This document shows positions 1 to 64,000 of a stretch of DNA of 64,000 bases, piece by piece. Positions within the stretch are counted from its first letter, which is position 1, and each line of letters opens with the position of its first letter. The stretch lies in sequence record MN895436.1; one strand, written 5' to 3'. Below the pieces are notes generated by a model. The model saw only the letters and a list, made by a program, of their open reading frames with translations, searched no databases and had not been told where the DNA came from. The translations under genes were made by a program, and so were the position numbers. This DNA comes from Escherichia phage teqsoen.

Positions 1-188
1 AATTCGACCTGCTTCTCACCATAATCATATCGAATCTCTGCGTTAAATTCAACAGACCCATCTGCGTGCATCATAAATGAATGCACAACAACTTCTGTAG
101 ACCAGGGTTGCAATTCATATTTCTTCATTACATGCCGTGAAATGATAATATCTAAATCTTCATTTGGTTTAATCCAGCGATTTAACAT
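1..188 (-). CDS. hypothetical protein, 5' portion only (continues beyond window start)
   Basis: ATG at 188 preceded by GAGGAG; open to window edge. Confidence 0.4.
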   Translation of the reverse strand, partial: MLNRWIKPNEDLDIIISRHVMKKYELQPWSTEVVVHSFMMHADGSVEFNAEIRYDYGEKQVE

Positions 189-254
189 AGTGCTCTCCTC
201 TATAAGATAATTCTATTATACCATACTCATTTTGGAAAGTAAACCATTTAAATG

Positions 255-278
255 AAAAAAGGACTCCCGAAGGAGTCC
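255..278 (-). terminator. hairpin terminator downstream of soc
   Basis: GGACTCC-CGAA-GGAGTCC stem-loop followed by T-run on minus strand. Confidence 0.7.
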
Positions 279-284
279 TTGAAT

Positions 285-530
285 TTATTCACCAGTTACT
301 TTCCACAAATCTTCGTTTGCAGTAATCCATTCAGTACGTTGATTTTCTTCATATACTGTAGAATATGCTGCTTTTTCTGAAGGGAATATCTGGTAATGAG
401 CGCCAGAAATTTTATGAACGTCAGAATAAAGAGGGAAAGCTACAGAAATTTCCTTTCCTTCAATTTTCTTATTTCCATCTAATTTTTGCTCAAATGTTTT
501 AATATTAACATAACCGCGAGTACTAGCCAT
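285..530 (-). CDS. soc: small outer capsid protein Soc
   Basis: 81 aa; matches T4 Soc as I recall it (MASTRGYVNIKTFEQKLDGNKK...). Confidence 0.9.
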   Translation of the reverse strand: MASTRGYVNIKTFEQKLDGNKKIEGKEISVAFPLYSDVHKISGAHYQIFPSEKAAYSTVYEENQRTEWITANEDLWKVTGE

Positions 531-546
531 GTAATTCTCCTTTTAT

Positions 547-756
547 TTAAATTACATGACTATTTATAATAAATTCTCGCGGAACGTTAAAATACCCAAT
601 TTTAGTTAATATAACAACATCACCGTTAATAATTACCGGAGAATAATCTTCTGGAGCATTAAATTTCCAATGGGCTCTAATATTATATCCATCAGAACCA
701 AATGCTCGAGTAGCCGGTCTCCCGGCTTTTTGCCACGCGTAGAAATCAAATTTCAT
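547..756 (-). CDS. hypothetical protein (soc.1 position)
   Basis: 69-aa ORF tightly packed between soc and next ORF. Confidence 0.55.
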   Translation of the reverse strand: MKFDFYAWQKAGRPATRAFGSDGYNIRAHWKFNAPEDYSPVIINGDVVILTKIGYFNVPREFIINSHVI

Positions 757-947
757 TTTGAATGCTCTATAATTAATTTTAAAGCTTCTTCACTGACAAA
801 AATTTCGTCAGGACCTTCTATAACTTCAACCATACGAAGTTGATTAGTTAAGAGCTCACATACGAGCTCCTTGTTATAATCTTTAAATAGCTGGTCAATA
901 CGTTTCTTATGGGCTTTCTTAAGCTGACGCTTATTTAAACGAGCCAT
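753..947 (-). CDS. hypothetical protein (soc.2 position)
   Basis: 64-aa ORF, start overlaps stop of gene 56. Confidence 0.55.
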   Translation of the reverse strand: MARLNKRQLKKAHKKRIDQLFKDYNKELVCELLTNQLRMVEVIEGPDEIFVSEEALKLIIEHSK

Positions 948-1465
948 TAATAACCTCGGTCTTGACGAGCGAAGTTTTCAGCATTTTTCAGGTAATAAAG
1001 TTTAAAGATTTCTTCAGCTGACATTCCAAGAGCAATAAATTTATTCATGAAAAAATGAAATTGGTCAATAAGTTCAAATTTAATTTCAAGCTGATCTTCG
1101 GGAGATAAATCTTGAATTTTCTTGGATTGCATTTCAGAATAACGTTTCTTCCAAGGTTTCCATACAGCAGAAGCTTCTTTTTCGCCATTACTCATACCAC
1201 CGAGAGAAGTATATAGCTCGCGAGTTTCGTCTGCGATATAATCGTCTTGGTTTCGCAGCCAAGCAAGAACTTCTCCTGCAGTTTCAAGTGAATCAGGATG
1301 ACGATTTGTTTCTGGTTTATCATTAGCCAAACGAATCTGTAAATGCCGCTGCATGTCAAGCATAACCTGCAGTGGGTCAATATTGTGCATAATATTCTCA
1401 GCATATGCACGATTTGCTTTATCAACACCTTCGATCAAATGAGCGCATTCATTAAAGTAAGCCAT
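947..1465 (-). CDS. 56: dCTP/dUTP pyrophosphatase (gene 56)
   Basis: T4 gp56-like from MAYFNECAHLIEG; start set at internal ATG 1465, not the GTG at 1558 of the track. Confidence 0.85.
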   Translation of the reverse strand: MAYFNECAHLIEGVDKANRAYAENIMHNIDPLQVMLDMQRHLQIRLANDKPETNRHPDSLETAGEVLAWLRNQDDYIADETRELYTSLGGMSNGEKEASAVWKPWKKRYSEMQSKKIQDLSPEDQLEIKFELIDQFHFFMNKFIALGMSAEEIFKLYYLKNAENFARQDRGY

Positions 1466-1536
1466 TATTTTTCCTTTCAATTCATGGGTTAGTAGATTAA
1501 TTATACAATAAATATATAAAGCAATAAGGAGGACAT

Positions 1537-1737
1537 ATGGTACAAAAATTAATGGCACTTGTTAATGCCATAAAAGGTAATAAAAAACGTATAGCTTTTA
1601 CTATTTCTGCTATGGTAGGAATTTTACTCTGGAACTTTATTTTATCACCAATTGCAATTGCGCATGGTGTTAATATTCCAGTAGTTACTCTTGATACATT
1701 CGTAGATCTAGCATTTGCTTTAGTTGGGTTAATTTAA
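1537..1737 (+). CDS. small hydrophobic protein
   Basis: 66 aa, two hydrophobic segments, AAGGAGG 6 nt upstream of ATG; plus strand inside a minus-strand early region. Confidence 0.45.
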   Translation: MVQKLMALVNAIKGNKKRIAFTISAMVGILLWNFILSPIAIAHGVNIPVVTLDTFVDLAFALVGLI

Positions 1738-2762
1738 ATCTTGGCATATTTAGATAGCCGCATTTTAGCCATCAACCCCTGGGCAATATTATTTTTCATA
1801 TATTCCATAATTTGTTCAGGGGTTGCACCTTCCTTTCTAATCATATCATTGACATCTTTTGATTTCCAGGGAGATTTATCCCAAAACATAACCCTTTCTC
1901 CTGCATCAACTAATTTAGTCATTCGTTTGATAGTGTCAGGGTGACGAGGTTCATTATCTAAAACCCACACTCGTCTATCTTTAAATGGAACAACTTCTAG
2001 GTCTAATTGACCACCCGTAATAGCTATACCATTTTCAATAAAAAGTGAATCTATAGGTCCTTCTAGAACATATACATCACCATCTTTAACTCGTTCGACT
2101 CCATATATTTTTGTTGCCTCAGGATAAGCTTTAATGGTGATATACTTTTGTGGAGCATCTTTCTTTAATGCGCGTCCTTGAAAAGACTCAGCCTTTCCGT
2201 TAGCATTATAAATTGGAATAACAAGACGAGGCTCAGGTATTTCCTTTTTATATGTTCCCGGTACTATGCTATTAACTAATTTAGGCCATTCGGTTGTAAA
2301 CCAAAGATATTTCCATTTATCCTTTGGAATACAACGAGCTTTTACATATTTTATAATTGGATGGTCTTCCACCAGTTTATCTAATCTAACACATGACGGA
2401 AGAGATTTAATTATTTTCTTCTCAGGATGTTTGGGAAGTTCTTTAGGTTTTTCTACTGGACGACTTTTACCTTTTTCTTTTCTTATTTCAAAGATATACT
2501 CACGATATAAATCAGGTTCAAACTCCTTTAAATATATTCCGATTGGTGCATGATAGTTACAGTTATAACAATGAATATTTCCTTCATTATTATCACCATA
2601 ATACCATCCACGAGCTTTATTCTGGTCGGTTTTTGAATCTCCGCAAACAGGGCATCTAAACCGTAATTTAAAAGTTGAACTATTATTTACTTGTGTGAAT
2701 TTAGGTAAATGAGCTAATGCACGATACGCAAACTCATTATCAATCCAAGGTACTGATGACAT
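1734..2762 (-). CDS. 61: DNA primase (gene 61)
   Basis: 342 aa; Zn-ribbon CPVCGDS...CYNC; N-terminus matches T4 gp61. Confidence 0.93.
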   Translation of the reverse strand: MSSVPWIDNEFAYRALAHLPKFTQVNNSSTFKLRFRCPVCGDSKTDQNKARGWYYGDNNEGNIHCYNCNYHAPIGIYLKEFEPDLYREYIFEIRKEKGKSRPVEKPKELPKHPEKKIIKSLPSCVRLDKLVEDHPIIKYVKARCIPKDKWKYLWFTTEWPKLVNSIVPGTYKKEIPEPRLVIPIYNANGKAESFQGRALKKDAPQKYITIKAYPEATKIYGVERVKDGDVYVLEGPIDSLFIENGIAITGGQLDLEVVPFKDRRVWVLDNEPRHPDTIKRMTKLVDAGERVMFWDKSPWKSKDVNDMIRKEGATPEQIMEYMKNNIAQGLMAKMRLSKYAKI

Positions 2763-2928
2763 TTTTACTCTTCTTTTTCTTTAGATTCCTCTTTTTCTTT
2801 TTAGGAATCTGTTCAGGACCTTTATTTACTACAGCGCCCGACGTTGTTCCAGTAGAGATATTTTCAGGATTACCACCTGAATCTCCAGCTACCATATCTT
2901 CTTTAATAAATTCTTTATATGTTTTCAT
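2740..2928 (-). CDS. small basic protein with capsid-targeting-like N-terminus
   Basis: 62 aa; MKTYKEFIKE then Gly/Thr-rich segment and Lys-rich tail; ATG 4 nt after upstream stop. Confidence 0.5.
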   Translation of the reverse strand: MKTYKEFIKEDMVAGDSGGNPENISTGTTSGAVVNKGPEQIPKKKKRNLKKKKSKNVISTLD

Positions 2929-2974
2929 ATTAACCTCTATTCATAAAAGCATTAAAAATTTGGTCATCAATCGA
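2926..2974. repeat. 49-bp direct repeat copy 1 (gene 3' end + RBS + ATG)
   Basis: 47/49 identical to 3284-3332. Confidence 0.8.
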
Positions 2975-3286
2975 TGGAATAGCAACTTTTTCTGCATCAT
3001 TTAGCAAATCATTAATTTCATCGGATAGCATAACACATGTACCTTTATTTCCTGTAATTGTTACTGCGCAATTACGAACGTTTTCTTTATCAAATTTTAG
3101 GTTAATATTTTCGTAGTGAAAATCCTTTAATGCCGAATATATCTTTAAAATGAAATTGTCTTTTACTACAATAAACCCAACCTCACTATTAAAACGTGGT
3201 TCATGGAAACTGTAATAAACCTTTTCATCTATAAAATCGTATGAAATTTTTTCCATTTTTAAATATGAAAATTCAGAACTATACAT
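2930..3286 (-). CDS. hypothetical protein (61.1 position)
   Basis: 118 aa; C-terminus SIDDQIFNAFMNRG shared with upstream ORF. Confidence 0.6.
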   Translation of the reverse strand: MYSSEFSYLKMEKISYDFIDEKVYYSFHEPRFNSEVGFIVVKDNFILKIYSALKDFHYENINLKFDKENVRNCAVTITGNKGTCVMLSDEINDLLNDAEKVAIPSIDDQIFNAFMNRG

Positions 3287-3332
3287 ATTAACCTTTATTC
3301 ATAAAAGCATTAAAAATTTGGTCATCAATAGA
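3284..3332. repeat. 49-bp direct repeat copy 2
   Basis: 47/49 identical to 2926-2974. Confidence 0.8.
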
Positions 3333-3914
3333 AACATTTACTTTAGACTGTTTTTCTGATGGTAATTCATATCCACATATTACAATTTTGTGATCAATAT
3401 CAAAATACACAGAAGCAATATGATTAATGATGTTTTCAGTAAAGTCTAAATCAACATCAATATCTTTTTGACCACAGCCCAAAGGATAAATAATGCGAGT
3501 AATTCGATTATCTTTAACAAATATTCCACCGACATACTCTGTGCTGCGTTTAAAGTCTACATGCCGACGAAATGAAAAATATTCAGGCTCTCTATGAGCT
3601 CGGCTCATAGGACACAACGAGTAACTAGAATAAGAGATGTCAAATCCTACGCCTTCAATATGAGCCAAAGTGTCATGATTAAACCAATTATAATCGTACG
3701 CCAAATCCATTAGATTATAATATGTAAAAGGCACCGGATTAACATCATTAGTCACAAGCATGTAATTAGCAACTGCTATAATTTCATTGTTTTTAACGAA
3801 TACAAACCGTGATTGATGTGAATGACCTGGACCCACGTTTTCACGATTAATGATATAACACTGGGCACCTTTATATTTGTATGTATCTTTGCATTTGTGC
3901 ATTTGATAGAGCAT
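3288..3914 (-). CDS. hypothetical protein (61.2 position)
   Basis: 208 aa; C-terminus SIDDQIFNAFMNKG; stop/start coupled with sp. Confidence 0.6.
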   Translation of the reverse strand: MLYQMHKCKDTYKYKGAQCYIINRENVGPGHSHQSRFVFVKNNEIIAVANYMLVTNDVNPVPFTYYNLMDLAYDYNWFNHDTLAHIEGVGFDISYSSYSLCPMSRAHREPEYFSFRRHVDFKRSTEYVGGIFVKDNRITRIIYPLGCGQKDIDVDLDFTENIINHIASVYFDIDHKIVICGYELPSEKQSKVNVSIDDQIFNAFMNKG

Positions 3915-4207
3915 TATTCACCTACCACTTCAGCGATGATATTTTTGTTATTAAAGTTTTTATCGCAATACAGAACATAATTATACTGCATTACACCACC
4001 AGACTTAAGCTGTTTTTGCACTTCAGCTTTCATTTCAGGGCGATCGCGCTCAACGATATTCATAATATCTGCTTCAATTTGAGTTTCAACCTCAGTCTGA
4101 TCCGCAGTCATAGACCATTCGCACAAATCTTTATCATAACCTGCCATAGCAGGCTGAGCAGCACAAGAAGCTAAAGCAAAAATTGTGGCAAAGATAAATT
4201 TTTTCAT
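3914..4207 (-). CDS. sp: Spackle periplasmic protein (superinfection exclusion, inhibitor of gp5 lysozyme)
   Basis: 97 aa with signal peptide MKKFIFATIFALASCAAQPAMA; T4 Sp-like. Confidence 0.85.
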   Translation of the reverse strand: MKKFIFATIFALASCAAQPAMAGYDKDLCEWSMTADQTEVETQIEADIMNIVERDRPEMKAEVQKQLKSGGVMQYNYVLYCDKNFNNKNIIAEVVGE

Positions 4208-4235
4208 GATAATCTCCTCAGTAGTTTATGTTTAT

Positions 4236-4265
4236 ATAGTATCTCAATTTCCAACAAAAGTAAAC
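4236..4265 (-). promoter_or_regulatory. early promoter upstream of sp
   Basis: GTTTAC, 18-nt spacer, TACTAT on minus strand; GAGGAG RBS downstream. Confidence 0.6.
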
Positions 4266-4267
4266 AG

Positions 4268-4525
4268 TTATTTTAAAACTTCTGCGTAATCACATGTTAC
4301 AAACTGTTTCTCTAGCTTGACGATTTTACGAAAGTATCTTTTGCATTGGCGAATCTGCCGCTTCGTGGGGCGAACAGCAAACTTAATAAATTCCACTCGA
4401 CCAAATGGAGGACTTTCTTCTGCTGGAATATCTAGCACCAATTCCCACGTATCTGCAATAAGTGCTTTGAATTGCGTATTTTTCCTGACGTTATACGGTG
4501 TAGGTTTAAATAAAACAATATGCAT
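4268..4525 (-). CDS. hypothetical protein (61.4 position, next to dmd)
   Basis: 85 aa from ATG 4525 (GAGGA upstream), 1 nt after dmd stop; track ORF extends to 4567. Confidence 0.6.
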   Translation of the reverse strand: MHIVLFKPTPYNVRKNTQFKALIADTWELVLDIPAEESPPFGRVEFIKFAVRPTKRQIRQCKRYFRKIVKLEKQFVTCDYAEVLK

Positions 4526-4526
4526 A

Positions 4527-4709
4527 TTATCCTCGGCAATCCACTTCACATACTTTCTTGTCATCAATGAAAGCTTTAACTAATGCTTTATTAACTTCAG
4601 CATATTGAGTAGTAGCCCATTGAACGTCATCTTTCATCATTGTGGTTTCTTTAGTAAACATGCTTTCATTCTTAAACCACCCCATAAAAACTACCTTTAC
4701 CAATTCCAT
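4527..4709 (-). CDS. dmd: Dmd, antitoxin against host RnlA/LsoA
   Basis: 60 aa, matches T4 Dmd (MELVKVVFMGWFKNESMFTKE...). Confidence 0.88.
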   Translation of the reverse strand: MELVKVVFMGWFKNESMFTKETTMMKDDVQWATTQYAEVNKALVKAFIDDKKVCEVDCRG

Positions 4710-4737
4710 AACAATCTCCTATTTAACCAACAAGACT

Positions 4738-4767
4738 ACTATACCATAGTCTTGTCAGCTTGTAAAC
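4738..4767 (-). promoter_or_regulatory. early promoter upstream of dmd
   Basis: GTTTAC, 18 nt, TGgTATAGT on minus strand. Confidence 0.7.
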
Positions 4768-6194
4768 TAAAATTTTAATTCATTTGCCAAAGCATCTAAC
4801 TGAGCTCGAGTGGATTCATTTCTTTGATAGCGATTCTGCTCAGCCTGAATCTGTTGTGAACCTGCTACTTCACTCACTTCAGTTGGAGTAGAATCTTGTT
4901 CAATTTCTACCCATTTTTGATTTCCTTTTTGAACACCCATCAAAAACTTATTCCACTTATTCTTATCACCATATCGTGATTTGATTTGCTTAATGAGTTG
5001 CTGTTCAGCAGCTGCTAGCTCCTCGGTTTCAATGACCGCAAGCATAAAATCAGCGGTTGCTGGAAGACCAGCAGATTCTGCAATATCGCTCATGTTAACA
5101 TCGGAAGAGTCCCAAGCTTGTTTACCAACCTGTGCTGCAGTCCAAAGAACAGTTTCGGTTTCAACAGCCAGAGCACGCAATTCCTCTGCGATAGCTTTAA
5201 CAGTTGTGTAACTATTTTCTGAGTAAACTCTAATGCGGCAAGATTTACAAATACCTAGATAGTCGACAATAATGATTGTTGGAACAAAATTCTTCTTGAG
5301 CTTTAATTCATTTAAAAGTGATCGAAATGTATTAGCGTCTGCTCCACCAGTAGGATATTGCTTAACGATTAAACGACCAAGGGTAGATTTCTCACGCCAT
5401 TTTTCCATTTTTCCTTTATATTCAGCGTAAGAAATATGTCCATCATCAATGTCATCAAGAGAAACATCAAGCATGTTAGCGTCAATACGCTTAGCACAGA
5501 CTTCTTCTGCCATTTCCATGGAGATATAAAGAACGTTATGACCAAGCTGCAAATAATCTGCTGCTAATGAACAAAGTCCTAATGATTTACCAACGTTAAC
5601 GCCAGCCATTAAAACGTTCAGTGTTCCAGTTTCAGCTCCGCCTTTAGTAATTTTGTTTAGAATTCTGAGTTTAAATGGAACCTTACGAGCTTTATTCATA
5701 TAAGATAGCCAACGCGCTTCATAGTCATCCATCCAATCATGACCAACGTAGCTATCAAATGAAATTGATAATGCTTGGCGCATGATGTCAGGAATAGCAC
5801 CTACATCTGGCATTTTCTTATTTCGTTTTTCCGGAGGAAGCTCAGCATTAGTTTGAATTTCGATTATTTTAGATGTAGCATTAAACATCGCCCTTTGCTG
5901 AACATATTTTTCTGTTTCTTTTACTAACCAGCTGTGGTCTTCTGGAGAATCAGCCAGTTTTGAAATAAGTGTTTTTACACCAGAATATTCTGTTTCAGTA
6001 AATGAACTATTTTCTAATGCAACATTTAACGCATTAATAGATGGAACGCTATGATACTCATTAACATGAGATTTAATTAATTTGAATGTATTTTTAGCTG
6101 GACCACTTTCAAAATATTCTGAATCCATATATGGCCAAACTTTTGAAAAATAAGCTTGATCAAATATGAGATGAGAAAGAATAATTTCTACCAC
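4767..6194 (-). CDS. 41: replicative DNA helicase (gene 41)
   Basis: 475 aa; DnaB-family Walker A GVNVGKS; T4 gp41 length. Confidence 0.94.
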   Translation of the reverse strand: MVEIILSHLIFDQAYFSKVWPYMDSEYFESGPAKNTFKLIKSHVNEYHSVPSINALNVALENSSFTETEYSGVKTLISKLADSPEDHSWLVKETEKYVQQRAMFNATSKIIEIQTNAELPPEKRNKKMPDVGAIPDIMRQALSISFDSYVGHDWMDDYEARWLSYMNKARKVPFKLRILNKITKGGAETGTLNVLMAGVNVGKSLGLCSLAADYLQLGHNVLYISMEMAEEVCAKRIDANMLDVSLDDIDDGHISYAEYKGKMEKWREKSTLGRLIVKQYPTGGADANTFRSLLNELKLKKNFVPTIIIVDYLGICKSCRIRVYSENSYTTVKAIAEELRALAVETETVLWTAAQVGKQAWDSSDVNMSDIAESAGLPATADFMLAVIETEELAAAEQQLIKQIKSRYGDKNKWNKFLMGVQKGNQKWVEIEQDSTPTEVSEVAGSQQIQAEQNRYQRNESTRAQLDALANELKF

Positions 6195-6203
6195 ACTTAC
6201 TCC

Positions 6204-6560
6204 TTAAAAGAATTTAAATTTTTTCTTTGACCTTTTATTAAATGCATCTTGCAGTTGCATTGTAATACATTTTTCTACATGAGGAGCTAACTCAGCTTTT
6301 CTTTCTTGGTCAAGAACAGCAAAGTCCATTACGACTTTTCCATCAACCCAATCTAATTTTGTCACATACACAATGTGTGTAGAACCATCTTCTAGTTTAA
6401 TGACAATCTCCTGGATAACATTTTCCATGGCAGATTTAATTATCTTAAGAGATTCATTAAAAAGACGTTCTTTTCTTTCTTCTTCCCCCTCCGAAGAGGG
6501 GGATTCATCGATAATTTCTAAATCTAAATCATCTTTACTCATTAAATTCTTCCATATCAC
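6204..6560 (-). CDS. 40: gp40-like protein
   Basis: 118 aa acidic ORF between 41 and uvsX; overlaps uvsX start. Confidence 0.65.
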   Translation of the reverse strand: MIWKNLMSKDDLDLEIIDESPSSEGEEERKERLFNESLKIIKSAMENVIQEIVIKLEDGSTHIVYVTKLDWVDGKVVMDFAVLDQERKAELAPHVEKCITMQLQDAFNKRSKKKFKFF

Positions 6561-7716
6561 TTAACTGCTCGAGGTCAGTTTCTAAATCAGCAGCTGATTT
6601 ACTTTTACTTTCTGGAGATTTAAATTTTTCAACCTTTGAGTTAATCAATTCATCAACTTCAGCTTCAACAATTTCATTACTATCAATAGCACCTAACTGA
6701 TAAGCACGTTTAATAGCATCTCGGAATGGTTGATGCTTAAATAAAGGACCCCAGAATGTAGTGCAGTTGGTATCTTTTGCACGCCAAGATTTTTCTTCGC
6801 GAATCATCTCGCCGGTTTCTTCATCAAGAAATTCACGAGCATACCAGCCATTTTTAGGTTTTACCACGAATCCTAATTCTAGAGCCATATCTAACAATCC
6901 AGAATAAGGATCGATACCACCGTCAAATTTAACATCAATAAAGAATTTACTTTTTTCTTTAACGGTACGAGATTTTTCTACATTTAGAACAAATTGATAC
7001 CCCTGAAGATCAGAACCATCTTTAATCTGACGCTTACCGATAATGAATACAGTATCAGCCGAATACATTACGCCTGTACCACCTGTCATCACGGTTTTAC
7101 TAAACATTTCAATTGTTTCAATTGTATGGTTAACCGCAACACATGGAATATTTTTAATGCTAAAGTAAGGAGTAACAATACGGAATAATGACTTCAGTGA
7201 TTTAGCACGAGTCATATCTGCCACAGATTTTTCATTCAAGGCATCTTCAGTTTCTTTCTTAGAAGCCATATTACCGATTGAGTCGATGAATACAATAACT
7301 TTTTCACCACGCTCAATAGCTTCAAGCTGATTCACCATATCAATTTTCAGCTGTTCAACTGACTGGATTGGCGTATGAATTACTCGTTCCGGGTCAACTC
7401 CCATGGATCGCAAATAAGCTGGAGTAATACCAAATTCGCTATCATAGAATAGACAAACCGCGTCAGGATATTTGTTCAAATACGCCGCAACCATAGTCAA
7501 AGACATATTTGATTTAAAGTGTTTAGAAGGCCCTGCGAAAATAGTTAAACCAGACTGCATACCACCATCAATCGCACCAGAAATAGCAATATTAAGCATT
7601 GGGATTTTTGTACGGATTACATCCTTTTCATTAAAGAATTTAGATGTAGTCAGTTCAGCAGTCATTTTAGAAGTGGAAGCTTTAATCAAACGGGATTTTA
7701 AATCTGCAATAGACAT
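6535..7716 (-). CDS. uvsX: UvsX recombinase (RecA-like)
   Basis: 393 aa; MSIADLKSRLIKASTSK...; P-loop GPSKHFKS. Confidence 0.94.
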   Translation of the reverse strand: MSIADLKSRLIKASTSKMTAELTTSKFFNEKDVIRTKIPMLNIAISGAIDGGMQSGLTIFAGPSKHFKSNMSLTMVAAYLNKYPDAVCLFYDSEFGITPAYLRSMGVDPERVIHTPIQSVEQLKIDMVNQLEAIERGEKVIVFIDSIGNMASKKETEDALNEKSVADMTRAKSLKSLFRIVTPYFSIKNIPCVAVNHTIETIEMFSKTVMTGGTGVMYSADTVFIIGKRQIKDGSDLQGYQFVLNVEKSRTVKEKSKFFIDVKFDGGIDPYSGLLDMALELGFVVKPKNGWYAREFLDEETGEMIREEKSWRAKDTNCTTFWGPLFKHQPFRDAIKRAYQLGAIDSNEIVEAEVDELINSKVEKFKSPESKSKSAADLETDLEQLSDMEEFNE

Positions 7717-7793
7717 TCATTTTTTCCATAGGCATCATTATATTTTCCTCACTGGTTAAAGATAGAGTAATTATAACACAATAAATTTAGGCA

Positions 7794-8642
7794 TTAATCA
7801 ACTGCTATTGGATGAATAGCATTAAACTTATGAAATGCTTCTGATTTTTCTTTGCGCGAAACACACATGCGAAGAACCTTTAATGGCTCGTCTTCTTCAC
7901 CCAACGATTTTCGTTTTTCAATATTAGAAGTTTTCCAACGAGCTTGCTCTGGAAACTCTCTATTGATTTGCTCAAGCGCTCTATTATGTTTAGAATTACT
8001 ACGAATTGAACTGCACCCGCCAGGAGCTTGTGCTTTTCCAGATACAACCAGATATTTGAACAAGGCCAAATGCGGATAACCTTGATTAATTAAATTGAGA
8101 AATGCATACATATCTTCACATAAATCAATTTTTCCATACCCAATTTGTTCTGTCGTAAGTTTTCCGAGGTCATACCATGTATTCGTGAATCCATATGAAT
8201 TTTCACGATAATTACCCCAAGATGAAGTAATTTTAAAAATAGGTAGACGAGCATGACCGTGATAATACCCGCAATCCATAGCATCTTCAACGTATTGAAT
8301 CAATTCGTAGAATTGTTCACGGGTTAATTGATTGACTTTATCTACACAGCGACGATCATCTCTTTTTCGCATTGAGCTCATACGAATCGTAGTATCATCG
8401 TCAATCATCCAGATTCGTTGACCTGCATACATATCAGTAATTGCTTTACGAGTACCGGCAATTCCGTTTACATCATCAGGAATAGTTACAATTTTAGCTC
8501 TAGACCCATAGGCATCATAATAAGCTTTTTCTTCATGTTCACGCACTACAATATGGGGTTCATAATCAGTCGGAAACATATCAAGGGCAGAAACTGCCCC
8601 TACGCGTTGATAGCTTGGAATTACGAATTGAATCATTTCCAC
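7794..8642 (-). CDS. putative glycosyltransferase (DNA glucosyltransferase candidate)
   Basis: 282 aa with DxD-type motif WMIDDDTTI; occupies the position where T4 has beta-gt. Confidence 0.5.
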   Translation of the reverse strand: MEMIQFVIPSYQRVGAVSALDMFPTDYEPHIVVREHEEKAYYDAYGSRAKIVTIPDDVNGIAGTRKAITDMYAGQRIWMIDDDTTIRMSSMRKRDDRRCVDKVNQLTREQFYELIQYVEDAMDCGYYHGHARLPIFKITSSWGNYRENSYGFTNTWYDLGKLTTEQIGYGKIDLCEDMYAFLNLINQGYPHLALFKYLVVSGKAQAPGGCSSIRSNSKHNRALEQINREFPEQARWKTSNIEKRKSLGEEDEPLKVLRMCVSRKEKSEAFHKFNAIHPIAVD

Positions 8643-9373
8643 TCACCGTTATAATCTTTTTTCACAATATGAGTTTCGCCAGTATTCCACCAATGATCAA
8701 CCAAGTAAAAATGACGAGAATATACATGAAGACTTCCAACATTCCATATAATAGAACCTGCTTTATACTGACGAGTTGAATCGCCTGCATTCAAATCAGA
8801 TACTAATTTATCTAATACGTATTTTTGCCATGCATAATCATTACGGAATCCGAAGACCACGTCATTTGAGCGCATGCTTACTACTGCATTGACTTTCTTA
8901 TCACGAATCAGGTACTGTACTGTATTCGTACACATGAAATCTGACATACCATCTTTATTGTAGTCAAATTGCATGGATGGACGAGTATAAATCATGATAC
9001 CACGTCGAGAATCAGGATTTTGACCAAGTTCAGCTAAACACATATCATACTGGGCATAGTTATCTTCTGACCAGATAGCCCAACCGTAATTTGAGTTAAT
9101 TTCACCTTTAGAAGATGCTACTTGTTGCCAAATCTTCGGTGTTTCACCCGGAATATCTTTAACAAACAGACTTTGAGACTTGTACCATTCAAGTTCACGC
9201 TGAATGTATTCATCATTAAGAGCGCCAAAAATAAACGGTTCATCTGCTACAAATGATGCGCCAATAATTTCAATAGTTTTAACACCAGTTTTATCAACTA
9301 CGAAATCTTTTTCCTTTAATGCAGTTCCCAAATGAAGACGGATTTCTTCAACTGTCATAGAGTCACTAATCAT
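8633..9373 (-). CDS. 42: dCMP hydroxymethylase (gene 42)
   Basis: 246 aa, thymidylate-synthase-like; T4 gp42 length and position. Confidence 0.9.
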   Translation of the reverse strand: MISDSMTVEEIRLHLGTALKEKDFVVDKTGVKTIEIIGASFVADEPFIFGALNDEYIQRELEWYKSQSLFVKDIPGETPKIWQQVASSKGEINSNYGWAIWSEDNYAQYDMCLAELGQNPDSRRGIMIYTRPSMQFDYNKDGMSDFMCTNTVQYLIRDKKVNAVVSMRSNDVVFGFRNDYAWQKYVLDKLVSDLNAGDSTRQYKAGSIIWNVGSLHVYSRHFYLVDHWWNTGETHIVKKDYNGEWK

Positions 9374-9526
9374 TTAAACCTCAATTGATACATTCATATT
9401 TAACTTGTAACAGTAATAAACCCCAACCTAAAATAATAGTTGGAATCATAAGAGGAACCGTTACACTATAGTATATACTTATTATAATCATCAAGATTAA
9501 AAGCAATGCTGATATAATTTTGCTTT

Positions 9527-9778
9527 TCATTCCTTCTCTCTGATGATAATTACCTGATTTGGCTGCGCAGACTTTTTAGTTTCACCTGCAATTGACCAAA
9601 TAAATGTAATAAACCAACCAATAATTGACCAGTTAAACAGTAAAGATGTGAAAAAGATTCCTACTGTCGATTTTGACCCACGCATCAAGGCGATAAACCA
9701 TGGAAGCATGTATATAATAATAGCCAACACGCCTGAAACTAAAACCATAAAAATTGAACCTGCTACTAAAGTTTCCAT
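9527..9778 (-). CDS. imm: Imm superinfection immunity membrane protein
   Basis: 83 aa, two TM helices; T4 Imm length and position. Confidence 0.85.
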   Translation of the reverse strand: METLVAGSIFMVLVSGVLAIIIYMLPWFIALMRGSKSTVGIFFTSLLFNWSIIGWFITFIWSIAGETKKSAQPNQVIIIREKE

Positions 9779-9785
9779 GTTTTCC

Positions 9786-10166
9786 TCACTTAGTCAAATT
9801 TTTTACACATGAATTATAAGAATTCACTACATACTCCATCGGAGCATTTTTACCAGTACGCCATTGGTAATTATTAGCCCAATTAGCCCAAAGCTCGGCG
9901 CAGTAGTTTTCAATTTTTTCTTCGCGTGTAATTACATCCGAATTACGATATGCTTGAGCAGATTCATCTGGACGAATAGCTTCGTCAAAATTCGCCTGCA
10001 TTTGTTCGACTGTTTGCTTTGGAGCTTCTTTATAACACTTGACATTAGGATTATAAAATTTGCTTGAACAGTTTACAATTTTTCCTACATCAGACTGATT
10101 TACTACCGGTCCTTGAGCTACACAACCAGTAAGACCTAATGCAATAACCAAAATAGCGATTTTCAT
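9786..10166 (-). CDS. putative lipoprotein
   Basis: 126 aa; signal peptide with lipobox LTGC. Confidence 0.6.
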   Translation of the reverse strand: MKIAILVIALGLTGCVAQGPVVNQSDVGKIVNCSSKFYNPNVKCYKEAPKQTVEQMQANFDEAIRPDESAQAYRNSDVITREEKIENYCAELWANWANNYQWRTGKNAPMEYVVNSYNSCVKNLTK

Positions 10167-10176
10167 AATAATTTCC

Positions 10177-10413
10177 TCAAATGCAAGTAGTAATTACTCC
10201 AGTAGTGCTTATGCAGGTATTACCCATTTGCACACCTAAAGATCCATTTGTATTCACATGAAGATTATCATCAATTTTAACTGATATTTTACCATTAGTG
10301 TGAATAACAGTGCTAGATTCAATCACAGGTTGAGTATCATTTTCAACACTAACAAATGGAACTGCTGCTAATGCAACTAAACAAACTGCTAAGCATCCCA
10401 TAACAATTTTCAT
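10177..10413 (-). CDS. small secreted protein
   Basis: 78 aa from ATG 10413 (GGAGA RBS) downstream of promoter; track ORF extends upstream through the promoter. Confidence 0.5.
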   Translation of the reverse strand: MKIVMGCLAVCLVALAAVPFVSVENDTQPVIESSTVIHTNGKISVKIDDNLHVNTNGSLGVQMGNTCISTTGVITTCI

Positions 10414-10450
10414 TTTATTCTCCAAATCCGTATCAGTAGTTGATAGTTGT

Positions 10451-10480
10451 ATAGTACCATAGAAGAACAGGGATGTAAAC
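10451..10480 (-). promoter_or_regulatory. early promoter cassette
   Basis: GTTTAC, 18 nt, TGgTACTAT; A/T-rich upstream element; near-identical copy at 52879-52908. Confidence 0.7.
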
Positions 10481-10564
10481 AGTTTTGTGAAAAAAATTTT
10501 TAGGGAATCCAAAGGGTCCAGAATCATCTCTTTTTCATAAGTATAGATTTATATTACTTGTATG

Positions 10565-10585
10565 AAAAAGGGACCTGGAGGTCCC
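10565..10585 (-). terminator. hairpin terminator downstream of gene 43
   Basis: GGGACC-TGGA-GGTCCC followed by T-run on minus strand. Confidence 0.65.
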
Positions 10586-10598
10586 TAGATTTATTCTA

Positions 10599-13295
10599 TC
10601 AGCCAAACAGGAAGTCTAACGAAGCTTTTTCTTCATAGTCCATGCCAGCCGATTCACACATACCCGCAAGCGGTTTAACAAACGATTTTTGGAACAAAGT
10701 TGAGTGGTCAATCCAAGATAGCACATCAGAACGAATTTCTTTTGGAAGTTCTGTACCCGATGGCCAAGCAATGCACTTGTCACCAAATGGATTTCCTTCA
10801 CGTAATGGAAGAACCATTACTTTATTTCCATCCAAAATTGGAGCTACACCCAGACCACTAACAGCTCGACGATAAGTTAGCACACCGCGAATATGGAACG
10901 GGCATTTAAATCCTGGCCAACCTTTATCATCATATTTCGCTATATCGTTCGCAGTTTTTACTTCAGCAATAACTTTATAGTCAAGTTGACGATATTCTTT
11001 CTCGAAGTTCTTGTAGTATTCTTGGACAGACTCTTCACCTTCCTGAAGAATACGACGAATACTTTCTTCGAGAGCTTCTTGGACCGCTTTAGGCGTTGAA
11101 CTCTGCTGAGTTTCCATACCCATGATTTTTAGATGTGGTTCAGCAAAACGCTTATCTTCCATATCATAAACGTTCAGAGCATAACGCTTTTTCGCTTTCC
11201 AAAATCCACCAACGCCCTTTGAACCAAGTGGAGGGCAAGAAATAGCTTCACGGTCCATATGCATCAGATGCTCGCGGTTATTCATATAATCACATAACTC
11301 ACGATATGCAACATCAATCATAGGTTCCATCTTTTTCTTACCGAACTGATTCATAAATTCAACCAAATCGTTCTGCTCTTTGAATCGGTCAAGACCTACT
11401 TTTTCAATAACTTTATCTACGCAAACATATACTGAATCAGTATCACCTGCTGCGATGAAATCTTCGCCATTAGTTCCGCATACTTTATTCAGATATTCAT
11501 TAATTTTACGAGCAATCCACTGAATACCAACTTGGCCGAAAATTGTGATAGCAGTAGCATTTCGCAAATCATAGTAACGGAAATGAATATTACCAAGAGC
11601 ACCATAAAGGCTGTTAATGAGAATTTTACGGTTCAGCTGATTTGTATTAGCAAGTGTAGCCGCTTTTTCACATTCCTCAATCAGACTATTGAGAACAGAT
11701 TCAGTATAATTCGATAGTTCATTTAAGAAATCATCACTGAACTTAACATATCGTTCAACTTCAGGTTTAGTTGAACAAGACCCTGCGCCTTTCATAATAA
11801 TCTTTTTAATAGCTTCGGCATTCATTTCTTCAGCGAACATTTTCTTTTTCCAATCTTTACGCTGGAAAAATACTTTAGCGATTTCCTTTGGAATGATACC
11901 TTCTTGATGCTTATCATACATCCATCCATTCGGAGAACAAGAATATTCATCACTTGGTTTAGGAGCTGTTCCTGCGATATATTCATGAATTGGATGAACT
12001 TTAAACTGACCACGAATAGTCTCAGGACTAATGTTAACCTGACGAATAATGCTCGGATACAGAGACGTCAAGTCAAAACTCATAATATATCGACGAGCAA
12101 TTGGTTTAGGTTCAAATACGAATGCACCCGGAAAACTCTGTTTAACGTGCGAACCTTGTTGAGGAATAACCTTATGTTCACCTTTCAATGAGTTAAAAAT
12201 AATGGCATCCCAGGTTTTAATAGGACTCATTACACCAGAAAAAGGCATTTTAGCGTAATAAGACATACTTAAAACTAGATCGATAAACCCGCGAATTTTA
12301 TCAATTGCTTGAACTGATTCTACGTCAATGATGTTATAACTAATGTATCGTTGATGATTAGTCTCACGAAGTTTATTAATAGGACCGTCGTATGGTAATT
12401 TACCTTTTTTGGTTTCATGTTGAGCAACTGATTCCAAAGAGAATGACGGCAAATTAGTAAATGCGAATTTCTTATACAAATCTAAATAATCAAGAATAGA
12501 TACGCCATCAATAGAATAAATTTCTTTGCTACCGTACATATTTTGGATAAGTTTAGATTTTACTCGACCGATTGGAGAGAAGCGTTTCATACTACGTTCA
12601 CCGAGAACCATTTTAACGCGATTCATGATATACGGAACGTCAAATCCCTCAATATTCCAACCAGTAAAAATAGCAGGTCGTTTCTGTTCCCAGAGATTGA
12701 TATATTCCATGAGCATATCACGCTCATTATCGAATGGCATATAAATTACTCGGTCAAGAATTTCTTGAGGAACTTCATCACCACCTTCACAGTCAAGCTT
12801 AGCAGCTAACTTTGCATCCCATTTTGATACTGAACCATACATTGAATTCAAAAGGTCGAAAACATAAAAACGATCATCAATTGAATCGTAATGAGTGATA
12901 GCATCAATTTCATATTCAGCTTTCATTGGGTCAGGAAATTTATCACCAGTAACCTCAATGTCACAGTTAGCTACACGAACAAATTTTCGGTCATAAACAA
13001 TTTCTGAACCGTATGTATCACTGATATAAGCGAGTTTAAAATCGTTCATACCGAGAGCTTCGAGACCGATGTCTTCCATTCGTTTCATCCAATCTCGAGC
13101 ATCTTTCATTGATGGAAATTTTTGAGGAGCGCAGTTTTTACCATAGATGTCTTTGTACTTTGACTCTTCCTTACAATGCCTAAACATAGTTGGAAGATAT
13201 TCTACTTCACGAGTACGTTCCTTTCCATTTTCATCAATATAACGTTCAACAATATTATTTCCGACTGTTTCAATAGAGATATAAAATTCTTTCAT
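10599..13295 (-). CDS. 43: DNA polymerase (gene 43)
   Basis: 898 aa family-B polymerase; T4 gp43 length; motifs DxxSLYPS, YGDTDS. Confidence 0.96.
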   Translation of the reverse strand: MKEFYISIETVGNNIVERYIDENGKERTREVEYLPTMFRHCKEESKYKDIYGKNCAPQKFPSMKDARDWMKRMEDIGLEALGMNDFKLAYISDTYGSEIVYDRKFVRVANCDIEVTGDKFPDPMKAEYEIDAITHYDSIDDRFYVFDLLNSMYGSVSKWDAKLAAKLDCEGGDEVPQEILDRVIYMPFDNERDMLMEYINLWEQKRPAIFTGWNIEGFDVPYIMNRVKMVLGERSMKRFSPIGRVKSKLIQNMYGSKEIYSIDGVSILDYLDLYKKFAFTNLPSFSLESVAQHETKKGKLPYDGPINKLRETNHQRYISYNIIDVESVQAIDKIRGFIDLVLSMSYYAKMPFSGVMSPIKTWDAIIFNSLKGEHKVIPQQGSHVKQSFPGAFVFEPKPIARRYIMSFDLTSLYPSIIRQVNISPETIRGQFKVHPIHEYIAGTAPKPSDEYSCSPNGWMYDKHQEGIIPKEIAKVFFQRKDWKKKMFAEEMNAEAIKKIIMKGAGSCSTKPEVERYVKFSDDFLNELSNYTESVLNSLIEECEKAATLANTNQLNRKILINSLYGALGNIHFRYYDLRNATAITIFGQVGIQWIARKINEYLNKVCGTNGEDFIAAGDTDSVYVCVDKVIEKVGLDRFKEQNDLVEFMNQFGKKKMEPMIDVAYRELCDYMNNREHLMHMDREAISCPPLGSKGVGGFWKAKKRYALNVYDMEDKRFAEPHLKIMGMETQQSSTPKAVQEALEESIRRILQEGEESVQEYYKNFEKEYRQLDYKVIAEVKTANDIAKYDDKGWPGFKCPFHIRGVLTYRRAVSGLGVAPILDGNKVMVLPLREGNPFGDKCIAWPSGTELPKEIRSDVLSWIDHSTLFQKSFVKPLAGMCESAGMDYEEKASLDFLFG

Positions 13296-13355
13296 AGATA
13301 TTCCTTAGTTTATAGCCCGAGTTATTAGGCTCTTGATATATTATACTCCAAATAA

Positions 13356-13369
13356 GGGGCCGAAGCCCC
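13356..13369. terminator. GC hairpin (GGGGC-CGAA-GCCCC), possibly bidirectional
   Basis: perfect hairpin flanked by T-rich sequence on both strands, between regA-side ORF and gene 43. Confidence 0.55.
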
Positions 13370-13375
13370 TTTGCT

Positions 13376-13612
13376 TTAAATTTCTATTGTACGACGCGAT
13401 ATAACGGACTTGCCATCTGTATTTGTGGTTTTGATAATCGCATGAAATGCGCGTTGGCGTGGGTAAACTAATCGTTGGAATTCTTTTTGGAATTCTATTT
13501 GTTTATCTTCCGGGAGGTCAAAAACCAGTTGGGTAGAAGACAGACCATATGTTTGTTTTAGATTTTCGAATATTAGAAAAGCTTCGGTAAACTGAATCTC
13601 TGATTGTGTCAT
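13376..13612 (-). CDS. hypothetical protein
   Basis: 78 aa from internal ATG 13612; track start overlaps regA. Confidence 0.45.
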   Translation of the reverse strand: MTQSEIQFTEAFLIFENLKQTYGLSSTQLVFDLPEDKQIEFQKEFQRLVYPRQRAFHAIIKTTNTDGKSVISRRTIEI

Positions 13613-13622
13613 ATAATTTACC

Positions 13623-13991
13623 TTAATTACCAATCGTATATTTAGGAACGAGTTTCCATTCATGTTTTTGTTTAAAAGAAATAACTCGGAAGTTATTAGT
13701 TAAATCTTTCATAAAAGTTCTTTGACCAGGAACGATTTCAATCAGTCCCCAATCTTCTAACAGCCATGCAATCGAATCACGACGAACTTCATCTTCTTCT
13801 GTCATTTCAACTTGGCGACCATCCATACGAAGCATTTCTTTAAAATGAACGATATAGTATAGTCCTTTTTTCTGAAGAATATGACAGGACTGATACAGAA
13901 CTTTATCTTTATTATTAGCAATTCCCATACGAGTCAAAGTTTCTTTTACTTTCAGAAAATCTTCAGGTTTTTTAAGAGTAATTTCAATCAT
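13623..13991 (-). CDS. regA: RegA translational repressor
   Basis: 122 aa, matches T4 RegA (MIEITLKKPEDFLKVKETLTRMG...). Confidence 0.9.
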   Translation of the reverse strand: MIEITLKKPEDFLKVKETLTRMGIANNKDKVLYQSCHILQKKGLYYIVHFKEMLRMDGRQVEMTEEDEVRRDSIAWLLEDWGLIEIVPGQRTFMKDLTNNFRVISFKQKHEWKLVPKYTIGN

Positions 13992-13992
13992 T

Positions 13993-14556
13993 TTACCATT
14001 CCAATGCTAGTTTTTTGAGTTGTTTCTGTTCTTTTACGTTCTTAGTCACTTCTTTCAAAAAATCATCCGTGACTAAACCTTTTAGTTCTTTTAATACTAA
14101 AGGAAGTTTTCCATTTTTAGTAAGAATTGATTTATAGTTAATTGCATCATTTGTATTAACTTGATACCGCTTAGCAAGTAACTTAATAATCAATACTTCG
14201 GTGGAATCTTCAACCAGTTTTGCCCATTTACCATATCTTTTACCACGAGGAACTGCAGCCATCAGATAATTAAAATGAGCTTCATCACTTAAGCCTGATC
14301 CAATTAAATTCATAGCATATACAGCTGGCATGCACTCTGGAAATTGTGATAATGCATTTTCAACCATGAATTTTGAATAATCTTTTTGAGCAATAGAGCA
14401 TTTAGTTTTATTATTAATAGCTCCAATTATTTCAAAAAATTCATTTTCAGCTTTTTCTTTAAAAGTATCAGCAGCAGATTGGACAGCTGTCCAATCTTTT
14501 GAATACCAAGCAACTTGATGCTCGTTTAATTGAATATCATCTTCAAATAAGCTCAT
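13993..14556 (-). CDS. 62: clamp loader small subunit (gene 62)
   Basis: 187 aa from [14 protein letters not shown]; ATG 1 nt after gp44 stop. Confidence 0.88.
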
Positions 14557-14557
14557 A

Positions 14558-15517
14558 TCACTTCCACTGCATTTCACATGCTAATTGAATGAAAAGATAA
14601 GCTAAATGTAATTCAGTGTTAGCTGCAATACCATGATACTGATTATTTTCGCCGACAATTTCGTACATACGAATAATACTCTGTGGAGTTACACGTGAAT
14701 AGATTTCTTCGGCAAGTTTACCCACGAACCACGAATAATCAGCCGCATATTTTGGTGCTAAAGCTCTGAGTTGTTTAACATCTTTATTTTTGAGAGACTC
14801 AAGAACATCATCAATAGCACCACGATCGTTAGTAACCAGTGATAAAATACCAGCATCCAAAACACCTTTAGATGAATAACTATCGAGCTCGCCAATAGTT
14901 TTACGAAAATCAGGAAAATTCTTTTTAACCAAAGCTGCTACAACTTTCATATCAGCTATAGCAATTCCTTCATGCTTACAGATTTCAGTTAACCGACGAA
15001 TCATCTGCTTCATCATTTCAATTTTATCTTCATCGGTCGGTTGACCGAACGTAATAACTCGGCAGCGTGACTGAAGTGGTTTAATAATACCATCAATATT
15101 GTTAGCAGTAATAATAATACTACAGTTTGAACTATAAGCTTCCATAAAGGAACGAAGATGTCGCTGAGATTCTGCTAAACCTGAACGGTCAAATTCATCA
15201 ATAACAATTACCTTTTGACGACCATCAAATGAAGCTGCACTCGCAAAATTAGTTAAAGGACCACGAACGAAATCAATTTTACAGTCTGATCCATTTACAA
15301 ACATCATATCAGCATTTACATCATGGCACAATGCTTTTGCTACAGTTGTTTTACCTGTTCCTGGAGAAGGAGAATGAAGAATAATATGTGGAATCTTACC
15401 TTTACTTGTAATAGATTTAAAGGTTTCTTTATCAAAGGCGGGAAGAATACATTCATCGATAGTAGATGGACGATATTTCTGTTCAAGAATGTGTTCTTTT
15501 TCATTTACGGTAATCAT
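14558..15517 (-). CDS. 44: clamp loader ATPase subunit (gene 44)
   Basis: 319 aa from MITVNEKEH (GAGGAAA RBS); Walker A GTGKTT. Confidence 0.92.
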
Positions 15518-15552
15518 AATTTCCTCATTCAAGTTTTAGTGTAAATTATAAA

Positions 15553-15564
15553 GGGCCGAAGCCC
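15553..15564 (-). terminator. GC hairpin between 45 and 44
   Basis: GGGC-CGAA-GCCC followed by T-rich run on minus strand. Confidence 0.45.
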
Positions 15565-15568
15565 TCTA

Positions 15569-16255
15569 TTAAAAATCGTGGGTGGAATCAGCTTCAAGAG
15601 CTACTACATAATTCGCATGTTCACCTTCAAATTTAGCAGCGCCTTGTTTACCTTTTGCCCAAAGCAGAAGTTTATAATTTCCTGGTTGCATTTTCATATT
15701 TGCCATATTGATAATGAAATTAAATGTATTTTCACCATCATAATCACCAAGAGTCAAAGAATATTTAACACGAGTCAAAGCAGAATCTTCTACTTTATTA
15801 AAACCGTTAATTACGATTTTACCTTCTTTTACTGTGATAGCAATTGTATCAATCTGCAGACCACGAGATACACGCAACAGTTGTTGAAGGTCTTCAGCTT
15901 TAATTTCAGTAACAACAGATGCTACCGGGAATGGAATTGGTTTATTAGGAGCAACTACTGTACTCGGATCGGCTGCTGGCCAAAAAATTGTTGAACGGGC
16001 ATCAGCAATTTTAATATTTCCATCTTCTGACTGGGAAATTTCTGCATCATCATTAACTAGAGACAGAATACCGAGAAAACCGTTCAAATCGTAAATTGCT
16101 ACATCAAAATCAATAACGTCAGAAATATTTGCTTCCGCATAAGTTGTACCATTAACTGCGCGAGTCATAATAAATTGACCGGATTTAAGCATAATACCGG
16201 AGTTAATAGTAGCGAAATTTTTAAGCAGAGCAGTAGTATCTTTAGACAGTTTCAT
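15569..16255 (-). CDS. 45: sliding clamp (gene 45)
   Basis: 228 aa; T4 gp45 length and position. Confidence 0.92.
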   Translation of the reverse strand: MKLSKDTTALLKNFATINSGIMLKSGQFIMTRAVNGTTYAEANISDVIDFDVAIYDLNGFLGILSLVNDDAEISQSEDGNIKIADARSTIFWPAADPSTVVAPNKPIPFPVASVVTEIKAEDLQQLLRVSRGLQIDTIAITVKEGKIVINGFNKVEDSALTRVKYSLTLGDYDGENTFNFIINMANMKMQPGNYKLLLWAKGKQGAAKFEGEHANYVVALEADSTHDF

Positions 16256-16310
16256 GTAATTTCCTTCAATTCAAATGAGATTTAATTTTATAACTAATTT
16301 AATAAAGCAA

Positions 16311-16700
16311 TTAACGATTAAAATCAGCCGCAATTGTTTCCGCAACAATTTGAGCAGCAACAATTAGACGTTCATCTGCATTACCACAATAATCATCTTC
16401 AAGGCGTTCACCACATGAAGTCATAATAAATTTAGCACCGGCGTTTAGGGATTCTGTAGTATGTTTGCGCATTAGTTCAATCCATTTATTACTTACTTCA
16501 CGATCGATAGCTTCATAATACGCATGACGAGCAGGTGCAGATTTAATTTTGTTCTGAATAACTTCCATTGCGTTATCAGAAAGAGACAAAACCCATGCTC
16601 GACGAATTTTATTTTGGTTTTGTGGATTTGATTCAGAACGCACGTGTTTTGGCTGAATATCTTTTACGTCAACAGTATAATTCACAGTAATTTTAGTCAT
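16311..16700 (-). CDS. rpbA: RNA polymerase binding protein RpbA-like
   Basis: 129-aa ORF immediately after gene 45, T4 RpbA length. Confidence 0.7.
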
Positions 16701-16709
16701 AATACACCT

Positions 16710-16898
16710 TTAGTCATAATAATCAGTAACAGTCCAAGCTTCATTTCTATTGGACATTATTTTTGTATATTCTGCTTTAAATGCATTCCTAAGCATAGAT
16801 TCAGTAACTATATGCTCTTCATTAGAAAAATTATTTCTCAGAATATATCGTTTTATTTCAGGAAAAGTTAATAAATGCTGTCCAGTTGAATATTCCAT
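16710..16898 (-). CDS. hypothetical protein
   Basis: 62-aa ORF between 46 and rpbA. Confidence 0.5.
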   Translation of the reverse strand: MEYSTGQHLLTFPEIKRYILRNNFSNEEHIVTESMLRNAFKAEYTKIMSNRNEAWTVTDYYD

Positions 16899-16953
16899 GT
16901 TTTTCCTCCATAGAGATTATACTCTAATAAATTAAAGCATAATCTCTTATAAA

Positions 16954-18636
16954 TTAAACCATTACAGTAAATCGACCAACTTTCTTCATTTGAAGATGCT
17001 GACCGTATGCTTGTGGGTCATGGTCTCTATGCGAAATAACAAAAACATTAGTATTTTTTAAACTATCTAAAATAGTTGAAATAGCTTTTACACCTTCAAC
17101 GTCGGTCGCTGAATCAAAAACTTCATCAAGAATTAGTGTGTTTATTTTAACACCTGAAACTTTTTCAGCAATATCACGCCAAGTAAATAAAAGAGCAATA
17201 TCAATTCGCGCTTTTTCACCTTGACTGAATGAAGCATAACTAAAATCTTCACGACCACGGGATTTAATTGTCTCATTAAATTCTTCATCTAATGTAAACA
17301 CATAATCCGCTTCCATTATTTTAAGATAATGGTTAATCTGCTTATTAAATAATGGAATGTACTTTTTAATAATAGCACCTTTAATACCAGAATCTTTGAG
17401 CATATCAGTCAAAATTCCTCGGTGGTATTTTTCCATTACTAAATTAGTTTTTGTCTTAACAATTTTATCAAGTTCTTCTTGAAGCAGTGCTATTTCATCA
17501 GCATGGTCAATAAACTCAGAAGATGCTTTTTCTATAGCTGCTTTAACTTTTTTAGCTTTATCTACTGTCGTGATTAGAGATTGCTTTTTATTGCGAATAT
17601 CATTTGCCAACGACTGCTGGGTTTTAATATTATCTCGGTATTCATCAACAAGAACTTTTAAATTATCACGGTGTGTTGAAAGCTGTTCAAACGAATGCGT
17701 GCATTCAGAAACTTTATCTTTAATTTTAGAAACAACTTTATCACCGGAACTCAATTGTGACAAACAGGTTGGACATAATCCACCTTCGTGATACATATTA
17801 ATGACTTTATTATACGAGTCAATTTTTGATTTAATTAAAACTGCTTCTTGACCGATTTTATTAAATGCATCAGTCGGGTCTTCGTCTAAAACAATATTAA
17901 CTAATCTTTCATTAGCTTCTTCTATTTCCGATTTTAGCGTTCTAGCTTCTTTTGCCAAATCATCATACATATTTTGCAGACGAGTAAGATTGTCACCCGT
18001 TAATTTTTTCTGGCGTTCAACGTTATCATTATATATTTTAATTTGTTGGATAATACTATCTTTTTTAACATCAAGCACTTGGTTTTGTGAATTTAATTCA
18101 CGTATTAGTGCTTTATTAAGCTTATCCATTTCAGCTAATGTTCCTACCTCAAGCAGGTCTTCCACAAGCTTTCTTCGTGCAGGGGTCGACAAACCCATGA
18201 AAGGGGTATACCCTGCTGTACCAAGGACAACAATCTGCTTGAAACTGGCATATGACATTCCGATAAGCTGTTCAAATTCTGCTTGGAAATCTTTACTGCT
18301 GGCAGATTCATTAAGACGTGTACCGTTAACGGTGATTTCGAAAACGTTTGGTTTTTGTCCTCTTTTGATATAGTACTTTTTCTCATCATATTCCATCCAC
18401 AGTTCAACTAAAAGTTCTTTCTTATTTGTGCTGTTTATTAATTGACCTTTCTTTACATCACGAAATGGTTTGCCAAAAAGCCCAAATGTGATGGCTTCTA
18501 ACATAGTAGACTTACCACCGCCATTTCGTCCAGTAATAAGAGTTTTTTGAACCTTATCTAATTGAATGTCAATAGGATTTCCACCTACTGACATTATATT
18601 TTGATACCTAACTCGGTTTAGTTTAAAATTCTTCAC
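16954..18636 (-). CDS. 46: recombination nuclease ATPase subunit (gene 46, Rad50/SbcC-like)
   Basis: 560 aa; Walker A GRNGGGKST, coiled-coil middle, CPTC hook. Confidence 0.94.
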   Translation of the reverse strand: MKNFKLNRVRYQNIMSVGGNPIDIQLDKVQKTLITGRNGGGKSTMLEAITFGLFGKPFRDVKKGQLINSTNKKELLVELWMEYDEKKYYIKRGQKPNVFEITVNGTRLNESASSKDFQAEFEQLIGMSYASFKQIVVLGTAGYTPFMGLSTPARRKLVEDLLEVGTLAEMDKLNKALIRELNSQNQVLDVKKDSIIQQIKIYNDNVERQKKLTGDNLTRLQNMYDDLAKEARTLKSEIEEANERLVNIVLDEDPTDAFNKIGQEAVLIKSKIDSYNKVINMYHEGGLCPTCLSQLSSGDKVVSKIKDKVSECTHSFEQLSTHRDNLKVLVDEYRDNIKTQQSLANDIRNKKQSLITTVDKAKKVKAAIEKASSEFIDHADEIALLQEELDKIVKTKTNLVMEKYHRGILTDMLKDSGIKGAIIKKYIPLFNKQINHYLKIMEADYVFTLDEEFNETIKSRGREDFSYASFSQGEKARIDIALLFTWRDIAEKVSGVKINTLILDEVFDSATDVEGVKAISTILDSLKNTNVFVISHRDHDPQAYGQHLQMKKVGRFTVMV

Positions 18637-18896
18637 AAAAGATTCCTTTTAATGTATCTTTTAGACCATTCTATCATATCATCATAATCTAAAAAGTATT
18701 CATCAAATTCAGCCATGCAAACAACACCTTGTGCTGCTTTTGATGTGATATAAATTATTCCAACATATCTAGAATCTTCTTCGGTATAATCAATATTTGC
18801 TATGAATTCATCATTAATGTCAAATGTCGAAAACTTCACAGTATGCATCCTTAATACAAGATACAGCCATATCTTGTAATGATTTAGGTGTGTCAT
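18633..18896 (-). CDS. hypothetical protein
   Basis: 87-aa ORF; true start uncertain (overlaps next ORF). Confidence 0.4.
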   Translation of the reverse strand: MTHLNHYKIWLYLVLRMHTVKFSTFDINDEFIANIDYTEEDSRYVGIIYITSKAAQGVVCMAEFDEYFLDYDDMIEWSKRYIKRNLL

Positions 18897-19083
18897 TATC
18901 TAAAATGTTGAAGTTAAAAGATACAGCCCAGTCAGTGCAGACCGTAACCTTTTTAATACAATTATCTTCAACCTCTAACGGTTCAAACCAATATTCAATA
19001 ATTTCTTTATGACCAATATCATCTTTTACTTCGCATTCAAAATGCTGACTCATCATAACATTTTTAAATTCATCAAAAGTCAT
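18820..19083 (-). CDS. hypothetical protein
   Basis: 87-aa acidic ORF, start overlaps gene 47 stop. Confidence 0.5.
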   Translation of the reverse strand: MTFDEFKNVMMSQHFECEVKDDIGHKEIIEYWFEPLEVEDNCIKKVTVCTDWAVSFNFNILDNDTPKSLQDMAVSCIKDAYCEVFDI

Positions 19084-20099
19084 TGTGTTGCCTCTACATA
19101 TAACTGATTTGCATATTGAATAAGTGCTTCACGGTCAGAATCAGTGATGTCTGGAATTGCATTAATGTATTCTTCCATCAACGTCTGAAGAGATTGAACT
19201 TCAACTTCTTCACTGTCATCTGACTCGACAGAGTTATCAATCTTTGACACAACTCGTAATGAATGCACAACTTTTTCTAGTTCAGATTCGAACTTCGTCA
19301 GATTTTTGTCTACTTCAGTTACTATAACACGTACTGATAGATTTGTAAAATCTTTATAGTCAATTTTTCCTTTAAATGGATAATGAATTCTACGATGCCA
19401 GGTAGTATTGTTTGGAATAAATTCCATTCGTTCTGTTTCTGTATCAAACATCCAGAACCCACGAGGGTCATTCTCGTCACCTGCAGTTAGTGTCCATGGT
19501 GTCCCAATATATCTGACGTTAGCAGCCTCAGAGATAGTATGGAAGTGACCAGACCACACTTCCTTATAAGTCTTAAGGAAATCAGGTTCAAGACCGTGAG
19601 ATTTCATTCCTTTATAAAAATAAAATCCGTTCAGTTCCCAGTGACCAACGCAAAAAGAAGCAGATGAAGTTTTGATGTGTTCAAGAATTTCACCAGTATT
19701 TTCTTCACACATCCAAGGAATTAAATCAATTAAACATCCGTCAAAATCTACTGTAGTAGGCTTATCATATACTTTAACATTAGGATATTTAGCCAAAAGC
19801 TCAGTAGAGGCATTTGGAGTTAAAGTATTTTTAAAGTGCATATCATGGTTTCCTACAACAGTATGTAGGGTAATACCAGCATCATCAAGCATTTGAACTA
19901 TTTCACGAGCAAACTCCATAGTTTTATGCGTGATTGCTTTTCGCACATCAAAAATATCGCCGTATTGAATCCAGGTAGTAATTCCATTTTTCTTAGAATA
20001 TTCTATTGCTTGTTTAATTCCATCCAACTGAATGGATTGAACCCACTCATCATCGGCTTTAACACCTAAATGCCAATCACCTAAATTTAAAATTTTCAT
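19080..20099 (-). CDS. 47: recombination nuclease subunit (gene 47, Mre11/SbcD-like)
   Basis: 339 aa; metallophosphatase motifs DWHLG, GNHD. Confidence 0.94.
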   Translation of the reverse strand: MKILNLGDWHLGVKADDEWVQSIQLDGIKQAIEYSKKNGITTWIQYGDIFDVRKAITHKTMEFAREIVQMLDDAGITLHTVVGNHDMHFKNTLTPNASTELLAKYPNVKVYDKPTTVDFDGCLIDLIPWMCEENTGEILEHIKTSSASFCVGHWELNGFYFYKGMKSHGLEPDFLKTYKEVWSGHFHTISEAANVRYIGTPWTLTAGDENDPRGFWMFDTETERMEFIPNNTTWHRRIHYPFKGKIDYKDFTNLSVRVIVTEVDKNLTKFESELEKVVHSLRVVSKIDNSVESDDSEEVEVQSLQTLMEEYINAIPDITDSDREALIQYANQLYVEATQ

Positions 20100-20236
20100 A
20101 TATCAAGAACCGTCATTGAAATGCAAAATAAAATTATTGAAATAAACCCATCTGGTGTGCTAAAGAACCCAATCCAACATGCTCTAGTGAATAGATAAAA
20201 TGCAAGAAAAAGTATCACATATCCAAGAAATATCAT
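20096..20236 (-). CDS. small hydrophobic protein (46 aa)
   Basis: MIFLGYVILFLAFYLF...; stop overlaps gene 47 ATG (ATGA); below track cutoff. Confidence 0.4.
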   Translation of the reverse strand: MIFLGYVILFLAFYLFTRACWIGFFSTPDGFISIILFCISMTVLDI

Positions 20237-20262
20237 TATATCAAACTCCGTATAAAGCTAAA

Positions 20263-20274
20263 GGGCCGAAGCCC
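20263..20274. terminator. GC hairpin (GGGC-CGAA-GCCC)
   Basis: perfect hairpin with T-runs on both sides, after a-gt. Confidence 0.5.
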
Positions 20275-20275
20275 T

Positions 20276-21478
20276 TTATTTTGTAATAATGTCAAACTGT
20301 TCTTTAAAGCAGAAGCTTGAATCTTGATGCTGATACAAAAATTCATAAGCTTTTTCGCGTTCGCGGTCATAAAGAGCTCGGTCAGATGACAGTTCTTTAA
20401 TACGTTCAAATGTTGATTCCATATCATTTTCATCAAACCAAATGATACCGCTATCATGCGAGGTCAAAGGAGTATTATCAACACGGAATTTTAAATTTTC
20501 GCCAGTAGATTTCCAAAATACCGGAATTGTTCCACATGCACCAAGCTCGAGATGAGTATATTCTAAAGAGCGCTGTAGATATTTTTTATCCAACTTACTC
20601 AACTGATAACCAAATCCGGATTTACTCATACGTTCAAGCATTTCGCTATTTACATAACGATCGAGAATTTGCGTTGGTAAATTAGGAGCAATTTTAATTT
20701 GGTCTACTTGATGAAGACGATAATACTCGTATGGAATTCCTTTTTCTTTAATAGGAATGAACGCTGGAGAACGTTCCAGACCTTCCATAATAGTACTTAG
20801 TCCTGCAGGTTTAAGATGTTTTTCGTGAAAATCAAACATCTGATAAAAACCTTTCCATGTAGTCGTACGACCAATCCAACGGTTGACATTCATGTTAATT
20901 TCAGAAACATCTTTCCAGTAGGTTGACCGAACCTTCGCAATATCCATAGGAGGCTGAAAGTTATATACGGTCGGCGCTTCTTCAATATCATCAAACAGAG
21001 AAACAGTTTCTGGATACCATTCTTTCATCAGAACTTTATTAAAATCACCATTATCAGAATGGCTAAAAATAACATCAGCTCGACGAACAGTTTCTTCTAA
21101 TCCCAAATTTCGACGCAAAGAAAGAGAAGAATGGTCATGTTGATAAACTACAACACGAACCGAAGGTTTAATGTTATCAATAATTTTTTTATAGTTATTA
21201 ATAGTGTCTTCTTCAACTGAAGTAGCAGGAACTGAATTGATAATTAGAATATCACAATCATTTACCAGCTTAAGTGTTTTATCGTATTCTTTTGCCAATA
21301 AAATCGGAATTGAAAATGATTTATAATCATGCGCACAGTTACGAGTAAATGATTTATCTTTGGCATAAACCAAAGTTACTTCATGACCATTTTTAATAAA
21401 CCAATCACGTTGCTCAAGAGAAAATTTAGTTACACCGCAACCTTCAAGACCTCGAGCCATAAAAATACATACTTTCAT
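20276..21478 (-). CDS. agt: DNA alpha-glucosyltransferase
   Basis: 400 aa; matches T4 a-gt as I recall it (..CIFMARGLEGCGVTKFSLEQRDW..). Confidence 0.88.
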   Translation of the reverse strand: MKVCIFMARGLEGCGVTKFSLEQRDWFIKNGHEVTLVYAKDKSFTRNCAHDYKSFSIPILLAKEYDKTLKLVNDCDILIINSVPATSVEEDTINNYKKIIDNIKPSVRVVVYQHDHSSLSLRRNLGLEETVRRADVIFSHSDNGDFNKVLMKEWYPETVSLFDDIEEAPTVYNFQPPMDIAKVRSTYWKDVSEINMNVNRWIGRTTTWKGFYQMFDFHEKHLKPAGLSTIMEGLERSPAFIPIKEKGIPYEYYRLHQVDQIKIAPNLPTQILDRYVNSEMLERMSKSGFGYQLSKLDKKYLQRSLEYTHLELGACGTIPVFWKSTGENLKFRVDNTPLTSHDSGIIWFDENDMESTFERIKELSSDRALYDREREKAYEFLYQHQDSSFCFKEQFDIITK

Positions 21479-21530
21479 TTAATATCCTCTTTGTTTTGGT
21501 TTATTTTACCAAAAATTTATAAAGCAATAT

Positions 21531-21546
21531 AGGAGCCGAAGCTCCT
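21531..21546 (-). terminator. GC hairpin
   Basis: AGGAGC-CGAA-GCTCCT. Confidence 0.4.
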
Positions 21547-21721
21547 ATCCGCATAATACGCCATACAAAGGCTCATTAGAACTTCTAAATTTTATGCGCT
21601 TATATGTTATAGTTCCTTCTGCTTTAGCTTTATCATAAGACTCTTTAAAGCGTCTCATCATTTCCTCTTTAGAGGAACGAATTTTATTATAATCTATTTC
21701 AGAAGTCTGGATGTTCATCTT

Positions 21722-21928
21722 TCACAGTTGCCACCATTTTTTAACTTGATAAGAATCAACCCACACTTTCATATTAGGGTCTGCTCTTACAATAGGAGGA
21801 TTAACTTCTTTAATTGAACTATCATGGTATTCTTTTTCAGAAATTTTCACACAAAGATGACCATTCAAAGATTCAGTAAATCCTGCATTAATTTTAAGAC
21901 GCTTGAATTTTACGTGTGTAAGCATCAA
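21722..21928 (-). CDS. hypothetical protein
   Basis: 68-aa ORF. Confidence 0.5.
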   Translation of the reverse strand: MMLTHVKFKRLKINAGFTESLNGHLCVKISEKEYHDSSIKEVNPPIVRADPNMKVWVDSYQVKKWWQL

Positions 21929-22211
21929 TCATATCCTCAATTTGCGATCTAGTAGTCTTCCAAAGAATACTGATGAGTTCATCGTTATATGGCTGTTTTA
22001 GAATATCCCGACTTTTCTTGATAGCATATTCGTATTGAGCAAAATTATTGTTTTCAGCTGCAATCTGAGCGTGCTTATAAAGACGGTTCAATTCGCGTTT
22101 GTTTTTAGACAATAACTTATTTGCTTTTCTTTCTGCTTCAAGACGGTTCTTTTCTTCAATAGAAGAAATAAGCTTTTCCACTTCATCATTAATTTCGGGT
22201 TTATCAGTCAT
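21894..22211 (-). CDS. hypothetical protein
   Basis: 105-aa helical ORF. Confidence 0.55.
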   Translation of the reverse strand: MTDKPEINDEVEKLISSIEEKNRLEAERKANKLLSKNKRELNRLYKHAQIAAENNNFAQYEYAIKKSRDILKQPYNDELISILWKTTRSQIEDMIDAYTRKIQAS

Positions 22212-22212
22212 A

Positions 22213-22431
22213 TTATTTCTCTAATATAAAATAAAAATCATCATCTGTTAAATGATATCGATAGTTTAATTCTACACCATTAGATTTAAAAGCGGTATCA
22301 TACGGATTTTCTGGATCAATATCAATGTCAAGAGCTAAAACTTCCCTGAGATACATTTTAAGTAAATAGGGAATAGCTTCAACTTCAGGTATTTCTTCCA
22401 AGAATCCGGAGAGGTTAATCGTTAGCCTCAT
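22213..22431 (-). CDS. hypothetical protein
   Basis: 72-aa ORF, overlaps gene 55 stop. Confidence 0.55.
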
Positions 22432-22972
22432 ATAAAAAATCCAAACTAGGAGAATCGTCTACAACACTTTTCTTTTCAGCCCCCGGTGTTCTATAGGTTG
22501 ATTCTTCGTAATGCGTCATTTTATCATAGATGTCTTGAATAAAAGTTTCATCTACTAACGCAACCATATCGTCGTCACGGCTGTCATAGACATTGTGAAC
22601 GAAGTAACTATATTTCTTTGCAACTTCCTTACGTTCTTTTTTAATACGCTGGACGAATGCATTAAAACAAGCTTGAGTTATATATGCATGTGGGTTTTTA
22701 TATTTCGTTTCATCAAAATTGTGAAGCCCCTTAATAGAAGCTTCTATACCATCTGCAATCATTTCTTGTTTCCAAGACTGGGTGTATCCTGAAAAGTTGA
22801 AACGTTTAGATAAGCCTTCTGCAATAAGCATAATGGCTAATCCGATAGTATCATTCTGACGAACTACTTTATTTGGGTCTTTATTATTTGCTAATTCTGT
22901 TTTCCAATCAATAATAGCTTGTAAAAGCTCTTTATTGTTTACGTAATTATATTTAGGCTTAGTTTCTGACAT
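22415..22972 (-). CDS. 55: late sigma factor gp55
   Basis: 185 aa from [24 protein letters not shown]. Confidence 0.9.
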
Positions 22973-23050
22973 TTTCACCTCTTAGCTCAATTCATAGATC
23001 TATTATATCATAATATTTGAAGATCTATCTTAAAGCATAGAGGATATCAG

Positions 23051-23320
23051 TTATCTAAGTAAACAGTATGCTTGAAACACTTTCTCCATCATCTTTTTAA
23101 ATTCATGAATATCTATATAATGACTAGTTAGATCAGCATGATATAAAAAGTCTAAAAACTTTTCATGTGTACTAACATATTCACTTTCATTTAATTCAGA
23201 AACATGGCTTTCCCAATATCCAACACCAGTCTTATTTGGGAAAAATGAAATTTTCATGTATTGGTCAACATAGAAAATGCCATAATTTTCAATAGTAATA
23301 GAAATATTAATAAATTTCAT
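23051..23320 (-). CDS. hypothetical protein
   Basis: 89-aa ORF. Confidence 0.5.
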   Translation of the reverse strand: MKFINISITIENYGIFYVDQYMKISFFPNKTGVGYWESHVSELNESEYVSTHEKFLDFLYHADLTSHYIDIHEFKKMMEKVFQAYCLLR

Positions 23321-23532
23321 ACATTCATCAACTTAGCCGCTTCAAGAGCTGCATCTAGTGAATCAAATTGGTCAACGTATTCAATCAATTCGCCGTAATT
23401 GGCATATAACCACCATTGGCTAAATTCATACTCAAGGATGAATCCGTTTCCTTCAATTTGAGTTAAACCAATGCCATTTGTATTTACTTCATATCCAGCA
23501 AGACGCAAATCGTTAATAAGAGCTTCGTTCAT
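23317..23532 (-). CDS. hypothetical protein
   Basis: 71-aa acidic ORF. Confidence 0.5.
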   Translation of the reverse strand: MNEALINDLRLAGYEVNTNGIGLTQIEGNGFILEYEFSQWWLYANYGELIEYVDQFDSLDAALEAAKLMNV

Positions 23533-23534
23533 AA

Positions 23535-23861
23535 TTATACCTTAGTAATTTTCAGGTCTGCAAATTTTTTCTTGCGTTGATTTTTCATGCGACGAATAGT
23601 TTTATCAGAAATTTCATGCTTTTGATAAGCTTTAGATTCTACACCAAAAGCTTTAACATCAAATTCTGACAAGATATATTGAACCAACAATTCACGGACA
23701 GTATTACGTCCAATCTTCTGATCATTCTGTTTCATCGTCTGATGAAGCTCTTTTTCCCATTTATCCAAAATTTGAGGAGTTACAATATCGCCTTTTTCTA
23801 GCAAAGAAACTACTTTATCATATGCGTAAGAATTAATGACGTTTTTAATTTGAATAGTCAT
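23535..23861 (-). CDS. hypothetical protein
   Basis: 108-aa ORF. Confidence 0.55.
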   Translation of the reverse strand: MTIQIKNVINSYAYDKVVSLLEKGDIVTPQILDKWEKELHQTMKQNDQKIGRNTVRELLVQYILSEFDVKAFGVESKAYQKHEISDKTIRRMKNQRKKKFADLKITKV

Positions 23862-23894
23862 ACATTATCCTCAATTACGTTAAAATTTTATTAT

Positions 23895-23916
23895 CCAAAA
23901 AAGGGCCGAAGCCCTT
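23895..23916 (-). terminator. hairpin terminator
   Basis: AAGGGC-CGAA-GCCCTT followed by 6-T run on minus strand. Confidence 0.7.
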
Positions 23917-24115
23917 AGCTAAACTTTTTGGCACCCTTCCAGCCTTCATACATCATTGCGGCTGATATTAATATTGCTCCTGAGCAACTTGAATATTTGT
24001 GATTCCAAAACCAGTTTAGAAAAACTTCATCATCAATACCTTGGGCTATCATATTTTCAAAGAACTGACGACGAGATTCGGCAATTCGTTGTGATAATTT
24101 AGATTCAGGATTCAT
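23915..24115 (-). CDS. hypothetical protein
   Basis: 66-aa ORF. Confidence 0.5.
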   Translation of the reverse strand: MNPESKLSQRIAESRRQFFENMIAQGIDDEVFLNWFWNHKYSSCSGAILISAAMMYEGWKGAKKFS

Positions 24116-24331
24116 TTAAATTTTCCAGTTACCATTTTCATCAATAAATTTAATCCAGTCATTTACTGACCACTTAGTTGTATCACCTTTTGGAGTAACA
24201 TTTAAAGTATATAGCCCTTGCTTAAAAAGCATTCGTTTGATATTCATAATTTCCTCAGCTGTAACGATAACACTCGTTTGATTTACGTTTAGCAACTCGT
24301 TGAGAAGTATTATAATCAAAATCATCGTCAA
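24116..24331 (-). CDS. hypothetical protein
   Basis: 71-aa ORF with TTG start in track; overlaps next ORF, start uncertain. Confidence 0.4.
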   Translation of the reverse strand: MTMILIIILLNELLNVNQTSVIVTAEEIMNIKRMLFKQGLYTLNVTPKGDTTKWSVNDWIKFIDENGNWKI

Positions 24332-24587
24332 TGTAAACTGATTTTTTCAACTTTCTTACTTCACCACGTAATTGGCGATTTAGCTCATCTTTAACTTCTG
24401 AATCAATACCTTTCATTCTACGCCATTTATCTGAGCGAAAAATGTTTTCAACCATATCTTTATGACTTACACCATCAGGAGCTTTACGCTTTCCGAAATA
24501 GTCATAATCACGTACTTTTAAATCTTTACGACGATACGTTTTACCCATGGAGTTTAATTTCCTTAGCAACTGAACTAAATGCAGCAC
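24255..24587 (-). CDS. hypothetical basic protein
   Basis: 110-aa Lys/Arg-rich ORF, GTG start. Confidence 0.5.
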   Translation of the reverse strand: MLHLVQLLRKLNSMGKTYRRKDLKVRDYDYFGKRKAPDGVSHKDMVENIFRSDKWRRMKGIDSEVKDELNRQLRGEVRKLKKSVYIDDDFDYNTSQRVAKRKSNECYRYS

Positions 24588-24723
24588 GATCGCAAATCAT
24601 GCGTTTATGTAACTTGAGTATAATATAGCAAACTTCAAAACTATTTACATGAGTAACACGAACAGCATTATCATTAATGAGATAATACTGTCCCTTTTTA
24701 ATTTCTTTATCAACCATAACCAT
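24541..24723 (-). CDS. hypothetical protein
   Basis: 60-aa ORF downstream of promoter at 24754-24783. Confidence 0.45.
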   Translation of the reverse strand: MVMVDKEIKKGQYYLINDNAVRVTHVNSFEVCYIILKLHKRMICDRAAFSSVAKEIKLHG

Positions 24724-24753
24724 ATCAATTCCTCAAAGGTAATTCATATGTTA

Positions 24754-24783
24754 ATAATACCACGGTTTGAACTTGTTGTAAAC
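24754..24783 (-). promoter_or_regulatory. early promoter
   Basis: GTTTAC, 18 nt, TGgTATTAT on minus strand. Confidence 0.7.
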
Positions 24784-24864
24784 AACTTTGTGAAAAATAT
24801 TTTAGGGAATGACAAGAAGGGAACGATAGCTTAGAATGGTAATATACAGAATGCGAGAAAGAAA

Positions 24865-24877
24865 GGCCCAGAGGGCC
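24865..24877 (-). terminator. hairpin terminator downstream of nrdH
   Basis: GGCCC-AGA-GGGCC followed by T-rich run on minus strand. Confidence 0.6.
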
Positions 24878-24881
24878 CGTC

Positions 24882-25190
24882 TTAATCTTCTATGATATCT
24901 CTATCATATCCAAGTGAAATGAGAGTTTCTTTGAAGTGTTTAATGTTCTTTTGTCTAGAATCATTAATGAAAATGACCGGATAACGAATGTTAAGAGATG
25001 TGAATCCAGCGCGTTTAGCAAGAGATACAATCAGTGGACGATCATACTCAATCTTACCATTATTTGTAAGAACTTTATAGAAAGTAAAAGGAGCATTGAG
25101 CTCCTTTAGAAGTTTTGTAACTGATTGACATCCAGGACAACGACCTACTTCATCTGGAATTCCATAGACTTCAATCTTATTTTGTTTCAC
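24882..25190 (-). CDS. nrdH: glutaredoxin-like NrdH
   Basis: 102 aa with CPGC redox motif; position next to nrdG. Confidence 0.8.
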   Translation of the reverse strand: MKQNKIEVYGIPDEVGRCPGCQSVTKLLKELNAPFTFYKVLTNNGKIEYDRPLIVSLAKRAGFTSLNIRYPVIFINDSRQKNIKHFKETLISLGYDRDIIED

Positions 25191-25192
25191 AA

Positions 25193-25405
25193 CTATTCCT
25201 TACTAAGAGCAGCATTCAGCTTGTTAGTAATTTTATCCAGACGCTTATTGAACTCACTAGAAGATAAGCCTTTTTCTGGAGAAATTAAGCTAATCACGAA
25301 AAATATAGCAATAAAAGGAATAAGAAAAATAGCACCAACTGCCATAAACAAAAAGAACGTTACAGTTGTAAGAAAATCAGCTAAACCTTTACGAAATTTA
25401 TACAT
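25193..25405 (-). CDS. small membrane protein
   Basis: 70 aa with one long hydrophobic segment. Confidence 0.5.
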   Translation of the reverse strand: MYKFRKGLADFLTTVTFFLFMAVGAIFLIPFIAIFFVISLISPEKGLSSSEFNKRLDKITNKLNAALSKE

Positions 25406-25520
25406 ATTTTACCCTTAATTGATTAACCAAGCATTGATAAGCACTAAACTATATTGCGAATAAAATTCTGGACCAAAATGAAAAATCATATCATTTATAG
25501 TATCCATAATGTAATTCAAT

Positions 25521-25991
25521 TTAATCATGTGTCCACACCCCATCGGTATTTGACCAAAGTCGCTGATTATCTGATCCTCGCCACAGCTTTTTGGTCGGAA
25601 GATTTTTCTCATACTTCCCATCAATAATAACATCAACATATTTAAGCATTTCTAGTTGTTTAATATCTTCAAACTTATATCCTGTCCACAACCAAATGCT
25701 TTTATTGGGATAAAGATTTTTAATAGTTTGAACCACAGAGTGAATCACGTCTCTGTTATCAGGATAGAGAGGGTCACCTCCGGTTATAGTCAATCCTTCT
25801 ATATAATCATTATTCAAACATTCAATTAATTGCTCTAGTGTCTCTCCAGTGAATGGAATACCATTTCTAGCATTCCATGTTGATTTATTATAACACCCTT
25901 CGCATTTATGCAAACAACCTGTAACGAAAAGAACGACCCTGCAACCAGGGCCATTCACAAAATCGCAAGGATAAAATCTATCATAATTCAT
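25521..25991 (-). CDS. nrdG: anaerobic ribonucleotide reductase activase NrdG
   Basis: 156 aa; radical-SAM-type cysteine cluster CLHKCEGC. Confidence 0.92.
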   Translation of the reverse strand: MNYDRFYPCDFVNGPGCRVVLFVTGCLHKCEGCYNKSTWNARNGIPFTGETLEQLIECLNNDYIEGLTITGGDPLYPDNRDVIHSVVQTIKNLYPNKSIWLWTGYKFEDIKQLEMLKYVDVIIDGKYEKNLPTKKLWRGSDNQRLWSNTDGVWTHD

Positions 25992-27805
25992 TGGTGTTTA
26001 ACCCTATGCATGATTTCTTTATTTTTACCGAGATTAAATCCGCGCTCGTTCGGATTTCCCAAATAACCACATGTTCTTCTTATGGTATTCATCTTTTTAG
26101 GATCAGTTTCTCCACAAATAGAACAAACAAATCCGTTTTCAGTAGGAGTCATTTCATGGGTACTTCCGCATGTAAAACACTTATCTACTGGCATGTTAAC
26201 ACCAAAATAATCTAAATGTTGTGCAGCATAATCCCACACGGCCTCAAGACCTTTTAAGTTATTTTTCATATCAGGAAGTTCAACATAAGAAATGTGACCA
26301 CCTGTCGCAATGAAATGATATGGCGCTTCACGAGAAATCTTTTCAAACGGAGTAACATTTTCTTCTACTGAAACGTGGAAACTGTTAGTGTACCAGCCTT
26401 TATCAGTAACATCCTTTACACTTCCATATTTTTCTGTATCAAGTTTACAGAAGCGATAACAAAGGTTTTCAGCAGGAGTAGAATACAAGCTAAAAGCAAA
26501 TCCGGTTCTTTCAGTCCACTGTTTAAGACGAGCATTCATTTTAGTTAAAATTTCTTGCCCAATATCACGACCGACAAGAATATTCAATTCGTGAATACCA
26601 ATGTATCCTAAAGACACTGAACTTCTACCGTTTTTAAATAACTCAATTATGTCGTCATCAGGTTTAAGACGAACCCCGAATGCACCTTCTTGGTAAAGAA
26701 TAGGAGCAACAGTCGCTTTAACTCCTTTTAAGGAACTAATTCTACACATCAATGCTTCAAAACATAAATCCATTCGTTCATTGAACAATTCAACAAATTT
26801 CTGTTCATTGAATTGTGTTCCAATATAAGAATCTAACGCGATACGAGGAAGATTCAGTGTTACAACACCGAGATTATTACGTCCATCAAGAATTTCATTA
26901 CCAGTCGAATCTTTCCATACGCTCAAGAAACTACGGCAACCCATTGGAGAAACAGGAATAGATGAGCCAGTGATAGCTTTATTGTTCTTAGCTGAAATAA
27001 TATCAGGATACATTCTTTTGCTTGCGCACTCTAGAGCAAGCTGTTTAATATCATAGTTCGGATCGTCTTTATAAAGATTAACACCTTCTTCAACAAACAT
27101 AACAAGCTTAGGGAAAATAGGAGTTATCCCATCACGACCAAGACCTTTAATACGATTTTTCAGAATTGCTTTCTGAATCATTCGTTCAGTCCAGTCAGTT
27201 CCTGTACCAAATGTAATTGTTACAAAAGGTGTTTGTCCGTTTGAACTAAAGAGAGTATTTACTTCATATTCATAAGCTTGGAATGCATCGTATACGTCTT
27301 TTTCTGTTTTAGACTGGGCATAATTCAACGCATCAGCGATTTGCCATTTTTCTGCATCCTCAATATGTTTTGCATAGGTGCGTTTAACATAAGGAGAAAG
27401 TACTTTATCTACATTAGCAAAAGTCGTTCCGCCGTATTGATGGGAAGCAACCTGTGCAGTAATTTGTGCCATAATTGCAGTAGCAACACCGATTGATTTA
27501 GGAGTTTCAATCTGTGCATTACCAAGCTTAAATCCATTCTCAAGCATTCCTTTTAAATCTACTAAACAACAATTAGTAAATGGAAGAGCAGGGGAATAAT
27601 CAATATCGTGAAAATGGATAATTCCGCTTTCATGCGCTTTCATAATAAAAGACGGGACCATATTTTTGGCAATGTGTTTAGACACAATACCAGCCATAAG
27701 GTCCCGTTGAGTTGGAAAAACACGAGAATCTTTATTAGCATTCTCGTTTAAAAGGTCTTTATTAGTTTTATGAATCAATCCTTCAATTTCTTTTTCAATT
27801 GTCAT
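25988..27805 (-). CDS. nrdD: anaerobic ribonucleotide reductase NrdD
   Basis: 605 aa uninterrupted; C-terminal glycyl-radical motif RRTCGYLG and Zn-ribbon cysteines. Confidence 0.95.
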   Translation of the reverse strand: MTIEKEIEGLIHKTNKDLLNENANKDSRVFPTQRDLMAGIVSKHIAKNMVPSFIMKAHESGIIHFHDIDYSPALPFTNCCLVDLKGMLENGFKLGNAQIETPKSIGVATAIMAQITAQVASHQYGGTTFANVDKVLSPYVKRTYAKHIEDAEKWQIADALNYAQSKTEKDVYDAFQAYEYEVNTLFSSNGQTPFVTITFGTGTDWTERMIQKAILKNRIKGLGRDGITPIFPKLVMFVEEGVNLYKDDPNYDIKQLALECASKRMYPDIISAKNNKAITGSSIPVSPMGCRSFLSVWKDSTGNEILDGRNNLGVVTLNLPRIALDSYIGTQFNEQKFVELFNERMDLCFEALMCRISSLKGVKATVAPILYQEGAFGVRLKPDDDIIELFKNGRSSVSLGYIGIHELNILVGRDIGQEILTKMNARLKQWTERTGFAFSLYSTPAENLCYRFCKLDTEKYGSVKDVTDKGWYTNSFHVSVEENVTPFEKISREAPYHFIATGGHISYVELPDMKNNLKGLEAVWDYAAQHLDYFGVNMPVDKCFTCGSTHEMTPTENGFVCSICGETDPKKMNTIRRTCGYLGNPNERGFNLGKNKEIMHRVKHQ

Positions 27806-28275
27806 TTTAAACTCTTTCTAAGCTGCTTCTTAAATGAAGCTATTAATTGTGTTTTAGTGTCAGATTCATTATATTCAAATCCTCTTTGAAGCATCTCAGC
27901 CATCATTTCCTCTTTTCCTAAACGAGAAAATTCCTTTGATTTATCTCCAACGAAGTTAGGGTGAATATTATTTTGGGTGTAATCGGATTTTAAATAAGTA
28001 AGTAAATTTTCTAACCATTCAAGATAATCAACACCTTGTCCCTTTAAGCCAGAACGATTAAATTTATGCTTCATTTGACCTTCTGCGGCATTGCAGAGAT
28101 TACAAAGCAATCCACGCACCTTTCCTGCTTTTGGTCCATTTAATTCATGGTCATGGTCGAGGTGATTAGCTTGAACGTCAGGATTTAGTTCTCGTTGGCA
28201 AATTAAGCATTTACCGTTTTGTGCATTATAAAATTTTTGTTTTTCTTCTTTGTATAATTTGCCAGTCAATAACAT
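27802..28275 (-). CDS. 49: endonuclease VII (gene 49), Holliday junction resolvase
   Basis: 157 aa; matches T4 endo VII as I recall it (MLLTGKLYKEEKQKFYNAQNGKCLIC...). Confidence 0.9.
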   Translation of the reverse strand: MLLTGKLYKEEKQKFYNAQNGKCLICQRELNPDVQANHLDHDHELNGPKAGKVRGLLCNLCNAAEGQMKHKFNRSGLKGQGVDYLEWLENLLTYLKSDYTQNNIHPNFVGDKSKEFSRLGKEEMMAEMLQRGFEYNESDTKTQLIASFKKQLRKSLK

Positions 28276-28324
28276 AATAAAATCCTTACCTTAAATAGAT
28301 AAGGGTATTTATTATTTTCAAGTA

Positions 28325-28789
28325 TTAAAATGCTCGGTCAGAAAAAGAAATTTGAGTTTCAAGCCATTCAATATATTCTGCCGCAGCTTGCATCAAATTT
28401 CCTTCGTAATCATCAATATCTTTTTTCAACGCCGATTTAGCTAATGCGTATGAAATACGTTCACCTTGAAAACCGGCTTTAGGCTTCTGAACAACTTGAT
28501 TAGTTCGCTCTACAACTTCTTCAATTTCGCCATTTTCTACTGATTCAGTATTCCACAAGCACCAATACGTAATTGGCTTATCGTAGATGTTAATAATCTT
28601 TCCATCAGAAAGTTCAATTTCAATAATTCCAGTATCAGGCTCTATATCATCTTCACATTCTTTTGCAAGTTCACGAACTTTAAAGACAGTACCTGCACTA
28701 AGTTCCGGCCAGTAATTACACAGCCCTGTATCAGCACGATTAATTCTAAACCACTTATCTACTGTAATCATGTCCCATCTCCATATCAA
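28325..28789 (-). CDS. hypothetical protein (pin position)
   Basis: 154-aa ORF; position only. Confidence 0.5.
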   Translation of the reverse strand: MIWRWDMITVDKWFRINRADTGLCNYWPELSAGTVFKVRELAKECEDDIEPDTGIIEIELSDGKIINIYDKPITYWCLWNTESVENGEIEEVVERTNQVVQKPKAGFQGERISYALAKSALKKDIDDYEGNLMQAAAEYIEWLETQISFSDRAF

Positions 28790-28894
28790 TTAAGTCATTT
28801 ATCGTTGGTTCATTATACACCGTTTCTTCATCAGTGTAAACCGGTTCTTCCGGCTCTGGCTCTACAGTTTCCCATCTAGCCGCCCACCAAGGTT

Positions 28895-29215
28895 TTATAG
28901 CGTAATCCATTCTCGTACTATCTGAGTTACTACACGTTCACGGGGCTCGACTAGTTCAACAGTCGGAACTGCATAATACCAGTCAGAATGATAAGAACCT
29001 GACCGAGATTCATTTACCGCTACATGTACATTATGTTTTGGACTAAAGTAAACACACTGACGATATTGGCATTTACCATCTTGCACCCAGTCTTCTATTT
29101 CGATAGGTTTAAGATAGTCGGAAAAATCGAAATCATAGTTTTCTGAAAATGCATCATGGTCTTCAATGATTTCACTCAGAACTGCATCAACATCTAATTT
29201 ATTTTCAATAGTCAT
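28895..29215 (-). CDS. hypothetical protein
   Basis: 106-aa acidic ORF. Confidence 0.5.
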   Translation of the reverse strand: MTIENKLDVDAVLSEIIEDHDAFSENYDFDFSDYLKPIEIEDWVQDGKCQYRQCVYFSPKHNVHVAVNESRSGSYHSDWYYAVPTVELVEPRERVVTQIVREWITL

Positions 29216-29225
29216 TTTTCACCAA

Positions 29226-29435
29226 TTAATTTCGCAATTTATTAAGTTCTTCATAATCAATCCAGGATTCTAATCCTGATGGCAAATCAGATTCAATTTC
29301 CCAAAGAAGTTCTTCAATTTTATGAAGACGATCTAGTTCTTCAGCAGGAATAGTAACCATTGACGGAGCTCTTGCTACATTAATATCGTAAATCATATTT
29401 ACCCCAGTTTGACCATACAATCGCCGTATTTCCAC
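29226..29435 (-). CDS. hypothetical protein
   Basis: 69-aa ORF. Confidence 0.5.
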   Translation of the reverse strand: MEIRRLYGQTGVNMIYDINVARAPSMVTIPAEELDRLHKIEELLWEIESDLPSGLESWIDYEELNKLRN

Positions 29436-29614
29436 TTAGAAATAGACTTTTCACCGTTAGAATAATAAACTTCAAGTTTAGCACGATTATTTTTAATTTG
29501 AATAACCTTTGCTGTCATCAAAGTTCCATACCCATAATAAACTGCAACTTCATCACCTACATATACCGCGCTTCCGCGGTAATCGTGAATATAGTCAGTT
29601 CCTTCGAGCATCAT
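29399..29614 (-). CDS. hypothetical protein
   Basis: 71-aa ORF. Confidence 0.5.
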   Translation of the reverse strand: MMLEGTDYIHDYRGSAVYVGDEVAVYYGYGTLMTAKVIQIKNNRAKLEVYYSNGEKSISKWKYGDCMVKLG

Positions 29615-29874
29615 TTAAAATATTCTCGCAGTTGGTCAAATCCACCAATATGACTTCCATCAGGAGCAAATACTTGTGGCATTGTCAAACCAATTTGAGT
29701 ATCACGACCTAGTTTAGTCAGAAGCTCAGCGATTTTCTCATCATCAAAAACACCTTTTTCCGGCATAATGTTGATAAATTCAAACGGCTGTTTCTTCACG
29801 GTCAAAAGACGTTTTGCATTATCGCAATACACACATTTATGAATGTTGCTATCATAACCATATACTTTAAACAT
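29611..29874 (-). CDS. nrdC: thioredoxin/glutaredoxin NrdC
   Basis: 87 aa; CVYC active site; T4 NrdC length. Confidence 0.88.
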   Translation of the reverse strand: MFKVYGYDSNIHKCVYCDNAKRLLTVKKQPFEFINIMPEKGVFDDEKIAELLTKLGRDTQIGLTMPQVFAPDGSHIGGFDQLREYFK

Positions 29875-29875
29875 A

Positions 29876-30118
29876 TTATTCCTTAATTCCTAGTACTTGT
29901 TTAAAAGTCTCGTCGTAATCAAGACTTTGGCCCGTTTGTTCTTTATGTTTGTATATAATATCACTTACTTCTGATAGCATATTTTTATATGAACGAGTTA
30001 AAGCAGATTTAAGCACGCTGTATCTATCAGGAAATTTACCATGTTCATTATAATAAGCTATTGCTAATTCACGGACTGCCTTTTCAGCAGTCTCCATATA
30101 TTCTTTACGCTTGGTCAT
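29876..30118 (-). CDS. hypothetical protein
   Basis: internal ATG taken; track ORF (to 30277) overlaps upstream gene by 173 nt. Confidence 0.45.
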
Positions 30119-30422
30119 TTTCTTCTCGGTCAAATCGGTGTTTACAATGGCGACATTTATAACGAAGATTACTAGTCTGCCAATGGACCAATTGCACCTG
30201 TTCAGTTCCACATTCAGGGCAATTAGGAACGTTTTTAGAAGCCCTTTCACGACGCTTAACCATAGCCATAATGGCATCCCATGCTGGAGGTTTAAAATCT
30301 AAATCGTCACAACCATGAATCTTTCCACGCATTTCCATATCATCTTCCTCACCAGCCATAATAATTTTAATTAAACTGGAATTACTTGAAGCTGCAATGT
30401 CTTCTAATAAACGCTTTTTCAT
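30105..30422 (-). CDS. zinc-ribbon protein
   Basis: 105 aa with CPECG...CRHCKH. Confidence 0.55.
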
Positions 30423-31348
30423 TTCAATACCTCAATAGCATTACGTAAACCATTTGCTTTTGCATTAAGAGCTTTTAACAATTTGGTGTGTTCTGTAATT
30501 TGGGCTTCAACTTCAATCAAACGGGCATTGAGATATTCACGTTCTTCACTCAGATTATCAACCTTTTCTACTTTAGGCTCTTTTACAACTGTCTTATATG
30601 TATTAGGGTTCTTCAGTTTAATTAGAATGCGTGAACTGTATAACATTGAACCATTATCTTCGGTTTCGTCATACATTTCCACTACGTCCATAATTTTTAA
30701 CATCATGCGGAGTTTATAAGACAACGAACGAATAGTTTTGTTGTGCTTATTAATTTCTTTAGCTGTCATGGTGCCAAGATTACGTGAGTAATAATAAGGA
30801 ACCTGGATATTAATTAATACTGATGAACCACCTGGCTTGTGTGTTACTTCATCAGCAATAACCCAGTCCTTAACATGAACTGTATTTGTACGGTCATCGC
30901 CCGCGGTAAATAGTTTGCGAGCATGCTTAAAAAGCATATTCACTTGGTCATTGAATTGACAAGCAAATTTATCAGCAAATTTAGTTTCAGGAATGGTAGA
31001 AAACCAATCAGCCAAATGAGTCTTTTTAACATCATTAACAATAGTAAATTCAACCAAATCGGTTATAGATGTCTCAGATTTAATGAAGCTCGGCTTCATA
31101 AAGTTTTTAATGTTCTCATGAGCTACAGTAGAAGATAACATACGAGAACGTTTAAACCATTCAAGCAAATTGCCTAACGAATGAGAATAAGCGTTTTGAG
31201 TATCTTTACAGATATGATTTTCCTGACCAACATATTGAAGGAAATCACGAAGAATATTATTGATTACTACTCTGTGTCCGATCTGATAATTACGGTGTTT
31301 AGTAATAAGACTGTCAAAATAATCAATATAATGTTTACGAGTTTTCAT
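30419..31348 (-). CDS. hypothetical protein with C-terminal coiled coil
   Basis: 309 aa; helical heptad-like tail. Confidence 0.6.
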   Translation of the reverse strand: MKTRKHYIDYFDSLITKHRNYQIGHRVVINNILRDFLQYVGQENHICKDTQNAYSHSLGNLLEWFKRSRMLSSTVAHENIKNFMKPSFIKSETSITDLVEFTIVNDVKKTHLADWFSTIPETKFADKFACQFNDQVNMLFKHARKLFTAGDDRTNTVHVKDWVIADEVTHKPGGSSVLINIQVPYYYSRNLGTMTAKEINKHNKTIRSLSYKLRMMLKIMDVVEMYDETEDNGSMLYSSRILIKLKNPNTYKTVVKEPKVEKVDNLSEEREYLNARLIEVEAQITEHTKLLKALNAKANGLRNAIEVLK

Positions 31349-31400
31349 ATTCTTCTCACTTGGTTAATGGTTTATACTCCGAGCCATCCTTGGCTTTAAA

Positions 31401-32402
31401 TTACTTAATTAACTGTAAAGCTTGTTCAAGACGATCAAGACGATTAACGGATTCTTCCCAAATCTTTTTAGCCTGCTCATATTCTTTCTGCGCTTTATTA
31501 GAAATTTCTAGAACTTCTTTATAAGCTTTTTCTAGTGCAATAACTTCTGGACGAATTTCTACCGGTTCAGGTGAATCATCAAGATTATCCATTAGTTCCT
31601 CAAGGGTAGTTTCTTCTTTAGAAGTATTCACAATTTCCTCACATTTTTGTTGATAAATTTCTTTATCAGTAGGTGAATAAGCACATTTCACTTCACGAAG
31701 ACTAATTACATTTTTATATCCTTCCCATCCGCATATATTCTTAAAAGGATATGTATGAATATTTTCTACTGTTTCCATACAAAGTAATGCAGTCTCTAAC
31801 TGACGAGTTATAGTGCTAGCAATTGAGAAAAATTTATTAATATTCTTTTGGTTAGCGTTTGGTGTAAAAAATCCATAATTCACAAAAATAGCTACTTTAT
31901 TTTCATCAAGCTCATATTCTTTTACGATAATCATATCAGAAGCCAAAGGATGAATTTGACGATAATCGCCATAACATAATTTAGAAGCTGATTTTAGAAT
32001 TTGTCCTTTGAAAAGTCTGAAATTACTAATCCAACGACGAGTAAAAATATTCTCAGGGTCTTCTTTATTATTAAGATGATAAGAATTAACATCACCGAAC
32101 CAATTATATCCTACTACATCTTTGGTTCGTTTAATTTCTTTCCCAAAATTACCAAGAATATCCCGATTAACCAAATATGAAAGAAGACGAGACTCTTTAA
32201 AAGTTTTCTTGATAACATCTTTATCTACACGGCTAGAAATTTTACGAATTTCATGAATAAATTTAGTAGAAGAAACAATACTTGCATCAACACTATTGAG
32301 CCATTGATTGATAATAGAAAGAACGATATTTTGACCAAACATCGGTATAGCTTTATCATCAATAACGCTATTGAATGATTTGATATATTCGTTACGAGTC
32401 AT
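31401..32402 (-). CDS. hypothetical protein with C-terminal coiled coil
   Basis: 333 aa from ATG 32402 (GAGGAG RBS) downstream of promoter; track start 32453 lies upstream of the -10. Confidence 0.6.
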   Translation of the reverse strand: MTRNEYIKSFNSVIDDKAIPMFGQNIVLSIINQWLNSVDASIVSSTKFIHEIRKISSRVDKDVIKKTFKESRLLSYLVNRDILGNFGKEIKRTKDVVGYNWFGDVNSYHLNNKEDPENIFTRRWISNFRLFKGQILKSASKLCYGDYRQIHPLASDMIIVKEYELDENKVAIFVNYGFFTPNANQKNINKFFSIASTITRQLETALLCMETVENIHTYPFKNICGWEGYKNVISLREVKCAYSPTDKEIYQQKCEEIVNTSKEETTLEELMDNLDDSPEPVEIRPEVIALEKAYKEVLEISNKAQKEYEQAKKIWEESVNRLDRLEQALQLIK

Positions 32403-32430
32403 AATAATCTCCTCAGTAGAAAGTAAGAAC

Positions 32431-32460
32431 ATTATACCACATCCTTGTGGCAAAGTAAAC
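32431..32460 (-). promoter_or_regulatory. early promoter
   Basis: GTTTAC, 18 nt, TGgTATAAT on minus strand. Confidence 0.7.
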
Positions 32461-33479
32461 TAGTTCAGTGCATTTAGTGCATTGTTCAGTTTAGAACGTT
32501 GTTTTGTCAGATTTTGAATCCTCGATTGAGCTTGTTCTAACGCCTTTTCAGCTTCTAGCACTTCATTGGTCGCTTTAACGAGTTCATCATCTACTGCCTT
32601 GATAGACTTCTCAATCGCATCCGCGTGCCATTTTTCAACAGGTTTAAGACTCGGATTTTCAACAGGAAGAAAATTCACTTTATTGAATTTCCATGCATCA
32701 TTATTACCTGAACTATACATCCAAAATTTAGGATCGTTTGATAAGTAATTGGATAAATTTAAGTTATCTTGCACTTCCTGCTTTTTCTCTTGCGGGACTT
32801 CGTCCTTTCTCAAAAAATCGTATTTAAATGAAACGATCATATCAAGTTCATATGATGTTGTATCTAACTTAAATCGTTCAAAACGAGGTAAAATCTTAGA
32901 TTGAACAGCAGCAACAACATCCATATACTTAAATGCTTCTGTCAGCTGTGATTTAAGACATTCACAAATTGAAAGAGAATTTTTTGTATTAGGTTTAAAG
33001 CTAATTCGTGCAGTTCTATTATTTTCTTTTAATGGTCTTACTTCCATCTGAAGAGTATAACCATCAAATTTCAGATTCTTTAAGTTAATATCAGAGCCTT
33101 TTAATCGACTAGCAGTAGACAAAATTTGCTTTAATTGTTTACGAAATAGAGCAATAAATCTCCATTCAATACGATAATGATTTGGATTAAAAAATCCTGT
33201 TGATAAATCGACCTTACTCTGACCAACACCTTGAACAAATAGAGGATTTTTATAATCAATAGTTTTACAGAAATCGGTGAGCTGCTCACGAGCAGTCATT
33301 TGTGTAATATATCCCGCTTTACTAAAATGACGTAACCATTCACTGCTATTCATATACTTAAAGTGAATGGAACTATTAACTCTATCAGGGTCTAAATTAT
33401 TTTGGCACAAAAATGTCATAACATTACGGGTATAGCTGGCATTACGAACCATATCTTCAATTTGAGAACGAGTTTTCAT
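32460..33479 (-). CDS. hypothetical protein with C-terminal coiled coil
   Basis: 339 aa. Confidence 0.6.
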   Translation of the reverse strand: MKTRSQIEDMVRNASYTRNVMTFLCQNNLDPDRVNSSIHFKYMNSSEWLRHFSKAGYITQMTAREQLTDFCKTIDYKNPLFVQGVGQSKVDLSTGFFNPNHYRIEWRFIALFRKQLKQILSTASRLKGSDINLKNLKFDGYTLQMEVRPLKENNRTARISFKPNTKNSLSICECLKSQLTEAFKYMDVVAAVQSKILPRFERFKLDTTSYELDMIVSFKYDFLRKDEVPQEKKQEVQDNLNLSNYLSNDPKFWMYSSGNNDAWKFNKVNFLPVENPSLKPVEKWHADAIEKSIKAVDDELVKATNEVLEAEKALEQAQSRIQNLTKQRSKLNNALNALN

Positions 33480-33487
33480 AGTGTTCC

Positions 33488-34396
33488 TTAAGATTTAAGT
33501 AAATCAACAATTTTAATTAATTTTTCACGCTCAGATTTAGCTTTACTACTCAATCCAGATAGTCTGAAAATTTCATCGTCATACTGTTGAATAGAAATAT
33601 TCAGCTCTTCAATTTGCTTATTAAAATAATCAATTTGCTCAGAATGTTTTTCATTACTGCGAACTGGTACAGGTTTTGTAGGCAATTTAGTTAAACTGGA
33701 TTCATCCGGGCGATAAATTAAAATACAACTTGAACCAATCGGGCATTTAGCACCAGACACATATTCTAATGTTCCGGCTTCTTTTAAAACTTCAAAAGCT
33801 AAACAGAGATGATGCCCCATATTAACATAATCTGTAGAGCGAGCTCTGACGTAATAATCATCGCCGCGAATACTAAATTTAAAGCATTTAAGGTCTTCTG
33901 TATTATTGGTCTTAAAAATCATTTGTTTATCTAGACCTTTAGCTAATCTAGCGCCTAATGCTAATAATCGTCGTTGATTTTCCCACAAATCTGCGATCAT
34001 TTGGTCAAATGATAATTTCGGCATTAGTCGACCGTAAAGGTCATATCCTTTATTATAATTACGAAGGATTTCACTCGCGTTAATACGAGACAATGCTCCA
34101 ATTTTATTAAGGGCTTTCATAATGCGATTAGATAAACCCATTCCAGACCCGTTTGTTCGTTGTAAATGTTTATCTAATCCAAACCCAATATCAACTTTAA
34201 ATTTATCTAAAATTTCAGCATGAACATCTCTGTCAATAACATTCAAATCCAAAGTTGGGTTAAATCTATGAAAAAATTTATCTGGTTCTCCACGACGAAG
34301 TACAGTCCATTCATTCAATTTTTTATTAACTAAAGATTTAATTACTGCATTGACATTATTAATTACTACTGACATATTTTCCTCACTCAATTTCAA
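33488..34396 (-). CDS. hypothetical protein with C-terminal coiled coil
   Basis: 302 aa. Confidence 0.6.
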   Translation of the reverse strand: MKLSEENMSVVINNVNAVIKSLVNKKLNEWTVLRRGEPDKFFHRFNPTLDLNVIDRDVHAEILDKFKVDIGFGLDKHLQRTNGSGMGLSNRIMKALNKIGALSRINASEILRNYNKGYDLYGRLMPKLSFDQMIADLWENQRRLLALGARLAKGLDKQMIFKTNNTEDLKCFKFSIRGDDYYVRARSTDYVNMGHHLCLAFEVLKEAGTLEYVSGAKCPIGSSCILIYRPDESSLTKLPTKPVPVRSNEKHSEQIDYFNKQIEELNISIQQYDDEIFRLSGLSSKAKSEREKLIKIVDLLKS

Positions 34397-34790
34397 TTTT
34401 ACTAAATATACAGAATAAGATGGAACAGACTATATAAGCACCACACACAGATTGAACTAATACCATTCCAAAGAACCAAACAATATTATCAAACAATGTC
34501 TGTTTTACGTCGAAAGGACGTAAACTTACAGTAATATTATCGCCTTTTTCTATTGATGAATACATCTCTGGTGAAATATATTCGCTAAATCTATAACCGT
34601 CTTTGAGTTCATATACAGCAATAAACGATAAACTAGACCCCTTTCCTTGAGTTCCTGTAAAGGTATTAACTACAGTAACATCATAATCTTTATAATGCAT
34701 ATAATCATTAATAGCATAATAACCATATGCAACTACTACACATAAACAACATATCAATAAATTCAATCTTTTAATTATCAACTGTTTCAT
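34383..34790 (-). CDS. membrane protein
   Basis: 135 aa; N- and C-terminal hydrophobic helices. Confidence 0.55.
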   Translation of the reverse strand: MKQLIIKRLNLLICCLCVVVAYGYYAINDYMHYKDYDVTVVNTFTGTQGKGSSLSFIAVYELKDGYRFSEYISPEMYSSIEKGDNITVSLRPFDVKQTLFDNIVWFFGMVLVQSVCGAYIVCSILFCIFSKIEIE

Positions 34791-34819
34791 AATAATCTCA
34801 ATTAAAAGGGCTTAGAACC

Positions 34820-34843
34820 ATTATACCATCCTTGGTATAAAGC
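34820..34843 (-). promoter_or_regulatory. candidate middle (MotA-type) promoter
   Basis: GCTTTA box, 12 nt, TGgTATAAT on minus strand. Confidence 0.35.
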
Positions 34844-34845
34844 GG

Positions 34846-35373
34846 TTATGCGAGTACCGTCTTTAACCGTTCTTCAAACTTCCGAAGAGTATTCTGGCGT
34901 TCAGCTCTTTGCTTTTTATAAGTTTCAATACGCTCTGAAATGAGAGTGTATCGTTCATTTACTGATTCTTTCATAAAATCAGGAATTTCACGAGAAGCTT
35001 TAATCTCATCAAATTTATCAATAACAGCTTGCTCTTCGGCAATTAAGTTATCATACATCAAAATATCTTTCTTGATGAACTCAATATCTTCTTGAGTTAC
35101 ACGAGATAATTTAGATGCTTTATCCTTTTTGTACTGTTCATTAGTATCACGAGACCAGTGTAATGTACGATTTTTATTCGTATTCTTGTAAATTTCTACA
35201 ATACCAATCTCATCAATAATAACGATCCAATTCCAACGGGATTTGTAAATCTGCCCTCCATCAACCGTGATTTCACCTTCGATTGAGATGTCATTAAAGA
35301 ACTTGCTTTGTGCTTCAGATTTAAATTTACCATCGTTATAATTTACCAGGTTGAAAATATCTTTAGCGTTCAT
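34846..35373 (-). CDS. hypothetical protein with C-terminal coiled coil
   Basis: 175 aa; GGAGGAACAG RBS. Confidence 0.6.
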   Translation of the reverse strand: MNAKDIFNLVNYNDGKFKSEAQSKFFNDISIEGEITVDGGQIYKSRWNWIVIIDEIGIVEIYKNTNKNRTLHWSRDTNEQYKKDKASKLSRVTQEDIEFIKKDILMYDNLIAEEQAVIDKFDEIKASREIPDFMKESVNERYTLISERIETYKKQRAERQNTLRKFEERLKTVLA

Positions 35374-35401
35374 TTTCTGTTCCTCCGTAGTTGATAGTTG
35401 T

Positions 35402-35431
35402 ATAGTACCACAGAGGAACAGTCTTGTAAAC
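35402..35431 (-). promoter_or_regulatory. early promoter cassette
   Basis: GTTTAC, 18 nt, TGgTACTAT. Confidence 0.7.
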
Positions 35432-35433
35432 CA

Positions 35434-35748
35434 CTAAAAGAAACTTCTTTCACAATTTTTTCCACTGAACCAAGCGCTCACTGCTTTCTTAGTCTCAGGA
35501 GCAGTGTTATCCATAAACCATTCAAAGGCAGCCTTTTTATGATTCTGGAGGGCTTCTCGGGCTTTAATCTGCTCACGGTCTATTAACACTAACATATGAG
35601 CCTTTCTTGTCACCAAGGGCTTCTTATGATTCTTGGAGTATTCCCAGTCATTTGTCCAACGCATTGTCGTTGCGAACTGATGAACCGCGTCTTTAATTTT
35701 AGTTTCATAAATTTCACGAGCCTTTGAGTATAACATCATTACCTCCAT
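35434..35748 (-). CDS. hypothetical protein
   Basis: 104-aa ORF. Confidence 0.5.
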   Translation of the reverse strand: MEVMMLYSKAREIYETKIKDAVHQFATTMRWTNDWEYSKNHKKPLVTRKAHMLVLIDREQIKAREALQNHKKAAFEWFMDNTAPETKKAVSAWFSGKNCERSFF

Positions 35749-35837
35749 TTACCAGTTTAATTCTAGTCATCTTTTTAATGGCAGTCCATATAATCTATTT
35801 CTGAACTGCCTTTTTGTCATAGAAGGCCTCTTATGAA

Positions 35838-36818
35838 TTATTTCAGAAGAGTAACCTCAGCGATTTCTTCCCAACCGTTTTTGTCGGTCATAATAAAGTC
35901 AGCAAGATAAAGCGCAGTACGCAGTGAAACATTGCGTAAACGATTAACATTAACTTTCATCCATGATAATGCTTTATAAGTTTCTTCATCAGAAAGACCG
36001 CGCTTTTGCATCATGTCAGTTGAAAGAATAACATCTTCAACCCTGACCATAATTTCTTCATTAGTGTGAACACCCAAATCTAAATAAACTGAGCGGGACA
36101 CTAATGCTTGTAAATGTGGAGCAAGTTTAGTACCACGGTCTAATTCGCGGTCAATGTCAACGTTTGTGATAAAAACAATCGTTCCTTTAAATTCAAACTC
36201 ACGCTCAATGCCTTTTTCTTCTAAGTAAGAAGATGCAGTGCTCCAGCAGACTTTACGGGTCTCTCCAGTGTCCAGAGCAGCTTTCAGAAGATTAAGAATG
36301 TCCATATCAGAGAAAACATCCACATCATCAATCAAAAGTACAGAATTCTCTTCACGATTATTCCAAAGCTGTTCATAAAGACCGATACCGGAGATTTTAC
36401 CGTTAATGCTTTTATATTCAATGTATCCAATATCATTTGCTTTATTTAAAGCTTTATCTAAAGAATACGTTTTACCAATACCTGCTGCTCCCGAGATAAT
36501 TAATGAACGAATGTTTCCGTTAATAATACCATTCGTCATCATTCCCATAACATTAAATCTTTTATTAATGCGGGTTTTCATATCTTCATATGATTCTTTA
36601 ACTTCTTCAACTTTTACACCATCATATGAAATGTCTGATTTGTAAACCCAAACACCGCGACGCTTACCGTCAATTTCAACAAAAACTTTACCATCTCCTT
36701 GTGCATCTACCGGAGCATTATCTGGGAACCATTCGCCTAAGAGCTCAAAAGTTCCAGAGATTTCTTTACCGAAGTAGATACCCTTATTGATAGTTACAGT
36801 TTTCATTTTATTCTCCAA
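35838..36818 (-). CDS. P-loop NTPase
   Basis: 326 aa; Walker A GAAGIGKT, Walker B LLIDDVD. Confidence 0.65.
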   Translation of the reverse strand: MENKMKTVTINKGIYFGKEISGTFELLGEWFPDNAPVDAQGDGKVFVEIDGKRRGVWVYKSDISYDGVKVEEVKESYEDMKTRINKRFNVMGMMTNGIINGNIRSLIISGAAGIGKTYSLDKALNKANDIGYIEYKSINGKISGIGLYEQLWNNREENSVLLIDDVDVFSDMDILNLLKAALDTGETRKVCWSTASSYLEEKGIEREFEFKGTIVFITNVDIDRELDRGTKLAPHLQALVSRSVYLDLGVHTNEEIMVRVEDVILSTDMMQKRGLSDEETYKALSWMKVNVNRLRNVSLRTALYLADFIMTDKNGWEEIAEVTLLK

Positions 36819-36840
36819 ATCCGTATCAGTTGATAGTTGT

Positions 36841-36870
36841 ATAGTACCATAAAGCTTTATGCTTGTAAAC
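36841..36870 (-). promoter_or_regulatory. early promoter cassette
   Basis: GTTTAC, 18 nt, TGgTACTAT; leader shares about 45 bp with the 10414-10460 copy. Confidence 0.7.
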
Positions 36871-36892
36871 CATTTTGTGAAAAATTTTTGAA

Positions 36893-36918
36893 ATAAAAAA
36901 GGGAGCCCGAAGGCTCCC
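36893..36918 (-). terminator. hairpin terminator
   Basis: GGGAGCC-CGAA-GGCTCCC followed by T-run on minus strand. Confidence 0.7.
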
Positions 36919-36920
36919 TA

Positions 36921-37934
36921 TCATTTATAATAACTTCGGTGGTTTTCAAGATAGACCTTCTCAAGGAAGTCATCCCAGAAACTCATGTCTACTTTTTGCT
37001 GCATACCGTTCTTAGAAGCTTCAGTAGATGCTGCTTCTACTTGATCGACCACATCTTCCAAAAACTCTTGAACTGTTTTAAATGGATGTTTACCCAACTT
37101 CACGTCGAGAATAAATGGAGCATCTTTGAGTGGATAAACCAAGTCACCAGTTTTGTAAATTTCCAATAGTTGGAGTCCACCACGGCAAGCATGACTCAGA
37201 GCTTTCCAGTCAATACCTTCATTGGCTTCGGCCTTACGAGCACGTTCACCATATTCAGCATCTAATTTGTTCAGTGACTGCTTAAGCTCAATAAGAGAAA
37301 GCGTTGTCTGATATTTACGACCCAACACAGTGTAGAACGTTTGTGGGCCTGTTTTCTCATGATTATGGAACACCCATTCACAGAATTCGTTTTCTGGAAG
37401 ACGATGCTTAATATCTTCAACTTTAGTACGACGCTGCTTAATGGAACCGTCTTCTTGGTAATCAACCCATTGCTCAGGGATTTGATTAACTACTTTCAAT
37501 ACATCGCGTAATGCAGCCAAACGAGAACCCTTGACACCGTATTTAGAAGCTTGCTTGCGGACATATCCTAAATAGGATTTCATGTTAGTCGTATAAAAAC
37601 GAGAACGGTTGTCTTGAATAAACTTCCACACATCAGGCAAATCAGATTTAACCACTAGTTTAGGTGGAGTATGAAGCATATCCAATGCTACAGTTTCACC
37701 ATCTGCTGCTAATTTAAAGAAATATTTAAGACTGTATAGTTCATGGTCAATATCATCTTTAGTGTTTTTAGATGATGTATTGTTAGTATTTTTACTCATA
37801 TGCTCTTTAACATTTCCGACAAGAATATCGCGAGCAGGAGGAACAAAGATTTCTTTAAAATCTACATCAGATTCTGGGGTAGAAGTTCCATAAAGATGAC
37901 TACCAAAATAGCTTTTCATTACTGTTTTCATCAT
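36921..37934 (-). CDS. Pol-beta-superfamily nucleotidyltransferase-like protein
   Basis: 337 aa; N-terminal GS-x10-DVD motif (YFGSHLYGTSTPESDVDF). Confidence 0.55.
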   Translation of the reverse strand: MMKTVMKSYFGSHLYGTSTPESDVDFKEIFVPPARDILVGNVKEHMSKNTNNTSSKNTKDDIDHELYSLKYFFKLAADGETVALDMLHTPPKLVVKSDLPDVWKFIQDNRSRFYTTNMKSYLGYVRKQASKYGVKGSRLAALRDVLKVVNQIPEQWVDYQEDGSIKQRRTKVEDIKHRLPENEFCEWVFHNHEKTGPQTFYTVLGRKYQTTLSLIELKQSLNKLDAEYGERARKAEANEGIDWKALSHACRGGLQLLEIYKTGDLVYPLKDAPFILDVKLGKHPFKTVQEFLEDVVDQVEAASTEASKNGMQQKVDMSFWDDFLEKVYLENHRSYYK

Positions 37935-38392
37935 TCAGCCTTATATTCAATAACAGGACATACTTTAGCTTTACGAGCTTTTAAAAATTCAACGATAATC
38001 GATTTCTTGGGTTGAATAGGAGGTAAACCTTTATACGCCCTATCAATATTTTCTACGTGTAAAGCATAATCCTTTTTCCATTTATAATCTTTATATTTTT
38101 CACGCAAATGTACAGGAATAACAAATGAACCAATAATAAGTAAAACAACCAAAAGCGCAAGTATAAATGCTAATGGAAGCAAAGTCCATAAACTACCAAA
38201 AATAAGCCAACGCTGTAAACTTTCTGCACAAATAATTGTTAGCCCTACGAGTATAGCACACCCAAAAATAGAAACGAAAAATGTAGGGATAACAATAGAC
38301 CAAAAATATGCGCATAGTGTCTTAGGTCGTTGCCATTCATCGTTAAACAATTTGAATAATTTATAGTGCCAAGAGTTTTCATTAATAATCAT
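37931..38392 (-). CDS. polytopic membrane protein
   Basis: 153 aa with about four hydrophobic helices. Confidence 0.55.
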   Translation of the reverse strand: MIINENSWHYKLFKLFNDEWQRPKTLCAYFWSIVIPTFFVSIFGCAILVGLTIICAESLQRWLIFGSLWTLLPLAFILALLVVLLIIGSFVIPVHLREKYKDYKWKKDYALHVENIDRAYKGLPPIQPKKSIIVEFLKARKAKVCPVIEYKAE

Positions 38393-38394
38393 AA

Positions 38395-38916
38395 CTATCC
38401 TTTCATTGAAGGCGTAACAGTTGTTAAATACTTAATCATAGCTTCAGCTTCTGATTTTGATAGTGAAATTTCTTCACCGTTTTGGCGAATAGAAACAAAA
38501 TCTGGATGACGATCACCACCAGCTTTTAAAACACACATATAAGTATCAGCTTCGCCTTCAATATTTGAAATGATTGAAGCAGTTCCACATGAATGCGGTT
38601 TTTGATAAATCAATACAGCTTTTCTTCCACCATTTGACTGTTCATAGGCTTTTAATACATCAAGCAAATCAGTTCTTTTATCAATAGCTAAGATGTTATT
38701 TTCATCTTCAATATTAAATCCTTCGGATACTTCATAAAGAGTTACCCATAAATCACCAATGTCAATAACAGCATTTACTTTTCCACGGCTTTCAAGAGTA
38801 TGACAAATTTTCTTGATTTCGTCATAACTCATTTTAATAATATCATCTCCTTGACTAAGGAAGATGTCATTTTTAAATTCAACACGAATTAAACCACTTC
38901 CACTTGAAATAAACAT
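38395..38916 (-). CDS. hypothetical protein (paralog of next ORF)
   Basis: 173 aa; C-terminus VSIRQ...KSEAEAMIKYLTTVTPSM. Confidence 0.55.
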   Translation of the reverse strand: MFISSGSGLIRVEFKNDIFLSQGDDIIKMSYDEIKKICHTLESRGKVNAVIDIGDLWVTLYEVSEGFNIEDENNILAIDKRTDLLDVLKAYEQSNGGRKAVLIYQKPHSCGTASIISNIEGEADTYMCVLKAGGDRHPDFVSIRQNGEEISLSKSEAEAMIKYLTTVTPSMKG

Positions 38917-38922
38917 ATTTCC

Positions 38923-39477
38923 TCACTTTGAAATCATAATTGGAATGACAGAATCAAGATAAGTCTTTAGCGCAATAGCTTCGTCTTTGGTAAATGTGAC
39001 AATATGTGCTCGAAAATCGTCAATTTGACGAATAGATACTACATCTCCCTCTTCATAGCATTTTGACACATTTAAAATAGTTTCATCATTCTGATTGCAA
39101 GCGTTAGTAATAATAGCATTGCAATTTTTAAACCATTTTAAACTGCGTTTTCTTTCATTAGAATAATAAAAATATTTAATCTTATCTATAAAACTATCCC
39201 AATGGATAACTGATAAGCATATTGACTCGCTTTCAATATTAAATCCTGGGCATGAAGAATAAAAATGAATTTTATGCTCATCATTAATGCTTACAATTTT
39301 ATCAGTATAAGGATTTTCAATTTGGGTTAAATGAATGATTTCACTAGGCGTAAAATATAGCATATCGTCTTCTTGTGTCAAACGATACATATTATTTACT
39401 TTTTCTATAGCCAATTCACCAAAAAGTGAACTAACTTCTAATACTAATCGTTTCATATTAATCCTTTTTATTGGCAC
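38923..39477 (-). CDS. hypothetical protein (paralog of previous ORF)
   Basis: 184 aa; C-terminus VSIRQ...KDEAIALKTYLDSVIPIM. Confidence 0.55.
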   Translation of the reverse strand: MPIKRINMKRLVLEVSSLFGELAIEKVNNMYRLTQEDDMLYFTPSEIIHLTQIENPYTDKIVSINDEHKIHFYSSCPGFNIESESICLSVIHWDSFIDKIKYFYYSNERKRSLKWFKNCNAIITNACNQNDETILNVSKCYEEGDVVSIRQIDDFRAHIVTFTKDEAIALKTYLDSVIPIMISK

Positions 39478-39736
39478 GAATTTGTTCTAAAATTTTAGAG
39501 TATTCCTTTGTATCAGATTTACGTACAATCGATACACTATACGGCATACTATCGGTGTCTTTTATAAAGCGTTCCAAATGACACTCTAATAAAATTTCTG
39601 GATTATAAATCGTGTACATCAAATTACCTGTTGCTCCACGATATTGACAGATTTCTACTGATTGAACACCATTCCATAATTTTGTTAAGACCAAATCACC
39701 TACTTCTAATTTAGGAAAGCCCATGTTATTCACCAA
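39458..39736 (-). CDS. hypothetical protein
   Basis: 92-aa ORF. Confidence 0.5.
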   Translation of the reverse strand: MVNNMGFPKLEVGDLVLTKLWNGVQSVEICQYRGATGNLMYTIYNPEILLECHLERFIKDTDSMPYSVSIVRKSDTKEYSKILEQIRANKKD

Positions 39737-39911
39737 TTAAAGTTTCAATATAAGAATCAAGATTTACTTTAGCTTCTTCCATAAGAGTTTTGTATTTAAT
39801 CTTGTTAGCATGTCCGGAGAAAGCTGATTCATCAATAACTGTTGATGTATGAACAGCTCTACTATACGTCTCAATTAATTCTCTTAATTTAAAAGCCTGC
39901 TCACTTGTCAT
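39726..39911 (-). CDS. hypothetical protein
   Basis: 61-aa ORF. Confidence 0.5.
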   Translation of the reverse strand: MTSEQAFKLRELIETYSRAVHTSTVIDESAFSGHANKIKYKTLMEEAKVNLDSYIETLIGE

Positions 39912-40043
39912 TACATACTCCTTTGAATCATATCAATAATATTGTTCACCAGATTATAGGTAAACATTGGGTAATTATATTGAATCATCACATATATAAC
40001 AAACAAAACTTTCATTCTCTTCTCCTTGACAGTTGACAAGATT

Positions 40044-40073
40044 ACTATACCATAACCTTGCCAACTTGTAAAC
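40044..40073 (-). promoter_or_regulatory. early promoter
   Basis: GTTTAC, 18 nt, TGgTATAGT. Confidence 0.7.
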
Positions 40074-40238
40074 CGTTAAATGTTGTTTTCAATAAAATTC
40101 TGAAGCTTTGTGTGAGCATCAACCATGATTTTCATTTCTTCCTTTGCGAAAGCTGTACCTCTTTCCCGAGCAGAATACTCATAGTCAGAAACTGCATTAG
40201 CATATTCTTCAATTAGCTTCATTAAAAACATCTGCTTT

Positions 40239-40433
40239 TCAGTTTTCATTATTCCACCTAATCATTTCAAGATATTGAACTAACTTAGCTTTAGATTTAT
40301 CCAAATCCTTTTTAGCTGCTTCTATACCGTCGTATGAATATCCTTCACAATGCTCAACTGCTAATTGATATGAATCTATTTCAATATCACGTGCTAATTT
40401 AATGATTTTTTCAAACTGTTCGCGTGTTAGCAT
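40239..40433 (-). CDS. hypothetical protein
   Basis: 64-aa ORF. Confidence 0.45.
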   Translation of the reverse strand: MLTREQFEKIIKLARDIEIDSYQLAVEHCEGYSYDGIEAAKKDLDKSKAKLVQYLEMIRWNNEN

Positions 40434-40435
40434 AA

Positions 40436-40639
40436 TTAAACTCTCGTATTATGATCGATAATTTCATCAAGAAACATATCTAACGCTTCTACAGCATTGT
40501 TAACTTTATCTTCAAATTCTTCAATACTTTTATTTGCAATGCCTGACGAAAACCAAGCAAAGTCACTAAGTTCCTCATCTGCTTTACGAATTAAAGCTAC
40601 CAATTCCTTAATTTTATCAGCTTGTTCGATACTAATCAT
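40436..40639 (-). CDS. hypothetical protein
   Basis: internal ATG taken; TAATG overlap with upstream stop. Confidence 0.45.
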   Translation of the reverse strand: MISIEQADKIKELVALIRKADEELSDFAWFSSGIANKSIEEFEDKVNNAVEALDMFLDEIIDHNTRV

Positions 40640-40827
40640 TATTCCACCACATATGAAAGAGAGAATATTGCACACGCCATGTGAGTTGCAACTTCATCAC
40701 ACATATTATAACGTTTCTTAAGAAGTTCTACAAGTTCTTCACTAGTAACTTCATCCATGTCGACGAAAAAATCACCATTAATGATGACGTAGATATTTCC
40801 TTCTTGATTGAGTGCTTCAATTTTCAT
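40639..40827 (-). CDS. hypothetical protein
   Basis: 62 aa from ATG 40827 with AGAGGAGAA RBS downstream of promoter. Confidence 0.5.
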
Positions 40828-40855
40828 GATGTTCTCCTCTTTATCCGATAGTTGT

Positions 40856-40885
40856 ATAGTACCACAGCTCAAACGGAAAGTAAAC
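40856..40885 (-). promoter_or_regulatory. early promoter cassette
   Basis: GTTTAC, 18 nt, TGgTACTAT. Confidence 0.7.
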
Positions 40886-40893
40886 CGGTAAAA

Positions 40894-40919
40894 TGAAAAA
40901 AGTCTCCCGAAGGAGACTA
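40894..40919 (-). terminator. hairpin terminator
   Basis: GTCTCC-CGAA-GGAGAC followed by T-run on minus strand. Confidence 0.65.
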
Positions 40920-40922
40920 ATG

Positions 40923-41309
40923 TTATTCGAGGGAAAGAAGATACTTACTTTGGTAAAACATCCCAGTAATATCATCTATCGTGCTTTGAATGGCTGGAGG
41001 CATTTCTTTATAAATGCTGTTAGATTGGTCTAGTATGCGATCAATCATTTTAATTGTGTCGGTAGGAAGTTTACTGGCATCTGGAATTGAAGGCGTGTAT
41101 TTTCTACCAGAATACCCCAAATATTGCTCACCAAATTTATCAATCAAATCTGGCAACTCGGAGAAAATAAAATCGTATGCTTTGTGTCTAGCATAACTTT
41201 TAGTTTCAAAATGTGCAGAATGAAAATAAGCTTGTGCAGCCATTAATAAACCTAAGTATTCATCTGCCTTTGAAGGTTTTCCACTTTGTGAAAAGTCGCT
41301 GAATTTCAT
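40923..41309 (-). CDS. hypothetical protein
   Basis: 128-aa ORF. Confidence 0.5.
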
Positions 41310-41599
41310 TCAGTCTCCAATTTAATGTTCATAATTCTAGCGTATGATTGTGCCATCTCCGCGCCTCGCTCTATACATTCAAAATCAGAAGAGCACGGGT
41401 CATTTTTATAGGTCGTTCTCATAAAACTATAGAATTGTTCAGACGATTCTACGCTTTTATTTTCAAAAAGCATATAAACGTGCCTAATACCAGATTCCAT
41501 AAATTTATCAAAATGAGGATCGACATTCGCTTCAATCGATGGAGATAAAACAAATGACAATCCTAGCATGGCAAATAGTGCCGTTGCTTTTAAGGCCAT
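41306..41599 (-). CDS. rI: lysis inhibition regulator RI (antiholin)
   Basis: 97 aa with signal-anchor; T4 RI length and position. Confidence 0.85.
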   Translation of the reverse strand: MALKATALFAMLGLSFVLSPSIEANVDPHFDKFMESGIRHVYMLFENKSVESSEQFYSFMRTTYKNDPCSSDFECIERGAEMAQSYARIMNIKLETE

Positions 41600-41611
41600 A
41601 AAGGCCTCCTA

Positions 41612-41824
41612 TCATTTTTGTCCTGTATTTACTTTATGCCGATGCACGGCCTTAACTTTATCAAGGTATTTTTCAAAATTTCGCAATCTAGTATAGTCTG
41701 CCGGAGATTGGTTGAGTGATACCTCTCGACGCAAAGCTGAAATAACATTTCCAACTTCCCTACGAATTTCATCTAATTGAAGAACAGTAAGATTGCGAAG
41801 TTGCTTTTCAGTTAATTGTAGCAT
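41612..41824 (-). CDS. hypothetical protein
   Basis: 70-aa basic ORF. Confidence 0.5.
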
Positions 41825-41866
41825 ATATACCCCTTTAGTTAGATAAACCTATTTATAACTTTTGCA

Positions 41867-42448
41867 CTAACCGAGCTTTTTAGTTAATTCATTCCAATGT
41901 TTTCTACACAAAGAAACATAAATTTCATCACCAATACAGATTTGATTACCTTCTTTAACTGGTGTTCCATCTTCCATTAATCGAGCTGTCATAATCGCTT
42001 TTTTGCCGCAATGACAAACTGCCTTTAGTTCAATAAGTTTATCTGCAATCGCTAAAAGTTCTTTAGAACCTTCAAACAATTTTCCAGCGAAATCAGTCCT
42101 TAATCCATAAGCCATAACAGGAACATTATATGTATCAACAATTCGACTTAATTGATGCACTTGTTCAGTTTTTAAAAACTGAGCTTCATCTACAAATACG
42201 CAATGAATATCTTTTTGTGCTTCAGCCCATTTATAGAACTCGAAAATATCCATATCATCTGTAATAATATTCGCTTCCTGTTTAATTCCAATGCGAGAAA
42301 CAACTTCACAGACAGAATCGCGAGTATCAATAGCAGGCTTAAGAACTAATACACTCATTCCACGTTCTTTATAATTATGTGCAGCAGTCAAAAGAGAAGC
42401 AGATTTTCCAGCATTCATTGCTGCATAAGTAAAAATTAAACTCGCCAT
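41867..42448 (-). CDS. tk: thymidine kinase
   Basis: 193 aa; P-loop NAGKSAS and C-terminal Zn-binding cysteines. Confidence 0.92.
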   Translation of the reverse strand: MASLIFTYAAMNAGKSASLLTAAHNYKERGMSVLVLKPAIDTRDSVCEVVSRIGIKQEANIITDDMDIFEFYKWAEAQKDIHCVFVDEAQFLKTEQVHQLSRIVDTYNVPVMAYGLRTDFAGKLFEGSKELLAIADKLIELKAVCHCGKKAIMTARLMEDGTPVKEGNQICIGDEIYVSLCRKHWNELTKKLG

Positions 42449-42457
42449 ATCACCTTC

Positions 42458-42643
42458 TTAAAGCGTATTCACATAAGCTATTAATTCATTTTCTTTCTTA
42501 TCAAACCGATCAGCAAATTCTTCCTGCTGTTCGGGAGATAGCGGGCCGTATTCATCATAAAAGGTGTTTGCTTCTATATGCTCATCTAGAAGTTCATGGA
42601 TAAGCTCAAACAATTTATCTTTTTGTTCTTTACTCAGACTCAT
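42458..42643 (-). CDS. hypothetical protein
   Basis: 61-aa acidic ORF. Confidence 0.5.
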   Translation of the reverse strand: MSLSKEQKDKLFELIHELLDEHIEANTFYDEYGPLSPEQQEEFADRFDKKENELIAYVNTL

Positions 42644-42809
42644 ATATTAATTTCCAGGAGTTTTAAAATAATTCGCTTTTGCTTAAATATTTCCATAGTT
42701 AAATGACCAGTATCTTTTTGACCGATTCCAATGGCAAAACCTTTATTAACAGCGAGTTCAATTAAATTATCAAGCTCACGTAACACTTCGTATTGTAACT
42801 CAAAACTAT

Positions 42810-43037
42810 TCATTTTGATTTACCTTCTTTAACGAAATCAGGATAAGGATAAAATCCTGAATAAAATCCTTCACCTTTATGATTGATGCATCCTTTATTA
42901 GAACAATAGCACCAATAATCGAAATCACAAGCCATTTCATCATTACATAAAGCAAAAACAACAGGCCATTTACACTTTTCACAATGGGCATTTTTAAGAA
43001 TACTAGTTTGGCTCATAACCATGTAACCTTTAAGCAA
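42810..43037 (-). CDS. cysteine-rich small protein
   Basis: 75 aa with 10 Cys. Confidence 0.45.
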   Translation of the reverse strand: MLKGYMVMSQTSILKNAHCEKCKWPVVFALCNDEMACDFDYWCYCSNKGCINHKGEGFYSGFYPYPDFVKEGKSK

Positions 43038-43225
43038 TATTCTTCTACATGTTGTTTACGACCTTTCTTATCAATAAAGGTATATTCAACGAATGTTCCA
43101 ATGTAGTCTTTATCTACATCATGTGGACTATTAATTGGACATTTAGTACGGCAAATGCGTTCCCATTGACGAATAATTTCCACTTTGTTTTTAGGATCAA
43201 ACGGATGTGGGTAATGTACTTTCAT
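43013..43225 (-). CDS. hypothetical protein
   Basis: 70-aa ORF. Confidence 0.45.
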   Translation of the reverse strand: MKVHYPHPFDPKNKVEIIRQWERICRTKCPINSPHDVDKDYIGTFVEYTFIDKKGRKQHVEEYCLKVTWL

Positions 43226-43676
43226 AATCCACCACTATTAAATCAATATCAGGAGTAAACATGTCGATTAATTTAGAAACCTTATCCCAATCGCCGCCAG
43301 CAATACCACAACCTATGCGTGGAATGTAAATTACTGGTTTAAACAAAAGGGTTTCTGCCTGTAGATTTAATTCTATCATGCAGTTTACTAAAGCACCATA
43401 ATCAAGATTAGGACCTGGTTCGTATTGCGTATACAGGTTATAGCATATACCAAAACCATTAGGTTTATGTTTAAAAACAATAGACATATCGCCTAATTTA
43501 TCACGAGAACCGTACTCAGTAGTGGTTTTATCTATTTCTAAAATTTTGGGATAGGCTCTTGCTAATTGACCAGCTACACCTGAACCCATAGTATGAAAAC
43601 AATTGCACCCGTGCGCAATAATATTACCTTGAAGAAATAGGGCGACAATATCGCCCTTGATATATTTTACAATCAT
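43197..43676 (-). CDS. macro-domain-like protein
   Basis: 159 aa; N-x6-GSGVAG and IGCGIAGG motifs resembling macro-domain ADP-ribose-binding loops. Confidence 0.6.
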   Translation of the reverse strand: MIVKYIKGDIVALFLQGNIIAHGCNCFHTMGSGVAGQLARAYPKILEIDKTTTEYGSRDKLGDMSIVFKHKPNGFGICYNLYTQYEPGPNLDYGALVNCMIELNLQAETLLFKPVIYIPRIGCGIAGGDWDKVSKLIDMFTPDIDLIVVDYESTLPTSV

Positions 43677-44014
43677 CTAGTACTCAATCCTCGATTATAA
43701 GAATCTACCAAACGGTCAACCATTGAATGACAAGCGGCTTTATCTTTCTCCTCCGCAACTGAACATTCTAAGGTATTCCACTTTTTAGCATATCGTTTTA
43801 ACAATGTATCATTTTTGTATCTGCTTGATTTATCTCTTTCTCCGTCTTTATATGCATATATTAATTTCTGCGCAAATTCAGCTTGGCATGCTTTATTTTT
43901 CCCGCAATAATCCGCTGCAGTACGGTTTACATACTCTCTAATTTCAGTATATGATGTATCTGCTAACGCAGAAAATGAAATTAATCCTATACATAAAACC
44001 AAAATTTTAGTCAT
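43673..44014 (-). CDS. secreted protein
   Basis: 113 aa with cleavable signal peptide, 4 Cys. Confidence 0.5.
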   Translation of the reverse strand: MTKILVLCIGLISFSALADTSYTEIREYVNRTAADYCGKNKACQAEFAQKLIYAYKDGERDKSSRYKNDTLLKRYAKKWNTLECSVAEEKDKAACHSMVDRLVDSYNRGLSTR

Positions 44015-44552
44015 TTACTATTTCCAAAAGTTTATTATTTTTAAGGTAATTAGCCTTTTCTAGGACTTCAGAAGCATATTTAGAACCTGCTTTAACATTC
44101 CATCCCGAATTATAAGAGGATATTGCTTTTCTTATATCGCCCTTATGTATATTTAACCAATAAGAAAGTTCAATGTACGCCCAGGAAGCTGAATTGGACC
44201 GTTTATTCAACATTCTTTTTATTTCAGCATCGGTCATATTATAACCAAGTTCCTTAACTCTTGCTCGCATAGTAGGCAAATAATTTTGGAACATTCCGTA
44301 GGCGTGATGCTTTGCTTTAGATTTTAAATTAACTCCGCCAGAGCTTTCTTGCCATAAAATAGCAGCCATTATATGACCCAATCCGCTCTTGTGGATATTT
44401 TTGTGTGTTTTATATTTTCCATCCTTAGAAAATTGTTCCCCGAATTGATACGCGTAACGCATGTTATCGAGTTGGACATTACTGAAAGTATGCTCGGAGC
44501 TATGTGCCATCATTGAAATGGCCAATAGACCAGCGAGTAGTGCTTTTCTCAT
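44007..44552 (-). CDS. periplasmic lytic transglycosylase (SLT domain)
   Basis: 181 aa; signal peptide; motifs WQESSGG, AYGMFQ, SYNSG. Confidence 0.75.
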   Translation of the reverse strand: MRKALLAGLLAISMMAHSSEHTFSNVQLDNMRYAYQFGEQFSKDGKYKTHKNIHKSGLGHIMAAILWQESSGGVNLKSKAKHHAYGMFQNYLPTMRARVKELGYNMTDAEIKRMLNKRSNSASWAYIELSYWLNIHKGDIRKAISSYNSGWNVKAGSKYASEVLEKANYLKNNKLLEIVND

Positions 44553-44559
44553 GCTTACC

Positions 44560-45021
44560 TCATTGAGTTTTAATTACTGCTTTAGAAGCCTTTCCTGGTA
44601 AACGACGACTGTTGATAATTGCCATCCTGCATTGAAGTGACGGGTCTTTGAACTTCTCATTAGGCTTACAAACCGTAAATCCAAGCCAAAGATTTCCATC
44701 TGTGATTTCTAAACGTCCAGGACGATATTCAACCCCATCAATAAAATCCTCGTCAATGTCAGGACGCGGAGGCATACTCAGGAATTCATTAACTTCTAAA
44801 ACATGGTCTTTTATTTTATGGAATAATTCAAAAACATATGTCTCATCAATCTCCCGTTGAATTGCACGATCAAGAAGATGTTGAGAATATTTTAGATGAA
44901 ACGATGAGACTCCTGCTGCTTTTGATGCCTCACGAATCTCATTGTTAATTTGACGAAACTCCGACTCAAAGTGACGACGAAGCTTATTTCGACGGATAAA
45001 AACTTCTGTATTGATAGTCAT
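44560..45021 (-). CDS. regB: RegB endoribonuclease
   Basis: 153 aa; T4 RegB length and position; own early promoter. Confidence 0.85.
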   Translation of the reverse strand: MTINTEVFIRRNKLRRHFESEFRQINNEIREASKAAGVSSFHLKYSQHLLDRAIQREIDETYVFELFHKIKDHVLEVNEFLSMPPRPDIDEDFIDGVEYRPGRLEITDGNLWLGFTVCKPNEKFKDPSLQCRMAIINSRRLPGKASKAVIKTQ

Positions 45022-45048
45022 GTTGTTCTCCTCTTAACTGATAGAAAA

Positions 45049-45078
45049 ATTATACCACAGTCAAGAGGAAAAGTAAAC
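45049..45078 (-). promoter_or_regulatory. early promoter upstream of regB
   Basis: GTTTAC, 18 nt, TGgTATAAT; AGAGGAG RBS follows. Confidence 0.75.
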
Positions 45079-45080
45079 AG

Positions 45081-45401
45081 TTATTCTTTAAATCTAATCA
45101 ATTTATTCATAGACTTTGAAACTTCTGCACGAACCTCATGTAAGTTTTTAAGCTGTTCAAGACGCTGCTCATAGTAAGCAATTTCATCTTCTTCGAGACA
45201 GTCCTGTGAATCTTCTTTAAGATAGCGTGCATAGTCCTGGAAAGCTTTACGGACTACTTCCTGGAAGTCATCAAGACTTTGAATTTTCTTAGGAGCGGCA
45301 GATACACGACGAGGGGCAGTATAATACTCATAACCAAACCCTGCACTTAATTGAGCCATTAGTATTTTTCCTCTGGTTGGAACACAGCACGGCAAGCCCA
45401 C
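45081..45401 (-). CDS. hypothetical protein
   Basis: 106-aa ORF. Confidence 0.5.
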
Positions 45402-45661
45402 ATACTTGCTTCTTTGAGTTTCGTTTTAGCAATAGTTAACTGATCGAGGCTTTCGGCGTAATTCTTCGCGAGTTCATCATCTTCACAGCTATCAAATGCT
45501 TCCCAGAATTCATCGTATAAAGCGTCAAAGATAAGTCCTAAACGAACTTCAGCGTCTTTGATAGCATTCACTTTACCGATTTTCTCTTCAGTATGCGGCT
45601 TATAACCTTTAATGTCTTCAATCATATTTGACTTCCTCACCAGTACATAAATCGTATTCAA
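45359..45661 (-). CDS. hypothetical protein
   Basis: 100-aa acidic ORF. Confidence 0.5.
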
Positions 45662-45839
45662 CTAAACGAATAGGTTCATGAATGCCATATCCCTGAACAG
45701 AAATTTCTGTAGTAGGATAAATTCCATCAATATCACCCATATTCCACGCTTCGTTAAATTGCTGTTCGCCTGAATTACTAAACCACTCGGCGAAAGCATT
45801 TAGCACATCTTTAGAACCTTCAATAATTATCTTTGCCAT
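45618..45839 (-). CDS. hypothetical protein
   Basis: 73-aa ORF. Confidence 0.5.
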   Translation of the reverse strand: MAKIIIEGSKDVLNAFAEWFSNSGEQQFNEAWNMGDIDGIYPTTEISVQGYGIHEPIRLVEYDLCTGEEVKYD

Positions 45840-46201
45840 TATAAGCTCTCAGTAAAGGTACGAGCAATAACGTCGCGCTGCTGTTCCGGAGTCAGAGAGT
45901 TAAAGCGAACTGCATAACCGGATACACGGATGGTCAGCTGCGGATATTTTTCCGGATGCTTAACTGCATCTTCCAGAGTTTCACGACGCAGAACGTTAAC
46001 GTTCAGGTGTTGACCACCTTCAATTTTAACTGTAGGCTGTGGCTCAATTTCAATTTCACGAGCATGCAAACCGTAGAAAATTTCTGGGTCTACAAAAGAG
46101 TCCTCTTTAAAGGTTTTAGAGACAATAATTCGTGCTTGAATACCATCTTCAAAATAAATAGTACCTTTATGTGTGCCTTCAAGAATTTGATATGCTTTCA
46201 T
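45839..46201 (-). CDS. autonomous glycyl-radical cofactor-like protein (GrcA/YfiD-like)
   Basis: 120 aa; glycyl-radical motif RVSGYAVRF near C-terminus. Confidence 0.7.
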
Positions 46202-46208
46202 ATAAACC

Positions 46209-46589
46209 TCAATTAGAAAATAAATTTATCCAAGATTGTTCTTTAATTAAAAATGGCTCAGAATCATATGCCATTAAACTTTGGGTGATTAGTCCTTTAA
46301 AAGGTCCATCAATAAATTCCATGGTAAAATATGGAATTTTATTCATTAACTGTGCGTTAGGAGCAGTGCACAAAACTCTGCATCCTTTGAATACACCTTT
46401 TTGTAATTTGTATTGCTTGGGATAAAATTCGCTTAAAATGTTGTTATTTGCCAAAATTTCAAAATGATTTACCAATTTATTTTTAATAGTTTTTGGCGAA
46501 AAATAGAGATATTCGAAAAGCTGTGTGTCTGTCATTATTGCATTCCGATTACGAAAAACTGTGGACGAGTAATACCACCAATGCAACAT
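46209..46589 (-). CDS. hypothetical protein
   Basis: 126-aa ORF. Confidence 0.5.
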
Positions 46590-47131
46590 TTACTATTACA
46601 GCAGTAGTGTACAGTGTCAATATGGACGCTATAAATCTTATCCATATCAGGAGATTTGACAGGCTCATCAATTATATACAAAATTCGCGAAAGCGATAAA
46701 CCTCTGAACTTGCTTCCTTTATTACCAATAAAACTGCGTACAGAATCAGTAAATAAACGAAAACGTATATCATCATTAGAATAACGCGAAAATTCCTTTT
46801 TAATGTTATTTGCAGAAATTTTAGCGTAAGCTGAAGTATTAGAAAGAACAATAACTGTTCCGCCATCATACAGCCAATTAGCAGCAAAGTTAGTCACAGC
46901 AATTGATTTACCAGATTGACGTCCACCATCTATACGAAGTGTGCAGTACTGTTTAAGTAATTCTTCAAATGGCGGGATATATTCGTTTTTACAAATTTCT
47001 TCTACTCTAGCATCAGAATGGTGTGTAAAAGCATTCATCAGGGATAGATACGGGCCAGTTAAAAATGTTCTCATATTTTCTCTCTTAATTTTTGGGCCAT
47101 TCCATGGCACATGAGTTGTCCATTCCTGCAT
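46535..47131 (-). CDS. P-loop NTPase-like protein
   Basis: 198 aa; Walker A GGRQSGKS, Walker B ILYIIDEP. Confidence 0.55.
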   Translation of the reverse strand: MQEWTTHVPWNGPKIKRENMRTFLTGPYLSLMNAFTHHSDARVEEICKNEYIPPFEELLKQYCTLRIDGGRQSGKSIAVTNFAANWLYDGGTVIVLSNTSAYAKISANNIKKEFSRYSNDDIRFRLFTDSVRSFIGNKGSKFRGLSLSRILYIIDEPVKSPDMDKIYSVHIDTVHYCCNSKCCIGGITRPQFFVIGMQ

Positions 47132-47209
47132 TACCCATTACCGCGCTTTGGCTCGACCTTATCACAGGTTGACGGGAATACCTCAAATGAGGTCCAGGCT
47201 GTTCCCATA

Positions 47210-47683
47210 TTATTTGAACGATTTAACGTACTGAATAGAACCTTTACTATTTACAAAGGCAATTTTACCATTTTTATTATACATGGTAGCAGTACGTTGA
47301 TAACCATAAGTTTGTTTACCAGATTGATAACCAACTAATGCGAAATTATCTTCGCCCATTTTATTCTGTTTAGCGCGAATGCGTTCATGACCATGTGCCA
47401 TAAGAACCTTAGCATCACCGGTTGCAATGGATCGACGAGTTTTTTCATCTTCAACTGTATTAACAAAGTCGTCAAATGAATCAAATTTAGCATGAGATTT
47501 ATTATACAGTTTTCCATCTACTGCATAATTATATCCCTGTACATCCATCTCAACTTCTGTACCATCATCCAATACAGCAGTGATTTTTTGACCTTTTTTA
47601 AATTTCAAAAGATCAGTAAAAGATTCAGCAATAATTTGAGAATTAATAGCTGCTTCAGTGATAAATTCTTGATATGTTTTCAT
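47210..47683 (-). CDS. internal protein with capsid targeting sequence
   Basis: 157 aa; N-terminus MKTYQEFITEA. Confidence 0.7.
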   Translation of the reverse strand: MKTYQEFITEAAINSQIIAESFTDLLKFKKGQKITAVLDDGTEVEMDVQGYNYAVDGKLYNKSHAKFDSFDDFVNTVEDEKTRRSIATGDAKVLMAHGHERIRAKQNKMGEDNFALVGYQSGKQTYGYQRTATMYNKNGKIAFVNSKGSIQYVKSFK

Positions 47684-47699
47684 ATGATTCCTTTAATTT

Positions 47700-48017
47700 T
47701 TATTCTTTAGGAAAATTTTTAGAATATGCGTCGTAAAGCTTATTTCCAATACGACGAAAAACTCTAGCTGCAAAACGATTTTCTGGGTTTTTAATCATAA
47801 TTTGCATCATATAAGTACCCGCGTCTGAAAGAGCTTCTTCATAGTACCCGTTAATTTCTTTAAGAGTCCTACGTTTACCACCAGGACCATCAACAGTGAT
47901 TTTCCATTTACCTGTAGAAGTGCGACTCGGCGGCTCAACTTGTTCAATCCAAATATAACCGCCTTCTACACGTTGTCCTGCAGCAGATTCTGCAATAAAT
48001 TCTTGATATGTTTTCAT
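47700..48017 (-). CDS. internal protein with capsid targeting sequence
   Basis: 105 aa; N-terminus MKTYQEFIAES. Confidence 0.7.
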   Translation of the reverse strand: MKTYQEFIAESAAGQRVEGGYIWIEQVEPPSRTSTGKWKITVDGPGGKRRTLKEINGYYEEALSDAGTYMMQIMIKNPENRFAARVFRRIGNKLYDAYSKNFPKE

Positions 48018-48026
48018 ATGTTTCCT

Positions 48027-48443
48027 TTAAATGTAAATATTTTTACCGTAATACTTATACCAATGTGGTTTCATTAAAATTTTTTCATCAAGTCGTTGTT
48101 GACTCAATTTAATAGCTGATTTGCATGGATTATAATCATTTTTCCATTCTACTGGAATATCGCTGATGTCAGGAACTTCAGTATCTTTTATACTGAACCC
48201 TCGTTTTAAGCATTCCGTTATAATGTCTAATTGACGCTTTCGCAAAAATTCTAACTTATCGTAAAAGAACGTAACATGACCAGAACCTAAAATAAACTCG
48301 GAAGATATTTTAAAATCTTTAACGCGCTTACCGTTTGCCACATGCTTACGAACTATACCAAAAACACGTGGCAATTCACGGTATTCTGCGATTAAATGTT
48401 GATCAGCAAGTTCAGATACTAAAGTCAAATTAATACGAGTCAT
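48027..48443 (-). CDS. denV: endonuclease V, pyrimidine-dimer DNA glycosylase
   Basis: 138 aa; matches T4 DenV as I recall it ([27 protein letters not shown]). Confidence 0.9.
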
Positions 48444-48468
48444 TTTATCCCTCCAAGTAACTGTGAAT

Positions 48469-48498
48469 ATACTATCACAATTCTAGGAGAAAGTAAAC
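48469..48498 (-). promoter_or_regulatory. early promoter upstream of denV
   Basis: GTTTAC, 18 nt, TAGTAT on minus strand. Confidence 0.65.
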
Positions 48499-48502
48499 AA
48501 CT

Positions 48503-49471
<969 letters not shown>

Positions 49472-49490
<19 letters not shown>

Positions 49491-49960
49491 TCAGTGATAA
49501 AGCTATTTAAATTTTGGGTATATTTCTTTTCATCAAAAATCTTTTGTTGTCTGCGTAAACGCCATGGCATTTCAATGAACGTGTACCATATCCCAGATAA
49601 TATTGCTGCTGTAAAAATATTAACAAGTATGGTTAAAATAATCCAATCTCCCGTTCTGTCTACTGGACTTTCTCCAAAGAAGCAAAATACAAATGATGTC
49701 ACAGGAAAACTAATAATGTACCACAGAATCATAATTTTATCTGTGAACCAATCAGCATTTGTTAACTTAGCACGACCATTATGAATACACACGAATTTAT
49801 CATCTGTTATAATAGATGGCTTAGCTGCTTGATATCCCATTCTAAACTCCCTAATCAACAAATTTTTCATATCTTCGGAACAACCATTCCAGTCAACTCT
49901 ATTAACTGAAATGCCATCATCCCCATCATCTAAATCATACCAGCGAGTTTTTAAAATCAT
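49472..49960 (-). CDS. membrane protein (paralog family)
   Basis: 162 aa; TM helices; C-terminus FITECRKLK. Confidence 0.5.
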
Positions 49961-50319
49961 TTAATTTTCCTACAATCACTCACAAACTCTTCCATTGATT
50001 CTTTTTCAATATAAGACATGTAGCTATTATATTCCTTTAATTGTATTTTGTAATCCTTTTTTCTTTGCCAATTTATTTTAAAATTATCATAATGAAAATA
50101 TAACATGGTACCAAAGAATGAAAATAATGAAATAATTTTAGTATAGTGAAGTTCACTCCAAACTTCTATTATATTTACTGTGCCGTCAATGTTTAAAATA
50201 AGACAGTCAATTAACAATCCAAAAAGACTACCCGCAAGAGCTGCAGCCAACGCTACAGCAAAAATTAAAAATGACTCAGGAAGAGAATATTTGACTTTAT
50301 TTAGTTTTGGCTTTTGCAT
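49957..50319 (-). CDS. membrane protein (paralog family)
   Basis: 120 aa; C-terminus FVSDCRKIK. Confidence 0.5.
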   Translation of the reverse strand: MQKPKLNKVKYSLPESFLIFAVALAAALAGSLFGLLIDCLILNIDGTVNIIEVWSELHYTKIISLFSFFGTMLYFHYDNFKINWQRKKDYKIQLKEYNSYMSYIEKESMEEFVSDCRKIK

Positions 50320-50714
50320 CGTGATTCCTTAACAAATTTCATAATTTCATCAAATTCATGCGCAGCAAGTTTAAGCTGATGTTCCTTTTTAATCTTTTTA
50401 CACTGAGCTTTCCAATCACGTACACGTTTACGATAGTGTCTTCCTTGATACCAGTATCCTATCCAATTTATAGGTACTAATAAAAGCGGAACTACCAATG
50501 GAAGAATTAGTGTTGCTCCAAATATTGCACCAGATTCAATATCAGTCATAACGTCTATAACTATTCCAGCAATCAGCAGAATCACAAATGATACGGCTAC
50601 CACAGGACCTATTAACACATCAGTAGAAATTATCTGACGCTTTAATTCATACTTCAACGGTTTACTTGGAAGGTATAGTGATGGCTTTGACATATTCTCT
50701 ACATTCCTTAACAA
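50301..50714 (-). CDS. membrane protein (paralog family)
   Basis: 137 aa; C-terminus FVKESRCKSQN. Confidence 0.5.
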   Translation of the reverse strand: MLRNVENMSKPSLYLPSKPLKYELKRQIISTDVLIGPVVAVSFVILLIAGIVIDVMTDIESGAIFGATLILPLVVPLLLVPINWIGYWYQGRHYRKRVRDWKAQCKKIKKEHQLKLAAHEFDEIMKFVKESRCKSQN

Positions 50715-51267
50715 ATTTTTCTAATAATAAATCGCTTTCAAAATTGGGATTTTCTACGAATTTATCAAAAAGATCATCAACAATAGTTAAGATATTCTTT
50801 TTACTAAGAATACGTTTATTTTCATGCTTTGTTTCAGAATCAACTATAAGAGTAAAGAAATATTTCTTGCCCTGAAATTTTACAGTAGTATCAATATAGA
50901 ATAAATTTGACTTTTGTAAATTACGTTTAAACCATGCATCACTTAAACTATAAACACCAAGATAATCATAATCGTCGTTTAAATAACATACTGTCCATTC
51001 AGGAGAAATGAAATCAGTAAATTCAACATCAAAATCACATGTTAATGAATGAATTGATTCAATACTGTTAATAAGTATTCCAGGACGTATTAAAGACTTT
51101 TTACCTTTATAAAATCCAGAAAGACTTTCATCAGTTTCATATGAAGAACCCCAATAATAATTACGTCCTTCTGCCATACGTTTAAGAGCATTTAATAATT
51201 GGTCTGGAACATCAACCTGTCTTTGGAACTCTTCAAACATTGAATTGAAATCACTTTGCATTTTCAT
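50662..51267 (-). CDS. hypothetical protein
   Basis: 201-aa ORF. Confidence 0.5.
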   Translation of the reverse strand: MKMQSDFNSMFEEFQRQVDVPDQLLNALKRMAEGRNYYWGSSYETDESLSGFYKGKKSLIRPGILINSIESIHSLTCDFDVEFTDFISPEWTVCYLNDDYDYLGVYSLSDAWFKRNLQKSNLFYIDTTVKFQGKKYFFTLIVDSETKHENKRILSKKNILTIVDDLFDKFVENPNFESDLLLEKFVKECREYVKAITIPSK

Positions 51268-51288
51268 TCCTACTTACTCCAAGTAATA

Positions 51289-51302
51289 GGGGCCGAAGCC
51301 CC
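51289..51302. terminator. GC hairpin (GGGGC-CGAA-GCCCC)
   Basis: perfect hairpin in intergenic gap. Confidence 0.45.
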
Positions 51303-51308
51303 TTATCA

Positions 51309-51902
51309 TTATTTCAGAGAATTAATGTATTCCTGAACATCGGCAGAGGTAGTTTCAACCCCAGAAATATTGCCATTAAAGGTTTCAACTCGAGCAAGAG
51401 TATCTTCAATATCAACCTTAGTCAGTGCTGCAATTTCAACTACATCATCAGCAGTACTAATTCCAAGGGCATTTGCTGCACGAGTTTCACGGATATATTC
51501 CAATTTAACTGCAAGTTCTTGGCGAGCATCATCCAATTCAACTACTTTCTTGGCGATTTCAATTCGCATTTCAGCATAACCATCAGCTTTAGTAGTCAAC
51601 TGTTCAGCTGTTCGACGATATAGCAAGCCGAGTTTAGCATGCATTGTTACATCTTGACCTTCCGAAAGAAGCTTGCGAATTTCACGCTCTTTTGATTTGG
51701 CCTGCTTATTCTTTTCGACAATAAGTTCACGAATACGCTTTTCTTCATTAATAGATTTAACAGAAGCAGTTTTTAGATCTTTAATTTTATCAAGCAATTT
51801 TGCTGCTGCGGCAGTATACTGCTCTTCAACAGATAGATTTTTAGCCATAGCAGAACCAAGTTTAGTGCGAATAAACTCAACAATTTTCTTCAGTGTGTTC
51901 AT
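51309..51902 (-). CDS. coiled-coil protein
   Basis: 197 aa, largely helical with heptad-like pattern. Confidence 0.5.
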
Positions 51903-51958
51903 AGTATTTCCTTAGGTTGGTATAATTAGATAATATCACGTTTTAATAGATTGTAAAC

Positions 51959-52294
51959 TTATTCTTCGTCTAGCTCGTCGATAAAGACGTTGATGGCCTC
52001 GATAACGGCATCATTGATAGCTAATAAAATAAAATCATCGTCAGTACCTTTAGAAGATTCTAAAGCATTGATATATGCTTGGTTGGCGAGTTCCCAAGCC
52101 TTTTTAAAATAAGGAGCTTCATCATCAGGACAAATATCCCGCACGCCTTCAAAGATACGTTTGGCATAATCTAACACCCATTGTACAGGCATGTTTTGAG
52201 AACGTTCGTTAAACTCTTTAAAGTCCTTAGATTCAAAAAGCTCTTCAGGATAATTATTTCTATTACAAAAAGCTTTACTAAAGTTACGTTTCAT
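51959..52294 (-). CDS. hypothetical protein
   Basis: 111-aa acidic ORF. Confidence 0.5.
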   Translation of the reverse strand: MKRNFSKAFCNRNNYPEELFESKDFKEFNERSQNMPVQWVLDYAKRIFEGVRDICPDDEAPYFKKAWELANQAYINALESSKGTDDDFILLAINDAVIEAINVFIDELDEE

Positions 52295-52338
52295 AATGTT
52301 TTCCTTGTGATGATAAGTCTATAGTAACGCCTTCATAC

Positions 52339-52503
52339 TTAGATGTAAACTATTTCAACATCGCCTTTTGCTGTTTTATAACCTTCAGCCCAAGATACAA
52401 CCGAGTTTTTATCTGAAGATTCAAATTCTGGCATTGGGCTTTCGCCAATGTTCACGCAGTATGTTTCTTCATTTTCGTCGAACCAAATAATTAAAGTAGT
52501 CAT
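52339..52503 (-). CDS. small acidic protein (54 aa)
   Basis: MTTLIIWFDENEETYCV...; GGAGAAATAA RBS; below track cutoff. Confidence 0.35.
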   Translation of the reverse strand: MTTLIIWFDENEETYCVNIGESPMPEFESSDKNSVVSWAEGYKTAKGDVEIVYI

Positions 52504-52571
52504 TTATTTCTCCGTTTCTGTATTTGTTTTGATAAGTCTATAATAACACCATCCTTGGTGTTTGTACACAA

Positions 52572-52847
52572 TTATTTCATATTATTGAAATATTCTTCTG
52601 CGATTTCGTCGTTATCATGGTAAACTTTAGAAGACAGTTTAACATAACCTTCAGCAGTGAACATGTTAATCACAACCTTTACAGTATACCACTGACCATC
52701 TTCATTACCCATTACTGCGTAAGTTTCAAACATCGGATGGTCAGGACCGATAACTTTAATATCATTCACTGTACGACCGAAATCTTCTGAAACACATTTC
52801 ATAAAGAAGTTGAACAGTTCGCCGTAATTATCCATTTTATTCTCCAA
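52572..52847 (-). CDS. hypothetical protein
   Basis: 91-aa ORF directly downstream of promoter cassette. Confidence 0.5.
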   Translation of the reverse strand: MENKMDNYGELFNFFMKCVSEDFGRTVNDIKVIGPDHPMFETYAVMGNEDGQWYTVKVVINMFTAEGYVKLSSKVYHDNDEIAEEYFNNMK

Positions 52848-52878
52848 GTTGTTTTCTGTATCAGTAGTTGATATTGAT

Positions 52879-52908
52879 ATAGTACCATGGAAGAACAGGG
52901 ATGTAAAC
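52879..52908 (-). promoter_or_regulatory. early promoter cassette
   Basis: GTTTAC, 18 nt, TGgTACTAT; about 65 bp near-identical to 10435-10500. Confidence 0.7.
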
Positions 52909-53041
52909 AGTTTTGTGAAAAAATTTTTTAAAAAGTTTTGGGGAATTCTGGGGCAGGGAGGGGCAATTAAAGGATAGGATAATATATTATAACGGGTAGA
53001 AACTAAATGATGTCTGGAGAGGCCCAGAAAGGCCTAGATGC

Positions 53042-53069
53042 CAAAAAGCCCCAATCTTTCGGTCGGGGC
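53042..53069 (-). terminator. hairpin terminator
   Basis: GCCCCGACC-GAAA-GAUUGGGGC followed by T-run on minus strand. Confidence 0.7.
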
Positions 53070-53077
53070 TAAGAATG

Positions 53078-53551
53078 TTATTTGATTTGTTTAGCAGACC
53101 AAATGCGGTCTTTGATAATTTTTTGGATGTCTTCAACATACTCAAGAGAGTGAACATGTGGATTATCTTTGAAACTATGAGCTCGCGCAAGTTTCTGGCC
53201 TTCAGTTTTGATTACTAAAAGCTCTTTAAGGATAGCTTCATATTTGGAGATAATTCCTTTAACAATATTTTTCTCTTGTGCGACTTTAGGATCTGCTTTA
53301 GGAGCAGGTTTACCCGAAGCCTTTGCAAAAGCAGCGCCAGTAGCAACTAAACTTTTCCAGGCCATACTAACTGCATTTCCCGTAAATCCTTCCGCTTTCA
53401 TGTCGCGTGCGAACTGGAATCGCGATTCATCAGAAGCATCTTTATAGGAATATTTACCCGCTGCAATGGCTGCTTTTGCGACAGCTTGAATTTCGGTGCT
53501 AGATGCTTCATTTAACACCGCTTCATTTAAAAATTGAGTATATGATTTCAT
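53078..53551 (-). CDS. protein with capsid-targeting-like N-terminus
   Basis: 157 aa; N-terminus MKSYTQFLNEA; Ala/Lys-rich; TATAAATA upstream. Confidence 0.65.
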   Translation of the reverse strand: MKSYTQFLNEAVLNEASSTEIQAVAKAAIAAGKYSYKDASDESRFQFARDMKAEGFTGNAVSMAWKSLVATGAAFAKASGKPAPKADPKVAQEKNIVKGIISKYEAILKELLVIKTEGQKLARAHSFKDNPHVHSLEYVEDIQKIIKDRIWSAKQIK

Positions 53552-53591
53552 CTTATTTCCTGTTTTAATTCGTGGATTTAATATACTACTA

Positions 53592-53599
53592 TATTTATA
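53592..53599 (-). promoter_or_regulatory. late promoter motif
   Basis: TATAAATA on minus strand about 40 nt upstream of ATG 53551. Confidence 0.55.
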
Positions 53600-53600
53600 C

Positions 53601-53628
53601 CAAAAAGCCCCAACCTTTCGGTCGGGGC
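53601..53628 (-). terminator. hairpin terminator downstream of tRNA/stable-RNA cluster
   Basis: GCCCCGACC-GAAA-GGUUGGGGC (9-bp stem) followed by T-run on minus strand. Confidence 0.75.
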
Positions 53629-53669
53629 TAAGCCTTGCGGCAACCTTGTCGGGGTTCCACCTGCTAAGG

Positions 53670-53943
53670 CAAGTGTTTGTACGAAACGCCGGGATTCGAA
53701 CCCGGTTATTAAGCAGTTGACGCTACTCAATATTTTTAAAAGGCCATATCTCGACCATATCCGAACGTTCCGTCAAAAACGCTACTCGGCTTACGGCAAA
53801 GATATTTCCTCGAATCGATAATTCGGTGCGCCGTTTCTGCTGTGATGTAAGAGGGCATCAATAAACGCAAGGATTATTAACGCAATTCCTTACTCAGGGA
53901 ACATCAGTCCGACGACTTGCCGGTAGCGACCCGGCTTCTTGTC
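53670..53943 (-). ncRNA. candidate structured stable RNA(s) with tRNA-like 3' domain
   Basis: T-arm-like CCGGG-TTCGAAT-CCCGG and 8-bp acceptor-like stem but no canonical cloverleaf or CCA; no ORF. Confidence 0.35.
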
Positions 53944-54019
53944 TGGTCGAGGCAGTAGGGATCGAACCTACGACCCAGGACTTAGAAGGTCCTTGCTCTT
54001 CCTTCTGAGCTATGCCTCG
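53944..54019 (-). tRNA. tRNA-Arg: tRNA-Arg (anticodon UCU)
   Basis: hand-folded cloverleaf, 76 nt, acceptor CGAGGCA/TGCCTCG, CCA encoded. Confidence 0.85.
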
Positions 54020-54023
54020 TATT

Positions 54024-54098
54024 TGGCGGACGTGATAGGATTCGAACCTATAACCAATCGCTTAACAGGCGATCGCTCTGCCATTGAGCTACACATCC
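54024..54098 (-). tRNA. tRNA-Asn: tRNA-Asn (anticodon GUU)
   Basis: hand-folded cloverleaf, 75 nt, anticodon loop CUGUUAA, T-loop TTCGAAT, CCA encoded. Confidence 0.75.
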
Positions 54099-54102
54099 AA
54101 AT

Positions 54103-54189
54103 TGGTGGGGAGTGGTGGAGTCGAACCACCCGAGTCGCAATGACAATGAATTTACAGTCCACACCGCTACCTCTACGGGATAACTCCCC
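54103..54189 (-). tRNA. tRNA-Tyr: tRNA-Tyr-like (anticodon GUA), class II
   Basis: 87 nt; perfect acceptor GGGGAGT/ACTCCCC, T-arm, variable-arm hairpin, loop CUGUAAA, CCA encoded; D-arm pairing imperfect. Confidence 0.6.
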
Positions 54190-54201
54190 TAATTCATAAT
54201 T

Positions 54202-54276
54202 TGGTGGCCCTGGGTGGAATTGAACCACCATCTGGCGATTATGAGTCGCTTGCTTGAACCTTCCAGCTACAGGGCC
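54202..54276 (-). tRNA. tRNA-Ile: tRNA-Ile (anticodon CAU, Ile by analogy with T4; could be Met)
   Basis: 75 nt cloverleaf, acceptor GGCCCTG/CAGGGCC, CCA encoded. Confidence 0.75.
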
Positions 54277-54277
54277 T

Positions 54278-54353
54278 TGGTGCTGATTGACGGAATCGAA
54301 CCGCCGACGTCCTCATTACAAGTGAGGTGCTCTACCTACTGAGCTAAATCAGC
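54278..54353 (-). tRNA. tRNA-Thr: tRNA-Thr (anticodon UGU)
   Basis: 76 nt cloverleaf, acceptor GCTGATT/AATCAGC, CCA encoded. Confidence 0.9.
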
Positions 54354-54359
54354 AAAAAC

Positions 54360-54449
54360 TGGCGGAGGCGATAGGATTTGAACCTATGAGTCGCCGGAGC
54401 GACTGCCGGTTTTCAAGACCGGTGCATTAAACCACTCTGCCACGCCTCC
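54360..54449 (-). tRNA. tRNA-Ser: tRNA-Ser (anticodon UGA), class II
   Basis: 90 nt with long variable arm, acceptor GGAGGCG/CGCCTCC, CCA encoded. Confidence 0.9.
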
Positions 54450-54451
54450 AG

Positions 54452-54525
54452 TCTCCATACAAGGATTTGAACCTTGGACCTCCTGATCCCAAATCAGGCG
54501 CTCTACCAAACTGAGCTACACGGAG
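54452..54525 (-). tRNA. tRNA-Pro: tRNA-Pro (anticodon UGG)
   Basis: 74 nt cloverleaf, loop UUUGGGA; acceptor stem has two G-U pairs; CCA not encoded. Confidence 0.75.
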
Positions 54526-54535
54526 TAAATTAAAT

Positions 54536-54609
<74 letters not shown>

Positions 54610-54614
54610 AAATT

Positions 54615-54701
54615 TGGTGCGAGAAGTGGGACTCGAACCCACAAGGAAATCATTCCGCAGCATTTTAAGTGCTGTGCCTTTACCAATTTGACCATTCTCG
54701 C
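54615..54701 (-). tRNA. tRNA-Leu: tRNA-Leu (anticodon UAA), class II
   Basis: 87 nt with long variable arm, acceptor GCGAGAA/TTCTCGC, CCA encoded. Confidence 0.9.
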
Positions 54702-54702
54702 G

Positions 54703-54775
54703 CTGGGAATAAAGGACTCGAACCTTTGCATCCTGGAATCAAAATCCAGTGCCTTACCAACTTGGCTAATTCCCA
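54703..54775 (-). tRNA. tRNA-Gln: tRNA-Gln (anticodon UUG)
   Basis: 73 nt; D-arm GCCAAGUUGGUAAGGCA as in bacterial tRNA-Gln; CCA not encoded. Confidence 0.85.
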
Positions 54776-54872
54776 ATTATTAACAAAGGCTCTCAAACAA
54801 GAACCCTTGATGATAGAGGGTATTAATCAGTGCGGTATGAGTTAATAATAACAAATAATTCTTAAAGCATAT

Positions 54873-55166
54873 TTACCATTTATGATAATACATATTTACG
54901 ATGCATTCAAGACCCAAAGGATTCTTGAAAATATCATATTCAAGAGGACCTTTTTCTGTTTCAATAAAGAAATCAAAATTTACTGTATTAAATTTACGGT
55001 CTTCCTTCACTAATTTAACTTGAGAAGATGAACGGTCAACATAAACCTTTTCAACTTCAAAACATGTTAAAATGCCATAATCATCAATCAAGGCTTTAGC
55101 TGCTTCTTGATCATATTTATATCCATTTTCAATGGATGATACTTTAGCATAAAGAATCATTATCAA
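54873..55166 (-). CDS. hypothetical protein
   Basis: 97-aa ORF. Confidence 0.5.
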   Translation of the reverse strand: MIMILYAKVSSIENGYKYDQEAAKALIDDYGILTCFEVEKVYVDRSSSQVKLVKEDRKFNTVNFDFFIETEKGPLEYDIFKNPLGLECIVNMYYHKW

Positions 55167-55585
55167 CCTTCATCAACAATAGTATGAGTATGGGCATTTA
55201 CAATTTGCCACCAATCAAAGCGATTAGAACCATACATCGGTTTGTTTTCATTTTCTTTGATAATATCACGAAGTTCATCTTCAGTAGCGGCTTTCGCGAT
55301 TAAATCAGCATATCCACCACGAGGATAATAATTATCACCTGCAAAAAGTAAAAAGTTTGGTTTAATGTTATTGAACTCTTCAAGAGTAATAACTGTTCCT
55401 GATGGTAGTTGAACAATCTCTACATATTTATATCCTAATTTTTGAGCAGCATCTACTGCTTCAAGCAAAGTATCATGAGCCCATCCAATTTGACAACCTG
55501 GCTTTTCAGATGGATTAGCCTGATAATCCGCGTACACTTTATACATTCTATTCACCTTTAGAAATTTTATCCATAACGACAGCAA
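55163..55585 (-). CDS. hypothetical protein
   Basis: 140-aa ORF. Confidence 0.5.
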   Translation of the reverse strand: MLSLWIKFLKVNRMYKVYADYQANPSEKPGCQIGWAHDTLLEAVDAAQKLGYKYVEIVQLPSGTVITLEEFNNIKPNFLLFAGDNYYPRGGYADLIAKAATEDELRDIIKENENKPMYGSNRFDWWQIVNAHTHTIVDEG

Positions 55586-55733
55586 TTAAACCAATTAAAA
55601 ATGCTACTACAAGTGAAAACACATTTTCTGCTGTAGTTAATAATCCGCATATAAATCCAACAAACATTGAAAAACTAAAAGCGGAAGCAGAAATTGCAAT
55701 AGCAACATTTCGAATTAATTCACAACGTTTCAT
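55548..55733 (-). CDS. small membrane protein
   Basis: 61 aa, two hydrophobic helices; AGGAGAA RBS downstream of promoter. Confidence 0.45.
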   Translation of the reverse strand: MKRCELIRNVAIAISASAFSFSMFVGFICGLLTTAENVFSLVVAFLIGLIAVVMDKISKGE

Positions 55734-55761
55734 TTTATTCTCCTCAGTAGTTGATAGGGTA

Positions 55762-55791
55762 ATAGTATCACCACCCTATCTAAAAGTAAAC
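55762..55791 (-). promoter_or_regulatory. early promoter with -10 inside an inverted repeat
   Basis: GTTTAC, 18 nt, TACTAT; flanked by GATAGGGT/ACCCTATC. Confidence 0.6.
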
Positions 55792-56025
55792 TTATTTTTT
55801 ACGAAAAATTGATTTATTTTCTGCTGCCCATTTTTCAATAACTGCAGCAGGACCAGTAACAACAATTTTATCACCGTAATCTTCTGCGGCGAGTTGACCG
55901 AAATTATCTAATGCATCACGAAGAACTCCATGAGGCATTTCACCCATTTTATCTTTCTTGCCGGTGTAAATAAACTCAACTTTTACATCAGAAGATTCAG
56001 CGATAAACTCTTTGAAAGTTTTCAT
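55792..56025 (-). CDS. protein with capsid-targeting-like N-terminus
   Basis: 77 aa from internal ATG: MKTFKEFIAES...; track ORF starts further upstream. Confidence 0.6.
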   Translation of the reverse strand: MKTFKEFIAESSDVKVEFIYTGKKDKMGEMPHGVLRDALDNFGQLAAEDYGDKIVVTGPAAVIEKWAAENKSIFRKK

Positions 56026-56059
56026 TTTGATTTCCATTTGGTTTTGTTTTGATAGAGTA

Positions 56060-56089
56060 ATAGTATCACTACTAAAACCCTGTGTAAAC
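56060..56089 (-). promoter_or_regulatory. early promoter
   Basis: GTTTAC, 18 nt, TACTAT. Confidence 0.65.
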
Positions 56090-56101
56090 AACTTTGTGAA
56101 A

Positions 56102-56359
56102 TTATTTTAAATCTTCTAATCGTTTCTTCATCTTAGAACCATTTTTAGCAATTTCTCCTGCATCTGAGCATAATGCTAAAAGTGCTTTAACTTTAGTTTG
56201 GTCTCCTTTAAAAGATGAAGGATCGACTGCAGCAGCAAGTTCTTTAATACGAGAGAAAAGACGCTCAGCTTCAGCTAAAGCCATTCCAAGCTTTACTTCC
56301 ATACCGTGGGAAGATTCGGTGATAGTAGTTTTTGTAGCAAACTCTTTGAAAGTTTTCAT
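56102..56359 (-). CDS. protein with capsid-targeting-like N-terminus
   Basis: 85 aa; MKTFKEFATKTTITES; AGGAAAA RBS. Confidence 0.6.
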   Translation of the reverse strand: MKTFKEFATKTTITESSHGMEVKLGMALAEAERLFSRIKELAAAVDPSSFKGDQTKVKALLALCSDAGEIAKNGSKMKKRLEDLK

Positions 56360-56389
56360 TTTATTTTCCTAATTAATTTTGATGAGATA

Positions 56390-56419
56390 ATAGTATCACT
56401 ACCTCATCAGCGTGTAAAC
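56390..56419 (-). promoter_or_regulatory. early promoter with -10 inside an inverted repeat
   Basis: GTTTAC, 18 nt, TACTAT; flanked by GATGAG/CTCATC; upstream element identical to the 56091-56113 copy. Confidence 0.65.
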
Positions 56420-56431
56420 AACTTTGTGAAA

Positions 56432-57128
<697 letters not shown>

Positions 57129-57129
<1 letters not shown>

Positions 57130-57854
57130 TATAGTACCTTTAGTGTATTTTTAATTTTAGAAAAAAGTTCTTCAAGAGAACCATCGTTTGTAATTACTAA
57201 ATCGCCATCACGAATTGGCAATCCAGCTTCTGTAATATGTGTATCATTGGATTTTTGACCAGGACGAACTACATGAATTACTGTAGCACCCATCGCCCTA
57301 GCCGCATCCATTTCATGATCTTGACGAGTATCAGGAACGATATAATAATCATAACCTGAGTTAAATTTATCAAGATAATCTAAAGCAAATAATTTTACCC
57401 AGTACATGCGGTCGAAGTTATTAACAATCAAATCCGTACCTAGGGCTTGCATCAGACGACGGACTGACCATTGATCTTCAATATTATTTATAACGTCAAT
57501 AATCTTGTTAAATGCTACGGAATTAACTGATTCTTGTCCTTCGTCATCAAAAACAAACACACCCTTAATTGGGCTTTTACCGTTAAGATAGCAAAATGCT
57601 TGTTCCATAATCGTGATTACTTCTGATTTAGTCAGATTTAAATTAGTCTCACGATCATAGTCAATTCCTTCAAACTCTTTACGAGTTAAGCAAGGATAGT
57701 CAGTGTTTTCTGCAAATACGCCCCATGCATAAGCCAATGCATCCTTAATAGGACCAGCAAGTTGGTATTTAACTGCAGAATAATTGCTCATGATAAAATC
57801 AGCAGTAGTATCTTTTCCACTACGCTTTACACCGCTTAAAAAGATTAGTTTCAT
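57129..57854 (-). CDS. 1: dNMP kinase (gene 1)
   Basis: 241 aa from MKLIFLSGVKRSGKDT (P-loop); track GTG start 57893 is upstream. Confidence 0.9.
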
Positions 57855-57903
57855 GTGTTTCTCCTCAAATTTAATTAAGATTATAACACACAAAACTGAA
57901 GCA

Positions 57904-58434
57904 TTAAACTTCTGCTATAATTTTTCCATCTTTTTCTACTTGAAAATATGTGTAAGGAATCGTTGCAGTACATACTAAAGCCGGGTCTGAATCTTCTGTG
58001 TAGCTAAATTCTACTTCAGATAGGTCAGAAACCCAAGGCTTATAAAAATTTATTGACATCACGATTTCAGTTTTGCTATTATCTAAGATGTAAAGCGTAA
58101 TGTACTCAGGACCTGTTTTTTGGGCAGTATTTTCACCTGTAAGATAGTTGCTAGTTCCTAGCATCCATTCATACATTCCTATCCACGACTTAAGTTCTTC
58201 ATCAACTATAAATCTCACAATGAGTGGATCATACTCAAATGTAACACCTGGACGTTGTGCTCGGCCCAGTCCAAACGGCCCAGTCACGGTATCAGTAACA
58301 GGTATTCTAATTCCTGGAATAGGAACTGACTGAGCATTTAAAGTAAAAGCAGATGTAGTATTACTATGTGGTATTGATACTACAAAGTTAGTTGTATTTG
58401 CTTGGTTAAAAATTTGTTGCAGAGCTTGCGACAT
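57904..58434 (-). CDS. 3: tail completion / sheath stabiliser (gene 3)
   Basis: 176 aa from ATG 58434 (GAGGAA RBS); T4 gp3 length. Confidence 0.85.
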   Translation of the reverse strand: MSQALQQIFNQANTTNFVVSIPHSNTTSAFTLNAQSVPIPGIRIPVTDTVTGPFGLGRAQRPGVTFEYDPLIVRFIVDEELKSWIGMYEWMLGTSNYLTGENTAQKTGPEYITLYILDNSKTEIVMSINFYKPWVSDLSEVEFSYTEDSDPALVCTATIPYTYFQVEKDGKIIAEV

Positions 58435-58540
58435 ATATTCCTCATAATGCTTTATAACTGTTGGTGGTATAATGGGTCTAAGTCCCTTCCATTCAATTCC
58501 ATTTAGAACAAACAACAGAAAAGAATGGAAGATAATAGAA

Positions 58541-59365
58541 TTAGATATTTGACCAGACTTTGTTTGTAGAGAAACGTTTTCCTTTTGAAACGAACTGCTG
58601 AAGTGGCATCAACACAACGTTCGCCCAGTCTTTCGGGGCGATTTCAACAAGGCTACCCATAATATTACCAGGTATATATGCCTTAATCATTTGGTCTGCA
58701 CCCCTAAATCCTTTCACTTGACTCCAATCAATTTTTAATTTCGTTTTATTAGTAATAGTAGGTGTATTTGCATATTGCTTTAAAAGCTCTTCTAGGAATT
58801 GCTGACGAGCTTTAGGTGGAATATAGTGCAAGTTTAATCCGTACATTAAGTTATGCTTACCTAAACCAAGATAAATTATCAAAGGAAATTTATCCCAGTA
58901 AGGAAGAGTTTCCTTGTGTTTAGCATCATAAGCAAAAGCATATATTCGTCCCGGCTGCGGGCGAACAACTTTATGTCCTTTTACTTGCTTAATAGTTTCA
59001 GCAAACCATTTTCTGGTTTTATTATTAATTGCTGCACCTTCATTACGAATTTTATCACGCAATGTTTGTCTGAATGAATTTATCATAAGCAGTTGTCTTT
59101 CTTGCTTATTGAGTTTATTCATTGGTTTTGATTCAAGCTTTTGAATCTTTTCAGCTGTTTTAATTCCTGAAGCATATTTTGACATCGCTGAAGTAAACGT
59201 AGAGTATTTGATTCCTCTTTCTTCAGCAAATTGCTTTCCTGTCATTCCTTTTGCTTTGGCCTTTTTATATTCAAGACCTATTTGAATCCATTTCTTTTCG
59301 TTTAATGATTGCTTAACCTTTGGAACTTGGGGAGTGCTTTCATTAATTATTTGAAAAATAGCCAT
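58541..59365 (-). CDS. 2: DNA end protector (gene 2)
   Basis: 274 aa, T4 gp2 length and position. Confidence 0.88.
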
Positions 59366-59817
59366 TATGCCCCCTTAAAGCCAAGAGCTCGTAATCCATC
59401 TTCTGTTAGAATTCTAAATTTTATTCTACGCTTTTCAGCTAAAGCTTGCGCTGCTTTCCATTTGTCGGTATTAACGGAATATGTATAAATTTCATTCATA
59501 AATCTTTTCTTCGCTGCGGTTGTTAGATGTGCTGGTTTAACTGGTGGTTGTGTTTCTTTTTTAGGTTTTATTTCAATAAAAAATTCTTGTCCAGAAGAAT
59601 CTTTCATCCAAATATCCATGAAGTATCTACGTTTTTTCCCTTCTGCATTACAAAAATAAGGAATTACTGCTGTTTCACTACCCCATGCAATAATTTCTGG
59701 ATTTTTATCTAACCATTCAAAAAAGAATTTTTCCCAATTTGATCTATACGTAATTTTTTTAGGGTCACCTCTATACTTTGATATATTTTTAGGAACCCAT
59801 TTTCCAGAATATGCCAT
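59365..59817 (-). CDS. 4: head completion protein (gene 4)
   Basis: 150 aa, T4 gp4 length and position. Confidence 0.88.
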
Positions 59818-59828
59818 TGGATTCTCCT

Positions 59829-59836
59829 TATAAATA
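59829..59836 (+). promoter_or_regulatory. late promoter motif for 53-5 operon
   Basis: TATAAATA on plus strand 29 nt upstream of gene 53 ATG; CAGGAGG RBS. Confidence 0.7.
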
Positions 59837-59843
59837 GATAATA

Positions 59844-59851
59844 TATTTATA
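59844..59851 (-). promoter_or_regulatory. late promoter motif for gene 4/2/3 direction
   Basis: TATAAATA on minus strand, divergent from the plus-strand motif. Confidence 0.65.
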
Positions 59852-59864
59852 AACAGGAGGGCCC

Positions 59865-60455
59865 ATGCTCTTTACATTTTTTGATCCGATTGAATATGCG
59901 GCCAAAACGGTGAATAAAAACGCGCCGACTATTCCTATGACAGATATTTTTAGAAACTATAAAGACTATTTTAAACGCGCTCTTGCGGGATACCGCTTAC
60001 GTACTTATTATATTAAAGGTTCACCACGCCCGGAAGAATTAGCAAATACTATATATGGAAATCCACAGTTGTATTGGGTTTTATTGATGTGTAATGATAA
60101 TTATGACCCGTATTATGGATGGATTACTTCGCAAGAAGCTGCTTATCAAGCATCTATACAAAAATACAAAAACGTAGGTGGAGACCAAATAGTATATCAT
60201 GTAAATGAGAACGGTGAAAAATTTTATAATTTAATATCATACGATGATAATCCATATGTTTGGTATGATAAAGGCGATAAAGCTAGAAAATATCCTCAAT
60301 ACGAAGGAGCACTTGCTGCGGTCGATACGTATGAAGCGGCTGTTCTTGAAAATGAAAAACTTCGTCAAATAAAAATAATAGCAAAATCAGACATTAATTC
60401 ATTTATGAACGACCTTATACGTATAATGGAGAAATCTTATGGAAATGATAAGTAA
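59865..60455 (+). CDS. 53: baseplate wedge protein gp53
   Basis: 196 aa, T4 gp53 length; first plus-strand late gene. Confidence 0.9.
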   Translation: MLFTFFDPIEYAAKTVNKNAPTIPMTDIFRNYKDYFKRALAGYRLRTYYIKGSPRPEELANTIYGNPQLYWVLLMCNDNYDPYYGWITSQEAAYQASIQKYKNVGGDQIVYHVNENGEKFYNLISYDDNPYVWYDKGDKARKYPQYEGALAAVDTYEAAVLENEKLRQIKIIAKSDINSFMNDLIRIMEKSYGNDK

Positions 60456-62166
60456 TAACCTTAATTGGTTTGTTGGTGTTGTTGAAGATAGAATGGACCC
60501 ATTAAAATTAGGTCGTGTTCGTGTTCGTGTTGTTGGTCTGCATCCACCACAAAGAGCGCAAGGTGATGTAATGGGTATTCCAACTGAAAAATTACCATGG
60601 ATGTCAGTTATTCAACCTATAACTTCTGCAGCAATGTCAGGAATTGGAGGTTCTGTTACTGGACCAGTAGAAGGAACTAGAGTTTATGGTCATTTTTTGG
60701 ACAAATGGAAAACTAACGGAATTGTCCTTGGCACGTATGGTGGAATAGTTCGCGAAAAACCGAATAGACTTGAAGGATTTTCTGACCCAACTGGGCAATA
60801 TCCTAGACGTTTAGGAAATGATACTAACGTACTAAACCAAGGCGGAGAAGTAGGATATGATTCCTCTTCTAATGTTATTCAAGATAGTAACTTAGACACC
60901 GCAATAAATCCTGATGATAGACCACTATCAGAGATTCCAACTGATGATAATCCAAACATGTCAATGGCTGAAATGCTTCGCCGTGATGAAGGGTTAAGAC
61001 TAAAAGTTTATTGGGATACTGAAGGATATCCGACAATTGGTATTGGTCATCTTATCATGAAGCAGCCAGTTCGTGATATGGCTCAAATTAATAAAGTTTT
61101 ATCAAAACAAGTTGGTCGTGAAATTACTGGAAACCCAGGTTCTATTACAATGGAAGAAGCGACGACTCTATTTGAACGTGATTTGGCTGATATGCAACGC
61201 GACATTAAATCACATTCTAAAGTAGGACCAGTCTGGCAAGCTGTCAACCGTTCTCGTCAAATGGCATTAGAAAATATGGCATTTCAGATGGGTGTTGGCG
61301 GTGTAGCTAAATTTAACACAATGTTAACTGCCATGTTAGCAGGAGATTGGGAAAAAGCATATAAAGCCGGTCGTGATTCATTGTGGTATCAACAAACAAA
61401 AGGCCGTGCATCCCGTGTTACCATGATTATTCTTACGGGGAATTTGGAATCATATGGTGTTGAAGTGAAAACTCCAGCTAGGTCTTTATCGGCAATGGCT
61501 GCGACTGTAGCTAAATCTTCTGACCCTGCTGACCCTCCTATTCCAAATGACTCGAGAATTTTATTCAAAGAACCAGTTTCTTCATATAAAGGCGAATATC
61601 CTTATGTGCATACAATGGAAACTGAAAGTGGACATATTCAGGAATTTGATGATACCCCTGGGCAAGAACGATACAGATTAGTTCATCCAACTGGAACTTA
61701 TGAAGAAGTATCACCGTCAGGAAGAAGAACAAGAAAAACTGTTGATAATTTGTATGATATAACCAACGCTGATGGTAATTTTTTGGTAGCCGGTGATAAA
61801 AAGACTAACGTCGGTGGATCAGAAATTTATTACAACATGGATAATCGTCTTCACCAAATAGATGGAAGCAATACGATATTTGTTCGAGGCGATGAAACTA
61901 AGACGGTTGAAGGTAATGGAACTATCCTAGTTAAAGGTAATGTTACTATTGTAGTTGAAGGTAATGCTGACATTACAGTTAAAGGAGATGCTACCACTTT
62001 AGTTGAAGGAAATCAGACTAATACAGTAAATGGAAATCTTTCTTGGAAAGTTGCTGGGACAGTTGATTGGGACGTTGGTGGTGATTGGACAGAAAAAATG
62101 GCATCTATGAGTTCTATTTCATCTGGTCAATACACAATTGATGGATCGAGGATTGACATTGGCTAA
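60439..62166 (+). CDS. 5: baseplate hub and tail lysozyme gp5
   Basis: 575 aa; internal lysozyme domain (MAEMLRRDEGLRLKVYWDTEGYPTIGIGH) and C-terminal VxGxxxxxV beta-helix repeats. Confidence 0.96.
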   Translation: MEMISNNLNWFVGVVEDRMDPLKLGRVRVRVVGLHPPQRAQGDVMGIPTEKLPWMSVIQPITSAAMSGIGGSVTGPVEGTRVYGHFLDKWKTNGIVLGTYGGIVREKPNRLEGFSDPTGQYPRRLGNDTNVLNQGGEVGYDSSSNVIQDSNLDTAINPDDRPLSEIPTDDNPNMSMAEMLRRDEGLRLKVYWDTEGYPTIGIGHLIMKQPVRDMAQINKVLSKQVGREITGNPGSITMEEATTLFERDLADMQRDIKSHSKVGPVWQAVNRSRQMALENMAFQMGVGGVAKFNTMLTAMLAGDWEKAYKAGRDSLWYQQTKGRASRVTMIILTGNLESYGVEVKTPARSLSAMAATVAKSSDPADPPIPNDSRILFKEPVSSYKGEYPYVHTMETESGHIQEFDDTPGQERYRLVHPTGTYEEVSPSGRRTRKTVDNLYDITNADGNFLVAGDKKTNVGGSEIYYNMDNRLHQIDGSNTIFVRGDETKTVEGNGTILVKGNVTIVVEGNADITVKGDATTLVEGNQTNTVNGNLSWKVAGTVDWDVGGDWTEKMASMSSISSGQYTIDGSRIDIG

Positions 62167-62200
62167 TATACTTCCAATGAGCGCTGATTTAGGAGAATCC

Positions 62201-62695
62201 ATGGAAGGTTCTTCTATCGACGTCACCTTTACCGCTCAATTAGAAACAGGTGAAACGTTAGTATCTATAAATATAACTAGTTACGAAGAAACTCCTGGGG
62301 TTTTAGTAGAAGAAAATCGCTTATATGGAACATATGAATCTGTATTTGGTTTCGGAAATGACGCGTTGAAATATCGTTTAGGCGATGAATTTAAAACTGC
62401 TGCTTCATGGGAAGAACTTCCTACTGATTCTGACACTCAGTTGTATTTGTGGAAAGCTCCTCAGAATCTCCAGAAGACATTCACTTACGAAGTAACATTA
62501 ATATATGACTACCAAGAACAAAGTGAATCTGGAGGTTCTGGTAGTAATTCTAGGTCATCTTCTGATACTACTGAACCAACAGATCCTCCTGCTCCAGTAA
62601 GAAAAACTCTCGTTAAAAATTATACTAAAACTATAGTTGGAAATTGGAGTCGTTGGGCTAATAAATTGAGAAGCTATGTGTATGAGAGGCCATAA
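62201..62695 (+). CDS. 5.1: gp5.1-like protein
   Basis: 164 aa from ATG 62201 with AGGAGA RBS; track ORF starts 62138 inside gene 5. Confidence 0.7.
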
Positions 62696-62989
62696 ATGTC
62701 AGGATTAAGTTATGATAAGTGTGTTACTGCTGGCCATGAAGCGTGGCCTCCAACAGTTGTGAATGCTACACAAAGTAAAGTATTCACTGGAGGAATTGCT
62801 GTTCTCGTAGCAGGTGATCCAATTACAGAACATACAGAAATTAAAAAGCCATATGAAACACATGGCGGAGTGACACAACCTAGAACTTCTAAGGTATATG
62901 TCACTGGAAAGAAAGCTGTTCAAATGGCTGATCCAATATCATGCGGTGATACTGTGGCTCAGGCATCATCTAAAGTATTCATTAAATAG
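62696..62989 (+). CDS. 5.4: PAAR-repeat tail spike tip protein gp5.4
   Basis: 97 aa, T4 gp5.4 length and position. Confidence 0.88.
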
Positions 62990-62997
62990 GATTTAAA

Positions 62998-64000
62998 ATG
63001 GCAAATACCCCTGTAAATTATCAATTAACAAGAACAGCAAATGCTATTCCCGAGATATTCGTCGGGGGTACGTTTGCTGAAATAAAACAAAACCTCATTG
63101 AATGGCTTAATGGCCAAAATGAATTTTTGGATTATGATTTTGAAGGCTCAAGATTAAACGTTCTGTGTGACCTTTTGGCTTATAATACGCTGTACATTCA
63201 ACAGTTTGGTAATGCTGCTGTGTATGAAAGCTTTATGCGTACTGCTAACTTACGAAGTTCAGTTGTTCAAGCTGCACAAGATAACGGATATTTACCTACT
63301 TCAAAATCCGCTGCGCAGACCGAAATTATGTTAACATGCACCGACGCATTGAATAGGAATTACATTACTATTCCTCGCGGAACTCGCTTTTTAGCATATG
63401 CAAAAGATACTTCTGTTAATCCATATAACTTCGTTTCTACCGAAGACGTTATTGCCATTCGTGATAAAAATAACCAATATTTTCCGCGTTTAAAATTGGC
63501 CCAGGGACGTATAGTAAGAACTGAAATCATTTATGATAAATTAACACCTATTATCATTTATGACAAAAATATAGATAGAAACCAGGTTAAATTATATGTT
63601 GATGGAGCGGAATGGATTAACTGGACGAGAAAGTCAATGGTTCATGCTGGTTCAACATCAACGATTTACTATATGCGTGAAACTATTGATGGAAACACTG
63701 AATTCTATTTTGGTGAAGGTGAAATTTCTGTTAATGCTTCTGAAGGAGCTTTGACCGCTAATTATATCGGAGGTCTTAAACCTACTCAGAACTCTACGAT
63801 TGTTATTGAGTACATCAGTACTAATGGTGCTGACGCGAACGGAGCAGTCGGATTTTCATACGCAGATACATTAACAAATATAACTGTCATCAATATTAAT
63901 GAAAATCCAAACGATGACCCAGATTTTGTTGGGGCAGATGGCGGCGGTGATCCAGAAGATATTGAACGTATTCGCGAATTGGGTACTATTAAACGCGAAA
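62998..64000 (+). CDS. 6: baseplate wedge protein gp6 (N-terminal part, continues beyond window)
   Basis: ATG 62998, open to window end; MANTPVNYQLTRTANAIPE... Confidence 0.88.
   Translation, partial: MANTPVNYQLTRTANAIPEIFVGGTFAEIKQNLIEWLNGQNEFLDYDFEGSRLNVLCDLLAYNTLYIQQFGNAAVYESFMRTANLRSSVVQAAQDNGYLPTSKSAAQTEIMLTCTDALNRNYITIPRGTRFLAYAKDTSVNPYNFVSTEDVIAIRDKNNQYFPRLKLAQGRIVRTEIIYDKLTPIIIYDKNIDRNQVKLYVDGAEWINWTRKSMVHAGSTSTIYYMRETIDGNTEFYFGEGEISVNASEGALTANYIGGLKPTQNSTIVIEYISTNGADANGAVGFSYADTLTNITVININENPNDDPDFVGADGGGDPEDIERIRELGTIKRE

What the first reader, a model, noticed from the sequence alone, without database searches (positions are those of the whole stretch)
1466..1737. Only 270 bp between genes 56 and 61, with a plus-strand small membrane-protein ORF
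In T4 as I recall it, gene 69 and dam lie between 56 and 61; here that interval is short and holds no methyltransferase. Instead a 66-aa ORF on the opposite strand (1537-1737) with two hydrophobic segments is preceded by AAGGAGG at ideal spacing. A convergently oriented gene inside an early transcription unit is unusual, and absence of Dam changes the predicted DNA modification state.
Basis: partly seen in the sequence, partly recalled or inferred. Interest (0 to 1): 0.45.

Follow-up and report, generated by a model that had tools for sequence, protein, structure and literature searches.

The report
Conserved small membrane gene beside primase
The short gap between the dCTPase and primase genes of this T4-like phage holds a real, widely conserved but uncharacterised 66-residue membrane-protein gene that T4 itself also carries, and the missing Dam methylase gene is simply the commonest natural variant of this locus.

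Summary
Gene 56 (947-1465, minus) and gene 61 (1734-2762, minus) are 268 bp apart, with no methyltransferase between them. A 66-codon plus-strand ORF (1537-1737) follows AAGGAGG.

The ORF does not replace dam. T4 has the same ORF (97% identical) between dam and 61, unannotated in its reference record. T4 "gene 69" is an old misreading of 56+segF and lies on the other side of 56.

The dam-less junction occurs in 322 phage records, about 64% of Tequatroviruses. The closest relative has no Dam anywhere in its genome.

The ORF is a real gene of family phrog_2024:
- It keeps the same position in at least 9 genera.
- dN/dS is 0.15-0.4.
- The Shine-Dalgarno site is conserved.
- A T4 late-promoter core (ATAAATA, or ATTAAATA) sits just upstream in 15 of 15 loci.
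- In the closest relative it is the only plus-strand gene in the first 74 kb.

It most likely encodes a late-expressed inner-membrane protein with its N-terminus in the cytoplasm. Its specific role is unknown. The 71-bp spacer also holds the MotA-dependent promoter of gene 56, and the ORF's 5' end contains a terminator-like hairpin for gene 61 on the opposite strand.

This is ordinary as a locus variant and mildly interesting as a gap in T4's annotation.

The parts
947..1465 (-). Gene 56 (dCTPase/dUTPase), 172 aa
   Evidence: ORF list. phrog_173 at E 2.4e-44. Annotated as 56 in UFV-AREG1 and T4.
1500..1526 (-). MotA-dependent middle promoter of gene 56: MotA box TATTGCTTTA (1526->1517), 11-nt spacer, -10 TATAAT (1505->1500). 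Homologous to T4 P(M)16.53, which T4's record links to oriA.
   Evidence: Read directly from the sequence. It is a perfect match to the consensus (a/t)(a/t)(a/t)TGCTTtA placed 12+/-1 bp from TAtaaT (PMC2988021). The homologous T4 promoter is annotated in X01416 and the oriA note is in NC_000866. Activity was not tested.
1507..1514 (+). Late-promoter-like motif AATAAATA, the A(-13) variant of T4 TATAAATA. Predicted transcription start near 1520.
   Evidence: The motif is at 1508-1514. ATAAATA is depleted in the window (16 sites against 39+/-6.5 expected), and 7 of the other 15 sites directly precede a Shine-Dalgarno site and ATG; by position in UFV-AREG1 these are soc, e (two sites), 49, the rI region and the 4/53 pair. 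ATAAATA or ATTAAATA lies 2-13 nt upstream of the Shine-Dalgarno site in 15 of 15 loci from at least 9 genera. A(-13) is the commonest T4 variant, at 9 of 50 sites (PMC2988020).
1526..1532 (+). Shine-Dalgarno AAGGAGG, 4 nt before the ATG
   Evidence: Sequence. GGAGG or AGGAG is kept at this place in all 15 loci.
1537..1737 (+). 66-aa small membrane-protein gene (phrog_2024; = RB32ORF030w / RB69ORF029w; unannotated in the T4 reference)
   Evidence: phrog_2024 at E 1.5e-31. tblastn finds 692 phage records. dN/dS is 0.15-0.4. The gene is syntenic in Tequatro-, Mosig-, Gapriver-, Dhaka-, Jiaoda-, Gelderland-, Kanagawa- and Moonvirus and in unclassified Straboviridae. The AlphaFold2 model has pLDDT 78.5 with helices at 2-12, 16-42 and 52-63.
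1542..1571 (-). Terminator-like hairpin (1571->1552, ATGGCATTAACAAGTGCCAT) plus T-run (TAATTTTTGT) on the minus strand, inside codons 6-12 of the small ORF. Candidate terminator of the gene 61 transcript, just upstream of the MotA promoter.
   Evidence: Terminator scan. Fold energy -9.9 kcal/mol, z -2.4. A terminator is annotated at the homologous place in fPS-65. A stronger hairpin sits at the same relative place in Gelderlandvirus STP4-a (z -4.1), but there is none in Mosigvirus or Gaprivervirus.
1734..2762 (-). Gene 61 (DNA primase), 342 aa, convergent with the small ORF. The two coding regions overlap by 4 nt.
   Evidence: ORF list. phrog_47 at E 7.9e-106.
1523..1527 (.). Junction where T4 and T2-type relatives carry the dam cassette (780 bp to about 1.4 kb) and the window does not
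   Evidence: Alignment of the window with both T4 and S2_01 junctions. Homology switches from the 56-dam spacer to the dam-ORF spacer at GCAAT|AAGGAGG, which is the dam stop codon on one side and the Shine-Dalgarno site of the small ORF on the other.

Best explanation
The 56-61 interval of this Tequatrovirus is the majority, dam-less form of a variable locus. Its 268 bp are densely used.

Minus strand: a terminator-like hairpin probably ends the primase (61) transcript. It is followed by a perfect MotA-dependent middle promoter that drives gene 56.

Plus strand: a gp55-type late promoter (AATAAATA, predicted start near 1520) and a strong Shine-Dalgarno site drive a 66-residue protein. That protein has a basic cytoplasmic N-terminus (+5), one transmembrane helix carrying an invariant W-N-[F/Y]...P motif, and a short acidic or hydrophobic C-terminal tail (HG..P...[D/E]) that is probably periplasmic or at the membrane interface.

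The protein is a conserved accessory membrane protein of the enterobacterial T-even group, made late in infection. It most plausibly acts at the cell envelope, for example in lysis timing or lysis inhibition, exclusion, or another late membrane step. Late transcription would also run antisense into gene 61.

What is shown: the gene is real, conserved and syntenic; the promoter, Shine-Dalgarno and terminator motifs are present and conserved; dam is absent.

What is inferred: late timing, membrane topology, and any envelope role.
For: Real gene:
- phrog_2024, full length, E 1.5e-31; all 17 diverse members match it.
- 692 phage records by tblastn.
- Remote relatives at 25-30% identity share the W-N-[FY], P, G, P and acidic positions.
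- The position is always between 56 (or dam, or a mazG-like gene) and 61, convergent with 61.
- dN/dS is 0.15-0.4 with saturated dS, and codon-position differences are 30/12/39.

Late promoter:
- ATAAATA is under-represented in the window (16 against 39+/-6.5).
- Seven of the other 15 sites lie just before a Shine-Dalgarno site and ATG; by position in UFV-AREG1 these are soc, e, 49, the rI region and the 4/53 pair.
- The motif precedes the Shine-Dalgarno site in 15 of 15 loci even where the flanks are unrelated.
- In dam+ phages the motif lies in the dam-proximal spacer. In the dam-less type it lies inside the spacer of the opposite-strand MotA promoter, where T4 has a different sequence.
- A(-13) is the commonest T4 variant.
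- The gene has the polarity of the late structural genes and is the only such gene in 74 kb of UFV-AREG1.
- No sigma-70-like plus-strand promoter was found upstream.

Membrane protein: hydropathy and the AlphaFold2 helices.

dam: absent from the window and from the whole genome of the closest relative. The same junction is in 322 records, against 182 records with T4-type Dam.
Against: - I found no expression data, either RNA or protein. Nothing in the literature library mentions RB32ORF030w or RB69ORF029w.
- The promoter is a variant, not the perfect TATAAATA. The review cautions that the in vivo strength of variant late promoters is unknown.
- Three lineages have ATTAAATA, a two-position change.
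- The second hydrophobic segment leaves the topology ambiguous: N-in/C-out, or a helical hairpin.
- No similarity to any protein of known function was found in Pfam, NCBIfam, PADLOC, PDB or BFVD, so the envelope role is a guess from size, location and timing.
- The minus-strand hairpin is weak (8 bp, 3 G-C pairs) and is not conserved in Mosigvirus or Gaprivervirus.
Confidence: 0.72

Rival explanations
1. The ORF is not translated. The region is conserved because it carries the gene 61 terminator and the promoters of dam/56, and the open frame is incidental.
For: A terminator-like hairpin and a MotA promoter do overlap the ORF's 5' end and its upstream region. T4, T2 and JS10 reference records do not annotate the ORF. 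Spurious ORFs of similar length are common in this AT-rich DNA.
Against: The regulatory elements cover only the first ~35 nt of the ORF. The remaining ~165 nt stay open in at least 9 genera at about 40% nucleotide divergence. Second codon positions are the least changed, dN/dS is below 0.4, and there is a conserved protein motif and Shine-Dalgarno site. The hairpin is absent in Mosigvirus and Gaprivervirus, where the ORF persists.
Confidence: 0.05
2. The gene is real but is not a late gene. It would be transcribed early or middle from an unrecognised promoter, or constitutively at a low level, and the ATAAATA motif would be irrelevant.
For: The motif is a variant in most lineages. Activity of variant late promoters in vivo is uncertain. 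There is no timing data.
Against: [quoted passage not shown] No sigma-70-like plus-strand promoter was found. The motif is otherwise avoided in the genome and is conserved in position in 15 of 15 loci.
Confidence: 0.12
3. The protein is a holin, antiholin or pinholin-like lysis protein, as one UniProt entry names a homologue.
For: It is small, membrane-embedded and probably made late. UniRef/BFVD name the phage OE5505 homologue 'Holin'. One family member hits GTA_holin_3TM weakly, at E 0.1.
Against: The name is an untested label on one record, while hundreds of others say 'hypothetical'. There is no Pfam holin match at a meaningful E-value. It lacks the charged C-terminal tail typical of holins. 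It is not next to the endolysin e, the holin t, or the pseT.2/pseT.3 genes (T4's spanin genes, as I recall), all of which lie elsewhere. T-even phages already have the T holin.
Confidence: 0.1
4. The main function of the locus is RNA-level. Late plus-strand transcription produces antisense RNA that shuts down primase (61) expression, and the peptide is secondary.
For: The ORF ends inside the stop codon of gene 61. No plus-strand terminator was found before about 2418. Both T4 strands are known to be transcribed at some sites at different times.
Against: Jiaodavirus has a strong G+C hairpin between the ORF and 61, which would block read-through there, yet it keeps the ORF. Gaprivervirus DK-13 has a homing endonuclease gene between the two. 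Purifying selection acts on the protein sequence.
Confidence: 0.08

Closest known systems
phrog_2024 / RB69ORF029w / RB32ORF030w (hypothetical proteins of T4-like phages)
   Same: The family matches over its full length (E 1.5e-31). Proteins 100% identical to the window's are already deposited, for example in UFV-AREG1. Position and orientation beside the primase gene are the same.
   Different: Nothing differs; this is the family. It has no assigned function, and the T4, T2 and JS10 reference records lack the gene.
T4 late genes with a short leader (soc, e, 49, 4/53 in this window)
   Same: The layout is the same: a TATAAATA-type motif, then 13-30 nt, then a Shine-Dalgarno site and ATG. The A(-13) variant is shared with the site before gene 49.
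   Different: Late expression of this ORF is untested. The gene sits alone in the early region, and its promoter is interleaved with an opposite-strand MotA promoter.
Class II holins / pinholins (e.g. phage 21 S21, about 70 aa, two transmembrane domains)
   Same: Similar size, hydrophobicity and probable late timing.
   Different: There is no sequence or profile similarity. It lacks a charged C-terminal tail and a conserved dual-start motif. It is not in a lysis cassette, and its second hydrophobic segment is short and acidic.
PeSL / PmSL promoter-stem-loop modules of T4-like phages (Arbiol 2010; Comeau 2014, PMC4122927)
   Same: On the minus strand a stem-loop lies just upstream of a promoter, a Shine-Dalgarno site and a start codon. 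The promoter is early in front of dam in T4 and MotA-type in front of 56 here. This sits at the edge of an indel, as described for PeSL-mediated cassette exchange.
   Different: The paper does not list this locus in the passages I read. Here the stem-loop lies inside a coding sequence of the other strand. Recombination at this element is inferred only.
T4/T2 dam locus
   Same: The flanking genes 56 and 61 and the small ORF are the same.
   Different: The window lacks dam, and also the 186-aa DpnII-like ORF that accompanies dam in 154 records, including T2. T4 keeps dam only.

Membership tests
phrog_2024 (T-even small hypothetical protein beside primase) | Significant full-length match to the family profile | tested here: met
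   E 1.5e-31, residues 2-66 against profile positions 1-65 of 65. All 17 diverse relatives match.
phrog_2024 (T-even small hypothetical protein beside primase) | Conserved position: convergent with gene 61, divergent from 56/dam | tested here: met
   Seen in 15 loci from at least 9 genera.
T4 late gene | TATAAATA-type motif about 6 nt upstream of the transcription start, with no -35 element | tested here: met
   AATAAATA at 1507-1514, the A(-13) variant found at 9 of 50 T4 sites. The motif is conserved in 15 of 15 loci.
T4 late gene | Transcription that depends on gp55/gp33/gp45 and starts after DNA replication | not testable with these tools
   No expression data are available. It needs time-resolved, strand-specific RNA 5'-end mapping.
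Holin (class II / pinholin-like) | Small protein with one or more transmembrane domains | tested here: met
   One clear transmembrane helix (16-42) plus a hydrophobic tail.
Holin (class II / pinholin-like) | Hydrophilic, highly charged C-terminal domain | tested here: not met
   The C-terminus ...DLAFALVGLI is hydrophobic. The charge cluster is N-terminal.
Holin (class II / pinholin-like) | Sequence or profile similarity to a described holin family | tested here: not met
   Pfam and NCBIfam give no match at E<=10 for the window protein. The best result among relatives is a single E 0.1 hit.
Holin (class II / pinholin-like) | Location in a lysis cassette next to endolysin or spanin genes | tested here: not met
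   The neighbours are 56 and 61. The genes e, t and pseT.2/pseT.3 lie elsewhere in UFV-AREG1.
Holin (class II / pinholin-like) | Forms lethal membrane lesions that release endolysin | not testable with these tools
   Requires expression experiments.
Dam (GATC N6-adenine methyltransferase) at the 56-61 locus | A Dam-homologous ORF between 56 and 61, or anywhere in the window | tested here: not met
   tblastn of T4 Dam against the window gives a best E of 0.38. The positive control on T4 gives E 5e-178.
PeSL/PmSL recombination module | Stem-loop immediately upstream of an early or middle promoter, a Shine-Dalgarno site and a start codon, at an indel boundary | tested here: met
   Hairpin at 1571-1552, MotA promoter at 1526-1500, gene 56 start at 1465, and the dam indel junction at about 1525.
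PeSL/PmSL recombination module | Repeated copies elsewhere in the genome that can recombine | not tested
   I did not search the window for further copies of this stem-loop and promoter unit.

The most novel reading that the evidence does not exclude
T4 and its enterobacterial relatives encode a previously overlooked late membrane effector, missing from the T4 reference annotation. It is the only clockwise gene in the 74-kb early region. It would take part in a late envelope process whose components are thought to be fully known, such as holin T / RI lysis-inhibition control or late exclusion. The gene is also dual-coded: its 5' end serves as the terminator of the primase transcript on the other strand, and its late transcript is antisense to primase.
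Probability: 0.15. Interest if true: 0.55.

Novelty: already known. Interest (0 to 1): 0.27.

Why it matters
For this scan, the finding resolves to an ordinary locus variant plus a catalogued hypothetical gene.

What remains of some value:
- The T4 reference annotation (NC_000866/AF158101), and those of T2 and JS10, lack a gene that is under purifying selection across at least 9 genera. Omics studies that rely on those annotations cannot see it.
- The gene is a clean candidate for a late, envelope-located accessory function in the best-studied phage, and it is easy to knock out.
- The Dam polymorphism now reads as the presence or absence of a GATC restriction-modification-like cassette (dam with or without a DpnII-like ORF) at a promoter/stem-loop boundary. 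This is relevant for predicting m6A status and restriction sensitivity of therapeutic T4-like phages.

Tried and rejected
- Pfam, NCBIfam and PADLOC scans of the 66-aa protein gave no hits.
- A Pfam scan of 17 diverse relatives gave only isolated chance-level hits at E>=0.02.
- A profile search against PDB sequences returned only chance matches to transmembrane helices of acetylcholine receptors, at E>=0.1.
- Foldseek against viral predicted structures returned only family members. One carries an untested 'Holin' label.
- The word-indexed protein search found only close relatives. The exhaustive profile search found just 9 proteins among 1.84 billion representatives, so the family is narrow.
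- Literature searches found nothing relevant: T4 ribosome profiling or unannotated small proteins, T4 start-site and antisense work, and the ORF names. The Miller 2003 T4 genome review is not held, so I could not check its list of late promoters and terminators.
- I considered that the window's phage might carry dam elsewhere. That cannot be tested beyond 64 kb, so I used the closest relative's whole genome as a proxy.
- I considered a conserved gene 61 terminator as the reason for conservation. I rejected it because the hairpin is lineage-restricted.
- I considered a dual-start (M1/M6) holin/antiholin motif. I rejected it because M6 is absent outside Tequatrovirus.

Full report
**What the window is.** The window is a Tequatrovirus (T4-like) genome segment. 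It is about 97.5-98% identical to many deposited phages, such as UFV-AREG1 and KAW1E185, and identical to none. Around the finding, every gene except one lies on the minus strand:
- soc (285-530);
- two small ORFs (547-756 and 753-947);
- gene 56, dCTPase (947-1465);
- gene 61, primase (1734-2762);
- further on, gene 41 (4767-6194).

**The observation.** The interval between 56 and 61 is 1466-1733, and it holds no methyltransferase. T4 Dam finds nothing in the whole 64 kb (best E 0.38), while the T4 control gives E 5e-178. A 66-codon plus-strand ORF (1537-1737) follows AAGGAGG (1526-1532) after a 4-nt spacer. Its stop codon overlaps that of gene 61.

**Comparison with T4.** In NC_000866 the order is soc, segF, 56 (16270-16785), dam (16846-17625), a 310-bp unannotated gap, then 61 (17935-18963).
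- 'Gene 69' of the 1984 record X01416 spans what is now 56 plus segF, on the soc side of 56.
- The unannotated T4 gap contains the same plus-strand ORF (17738-17938, 97% amino-acid identity). A newer T4 record annotates it as hypothetical. RB14 and RB51 call it RB32ORF030w, and RB69 calls it RB69ORF029w.
- The ORF is therefore a constant neighbour of the primase gene, not a replacement for dam.

**The dam polymorphism.** Alignment of the junctions shows that the window equals T4 minus one segment. That segment runs from the dam stop codon to just before the small ORF's Shine-Dalgarno site.

| Haplotype at the 56-61 interval | Records | Source |
|---|---|---|
| Dam-less junction as in the window (>=95% identity over 70 bp; 218 at >=99%), including RB9, Shfl2 and ime09 | 322 | |
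| T4-type Dam at >=90% identity | 182 | |
| Of the Dam+ records, those also carrying a 186-aa ORF next to dam (including T2) | 154 | |
| The small ORF at >=90% identity | 502 | |

- About 64% of Tequatrovirus records are dam-less at this locus.
- UFV-AREG1 has no Dam homologue anywhere in its 167 kb.
- Mosig-, Gapriver-, Dhaka-, Jiaoda- and Gelderlandvirus also lack dam at this place.
- The 186-aa ORF has a D...EIK motif and weak similarity to DpnII (Pfam E 0.0023, below the curated cut-off) and to PADLOC REase_II (E 1e-4). DpnII is, as I recall, a GATC enzyme.
- The variable element therefore looks like a GATC restriction-modification-like cassette. T4 keeps only the methylase and the window keeps nothing.
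- Absence of dam is a common natural state, not a peculiarity of this phage. I could not test the rest of this phage's genome.

**Is the small ORF a gene?** ORF length alone is not evidence here, because spurious ORFs of 60-100 codons lie antisense to gene 61. The evidence is comparative:
- The protein matches phrog_2024 over its full length (E 1.5e-31).
- tblastn finds it in 692 phage records: 502 at >=90% identity and 190 at about 45-56%.
- A profile of 18 diverse members, searched against 1.84 billion representative proteins, found only 9 proteins. These include relatives at 25-30% identity, which tblastn places in Jiaoda-, Gelderland-, Kanagawa-, Moon- and Dhakavirus and in unclassified Straboviridae.
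- In every locus inspected, the gene is convergent with the primase gene and divergent from 56, dam or a mazG-like gene.
- Between genera, dS is saturated and dN/dS is 0.15-0.4. Differences by codon position are 30/12/39.
- A GGAGG-type Shine-Dalgarno site is kept in all 15 loci.
- Invariant or nearly invariant residues are W32, N33, P38, G44, P48 and an acidic residue at position 52.

I take the gene as real (about 0.9).

**Expression.** The core of the T4 late promoter, ATAAATA, occurs only 16 times on both strands of the window, against 39+/-6.5 in shuffles.
- Seven of the other 15 sites lie 13-30 nt before a Shine-Dalgarno site and ATG. By position in UFV-AREG1 these are soc, e (two sites), 49, the rI region and the divergent 4/53 pair.
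- The site at 1507-1514 (AATAAATA) lies 22 nt before the small ORF's ATG.
- A(-13) is the commonest variant among the 50 listed T4 late promoters, at 9 sites (PMC2988020).
- Ten loci were examined first and five more as a held-out check. Twelve of the 15 have ATAAATA (one a perfect TATAAATA) and three have ATTAAATA. In all 15 the motif lies 2-13 nt upstream of the Shine-Dalgarno site, including where the flanking sequence is unrelated.
- In dam+ phages the motif lies in the dam-proximal spacer, and that version resembles the one in Dhakavirus. In the dam-less type it lies inside the spacer of the opposite-strand MotA promoter, where T4 has a different sequence. This looks like selection to keep a late promoter in front of the ORF.
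[quoted passage not shown] No sigma-70-like plus-strand promoter was found.
- In UFV-AREG1 this is the only plus-strand feature among the first 152 features, covering 0-74.4 kb.

I infer late, gp55-dependent expression (about 0.7). No experimental data were found.

**The other strand.** The 71-bp spacer also carries a perfect MotA box (TATTGCTTTA, 1526->1517), an 11-nt spacer and TATAAT (1505->1500).
- This matches the consensus in PMC2988021 and the T4 promoter P(M)16.53 in front of 56. The T4 record links that transcript to oriA.
- Codons 6-12 of the small ORF form, on the minus strand, an 8-bp hairpin followed by TAATTTTTGT. A terminator is annotated there in fPS-65. This is probably the end of the gene 61 transcript.
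- The hairpin is not conserved in Mosigvirus or Gaprivervirus. In Jiaodavirus a G+C hairpin sits between the ORF and 61 instead.
- A stem-loop followed by a promoter at an indel boundary is the layout described for PeSL/PmSL modules (PMC4122927). That gives a plausible route for gain or loss of the dam cassette, but this is an inference.

**The protein.** AlphaFold2 (18-sequence alignment, pLDDT 78.5) gives helices at 2-12, 16-42 and 52-63.
- The N-terminal 18 residues carry +5 charge and no acidic residue. The tail after the transmembrane helix carries two conserved acidic residues.
- The positive-inside rule favours an N-terminus in the cytoplasm and a C-terminus outside. A helical hairpin is not excluded.
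- No known family, solved structure or defence-related profile matches.
- One UniProt homologue is labelled 'Holin'. The holin features I could test, which are a charged C-terminus, family similarity and a lysis-cassette context, are not met.

My best statement is a late inner-membrane accessory protein of the enterobacterial T-even group with an envelope-related role. The specific role is unknown.

**Verdict.** The locus is the majority dam-less haplotype. The ORF is a catalogued, uncharacterised, conserved gene that T4 also has. Novelty is low: identical proteins are already deposited. The residual interest lies in the T4 annotation gap, the probable late promoter and the compact two-strand layout.

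Noticed in passing
L002 (Shigella phage S2_01) 2906-3466, minus strand; also fPS-65 g033c and T2: A 186-aa ORF lies between dam and the small ORF in 154 Tequatrovirus records. It has a D...EIK motif and weak hits to the DpnII restriction endonuclease family (Pfam E 0.0023, below the cut-off) and to PADLOC REase_II (E 1e-4). Together with dam it looks like a GATC restriction-modification-like cassette. T4 has dam only and the window has neither.
   Followed up: partly
window, whole 64 kb: GATC is three-fold under-represented (75 sites against 223+/-12 in dinucleotide-preserving shuffles), even though this phage has no dam at the usual locus.
   Followed up: no
window, whole 64 kb (e.g. 561-567, 28306-28312, 49011-49030, 59830-59850): ATAAATA is depleted (16 sites against 39+/-6.5). 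Half of the sites, counting the one before the small ORF, sit directly before a Shine-Dalgarno site and ATG. This fits avoidance of spurious late promoters.
   Followed up: partly
window 2926-2974 and 3284-3332: A 49-nt direct repeat (96% identical, 358 bp apart) brackets a 118-aa ORF (2930-3286). It encodes the shared C-terminus ...IDDQIFNAFMN(R/K)G of that ORF and of the adjacent 61.2-like ORF (3288-3914). T4 has only 61.2, UFV-AREG1 has only the 118-aa ORF, and the window and S2_01 have both. This looks like repeat-mediated module gain or loss.
   Followed up: partly
window 547-947, minus strand: Where T4 has the homing endonuclease gene segF between soc and 56, the window has two small ORFs. 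One is 69 aa (DUF7422, E 6.7e-45; PHROG label 'head protein') and the other is 64 aa (PHROG label 'virion structural protein').
   Followed up: no
NC_000866/AF158101 (T4) 17738-17938; NC_054931 (T2) 16645-16836; NC_012741 (JS10), L017 359-559: Three reference genomes do not annotate the conserved small ORF, although hundreds of newer records do.
   Followed up: yes
L005 (Gaprivervirus DK-13) 2872-3621: A homing endonuclease gene is inserted between the small ORF and the primase gene. In STP4-a another one lies just upstream of the primase gene. The primase neighbourhood appears to be a hot spot for mobile elements.
   Followed up: no

Follow-up and report, generated by a model that had tools for sequence, protein, structure and literature searches.

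The locus raises the question of what is encoded by a small open reading frame (ORF) next to a phage primase gene, whose product begins with a CTS-like leader and ends in a Lys-rich tail: a nucleic-acid-binding protein, as the tail had suggested, or a substrate of the head maturation protease. Our window, the whole stretch of DNA analyzed, comprises 64,000 nucleotides of Escherichia phage teqsoen (MN895436.1). The original prediction described a 62-aa ORF with an MKTYKEFIKE start followed by a Gly/Thr-rich stretch and the Lys-rich tail, and the minus-strand translation of 2740-2928, MKTYKEFIKEDMVAGDSGGNPENISTGTTSGAVVNKGPEQIPKKKKRNLKKKKSKNVISTLD (62 aa), is as it was quoted; a tryptic peptide of this protein is EDMVAGDSGGNPENISIGTTSGAVVNK. 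The locus had been taken to differ from that of T4; however, T4 has gene 61.1 there, directly upstream of gene 61, and its 54-aa product (NP_049649, UniProt P39228; phrog_1823) starts MKTFKEFIKE and differs from the teqsoen protein by only two substitutions up to residue 46. The phrog_1823 profile matches the teqsoen ORF with an E value of 3.8e-32 over positions 1-53 of 54, the identical protein is already in GenBank (QHR63884.1, Escherichia phage teqsoen), and relatives are found at 95-98% identity. The ORF is almost certainly the orthologue of T4 gene 61.1, carrying a 1-nt-deletion frameshift. Gene 61.1 is annotated in hundreds of genomes. The T4 gene has been listed as 'hypothetical' ever since completion of the genome, and a literature search for 'gp61.1' returned table entries only.

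The described arrangement of the locus (Table 1) was borne out. The ORF overlaps the start of gene 61 (ATG at 2762-2760) by 23 nt, and its own ATG (2928-2926) is separated by 1 nt from the TAA upstream of it (2932-2930), or by 4 nt when counted from the first base of that stop. It also starts within a 49-bp repeat, as had been claimed, the two copies of which (2926-2974 and 3284-3332) are 96% identical. We rejected a regulatory role for this repeat, which is made up of the final 14 codons of adfA (61.2) and, as their duplicate, those of the 118-aa adfA paralogue, followed in each case by the next gene's RBS and ATG. The paralogue is missing from T4 and present in RB32 as ORF033c.

Table 1. Positions of features in and around gene 61.1 of phage teqsoen.
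Feature	Position	Strand	Basis
Gene 61 (DNA primase), next gene downstream	1734..2762	-	ORF list, T4 comparison
Gene 61.1 orthologue, T6/teqsoen-type 62-aa allele	2740..2928	-	ORF list, phrog_1823, T4/RB32 alignment
Overlap of extended 61.1 frame with gene 61 start, 23 nt	2740..2762	-	ORF list
Frameshifted tail RNLKKKKSKNVISTLD plus stop, in place of canonical EESKEKEE plus stop	2740..2790	-	alignment to T4/RB32
Codons 43-46, KKKK basic patch, second A-run (2792-2796) inside	2791..2802	-	DNA alignment
Codons 11-38, DMVAGDSGGNPENISTGTTSGAVVNKGP, conserved core, very likely homologue of the gp23* N-fist (gp23 66-93)	2815..2898	-	BLASTP, hhalign, hmmsearch
Codons 1-10, MKTYKEFIKE, CTS-like leader ending I-K-E, predicted gp21 cut after Glu10	2899..2928	-	leader and gp23 alignment
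49-nt direct repeat, copy 1	2926..2974	.	copy 2 at 3284-3332
118-aa ORF, paralogue of AdfA C-terminal half	2930..3286	-	Pfam PF23813, E 2.3e-8, residues 22-118
GAGG Shine-Dalgarno (RBS) of 61.1	2937-2934	-	sequence
TATGAATA, one-mismatch late-promoter relic (2945-2938), with GAGG RBS (2937-2934), in last codons of upstream ORF	2934..2945	-	sequence
Gene 61.2, adfA (anti-DarT factor A)	3288..3914	-	Pfam PF23813, E 1.7e-134
Sigma-70-type early promoter upstream of dmd	4738..4766	-	TTTACA-17-TATAGT with TG; 10/12 consensus match only

The Lys-rich tail turned out to be a property of the allele. Alignment of the DNA reveals a single-A deletion in the A-run at 2792-2796 (5 A here vs 6 in T4 and RB32), which swaps the canonical C-terminus ...KKKKEESKEKEE for ...KKKKRNLKKKKSKNVISTLD, each followed by a stop. 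It is because of this 1-nt deletion that the teqsoen protein is 62 aa long and has a Lys-rich tail overlapping gene 61, departing from the family norm of 50-56 aa with a short mixed-charge tail that stops short of gene 61, the 61.1 stop being 2 nt ahead of the gene 61 ATG in T4 and RB32. The deletion allele is rare, being present in 6 of 438 phage records: three of T6, which stem from two sequencing projects, two of G28 and that of G2540-3. The 62-aa allele is common to T6, G28, G2540-3, teqsoen and U115. A sequencing error was rejected as its source, as it is found in two independent T6 sequences and in several further isolates. We also rejected recoding on the A5-G-A5/A6 stretch, whether by programmed frameshifting or by slippage during transcription: neither run is long, the register of the heptamer does not suit a -1 slip, and the two forms are DNA alleles, each fixed in different phages. 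For annotation, the Lys-rich tail of T6-type phages is thus a frameshift allele and not a motif.

The suggestion that the basic tail indicates nucleic-acid binding is not supported, as the tail is the out-of-frame product of the deletion. The teqsoen protein has a net charge of +7 and a pI of 9.9, while the canonical T4 and RB32 proteins have values of -1 and 5.5, and RB69-like and RB49-like forms are neutral. Only the K-K-[KR]-K patch is a basic part kept family-wide, and the frameshift leaves everything through this patch intact. A peptide whose Lys-rich region binds DNA or RNA and works with the helicase gp41 and the primase gp61 would fit the invariant synteny 41 ... 61.1-61, the conserved patch, the stop/start arrangement with gene 61, which suggests translational coupling that the T6-type frameshift would abolish, and the basic C-terminal peptides (+5) of the long forms of gp61.1 described below. 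We nevertheless consider such a replisome accessory to be very unlikely: the long Lys tail is restricted to about 1% of records, canonical T-even gp61.1 is net acidic, late promoters precede the gene in several genera, and the core, a Gly/Thr/Ser-rich segment, has its homologue in a capsid protein, with no related nucleic-acid-binding family and no match to one in Pfam or NCBIfam. A DNA-binding protein is probably the less likely reading when compared with a substrate of the head maturation protease.

The gp61.1 family is widespread and its core is well conserved. Matches were found in 1,470 phage records, and tblastn placed the primase gene directly downstream of the 61.1-family gene in 42 of 42 related loci. 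This adjacency is maintained in phages of Escherichia, Klebsiella, Acinetobacter, Aeromonas and Vibrio, whatever the accessory neighbors. Among 34 distinct core sequences, pN was 0.121 (range, 0.07-0.17) and pS was 0.660 (range, 0.5-0.9); judged by these substitution rates, the core is under strong purifying selection, with synonymous sites near saturation. Identity to the Tequatrovirus sequence is 72-84% for the 61.1 core vs 59-63% for the neighboring essential primase. A junction Glu is found in 160 of 162 distinct family members, and its P3 residue is L, I, F, M or V in 142 of the 160, so that the junction motif is mostly [LIFMV]-x-E. This degree of constraint, both the low pN relative to pS and the higher conservation than in the primase, speaks against the notion that gp61.1 has no protein function and is a relic of a partial duplication of gene 23 or an internal-protein gene, the DNA being kept for the expression signals of gene 61. 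The very short length of gp61.1, its lack of a fold, its absence from the T4 proteome and the tolerance of a frameshift at the C-terminus are what such a relic would lead one to expect. The frameshift, however, spares everything up to the basic patch, and we regard a relic as extremely unlikely.

The CTS-like N-terminus that drew attention to this ORF exceeds chance and falls in the range over which the T4 CTS varies naturally. Its leader is identical at 8 of 10 residues to MKTYQEFIAE, MKTYQEFITE and MKTFKEFIAE, the starts of ORFs at the internal-protein loci of the window, and the first 30 nt of the 61.1 coding sequence match two of these ORFs at 27/30 and 26/30 positions. All of the substituted residues occur in those leaders except for K9, at a position that is itself variable (A/T). 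A CTS regular expression run over all six frames of the window matched only the ORF at 2740-2928 and three ORFs at internal-protein loci, two of which fall in PHROG internal virion protein families and the third of which (105 aa, 47700-48017) belongs to an unnamed PHROG family. The leader ends in I8-K9-E10, a predicted site of the gp21 type, (L/I)-x-E; gp21 is known to cut after Glu in I/L-x-E (PMC12991175), and the 10-aa CTS is sufficient to bring foreign proteins into the core, after which it is removed by gp21 (PMC10229621; PMC3012670). Gene 61.1 thus shares with the T4 genes for IPI, IPII and IPIII an MKT[YF][QK]EFIxE leader, a Glu at position 10, similarity at the DNA level and an early RNA class. 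It differs from them in lying outside the hypervariable internal-protein loci, in having no late promoter in Tequatrovirus, in strong conservation across genera where the internal proteins are hypervariable, and in its putative cargo, a disordered peptide of 44-52 aa rather than a folded anti-restriction protein.

The Gly/Thr-rich stretch of the original prediction is also present and is the conserved core of the family, but its homology to the N-fist of gp23 had been missed. BLASTP aligned residues 2-38 of gp61.1 with gp23 57-93, a region covering the maturation cleavage site and the N-fist, with 17 of 37 identities (E value, 6e-9). In this alignment, Glu10 of gp61.1 pairs with Glu65 of gp23 and Glu10-Asp11 falls on Glu65-Ala66. 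The Smith-Waterman score was 82, as compared with 29.2 +/- 4.5 in 5,000 shuffles (maximum, 61; z of about 11), and hhalign of gp61.1 against gp23 gave 95.9% and 96.2%. In a PDB-wide hmmsearch (177,635 sequences), gp23 was the sole significant match (E values of 8.2e-6 and 2.2e-6). When 1.84 billion representatives were searched exhaustively with a profile, 50 family clusters were recovered and no gp23 at an E value of 1e-3 or below; hence, the link to gp23 is significant only in the PDB, among the phage's own proteins and in profile-profile comparison. We conclude that homology of gp61.1 residues 2-38 to gp23 57-93 is very likely.

The gp23 segment that has been copied makes the first contact with the scaffold, later locks capsomers and helps to bind Soc. 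Both proteins carry the pattern F-x-x-F-[LI]-x-E/x-x-[IV]-x-G-D-x-G-x-N-x-x-N-I-[AS]-x-G-x-T-S-G-A-V-x-x-x-G-P, with the cleavage positions (slash) in register; in gp23, this region (about residues 55-101) comprises the end of the propeptide, the Glu65-Ala66 site, the N-fist and the start of the N-arm. Cleavage of gp23 occurs at residue 65; before the head expands, residues 66-105 are in its interior, probably on the scaffold, and they later become the N-fist and N-arm (PMC9546572; PMC9958956). The entire HK97-fold body of gp23 (A and P domains, E-loop) is, in contrast, lacking from gp61.1, which has no match to Pfam Gp23 (PF07068), a model spanning gp23 88-517, or to any Pfam family at an E value of 1 or below; gp61.1 therefore cannot serve as a subunit of the shell. 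Labels such as 'major capsid (domain-containing) protein' and 'head morphogenesis protein' for these 50- to 160-aa ORFs are misleading, as the homology is real but partial. A comparison of the 61.1 module with the cognate gp23 N-fist in T4, PX29, Acj9 and four IMG/VR genomes gave no signal of co-variation, since every pairing had 13-16 of 28 identities.

A long form of gp61.1 (phrog_2086, about 154 aa) is represented by Aeromonas phage PX29 gp61.1, Acj9 61.1 and the KVP40-type protein of 159 aa. It shares with the short form the C-terminal module, the [LIFMV]-x-E junction and the site upstream of the primase gene, but has a helical N-terminal domain of ~105 residues instead of the 10-residue CTS and often an exact late promoter. 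Pfam and NCBIfam scans of both forms gave no matches. The gp23-like module is predicted to be disordered: AlphaFold found no fold for the short form (pLDDT, 61; pTM, 0.18) and only the helical N-domain for the long form. Foldseek returned nothing significant in the PDB for this N-domain and, in BFVD, only family members and a few longer unnamed proteins for the long form; the N-domain bears no relation to gp67, gp68, gp22, gp21 or gp20. The short gp61.1 is a chain of linear motifs without a fold of its own, consisting of a CTS-like leader, an N-fist-like segment and a Lys/Arg patch.

We estimate the chances to be roughly even that gp61.1 is targeted to the prohead and cleaved by gp21, a reading that draws on the leader and on the register of the cleavage sites. 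The protein would, like IPI-III and gp23, be drawn into the scaffolding core as the prohead assembles, and the gp21 prohead protease would cut it after Glu10. This cut would free an N-fist-like peptide of ~44 aa (52 aa in teqsoen) with a basic patch, which might stay with the DNA or the shell or compete with the N-terminal region of gp23 for partners. The ancestral form, as in most other T4-like genera, would be a late protein of ~155 aa in which a helical N-domain precedes the [LIFMV]-x-Glu junction and the module, the 10-residue CTS having replaced this domain in the T-even lineage. If so, gp61.1 would belong with T4 gp67, gp68 and peptides II and VII (from gp22), which are small gp21-processed components of the head interior. 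In a comparison with T4 core proteins, gp68 gave an E value of 0.015 (11-sequence database), and gp67 and gp22 were not significant. The genes for gp67, gp68 and gp22 sit in the late head-gene cluster, unlike 61.1, which sits in the early primase/helicase cluster and in no head-gene or internal-protein locus, an observation against a role in the head. Nor is gp61.1 among the listed components of the T4 prohead core, and high-resolution maps of the T4 capsid report no peptide of this kind; the one density left unassigned is helical and lies under gp24* (PMC9546572).

Expression data bear on this reading in both directions. The T4 61.1 RNA is classed as early; since ipI, ipII and ipIII are classed as 'early RNA, late protein', this class is compatible with a role in the head. 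The exact late promoter TATAAATA lies 21-35 nt upstream of the 61.1-family start in five or more lineages. It is absent from the minus strand of the window between 2928 and 41850 and from the other Tequatrovirus genomes, where only TATGAATA is found. The nearest good promoter match, at 4738..4766, could drive dmd-61.4-sp-61.2-61.1-61. In a time-resolved proteome table of T4, gp61.1 (P39228) is missing and its neighbors gp61.2 and Sp are present. Its absence from the T4 proteome, the lack of an exact late promoter in Tequatrovirus and the lack of co-variation with gp23 weigh against prohead targeting.

An early RNA would also suit a cytoplasmic mimic or decoy, i.e., an unpackaged soluble copy of the gp23 cleavage site and N-fist that titrates a binder of this part of gp23. 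The target may be gp21, with gp61.1 as a pseudo-substrate or regulator, the scaffold gp22 (with control of head length), a chaperone, or a host immune sensor that detects either capsid protein or the activity of the prohead protease. In Tequatrovirus, gene 61.1 ends a string of accessory or counter-defense genes (dmd, 61.4, sp and adfA), and a disordered module is what is expected of a competing peptide. Hosts are able to sense both gp23 (Lit/Gol) and gp21 activity (the tripwire loop of CBASS EcCdnG, with an LPE motif). Counter-defense genes are usually patchy in distribution, whereas this family is kept beside the primase gene in phages of five host genera regardless of accessory genes, and a late promoter is predicted to drive it in several genera. 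The Gol peptide, which we take to lie just downstream of the homologous gp23 stretch at about residues 93-122, would on that placement not be mimicked by gp61.1. An effect of this region of gp23 on head length is evident from the ptg mutations A66D, A94V and G97S (PMC9546572), which is in keeping with a decoy; the lack of co-variation with the cognate gp23 argues against a decoy as well. We consider a decoy to be possible but on the unlikely side.

With or without processing by gp21, gp61.1 may act in trans as a 'free N-fist and cleavage site' that has been conserved among the T4-like phages of several bacterial genera, although we think it quite unlikely that it is a new head component of this kind. 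Such a peptide could dock at the N-fist or scaffold sites of gp23 and so tune prohead assembly, expansion and head length. It could also occupy N-fist sites that are vacant near the gp24 and portal vertices, or be a pseudo-substrate by which gp21 activity is buffered away from host tripwires, e.g., the activation loop of the CBASS CD-NTase. Assembly of the T4 head is a textbook example, and the list of its parts is regarded as essentially complete; if this reading were true, gp61.1 would be a previously unrecognized component of the most-studied phage head. Should prohead targeting prove wrong, gene 61.1 would be an ordinary conserved hypothetical gene. If it is right, the 10-residue CTS employed to engineer T4 nanoparticles would resemble the segment just upstream of the gp23 cleavage site, and the two may be evolutionarily related. 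T4-like phages of several genera would then have one more small protein that is cut by the prohead protease, and capsid maturation would gain a component or a regulator.

The flagged ORF is an orthologue of T4 gene 61.1 (phrog_1823, E 3.8e-32), a gene already annotated in hundreds of genomes. Its extent is that of the original prediction: it appears in the ORF list with 62 aa, one spacer base separates the upstream TAA from its ATG, which is served by a GAGG Shine-Dalgarno sequence, and 23 nt are shared with the start of gene 61. The original prediction named no CTS (capsid targeting sequence) protein for this locus in T4; both T4 and RB32 have an annotated gp61.1 of 54 aa at the corresponding position. 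DNA alignment revealed one decisive difference, AAAAAGAAAAAAG in T4 and RB32 versus AAAAAGAAAAAG in the window, where the second A-run is five A long. In its canonical form the protein ends in ...PKKKKEESKEKEE, with its stop two bases before the primase ATG, whereas the window frame shifts past KKKK and reads RNLKKKKSKNVISTLD before its stop. The window protein has a net charge of +7 and a pI of 9.9; the canonical gp61.1 of T4 and RB32, -1 and 5.5. A 101-nt query spanning the deletion site matched 438 phage records, of which only 6 had the window-length allele (T6, three; vB_EcoM-G28, two; and G2540-3) and 432 the extra A. The three T6 records represent two independent sequencing projects, and GenBank has an identical 62-aa protein (QHR63884.1, Escherichia phage teqsoen), in a cluster that also includes T6, U115 and Shinka. 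The Lys-rich tail thus comes from a real allele that few phages carry; sequencing error as its source is ruled out by the independent T6 sequences and the other isolates. This tail, previously seen as a sign of nucleic-acid binding, is a frameshift product that the family at large lacks; the basic part conserved family-wide is a K-K-[KR]-K patch alone.

Features of the window discussed in the text
Feature	Coordinates	Strand
Gene 41	4767-6194	-
49-nt repeat, copy 2	3284-3332	
TATGAATA, copy 2	3296-3303	-
118-aa ORF	2930-3286	-
49-nt repeat, copy 2	2926-2974	
TATGAATA, copy 2	2938-2945	-
Flagged ORF (61.1)	2740-2928	-
Second A-run	2792-2796	
Primase ATG	2762-2760	-
Gene 61 (primase)	1734-2762	-
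66-aa ORF	1537-1737	+
Gene 56, mechanical ORF	947-1558	-
TATAAATA octamer	53599-53592	-
MKSYTQFLNE ORF	53078-53551	-

The window represents a Tequatrovirus (T4-like) genome, whose minus strand carries, in order, genes 41, dmd, 61.4, sp and 61.2, then a 118-aa ORF, the flagged ORF, and genes 61 and 56. The 61.2 product matches Pfam AdfA (anti-DarT factor A; E 1.7e-134), and the 118-aa ORF, which is present in RB32 (ORF033c) and absent from T4, is a paralogue of its C-terminal half (residues 22-118 on 113-211 of PF23813, E 2.3e-8) and may be a truncated anti-DarT factor or decoy. This partial duplication of the AdfA gene explains the 49-nt repeat noted earlier (copies 96% identical), which is the duplicated 3' end of adfA and its truncated paralogue plus the RBS and ATG of the next gene. 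For gene 56 (dCTPase), the mechanical ORF has a GTG start that adds a hydrophobic 31-residue extension; translation almost certainly begins instead at the ATG of MAYFNE..., for a product of 172 aa, the RB32 length. A 66-aa hydrophobic ORF (RB69ORF029w-like in RB32) between genes 56 and 61 occupies the place that T4 gives dam, and so dam is not at this locus; T6 record AP018814 labels the equivalent a 'putative head morphogenesis protein', a name it apparently owes to annotation transfer.

The resemblance of the leader to the CTS, the 10-residue leader of T4 internal proteins, is real. Among all six frames of the window, the pattern MKT[YF]x[ED][FLY][IVL]x[ED] starts only four ORFs: the flagged ORF and three at internal-protein loci, of which those of 157 and 77 aa belong to internal virion protein families (PHROG) and that of 105 aa to an unnamed PHROG family. 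An 85-aa neighbour with a looser match (MKTFKEFATK) is an internal head protein. MKTYKEFIKE has two differences from each of MKTYQEFIAE, MKTYQEFITE and MKTFKEFIAE, and the first 30 nt are identical at 27/30 and 26/30 positions to two of the internal-protein-locus ORFs. In published work, the 10-residue CTS by itself enables foreign proteins to enter the scaffolding core, and the prohead protease gp21 then cuts it off (PMC10229621; PMC3012670). gp21 cleaves after Glu in I/L-x-E (PMC12991175); gp61.1 has a fitting I8-K9-E10. Elsewhere in the window, a 157-aa ORF of phrog_2280 (unknown function) starts with the CTS-like MKSYTQFLNE, with L-N-E at positions 8-10, and has an exact late-promoter octamer ~41 nt upstream; it is one more candidate for head targeting besides the named internal-protein genes.

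The database name 'Major capsid domain-containing protein' suggested a direct comparison with the major capsid protein, gp23. Residues 2-38 of T4 gp61.1 align with gp23 57-93 (17/37 identical, E 6e-9), with a Smith-Waterman score of 82 against 29.2 +/- 4.5 (maximum 61) in 5000 shuffles, or 69 against 26.5 +/- 3.8 for the core without the leader. Profile-profile comparison gave 95.9% for the short form of the family and 96.2% for the long form, reaching gp23 55-102, and in unbiased searches of all 177,635 distinct PDB sequences gp23 was the sole significant match (E 8.2e-6 and 2.2e-6, respectively). The homology is in register: Glu10|Asp11 falls on Glu65|Ala66, the known maturation cleavage site (PMC9546572). 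Residues 66-90 of mature gp23 form the 'N-fist', which is disordered, lies inside the unexpanded prohead, where it probably touches scaffold, and is externalised on expansion to contact four subunits; it makes up part of the Soc site, and head-length (ptg) mutations map to it or slightly beyond its downstream end (A66D, A94V, G97S) (PMC9546572; PMC9958956). Pfam no longer sees the relationship because its Gp23 model (PF07068) covers only residues 88-517 of T4 gp23, without the N-fist and propeptide. The 'major capsid (domain-containing) protein' names on homologues of 50-160 aa, probably from an earlier or different model, are misleading. No co-variation was seen between the gp23-like module and the cognate N-fist, so that this test lends no support to tight co-evolution or to gene conversion still under way. 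gp61.1 could instead mimic the gp23 N-terminus in the cytoplasm or act there as its decoy, a possible, though unlikely, reading of this homology.

The family was sampled from 42 IMG/VR loci and a profile search of 1.84 billion representatives (50 clusters), while tblastn found 1470 phage records with hosts including Escherichia, Klebsiella, Acinetobacter, Aeromonas and Vibrio. In all 42 loci, and in PX29 and a KVP40-type phage, the gene immediately downstream of 61.1 is that for primase. That gp61.1 is a replisome-associated or nucleic-acid-binding peptide, the idea first drawn from the basic tail, is improbable. The short form (50-60 aa) has a K-[TS]-[FY]-x-[ED]-F-type leader; the long form (about 154 aa, phrog_2086) has a ~105-residue N-terminal domain before the same module and, being the widespread one, is probably ancestral. 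AlphaFold gave no fold for the short form (pLDDT 61, pTM 0.18), and for the long form a helical N-domain (pLDDT 77-90), for which no structural relatives were found in PDB, and a disordered module (pLDDT below 50). BFVD matches to the long-form model include A0A411BBR2 (672 aa), A0A1B1IT15 (913 aa), A0A7S5R3P1 (387 aa) and A0A6J7WVK5 (396 aa), all much longer viral proteins (25-37% identity over 110-158 columns), which might be fusions, e.g., with primase or cargo domains. Metagenomic relatives P0039, P0052 (247-251 aa), P0054 and P0057 carry, in the same ORF after the long-form module, a second CTS-like stretch (...MNEVSNFKQFVEGLE...) and a ~90-aa domain, and look like 61.1 fused to a downstream internal-protein-like gene. 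A Glu lies one or two residues ahead of the M-V-A-G-D core in 160/162 distinct members, with L/I/F/M/V at P3 in 142 of these 160; by its sequence, the conserved junction is a gp21-type motif. Purifying selection on the core is strong (mean pN 0.121 vs pS 0.660; 34 distinct DNA sequences), and the core is better conserved than the adjacent primase; an ORF without protein function is very improbable.

In five or more non-Tequatrovirus lineages, the 61.1 start is preceded at 21-35 nt by TATAAATA, a T4 late promoter without mismatch. In Tequatrovirus, adfA-type genes abut this start and the equivalent position, in the last codons of the upstream ORF, reads TATGAATA, one mismatch away and present in both repeat copies; this is probably a late-promoter relic now coding ...FMN[RK]G and stop. 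No exact late promoter occurs upstream of 61.1 on the minus strand for 39 kb in the window. As the late promoter expected of CTS-bearing prohead components is absent in front of 61.1 in this genome, membership of gp61.1 among them is putative. A time-resolved T4 study classed 61.1 RNA as 'early' and gave the protein no class; a head role is compatible with early transcription, as 'early RNA, late protein' is also the class of ipI, ipII and ipIII. P39228 (gp61.1) is missing from that study's protein intensity table, where gp61.2 and Sp are present. The absence is weak negative evidence, since a standard search would miss the semi-tryptic product of a gp21 cut.

The ORF itself is already known, being widely annotated under automated names that reflect the similarity to capsid protein. 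Searchable papers mention 'gp61.1' in table entries only; older subscription papers aside, we did not find stated for it the CTS leader, the in-register homology to the gp23 cleavage site and N-fist or the long and short forms. Our best explanation, which we hold at about even strength, is that the prohead core may recruit gp61.1 and gp21 may cleave it behind Glu10; the freed peptide would resemble the N-fist and bear a basic patch. gp61.1 is probably a member of the CTS-bearing, gp21-processed prohead components.

Follow-up and report, generated by a model that had tools for sequence, protein, structure and literature searches.

A 49-nt direct repeat in the "anti-toxin island" of a T4-like phage: a conserved protein tail, the P61 promoter sequence and a start codon at the edge of a putative gene cassette

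The locus and the 49-nt repeat

The window analyzed here, 64,000 nucleotides of Escherichia phage teqsoen (MN895436.1), comes from a Tequatrovirus (T4-like phage), and the region considered is 96–98% identical to many other Tequatrovirus phages. The minus-strand gene order is primase 61, 61.1, an ORF of 118 aa, 61.2, spackle (sp), 61.4/tifA, dmd, helicase 41, 40 and uvsX. In T4, this part of the genome has been described as the "anti-toxin island", whose genes dmd, tifA and adfA act against RnlA, ToxN and DarT, respectively (PMC9391042). The genes and repeat copies are as follows.

3914–4207, minus strand: sp (spackle), the upstream edge of the variable slot; Pfam T4_Spackle, E 1e-44
3288–3914, minus strand: adfA (gene 61.2), 208 aa; Pfam PF23813, 97% identical to the T4-type cluster P0006
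3284–3332, minus strand: repeat copy B, holding the final 14 codons of adfA (…SIDDQIFNAFMNKG), the stop, the SD AAGGT and the ATG of the 118-aa ORF
2930–3286, minus strand: 118-aa ORF, RB32ORF033c, phrog_4122 (E 7e-73)
2926–2974, minus strand: repeat copy A, holding the final 14 codons of the 118-aa ORF (…SIDDQIFNAFMNRG), the stop, the SD GAGGT and the ATG of 61.1
2740–2928, minus strand: gene 61.1, 62 aa (54 aa in T4), leader of the P61 transcripts into gene 61
1734–2762, minus strand: gene 61, DNA primase, fed by P61

A repeat search of the window found 2926–2974 and 3284–3332 to be direct repeats of 49 nt, identical at 47/49 positions (96%) and spaced by 358 nt. Read on the minus strand, the unit is TC[G/T] ATT GAT GAC CAA ATT TTT AAT GCT TTT ATG AAT A[G/A]A GGT TAA T ATG, that is, the 14 final codons of one gene and its stop, then a single base and the start codon of the following ORF. 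The sequence-only reading had reported the repeat at 47/49, a C-terminal peptide common to the 118-aa and 208-aa ORFs, and one initiation region common to two different downstream genes. The search confirmed the repeat, and the minus-strand reading of both copies bears out the other two points, the downstream genes being the 118-aa ORF and 61.1.

In all ten of the both-gene genomes compared, the two copies within a genome are identical at 46–48 of the 49 positions, and identity falls to background straight outside the 49 nt on either side. The sequence GGTTAATATG has only two sites in the 64-kb window, namely the two repeat copies. This sharp confinement, with no third site in the window, rules out chance as the origin of the repeat, and an assembly artefact is ruled out by the recurrence of the two-copy layout in 156 phage records. 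The RNA of the repeat folds no better than its shuffles (z-scores −0.63 and +1.58), and a scan of either copy gave neither a sigma-70 −35/−10 site nor an intrinsic terminator.

Three further observations concern the surroundings. The A-run of 61.1 (about 2790; AAAAAG-AAAAAG) is 1 nt shorter than in T4, T2 and wV7, and the resulting shift of frame gives a 62-aa product overlapping the start of gene 61, against the usual 54 aa; either a genuine frameshift or a sequencing error in the homopolymer could explain the shorter run. At least five small minus-strand ORFs, at 2928, 47683, 48017, ~56025 and 56359, begin with MKT[YF][KQ]EF[IA] in similar DNA, so that these starts form a common 5′ module of accessory genes, the mirror of the common 3′ module provided by the repeat. 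Families of direct repeats of 40–76 nt are found at 10427, 24730, 35378, 36817, 40832 and 52855, at 56047/56377, and at 4202 and elsewhere. They resemble T4 early promoters (GTTTACA … TATAGTA-type elements, minus strand) and may be the T-even counterpart of the PeSL-type cassettes discussed below.

The middle promoter sequence inside the repeat

A T4 middle promoter combines a −10 element TAtaaT with a MotA box, (a/t)(a/t)(a/t)TGCTTtA, that lies 12 ± 1 bp upstream of it. One of the mapped promoters of this class is P61, which depends on MotA/AsiA and has its start at 19122, given in Table 1 of Hinton 2010 (PMC2988021), which cites Marshall, Sharma & Hinton 1999. On the minus strand of T4, 19122 is the A that stands 7 nt after TAATAT (19134–19129), and the MotA box occupies 19155–19147. 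The window is identical to T4 across the MotA box, the spacer length and the −10. The repeat unit thus holds the sequence of T4 P61 (start 19122, MotA box, TAATAT), a promoter that the earlier reading of this DNA had overlooked. Two copies are present.

2927–2953, minus strand: P61, orthologue of T4 P61; MotA box AATGCTTTT at 2953–2945, 12-bp spacer, −10 TAATAT at 2932–2927
3285–3311, minus strand: P61′, the second copy of the P61 sequence, in the 3′ end of adfA; MotA box at 3311–3303, −10 at 3290–3285

Comparison of P61′ with P61 revealed that both elements and their spacing are identical, the spacer of P61′ having A in place of G as the sole change nearby. Neither of the two mismatches between the repeat copies falls within the MotA box or the −10. 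In either copy the MotA box TAATGCTTTT agrees with the consensus at 9/10 positions, the last base being T and not A. From the reading frame it is evident how the promoter is built of coding elements: the MotA box is made of the Asn-Ala-Phe codons AAT GCT TTT, and the −10 TAATAT is assembled from the stop codon (TAA), the single T behind it and the first two bases of the following start codon.

By orthology to T4, the downstream copy is identified as P61. Its start is predicted at about 2920, and P61 transcripts start inside codon 3 of 61.1 and continue into the primase gene 61. The start of P61′ is predicted at about 3278–3280, in the first codons of the 118-aa ORF, and we infer that this upstream copy may fire as a promoter too. 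The pattern WWTGCTTYW-N12-TANNNT has six matches in the window against 0.8 expected. The four that lie outside the repeat are at 9481–9507, 16285–16311 and 54845–54871 on the minus strand and at 34908–34934 on the plus strand; each probably has its orthologue among the other T4 middle promoters listed. In RB3-type phages both of the tail-bearing genes are missing and therefore the MotA box of P61 as well, so that only the −10-like TAATAT is left after sp; the site is at 1731–1744 in RB3 (L003) and at 2088–2101 in T2 (L002).

AdfA, the 118-aa protein and their common tail

The 208-aa ORF matches PF23813 with 446 bits (E 1.7e-134), its residues 1–208 covering profile positions 1–211, and is thus AdfA (gp61.2), the anti-DarT factor A of LeRoux et al. 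2022. Neutralization of DarT1 through binding has been described for the R164H allele of RB69 and for T4 AdfA alleles. At the column that holds R164 in RB69, our alignment shows His for the window protein and R for the RB69-like P0020. The ORF is accordingly annotated, from sequence, as full-length AdfA with the His allele, DarT1 neutralization being known from the alleles of other phages.

AdfA is mosaic. Its N-terminal types, MLYQMHKCK… in T4 (208 aa) and MIYYMHKNPPF… in RB69 and wV7 (210–216 aa), look unrelated and converge to a common sequence at DVNPVPFTYYN; the window has the T4-type N-terminus together with the two-gene arrangement. The two halves of AdfA are weakly alike (hhalign P 2.6e-4, with a shared VKxNxI hairpin), which suggests that the protein may be a doubled single-domain unit arising by internal duplication. 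Another protein, P0026, is very long (1379 aa) and matches the family profile at its hairpin region in three stretches (E 3.5e-6), perhaps because it consists of repeats that contain a β-hairpin motif of like kind.

The 118-aa ORF is a real gene, since its orthologues are under purifying selection (dN/dS 0–0.45). It scores 34.1 bits against PF23813 (cut-off 27), with residues 22–118 on profile positions 113–211, and PF23813 is also among the precomputed Pfam domains of its homologues. By BLASTP it aligns with AdfA residues 109–208 at 34% identity (E 4e-8), and the RB18 record annotates it with "some similarity to gp61.2". This score is largely due to the tail: after removal of the last 14 residues, the 118-aa protein has zero Pfam matches. 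Using hhalign on the tail-less protein, residues 20–79 were placed on AdfA 108–168 with 31–32% identity over 59 columns and P about 0.002, at a probability of only 10–15%, and this alignment with the C-terminal half of AdfA stays in register with the tail. The joint alignment of the two is colinear, with a VKDNxI hairpin common to both; the bodies are only about 25–30% identical. A search with the joint profile against 1.84 billion proteins returned one small family only, which includes divergent single-domain members of 119–125 aa.

The AlphaFold models of the two proteins are of low confidence (pLDDT 60 and 70); both have a run of β-strands followed by helices, with the tail as the terminal helix. 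Foldseek against viral models placed other tail-bearing proteins among the top few matches at TM of only 0.3–0.4; its score includes sequence and is therefore not independent evidence. No solved structure related to AdfA was found. Taken together, we consider with moderate confidence that the 118-aa protein and AdfA are diverged relatives, the former corresponding, as a single domain, to the C-terminal half of the latter. Compared with AdfA, it matches the C-terminal half of the profile and carries the same tail; it differs in having one domain, and Cys where AdfA has the specificity His. A recent paper described T2 as having no adfA homologue; T2 carries a single-domain relative of the 118-aa type at the same locus.

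The tail in the window reads S-I-D-D-Q-I-F-N-A-F-M-N-[RK]-G. Every family member found ends in DDQIFNAFM(N/K)R(G/D), including a Dhakavirus protein of 145 aa and metagenomic proteins of 119, 120 and 125 aa. Divergent lineages have 4–6 synonymous changes in the tail (GAC, CAG, GCC, TTC, AAC and a TGA stop) and no replacements in DDQIFNAFM, from which it follows that the peptide itself is under selection. The tail, a predicted helix, is the most conserved motif and the hallmark of the AdfA-type family.

A tandem pair is also found in a Dhakavirus-like contig (L029, 1075–1873), where a gene of 145 aa (…DDQIFNAFMKRD) is followed by one of 119 aa (…DDQIFNAFMKRG) with the tail, SD and ATG repeated. 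This pair arose independently of that in the window. Right after the tail, SD and ATG, Escherichia phage C6 (L004) has an unannotated ORF of 73 aa (MFVLTQFSKAVY…RPTKRQLRKLKKAH…) at about 2283–2504 on the minus strand. The same ORF occurs in L007, L008, L012, L014, L015 and L029, and it resembles TifA/gp61.4 (DUF7279 motif).

Gene gain and loss at the repeat

Global alignment of T4 with positions 2700–4000 of the window gave 95.7% identity and one clean gap of 358 nt inside the repeat; in T4, 61.1 comes right after adfA and the unit is present once. The sequence-only reading had considered the repeat a possible recombination footprint and had proposed a comparison with T-even genomes. The suggestion was reasonable, as T4 equals the window minus exactly one 358-nt period. 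Four arrangements of the slot were found.

Both genes (window, wV7, RB18): 156 records
adfA only (T4): about 170–227 records (approximate)
118-aa gene only (T2): about 141 records
Neither gene (RB3): about 26 records (approximate)

The counts come from junction queries on about 500 related records; the search joins nearby pieces, and the T4-type and "neither" figures are approximate, with T2-type at about 141. T2 and RB3 were compared by their junction sequences. In both, the gene after sp is preceded by TTAGAGGYTARTATG, the final 14 nt of the repeat unit, and therefore every boundary in the slot uses the same linker. In all four states of presence and absence the junctions fall at the shared tail or at the linker TAGAGGYTARTATG. 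From these comparisons of sequence, the repeat appears to delimit a cassette that is gained or lost within the "anti-toxin island", and we infer that homologous recombination made the 358-nt indel. T4 readily recombines at short homologies (Srikant 2022, PMC9391042). In T4-type phages, promoter-bearing repeats (PeSLs) flanking ORFs mediate excision and insertion, including as mini-circles (Arbiol 2010).

The near identity of the two copies has to be explained beside bodies so much diverged, and a recent gene conversion, homogenizing the two tails within this genome, would account for 47/49 identity in such a setting. The differences between the copies are stable, however. AAA upstream and AGA downstream recur in 9/10 both-gene genomes, and wV7-type pairs have two further synonymous differences, GAC GAT vs GAT GAC. 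Exchange or gene conversion between the copies is therefore not frequent, the copies evolve separately, and recent conversion is highly improbable. The same fixed differences in many genomes are in keeping with plain old paralogy, according to which adfA and the 118-aa gene are ancient tandem duplicates whose tail is held by purifying selection and codon bias, the repeat having no role in rearrangement and the indels being incidental. With the peptide fixed, codon usage gives a probability of 0.0016 that all 12 shared codons are identical; strong codon bias on an identical peptide makes the codon identity less surprising than it appears, and much of it is predicted from the peptide. Paralogy also agrees with the retention of the tail at the protein level in distant relatives, and with a synonymous variation that is no lower in the tail than elsewhere. 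Among orthologues such a reduction was not seen, the ratios being 4/11 vs 47/110 and 3/13 vs 19/67 in a small sample, so that an extra nucleotide-level constraint from the promoter, which together with that of the SD spans the 3′ 27 nt of the unit, is not measurable in a sample of this size. Nevertheless, 0.0016 is a low figure to be reached by codon usage alone, T4 lacks exactly one period without any scar, and the four states share junctions at the tail or TAGAGGYTARTATG in a pattern unlike random deletion. Paralogy without any part for the repeat in rearrangement is hence judged unlikely.

A different proposal came from the sequence-only reading, namely a portable module of C-terminus and initiation region. 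Stated fully, a mobile C-terminal peptide (an interaction tag or a degron) with its initiation region would have been fused onto unrelated proteins. One part of it stands: across phages the junction of tail, SD and ATG precedes four different genes, 61.1, the 118-aa gene, a TifA-like ORF and a 65-aa ORF. The absence of a Pfam AdfA match for the tail-less 118-aa protein, and a Dhakavirus 145-aa protein whose body outside the tail does not detectably resemble either AdfA or the 118-aa protein (hhalign P 0.14 and 0.51), may also be cited for it. The fusion onto unrelated proteins is not favored, as the 118-aa protein is probably a relative of AdfA and all family members found sit directly downstream of sp. 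A single slot of this kind argues against a tag hopping onto unrelated proteins. The bodies are, moreover, colinear and in register with the tail, intermediate single-domain members came from the profile search, and the order of secondary structure is similar in both low-confidence models. We regard the mobile tag as very unlikely.

The reading which we consider probable is that the repeat is the 3′-end module of two tandem family genes, combining the peptide, the SD and ATG, and P61, and that its two copies provide the recombination homology for a 118-aa cassette. Established here are the way in which the junction is built, the identification of its promoter from the T4 orthologue, the indel of one period by which phages differ and, with moderate confidence, the kinship of the two genes. 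The 49 nt have three jobs: to encode the invariant C-terminal peptide of the family, DDQIFNAFM[NK]RG; to supply, by the Arg/Lys-Gly codons, the stop and the T, the SD and the placement of the next ATG; and to form, with MotA box and −10, the mapped T4 promoter P61, which starts a few bases into the next ORF and feeds gene 61. The module occurs twice, 358 nt apart, because two family members adjoin, and the two direct copies would offer phage recombination the homology needed to take out or put in the 118-aa cassette. The 358-nt period is self-contained in that the ORF's own 3′ end gives the SD for its own ATG and carries a P61 sequence whose start falls just within the ORF; a crossover between the copies would remove the period, or the reverse reaction add it, with all neighbors left intact. 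The nucleotide identity is then best explained by selection acting at once on peptide, promoter and start site, with the repeat serving as an occasional substrate of recombination.

A bolder extension would make the unit of tail, P61, SD and ATG a general docking junction for exchangeable anti-toxin cassettes downstream of spackle. A 358-bp circle would be excised, or the period amplified in tandem, and be re-inserted by phage homologous recombination into any tail-bearing genome; the 118–125-aa members would be inhibitors that differ in their targets, DarT-like toxins or others, with the invariant helix as a common element of binding or assembly. Such a system, which may be likened to an integron without an integrase, is speculative and seems to us quite unlikely in this general form.

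The closest known relatives of the arrangement are found in T4 itself. Copy A is the direct orthologue of T4 P61, with the same AATGCTTTT, 12-bp spacer and −10 TAATAT; the window phage differs by a second copy 358 nt upstream in the 3′ end of adfA. In the literature searched, no description was found of P61 as built from the C-terminal, stop and start codons of its flanking genes, or of the repeat as a cassette seam. With the PeSLs there is a common plan: one accessory ORF lies between direct repeats that carry a promoter, the ORF and one repeat are exactly what distinguishes related phages, and the logic of excision, mini-circle and re-insertion is the same. The repeat of the window, in contrast, has a MotA-dependent middle promoter and not a sigma-70 early promoter, is without stem-loop or terminator, and overlaps coding sequence for a conserved peptide, whereas PeSLs are intergenic. 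In behavior it resembles a PeSL, yet it lacks two of the features that define those cassettes, the sigma-70 early promoter and the stem-loop. The T4 "Anti-TA island" study (PMC9391042) concerns the same locus and a change of copy number by short-homology recombination; it dealt with laboratory amplification at 2–10-bp microhomologies, while here a functional module of 49 nt accompanies natural gain and loss of a whole gene.

All of the components were already known, and the anatomy of the junction is new, if modestly so. Within 49 bases, three layers of information are packed: a conserved protein tail, the mapped middle promoter of the primase gene and a translation start. The packed junction is a seam for the gain and loss of counter-defence genes among T-even phages. 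The half-size AdfA relative of the T2 type is an obvious candidate inhibitor of other toxins, and two P61 promoters in tandem are predicted wherever a phage has both genes. Current understanding is not overturned by these results; they refine the map of the T4 "anti-toxin island".

Follow-up and report, generated by a model that had tools for sequence, protein, structure and literature searches.

The closest described system is the 'anti-TA island' of phage T4 (Srikant et al. 2022, PMC9391042), a run of small genes in the order dmd (61.5), tifA (61.4), sp (61.3), adfA (61.2) and 61.1. T4 Dmd binds and inhibits RnlA and LsoA, which are HEPN RNase toxins (PMC9391042), and T4 61.4 is tifA, the gene of a ToxN inhibitor (PMC9391042, PMC10853763); ToxN inhibition has been demonstrated for the TifA homologues of T4, T2, T6 and RB69. 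Spackle, the sp product, acts in the periplasm to inhibit the gp5 tail lysozyme of superinfecting T-even phages (PMC7677548), and T4 61.2 is adfA, encoding an anti-DarT factor (LeRoux 2022, as cited in PMC9391042 and PMC11257639). An early T4 promoter drives dmd-61.4, and 'a promoter downstream of tifA' is mentioned in the same paper (PMC9391042). The island has been textbook-level knowledge for T4 specialists since 2022, and re-finding it in a close T4 relative therefore adds nothing new.

The window analysed here is the whole 64,000-nucleotide stretch of Escherichia phage teqsoen (MN895436.1). Its interval between gene 41 (helicase) and gene 61 (primase) carries island genes that all lie on the minus strand and match the T4 island in genes, order, strand, promoters and junctions, with proteins 95-99% identical to those of T4. 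Two features go beyond the T4 locus, however: an extra 358-bp cassette with a 118-aa short paralogue of AdfA between adfA and 61.1, and a frameshifted 62-aa allele of 61.1. The features of the interval are as follows.

2740..2928, minus strand: 61.1 orthologue, 62-aa T6-type allele; 46/54 identical to T4 gp61.1, phrog_1823 match at 3.8e-32
2926..2974, minus strand: copy B of a 49-nt direct repeat, the last 14 short-paralogue codons plus the TAATATG junction
2930..3286, minus strand: short AdfA paralogue, 118 aa, AdfA C-terminal domain plus invariant tail; absent from T4
3284..3332, minus strand: copy A of the 49-nt direct repeat, the last 14 adfA codons plus the TAATATG junction; 47/49 identical to copy B
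3288..3914, minus strand: adfA (61.2), putative 208-aa anti-DarT factor A, His165 allele; 199/208 identical to T4
3914..4207, minus strand: sp (Spackle), predicted 97-aa secreted periplasmic gp5 lysozyme inhibitor; 96/97 identical to T4
4236..4265, minus strand: predicted T4-type early promoter motif (GTTTACTTTTGTTGGAAATTGAGATACTAT) for sp and downstream genes; identical to T4
4268..4525, minus strand: tifA (61.4), putative 85-aa RNA-binding ToxN endoribonuclease inhibitor; 84/85 identical to T4 gp61.4
4527..4709, minus strand: dmd (61.5), putative antitoxin mimic of 60 aa; 59/60 residues as in T4 Dmd
4738..4767, minus strand: predicted T4-type early promoter motif (GTTTACAAGCTGACAAGACTATGGTATAGT) for the dmd-tifA operon; identical to T4 and T2

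Synteny is kept relative to T4, RB18 and T2, and the Tequatrovirus loci of RB18, RB32, RB27 and teqsoen share an identical architecture, including the 118-aa ORF (RB32ORF033c). The DNA of the window is 97.7% identical to RB18 and 98.1% to its best match, and the locus is of an already sequenced type, with essentially no difference from RB18, RB32, RB27 and teqsoen. The anti-TA interpretation is likewise already published; what is extra here is the short adfA copy that T4 lacks. A sequence-only reading of positions 2930-4709 had proposed a counter-defence islet holding dmd, sp and ORFs at the T4 61.1, 61.2 and 61.4 positions. Comparison with T4 bears out dmd, sp and the two ORFs at the 61.2 and 61.4 positions, 3288-3914 and 4268-4525 being clearly homologous to the T4 proteins in alignment. 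The ORF at 2930-3286 had been misassigned to 61.1: it is the short AdfA paralogue, which has no T4 counterpart, and the true 61.1 lies outside that interval. The islet corresponds to the published island, although 'counter-defence' is not an apt label for Spackle or 61.1. An Rfam search of the interval returned no match, a scan for intrinsic-terminator-like sites found none, and the antisense ORFs on the plus strand (2717-3004, 3881-4174, 4317-4583 and 4605-4778) have no PHROG match.

The dedicated early promoters that had been proposed for sp and dmd are matched by T4-identical motifs at 4236-4265 and 4738-4767. The T4 early promoter motif was taken as GTTTAC-N17/18-TAnnnT on the early-transcribed strand upstream of a gene; the window contains 22 such motifs (1.6 expected), 21 of them on the minus strand, and no shuffle out of 100 has as many. 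Both island motifs have this form and position and agree with T4 base for base, suggesting that they are early promoters, and both sequences are annotated as promoters in the MT682714 record. The dmd motif scores 10/12 in a sigma-70 scan, with an extended TG present, and the sp motif was overlooked by this generic scan because it agrees with the E. coli consensus at only 8/12 positions. The two motifs would direct early transcription of the island as two tightly packed units, the first dmd-tifA and the second sp-adfA-short adfA paralogue-61.1, continuing into the primase gene 61.

Dmd differs from its T4 counterpart only by I22T, and matches both the full-length Pfam Dmd family (PF17587, 1.8e-45 over 1-60/60) and PDB 5hy3_B, 'Antitoxin Dmd' (9.6e-37). 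Public contigs with its exact sequence number 290, and UniRef has an entry for the same sequence that carries the tag BPT2. Immediately downstream, tifA is coupled to dmd by a TAATATG junction and has the early promoter in common with it; a 99-aa TTG-started ORF shares the tifA frame, and the ATG at 4525 corresponds to the start codon of T4 tifA. TifA has a single difference from T4 (I83V) and a full-length match to Pfam DUF7279 (PF23945, 2.3e-20), and the proposed link between the ORF next to dmd and ToxN inhibition was correct. The central basic cluster K55, R56 and R59, required for RNA binding (PMC10853763), is present within ...RPTKRQIRQ.... Residue 41, which lies at the interface (PMC10853763), is Phe, the weaker T4-type allele when read against that study; TifA with F41 does not protect T4 from plasmid-borne toxIN (PMC9391042, PMC10853763). 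Dmd would block the RnlA and LsoA RNase toxins after their labile antitoxins decay, and TifA would bind RNA and ToxN, holding ToxN in an inactive ribonucleoprotein. Judged by its allele states, teqsoen should behave like T4 or T2, with protection expected from RnlAB/LsoAB and from single-copy toxIN, and not from plasmid-borne toxIN.

The second unit begins with Spackle, which differs from T4 only by K53E. It has a full-length match to Pfam T4_Spackle (PF25676, 1.3e-44) and to PDB 6x6o (8e-62 over 1-97, N-terminal signal peptide included), and the mature chain of PDB 7cn6 covers residues 23-97. Exported to the periplasm, it would inhibit the gp5 lysozyme of superinfecting T-even phages; Spackle is a phage-versus-phage superinfection exclusion factor, not a counter-defence gene.

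The sp stop codon overlaps the adfA start (TAATG), and AdfA matches Pfam AdfA (PF23813) over its full length (1.7e-134 over 1-208). Its His165, within NIINHIASVY, occupies the column in which the RB69-like homologue P0020 has Arg. At the corresponding position 164 of RB69 AdfA, His is the DarT1-binding, neutralising state, and the AdfA-DarT1 two-hybrid interaction was demonstrated with RB69 AdfA(R164H) (PMC11257639). The teqsoen protein thus appears to be the DarT1-binding His allele, and it may bind the DarT1 ADP-ribosyltransferase and so block modification of phage DNA. The proposed link of 61.2 to escape from DarTG was correct, the gene being adfA in LeRoux 2022 as cited in the later papers, however the role of AdfA needs qualifying: T4 delta-adfA shows no DarTG1 phenotype, even without adfN (PMC11257639), and another DarT homologue may therefore be the natural target of AdfA. 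Escherichia phage teqsoen is the only phage on record with exactly these AdfA and 61.1 proteins. The AlphaFold2 model of AdfA is of moderate quality (pLDDT 70.5). There are hints of an internal duplication, a strands-then-helix pattern that occurs twice and a V/IFVK(N/D)N motif, for which the comparison is weak (BLASTP E 0.039; hhalign probability 38%).

The locus is very probably a T4-type accessory island, transcribed early as dmd-tifA and sp-adfA-short paralogue-61.1 units, carrying inhibitors of TA toxins and modular in make-up. Given the roles of Dmd, TifA and AdfA, three of its genes would therefore encode protein inhibitors of toxin-antitoxin toxins. T4 identity, family membership, allele states, promoter motifs and indel anatomy are observed here and the biochemical functions come from the literature; transferred by homology, these functions suggest that the near-identical proteins act likewise in teqsoen. 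The interval could instead be no functional island, just a place between two essential replication genes where insertions are tolerated and unrelated small genes accumulate. Such a site would accommodate an exclusion gene (sp) and 61.1, neither with a TA link, as well as cassettes that are gained and lost, and the locus of another genus is suggestive of it: between 41 and 61, Gaprivervirus vB_EcoM_VR25 (KP007361.1) has dmd, sp, a 119-aa short AdfA-like gene, a TifA-like gene and 61.1, however the gene order is changed, the TifA-like gene is placed elsewhere and there are six additional hypothetical genes. This account is rather unlikely, as dmd and tifA are co-operonic and it is improbable that inhibitors of three different TA toxins would gather at random within 1.4 kb, a point also argued by the authors of PMC9391042.

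The one addition to the island is the short AdfA paralogue. It scores above the gathering threshold of Pfam AdfA (34.1 bits against a cut-off of 27, E 2.3e-08), with a match restricted to profile positions 113-211, and lacks the N-terminal ~100 residues of AdfA. Similarity to the C-terminal half of AdfA is strong in hhalign (97.6%, E 4e-12), and BLASTP gives 34% over 106 residues; the N-terminal half yields an hhalign probability of 2.6%, and the full AdfA domain architecture is not found in the short protein. A MAFFT placement of its residues 6-19 on AdfA helix 63-76 was rejected because the model has a strand there and hhalign backs the C-terminal half only. An equivalent is annotated in the RB18 record as having 'some similarity to gp61.2; RB32ORF033c'. 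The short paralogue occurs in 332 phage records; the exact sequence is on 74 contigs, and the exact protein is recorded for RB27 and HY03. A wider family was considered and rejected: profile searching, exhaustive over 1.84 billion representatives, turned up only 10 matches.

The coverage of only the C-terminal half of the AdfA profile would suit a decaying remnant of a partial adfA duplication, with no function of its own and kept only for the junction or promoter of 61.1-61. T4 lacks the ORF with no known defect, a MotA-box-like motif lies at its 3' end, and only a 33-aa ORF with the tail is recovered at this position from the BCH953P2 record. Decay seems improbable, however: hundreds of genomes keep the ORF whole, at 118-119 aa, dN/dS is 0.0-0.35 in full-length comparisons that include a 74%-identical homologue and one from another genus, the AlphaFold2 model is a compact fold (pLDDT 79.6), and in VR25, which has no full-length AdfA, no AdfA-family member other than the short form has the C-terminal domain. 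Purifying selection acts on the short paralogue, which is a real gene.

With regard to its target, the specificity residue of AdfA (His or Arg) is replaced in the short paralogue by Cys73, which aligns with AdfA His165. T2 has no adfA but does have a short paralogue of 94% identity, and published work reports T2 delta-adfN to be ~10^4-fold sensitive to DarTG1; natively expressed, the short paralogue therefore fails to neutralise that DarT1. The short paralogue and AdfA end in the same invariant tail, DDQIFNAFM(N/K)RG (the last 12 residues of RB69 AdfA(R164H) are DDQIFNAFMNRG), which in both models is predicted to be a separate helix on a low-confidence linker. This shared tail, together with the adjacency and TAATATG translational coupling of the two genes, might indicate that the short paralogue acts with AdfA, as a hetero-oligomer through the common tail or in specificity tuning, for example, and not alone on a toxin. 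Joint action is doubtful, however, as T2 and VR25 have the short form without full-length AdfA and T4 has the converse; each occurs alone, and neither protein therefore requires the other. We infer that the short paralogue binds a toxin by itself, as a module whose target specificity differs from that of AdfA. A broader proposal, which is offered tentatively and is possible though not probable, is that the 118-aa gene and related 119-125-aa proteins of Gaprivervirus and metagenomes are a distinct group of stand-alone small phage toxin inhibitors, each with a variable AdfA-C-type globular domain and the invariant tail; the tail would be a common 'warhead' or docking helix, the choice of toxin to be neutralised, DarT-like or other, would lie with the body, and the tail-coding repeat would be the recombination site for cassette swap or loss. 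The short paralogue with its invariant tail offers a cheap and specific way into how AdfA-type inhibitors recognise toxins. In VR25, a 145-aa protein resembles AdfA only in the tail; gp038 of that phage was considered as an 'AdfA N-domain plus tail' protein and rejected, its similarity being confined to the 13-aa tail with no Pfam match.

The two 49-nt repeat copies flank the short-paralogue ORF with a start-to-start spacing of 358 nt. T4 lacks exactly the 358 bp between the copies, and T4 61.2 ends at its 3' side in sequence that combines copy A with copy B, suggesting that the cassette of the 118-aa gene, with the repeats at its ends, was lost from T4 by unequal crossover. T2 (LC348380.1) shows the reciprocal state: dmd, tifA, sp, the short paralogue, 61.1 and 61 are present in the same order, and adfA is missing by a clean deletion at a TGAATA microhomology, so that its loss was probably microhomology-mediated. 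In T-even genomes, the locus offers a clean natural example of a cassette being present or absent (0/1) by way of short repeats. In Yersinia phage phiD1, an apparent tandem copy of the cassette was discarded as a probable assembly artefact, because the duplicated stretch is full of N and ambiguous codons.

The repeats also contain predicted MotA-box-like middle-promoter motifs, at 3285-3309 in copy A and 2927-2951 in copy B. The MotA reference is a box (a/t)(a/t)TGCTT(t/c)A ~12 nt upstream of TAnnnT, from which the repeat motif, AATGCTTTT-12 nt-TAATAT, deviates at the final base of the box. A relaxed form (TGCTTYW-N11-13-TAnnnT) occurs 20 times in the window against 5.4 expected, and the equivalent of the copy A sequence is annotated as a promoter in MT682714. 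A MotA-type promoter as the cause of tail-DNA conservation was rejected across genera, because VR25 and RB69 keep the peptide and break the TGCTT box synonymously. Downstream of the cassette, 61.1 has an A5 run in place of the A6 run of T4, which shifts the frame at the C-terminus, and its ORF overlaps the start of gene 61; a 62-aa form is also on record for T6.

Between the helicase (41) and primase (61) genes lies what is in essence the anti-TA island of T4, the dmd-tifA-sp-adfA region already described under that name by Srikant et al. (PMC9391042), together with an additional gene for a short AdfA paralogue of 118 amino acids that is missing from T4. All real genes of the locus lie on the minus strand.

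Genes and early promoter motifs of the locus, with identity of the products to T4
4767-6194, minus, gene 41 helicase, 474/475 identical
4738-4767, minus, early promoter motif GTTTACAAGCTGACAAGACTATGGTATAGT, precedes dmd, identical in T4
4527-4709, minus, dmd, 59/60 identical (I22T)
4268-4525, minus, tifA (61.4), 84/85 identical (I83V)
4236-4265, minus, early promoter motif GTTTACTTTTGTTGGAAATTGAGATACTAT, precedes sp, identical in T4
3914-4207, minus, sp, 96/97 identical (K53E)
3288-3914, minus, adfA (61.2), 199/208 identical
2930-3286, minus, 118-aa ORF, no T4 counterpart
2740-2928, minus, 61.1, 46/54 identical, C-terminus frameshifted
1734-2762, minus, gene 61 primase, 335/342 identical

A sequence-only reading had taken 2930-4709 for a likely counter-defence islet. 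Since 3288-3914 and 4268-4525 do encode homologues of T4 61.2 and 61.4, its core observation stands, and it also correctly placed dmd, sp and their early promoters; the finding is real, and the interpretation was essentially already in print. Full-length Pfam matches were obtained for Dmd, T4_Spackle, AdfA and DUF7279 (TifA), with PHROGs in agreement, and solved structures were matched for Dmd (5hy3) and Spackle (6x6o/7cn6). The 2.1 kb around the locus is matched by 539 phage records, nearly all Escherichia/Shigella Tequatrovirus (top identity 98.1%). By exact-sequence look-up all six locus proteins are already public; for AdfA and the 62-aa 61.1, Escherichia phage teqsoen is the only recorded source of the exact sequence. 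Contigs of 3.2 kb and 1.8 kb deposited as Enterococcus faecalis encode near-identical TifA-like and Spackle-like proteins (clusters P0078 and P0107), most likely because T4-like phage DNA contaminated the assembly.

With 1.6 sites expected, the window has 22 matches to the T4 early-promoter pattern GTTTAC-N17/18-TAnnnT, a count reached in 0/100 shuffles; 21 of them are on the minus strand. A generic sigma-70 scan picked up the dmd promoter (10/12 with TG) and missed the sp promoter (8/12 against the E. coli consensus). Srikant et al. describe dmd-61.4 as driven by an early T4 promoter, with a second promoter downstream of tifA (PMC9391042). The genes are tightly coupled, with TAATATG junctions at dmd/tifA, adfA/118-aa ORF and 118-aa ORF/61.1 and a TAATG overlap joining sp and adfA; neither terminator-like sites nor Rfam matches were found in the interval. 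Other minus-strand early motifs include those at 215-244, 10451-10480, 24309-24338, 40044-40073, which closely resembles the dmd promoter, and 52879-52908; the motifs at 10451 and 52879 are a near-identical pair.

The literature bears out the suggestion that the ORF adjoining dmd inhibits ToxN: 61.4, there renamed tifA, encodes a protein that inhibits ToxN and shares its operon with dmd (61.5), whose product inhibits RnlA (PMC9391042, eLife 2022). TifA binds RNA and ToxN, trapping ToxN in a high-molecular-weight ribonucleoprotein; RNA binding requires K55/R56/R59, and residue 41 sets potency, F41 being weak and S or H strong (PMC10853763). The window TifA carries F41, K55, R56 and R59. The proposed link between 61.2 and DarTG also holds, with a qualification: AdfA appears to block DarT1 by direct interaction, but the main anti-DarTG1 factor of T-even phages is AdfN (gp30.3), not AdfA, and T4 delta-adfA has no phenotype, also when adfN is absent (PMC11257639 / PMC11825919). 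At position 164 of RB69 AdfA, His binds DarT1 and Arg does not (PMC11257639 / PMC11825919); the equivalent residue in the window is His165. Spackle acts against superinfecting phage by inhibiting their gp5 lysozyme (PMC7677548) and is an exclusion factor, not a counter-defence gene.

The ORF at 2930-3286 had been mistaken for 61.1: T4 runs from 61.2 straight to 61.1, and the true orthologue lies at 2740-2928, outside the interval proposed. The ORF is a short AdfA paralogue, the product of which exceeds the Pfam AdfA threshold over profile positions 113-211 only, shares 34% identity with AdfA residues 109-208 (BLASTP) and matches the C-terminal half of AdfA at 97.6% probability (E 4e-12, hhalign), while hhalign found nothing against the N-terminal half. 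Its AlphaFold2 model (pLDDT 79.6; five strands, helix, strand, helix, terminal helix) repeats the layout of the C-terminal half in modelled AdfA (pLDDT 70.5), and Cys73 aligns with AdfA His165. The presence of the gene in 332 phage records and dN/dS values of 0.0-0.35 in full-length comparisons indicate a maintained protein-coding gene; against a homologue from another genus, dN/dS is 0.21 at a dS of about 2. In RB18 the equivalent ORF is annotated 'some similarity to gp61.2; RB32ORF033c'. The Yersinia phage phiD1 record (NC_027353.1, 1310-2218) holds two copies and a 33-aa fragment. The duplicated stretch is rich in N bases and X codons, so the apparent tandem duplication probably arose from repeat-induced misassembly.

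adfA and the 118-aa gene each end in a copy of a 49-nt direct repeat (3284-3332 and 2926-2974, respectively). The copies are 47/49 identical and lie 358 nt apart start to start, and T4 lacks exactly these 358 bp. The 3' end of T4 61.2 is a hybrid: it agrees with the adfA copy at the 5' diagnostic base (TCT) and with the short-gene copy at the 3' diagnostic base (AGA GGT, giving ...MNRG), which is the signature of an unequal crossover inside the repeat. T2 is reciprocal to T4, retaining the short gene (94% identity) and cleanly missing adfA; at the junction, the sp stop and the adfA tail share a TGAATA microhomology. This loss explains why the short gene is annotated '61.2' in T2 (LC348380) when the LeRoux group states that T2 'naturally lacks an adfA homolog' (PMC11257639 / PMC11825919). 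T2 delta-adfN is about 10^4-fold sensitive to DarTG1 (PMC11257639 / PMC11825919), therefore the short paralogue at its native level does not neutralise that DarT1. T2 sp (LC348380.1, 1494-1772) has an additional A near its 3' end, giving a 92-aa Spackle with a changed C-terminus (...NKNNHR); the extra base may reflect either a genuine frameshift or an error in a homopolymer run.

An exhaustive search of 1.84 billion representative proteins with the family profile returned only 10 hits: a single cluster of full-length AdfA, the cluster of the 118-aa protein, fragments and three further short forms (119-125 aa). All of these terminate in DDQIFNAFM(N/K)RG despite less than 50% identity between their bodies. 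One short form is gp037 of the Gaprivervirus VR25, whose 41-61 interval shares dmd, sp, a TifA-like gene and 61.1 with the window but differs in gene order, additional genes and the absence of full-length AdfA. Directly upstream, VR25 gp038 (KP007361.1, 2062-2499; 145 aa) has nothing detectably similar to AdfA beyond the 13-residue C-terminal tail SVDDQIFNAFMKR, which thus looks like a portable module common to these neighbouring genes. The tail codons of VR25 and RB69 differ synonymously, which places the cross-genus constraint on the peptide. Within Tequatrovirus, the tail DNA also contains a near-consensus motif (AATGCTTTT-12 nt-TAATAT) for a predicted middle promoter of MotA type, and record MT682714 has a promoter annotation for this sequence; the relaxed motif was observed 20 times against 5.4 expected. 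New ground at this locus is limited to the cassette for the short AdfA-like protein and to the invariant tail, a modest lead and no discovery.

An A5 run in 2740-2800, as opposed to A6 in T4, T2 and RB18, shifts the frame of 61.1 to give 62 aa ending ...KKKKRNLKKKKSKNVISTLD and overlapping gene 61 over its first 7 codons (23 nt). The 62-aa form is a natural allele, not a sequencing error, since T6 and other phages also have it on record. The name 'major capsid domain-containing protein' given to 61.1 in some records looks like an annotation error. At 947-1737, gene 56 is followed by a 66-aa plus-strand ORF (1537-1737, 'similar to RB69ORF029w') and then directly by gene 61; RB18 and phiD1 share this arrangement, whereas in T4 the dam methyltransferase gene sits between 56 and 61.
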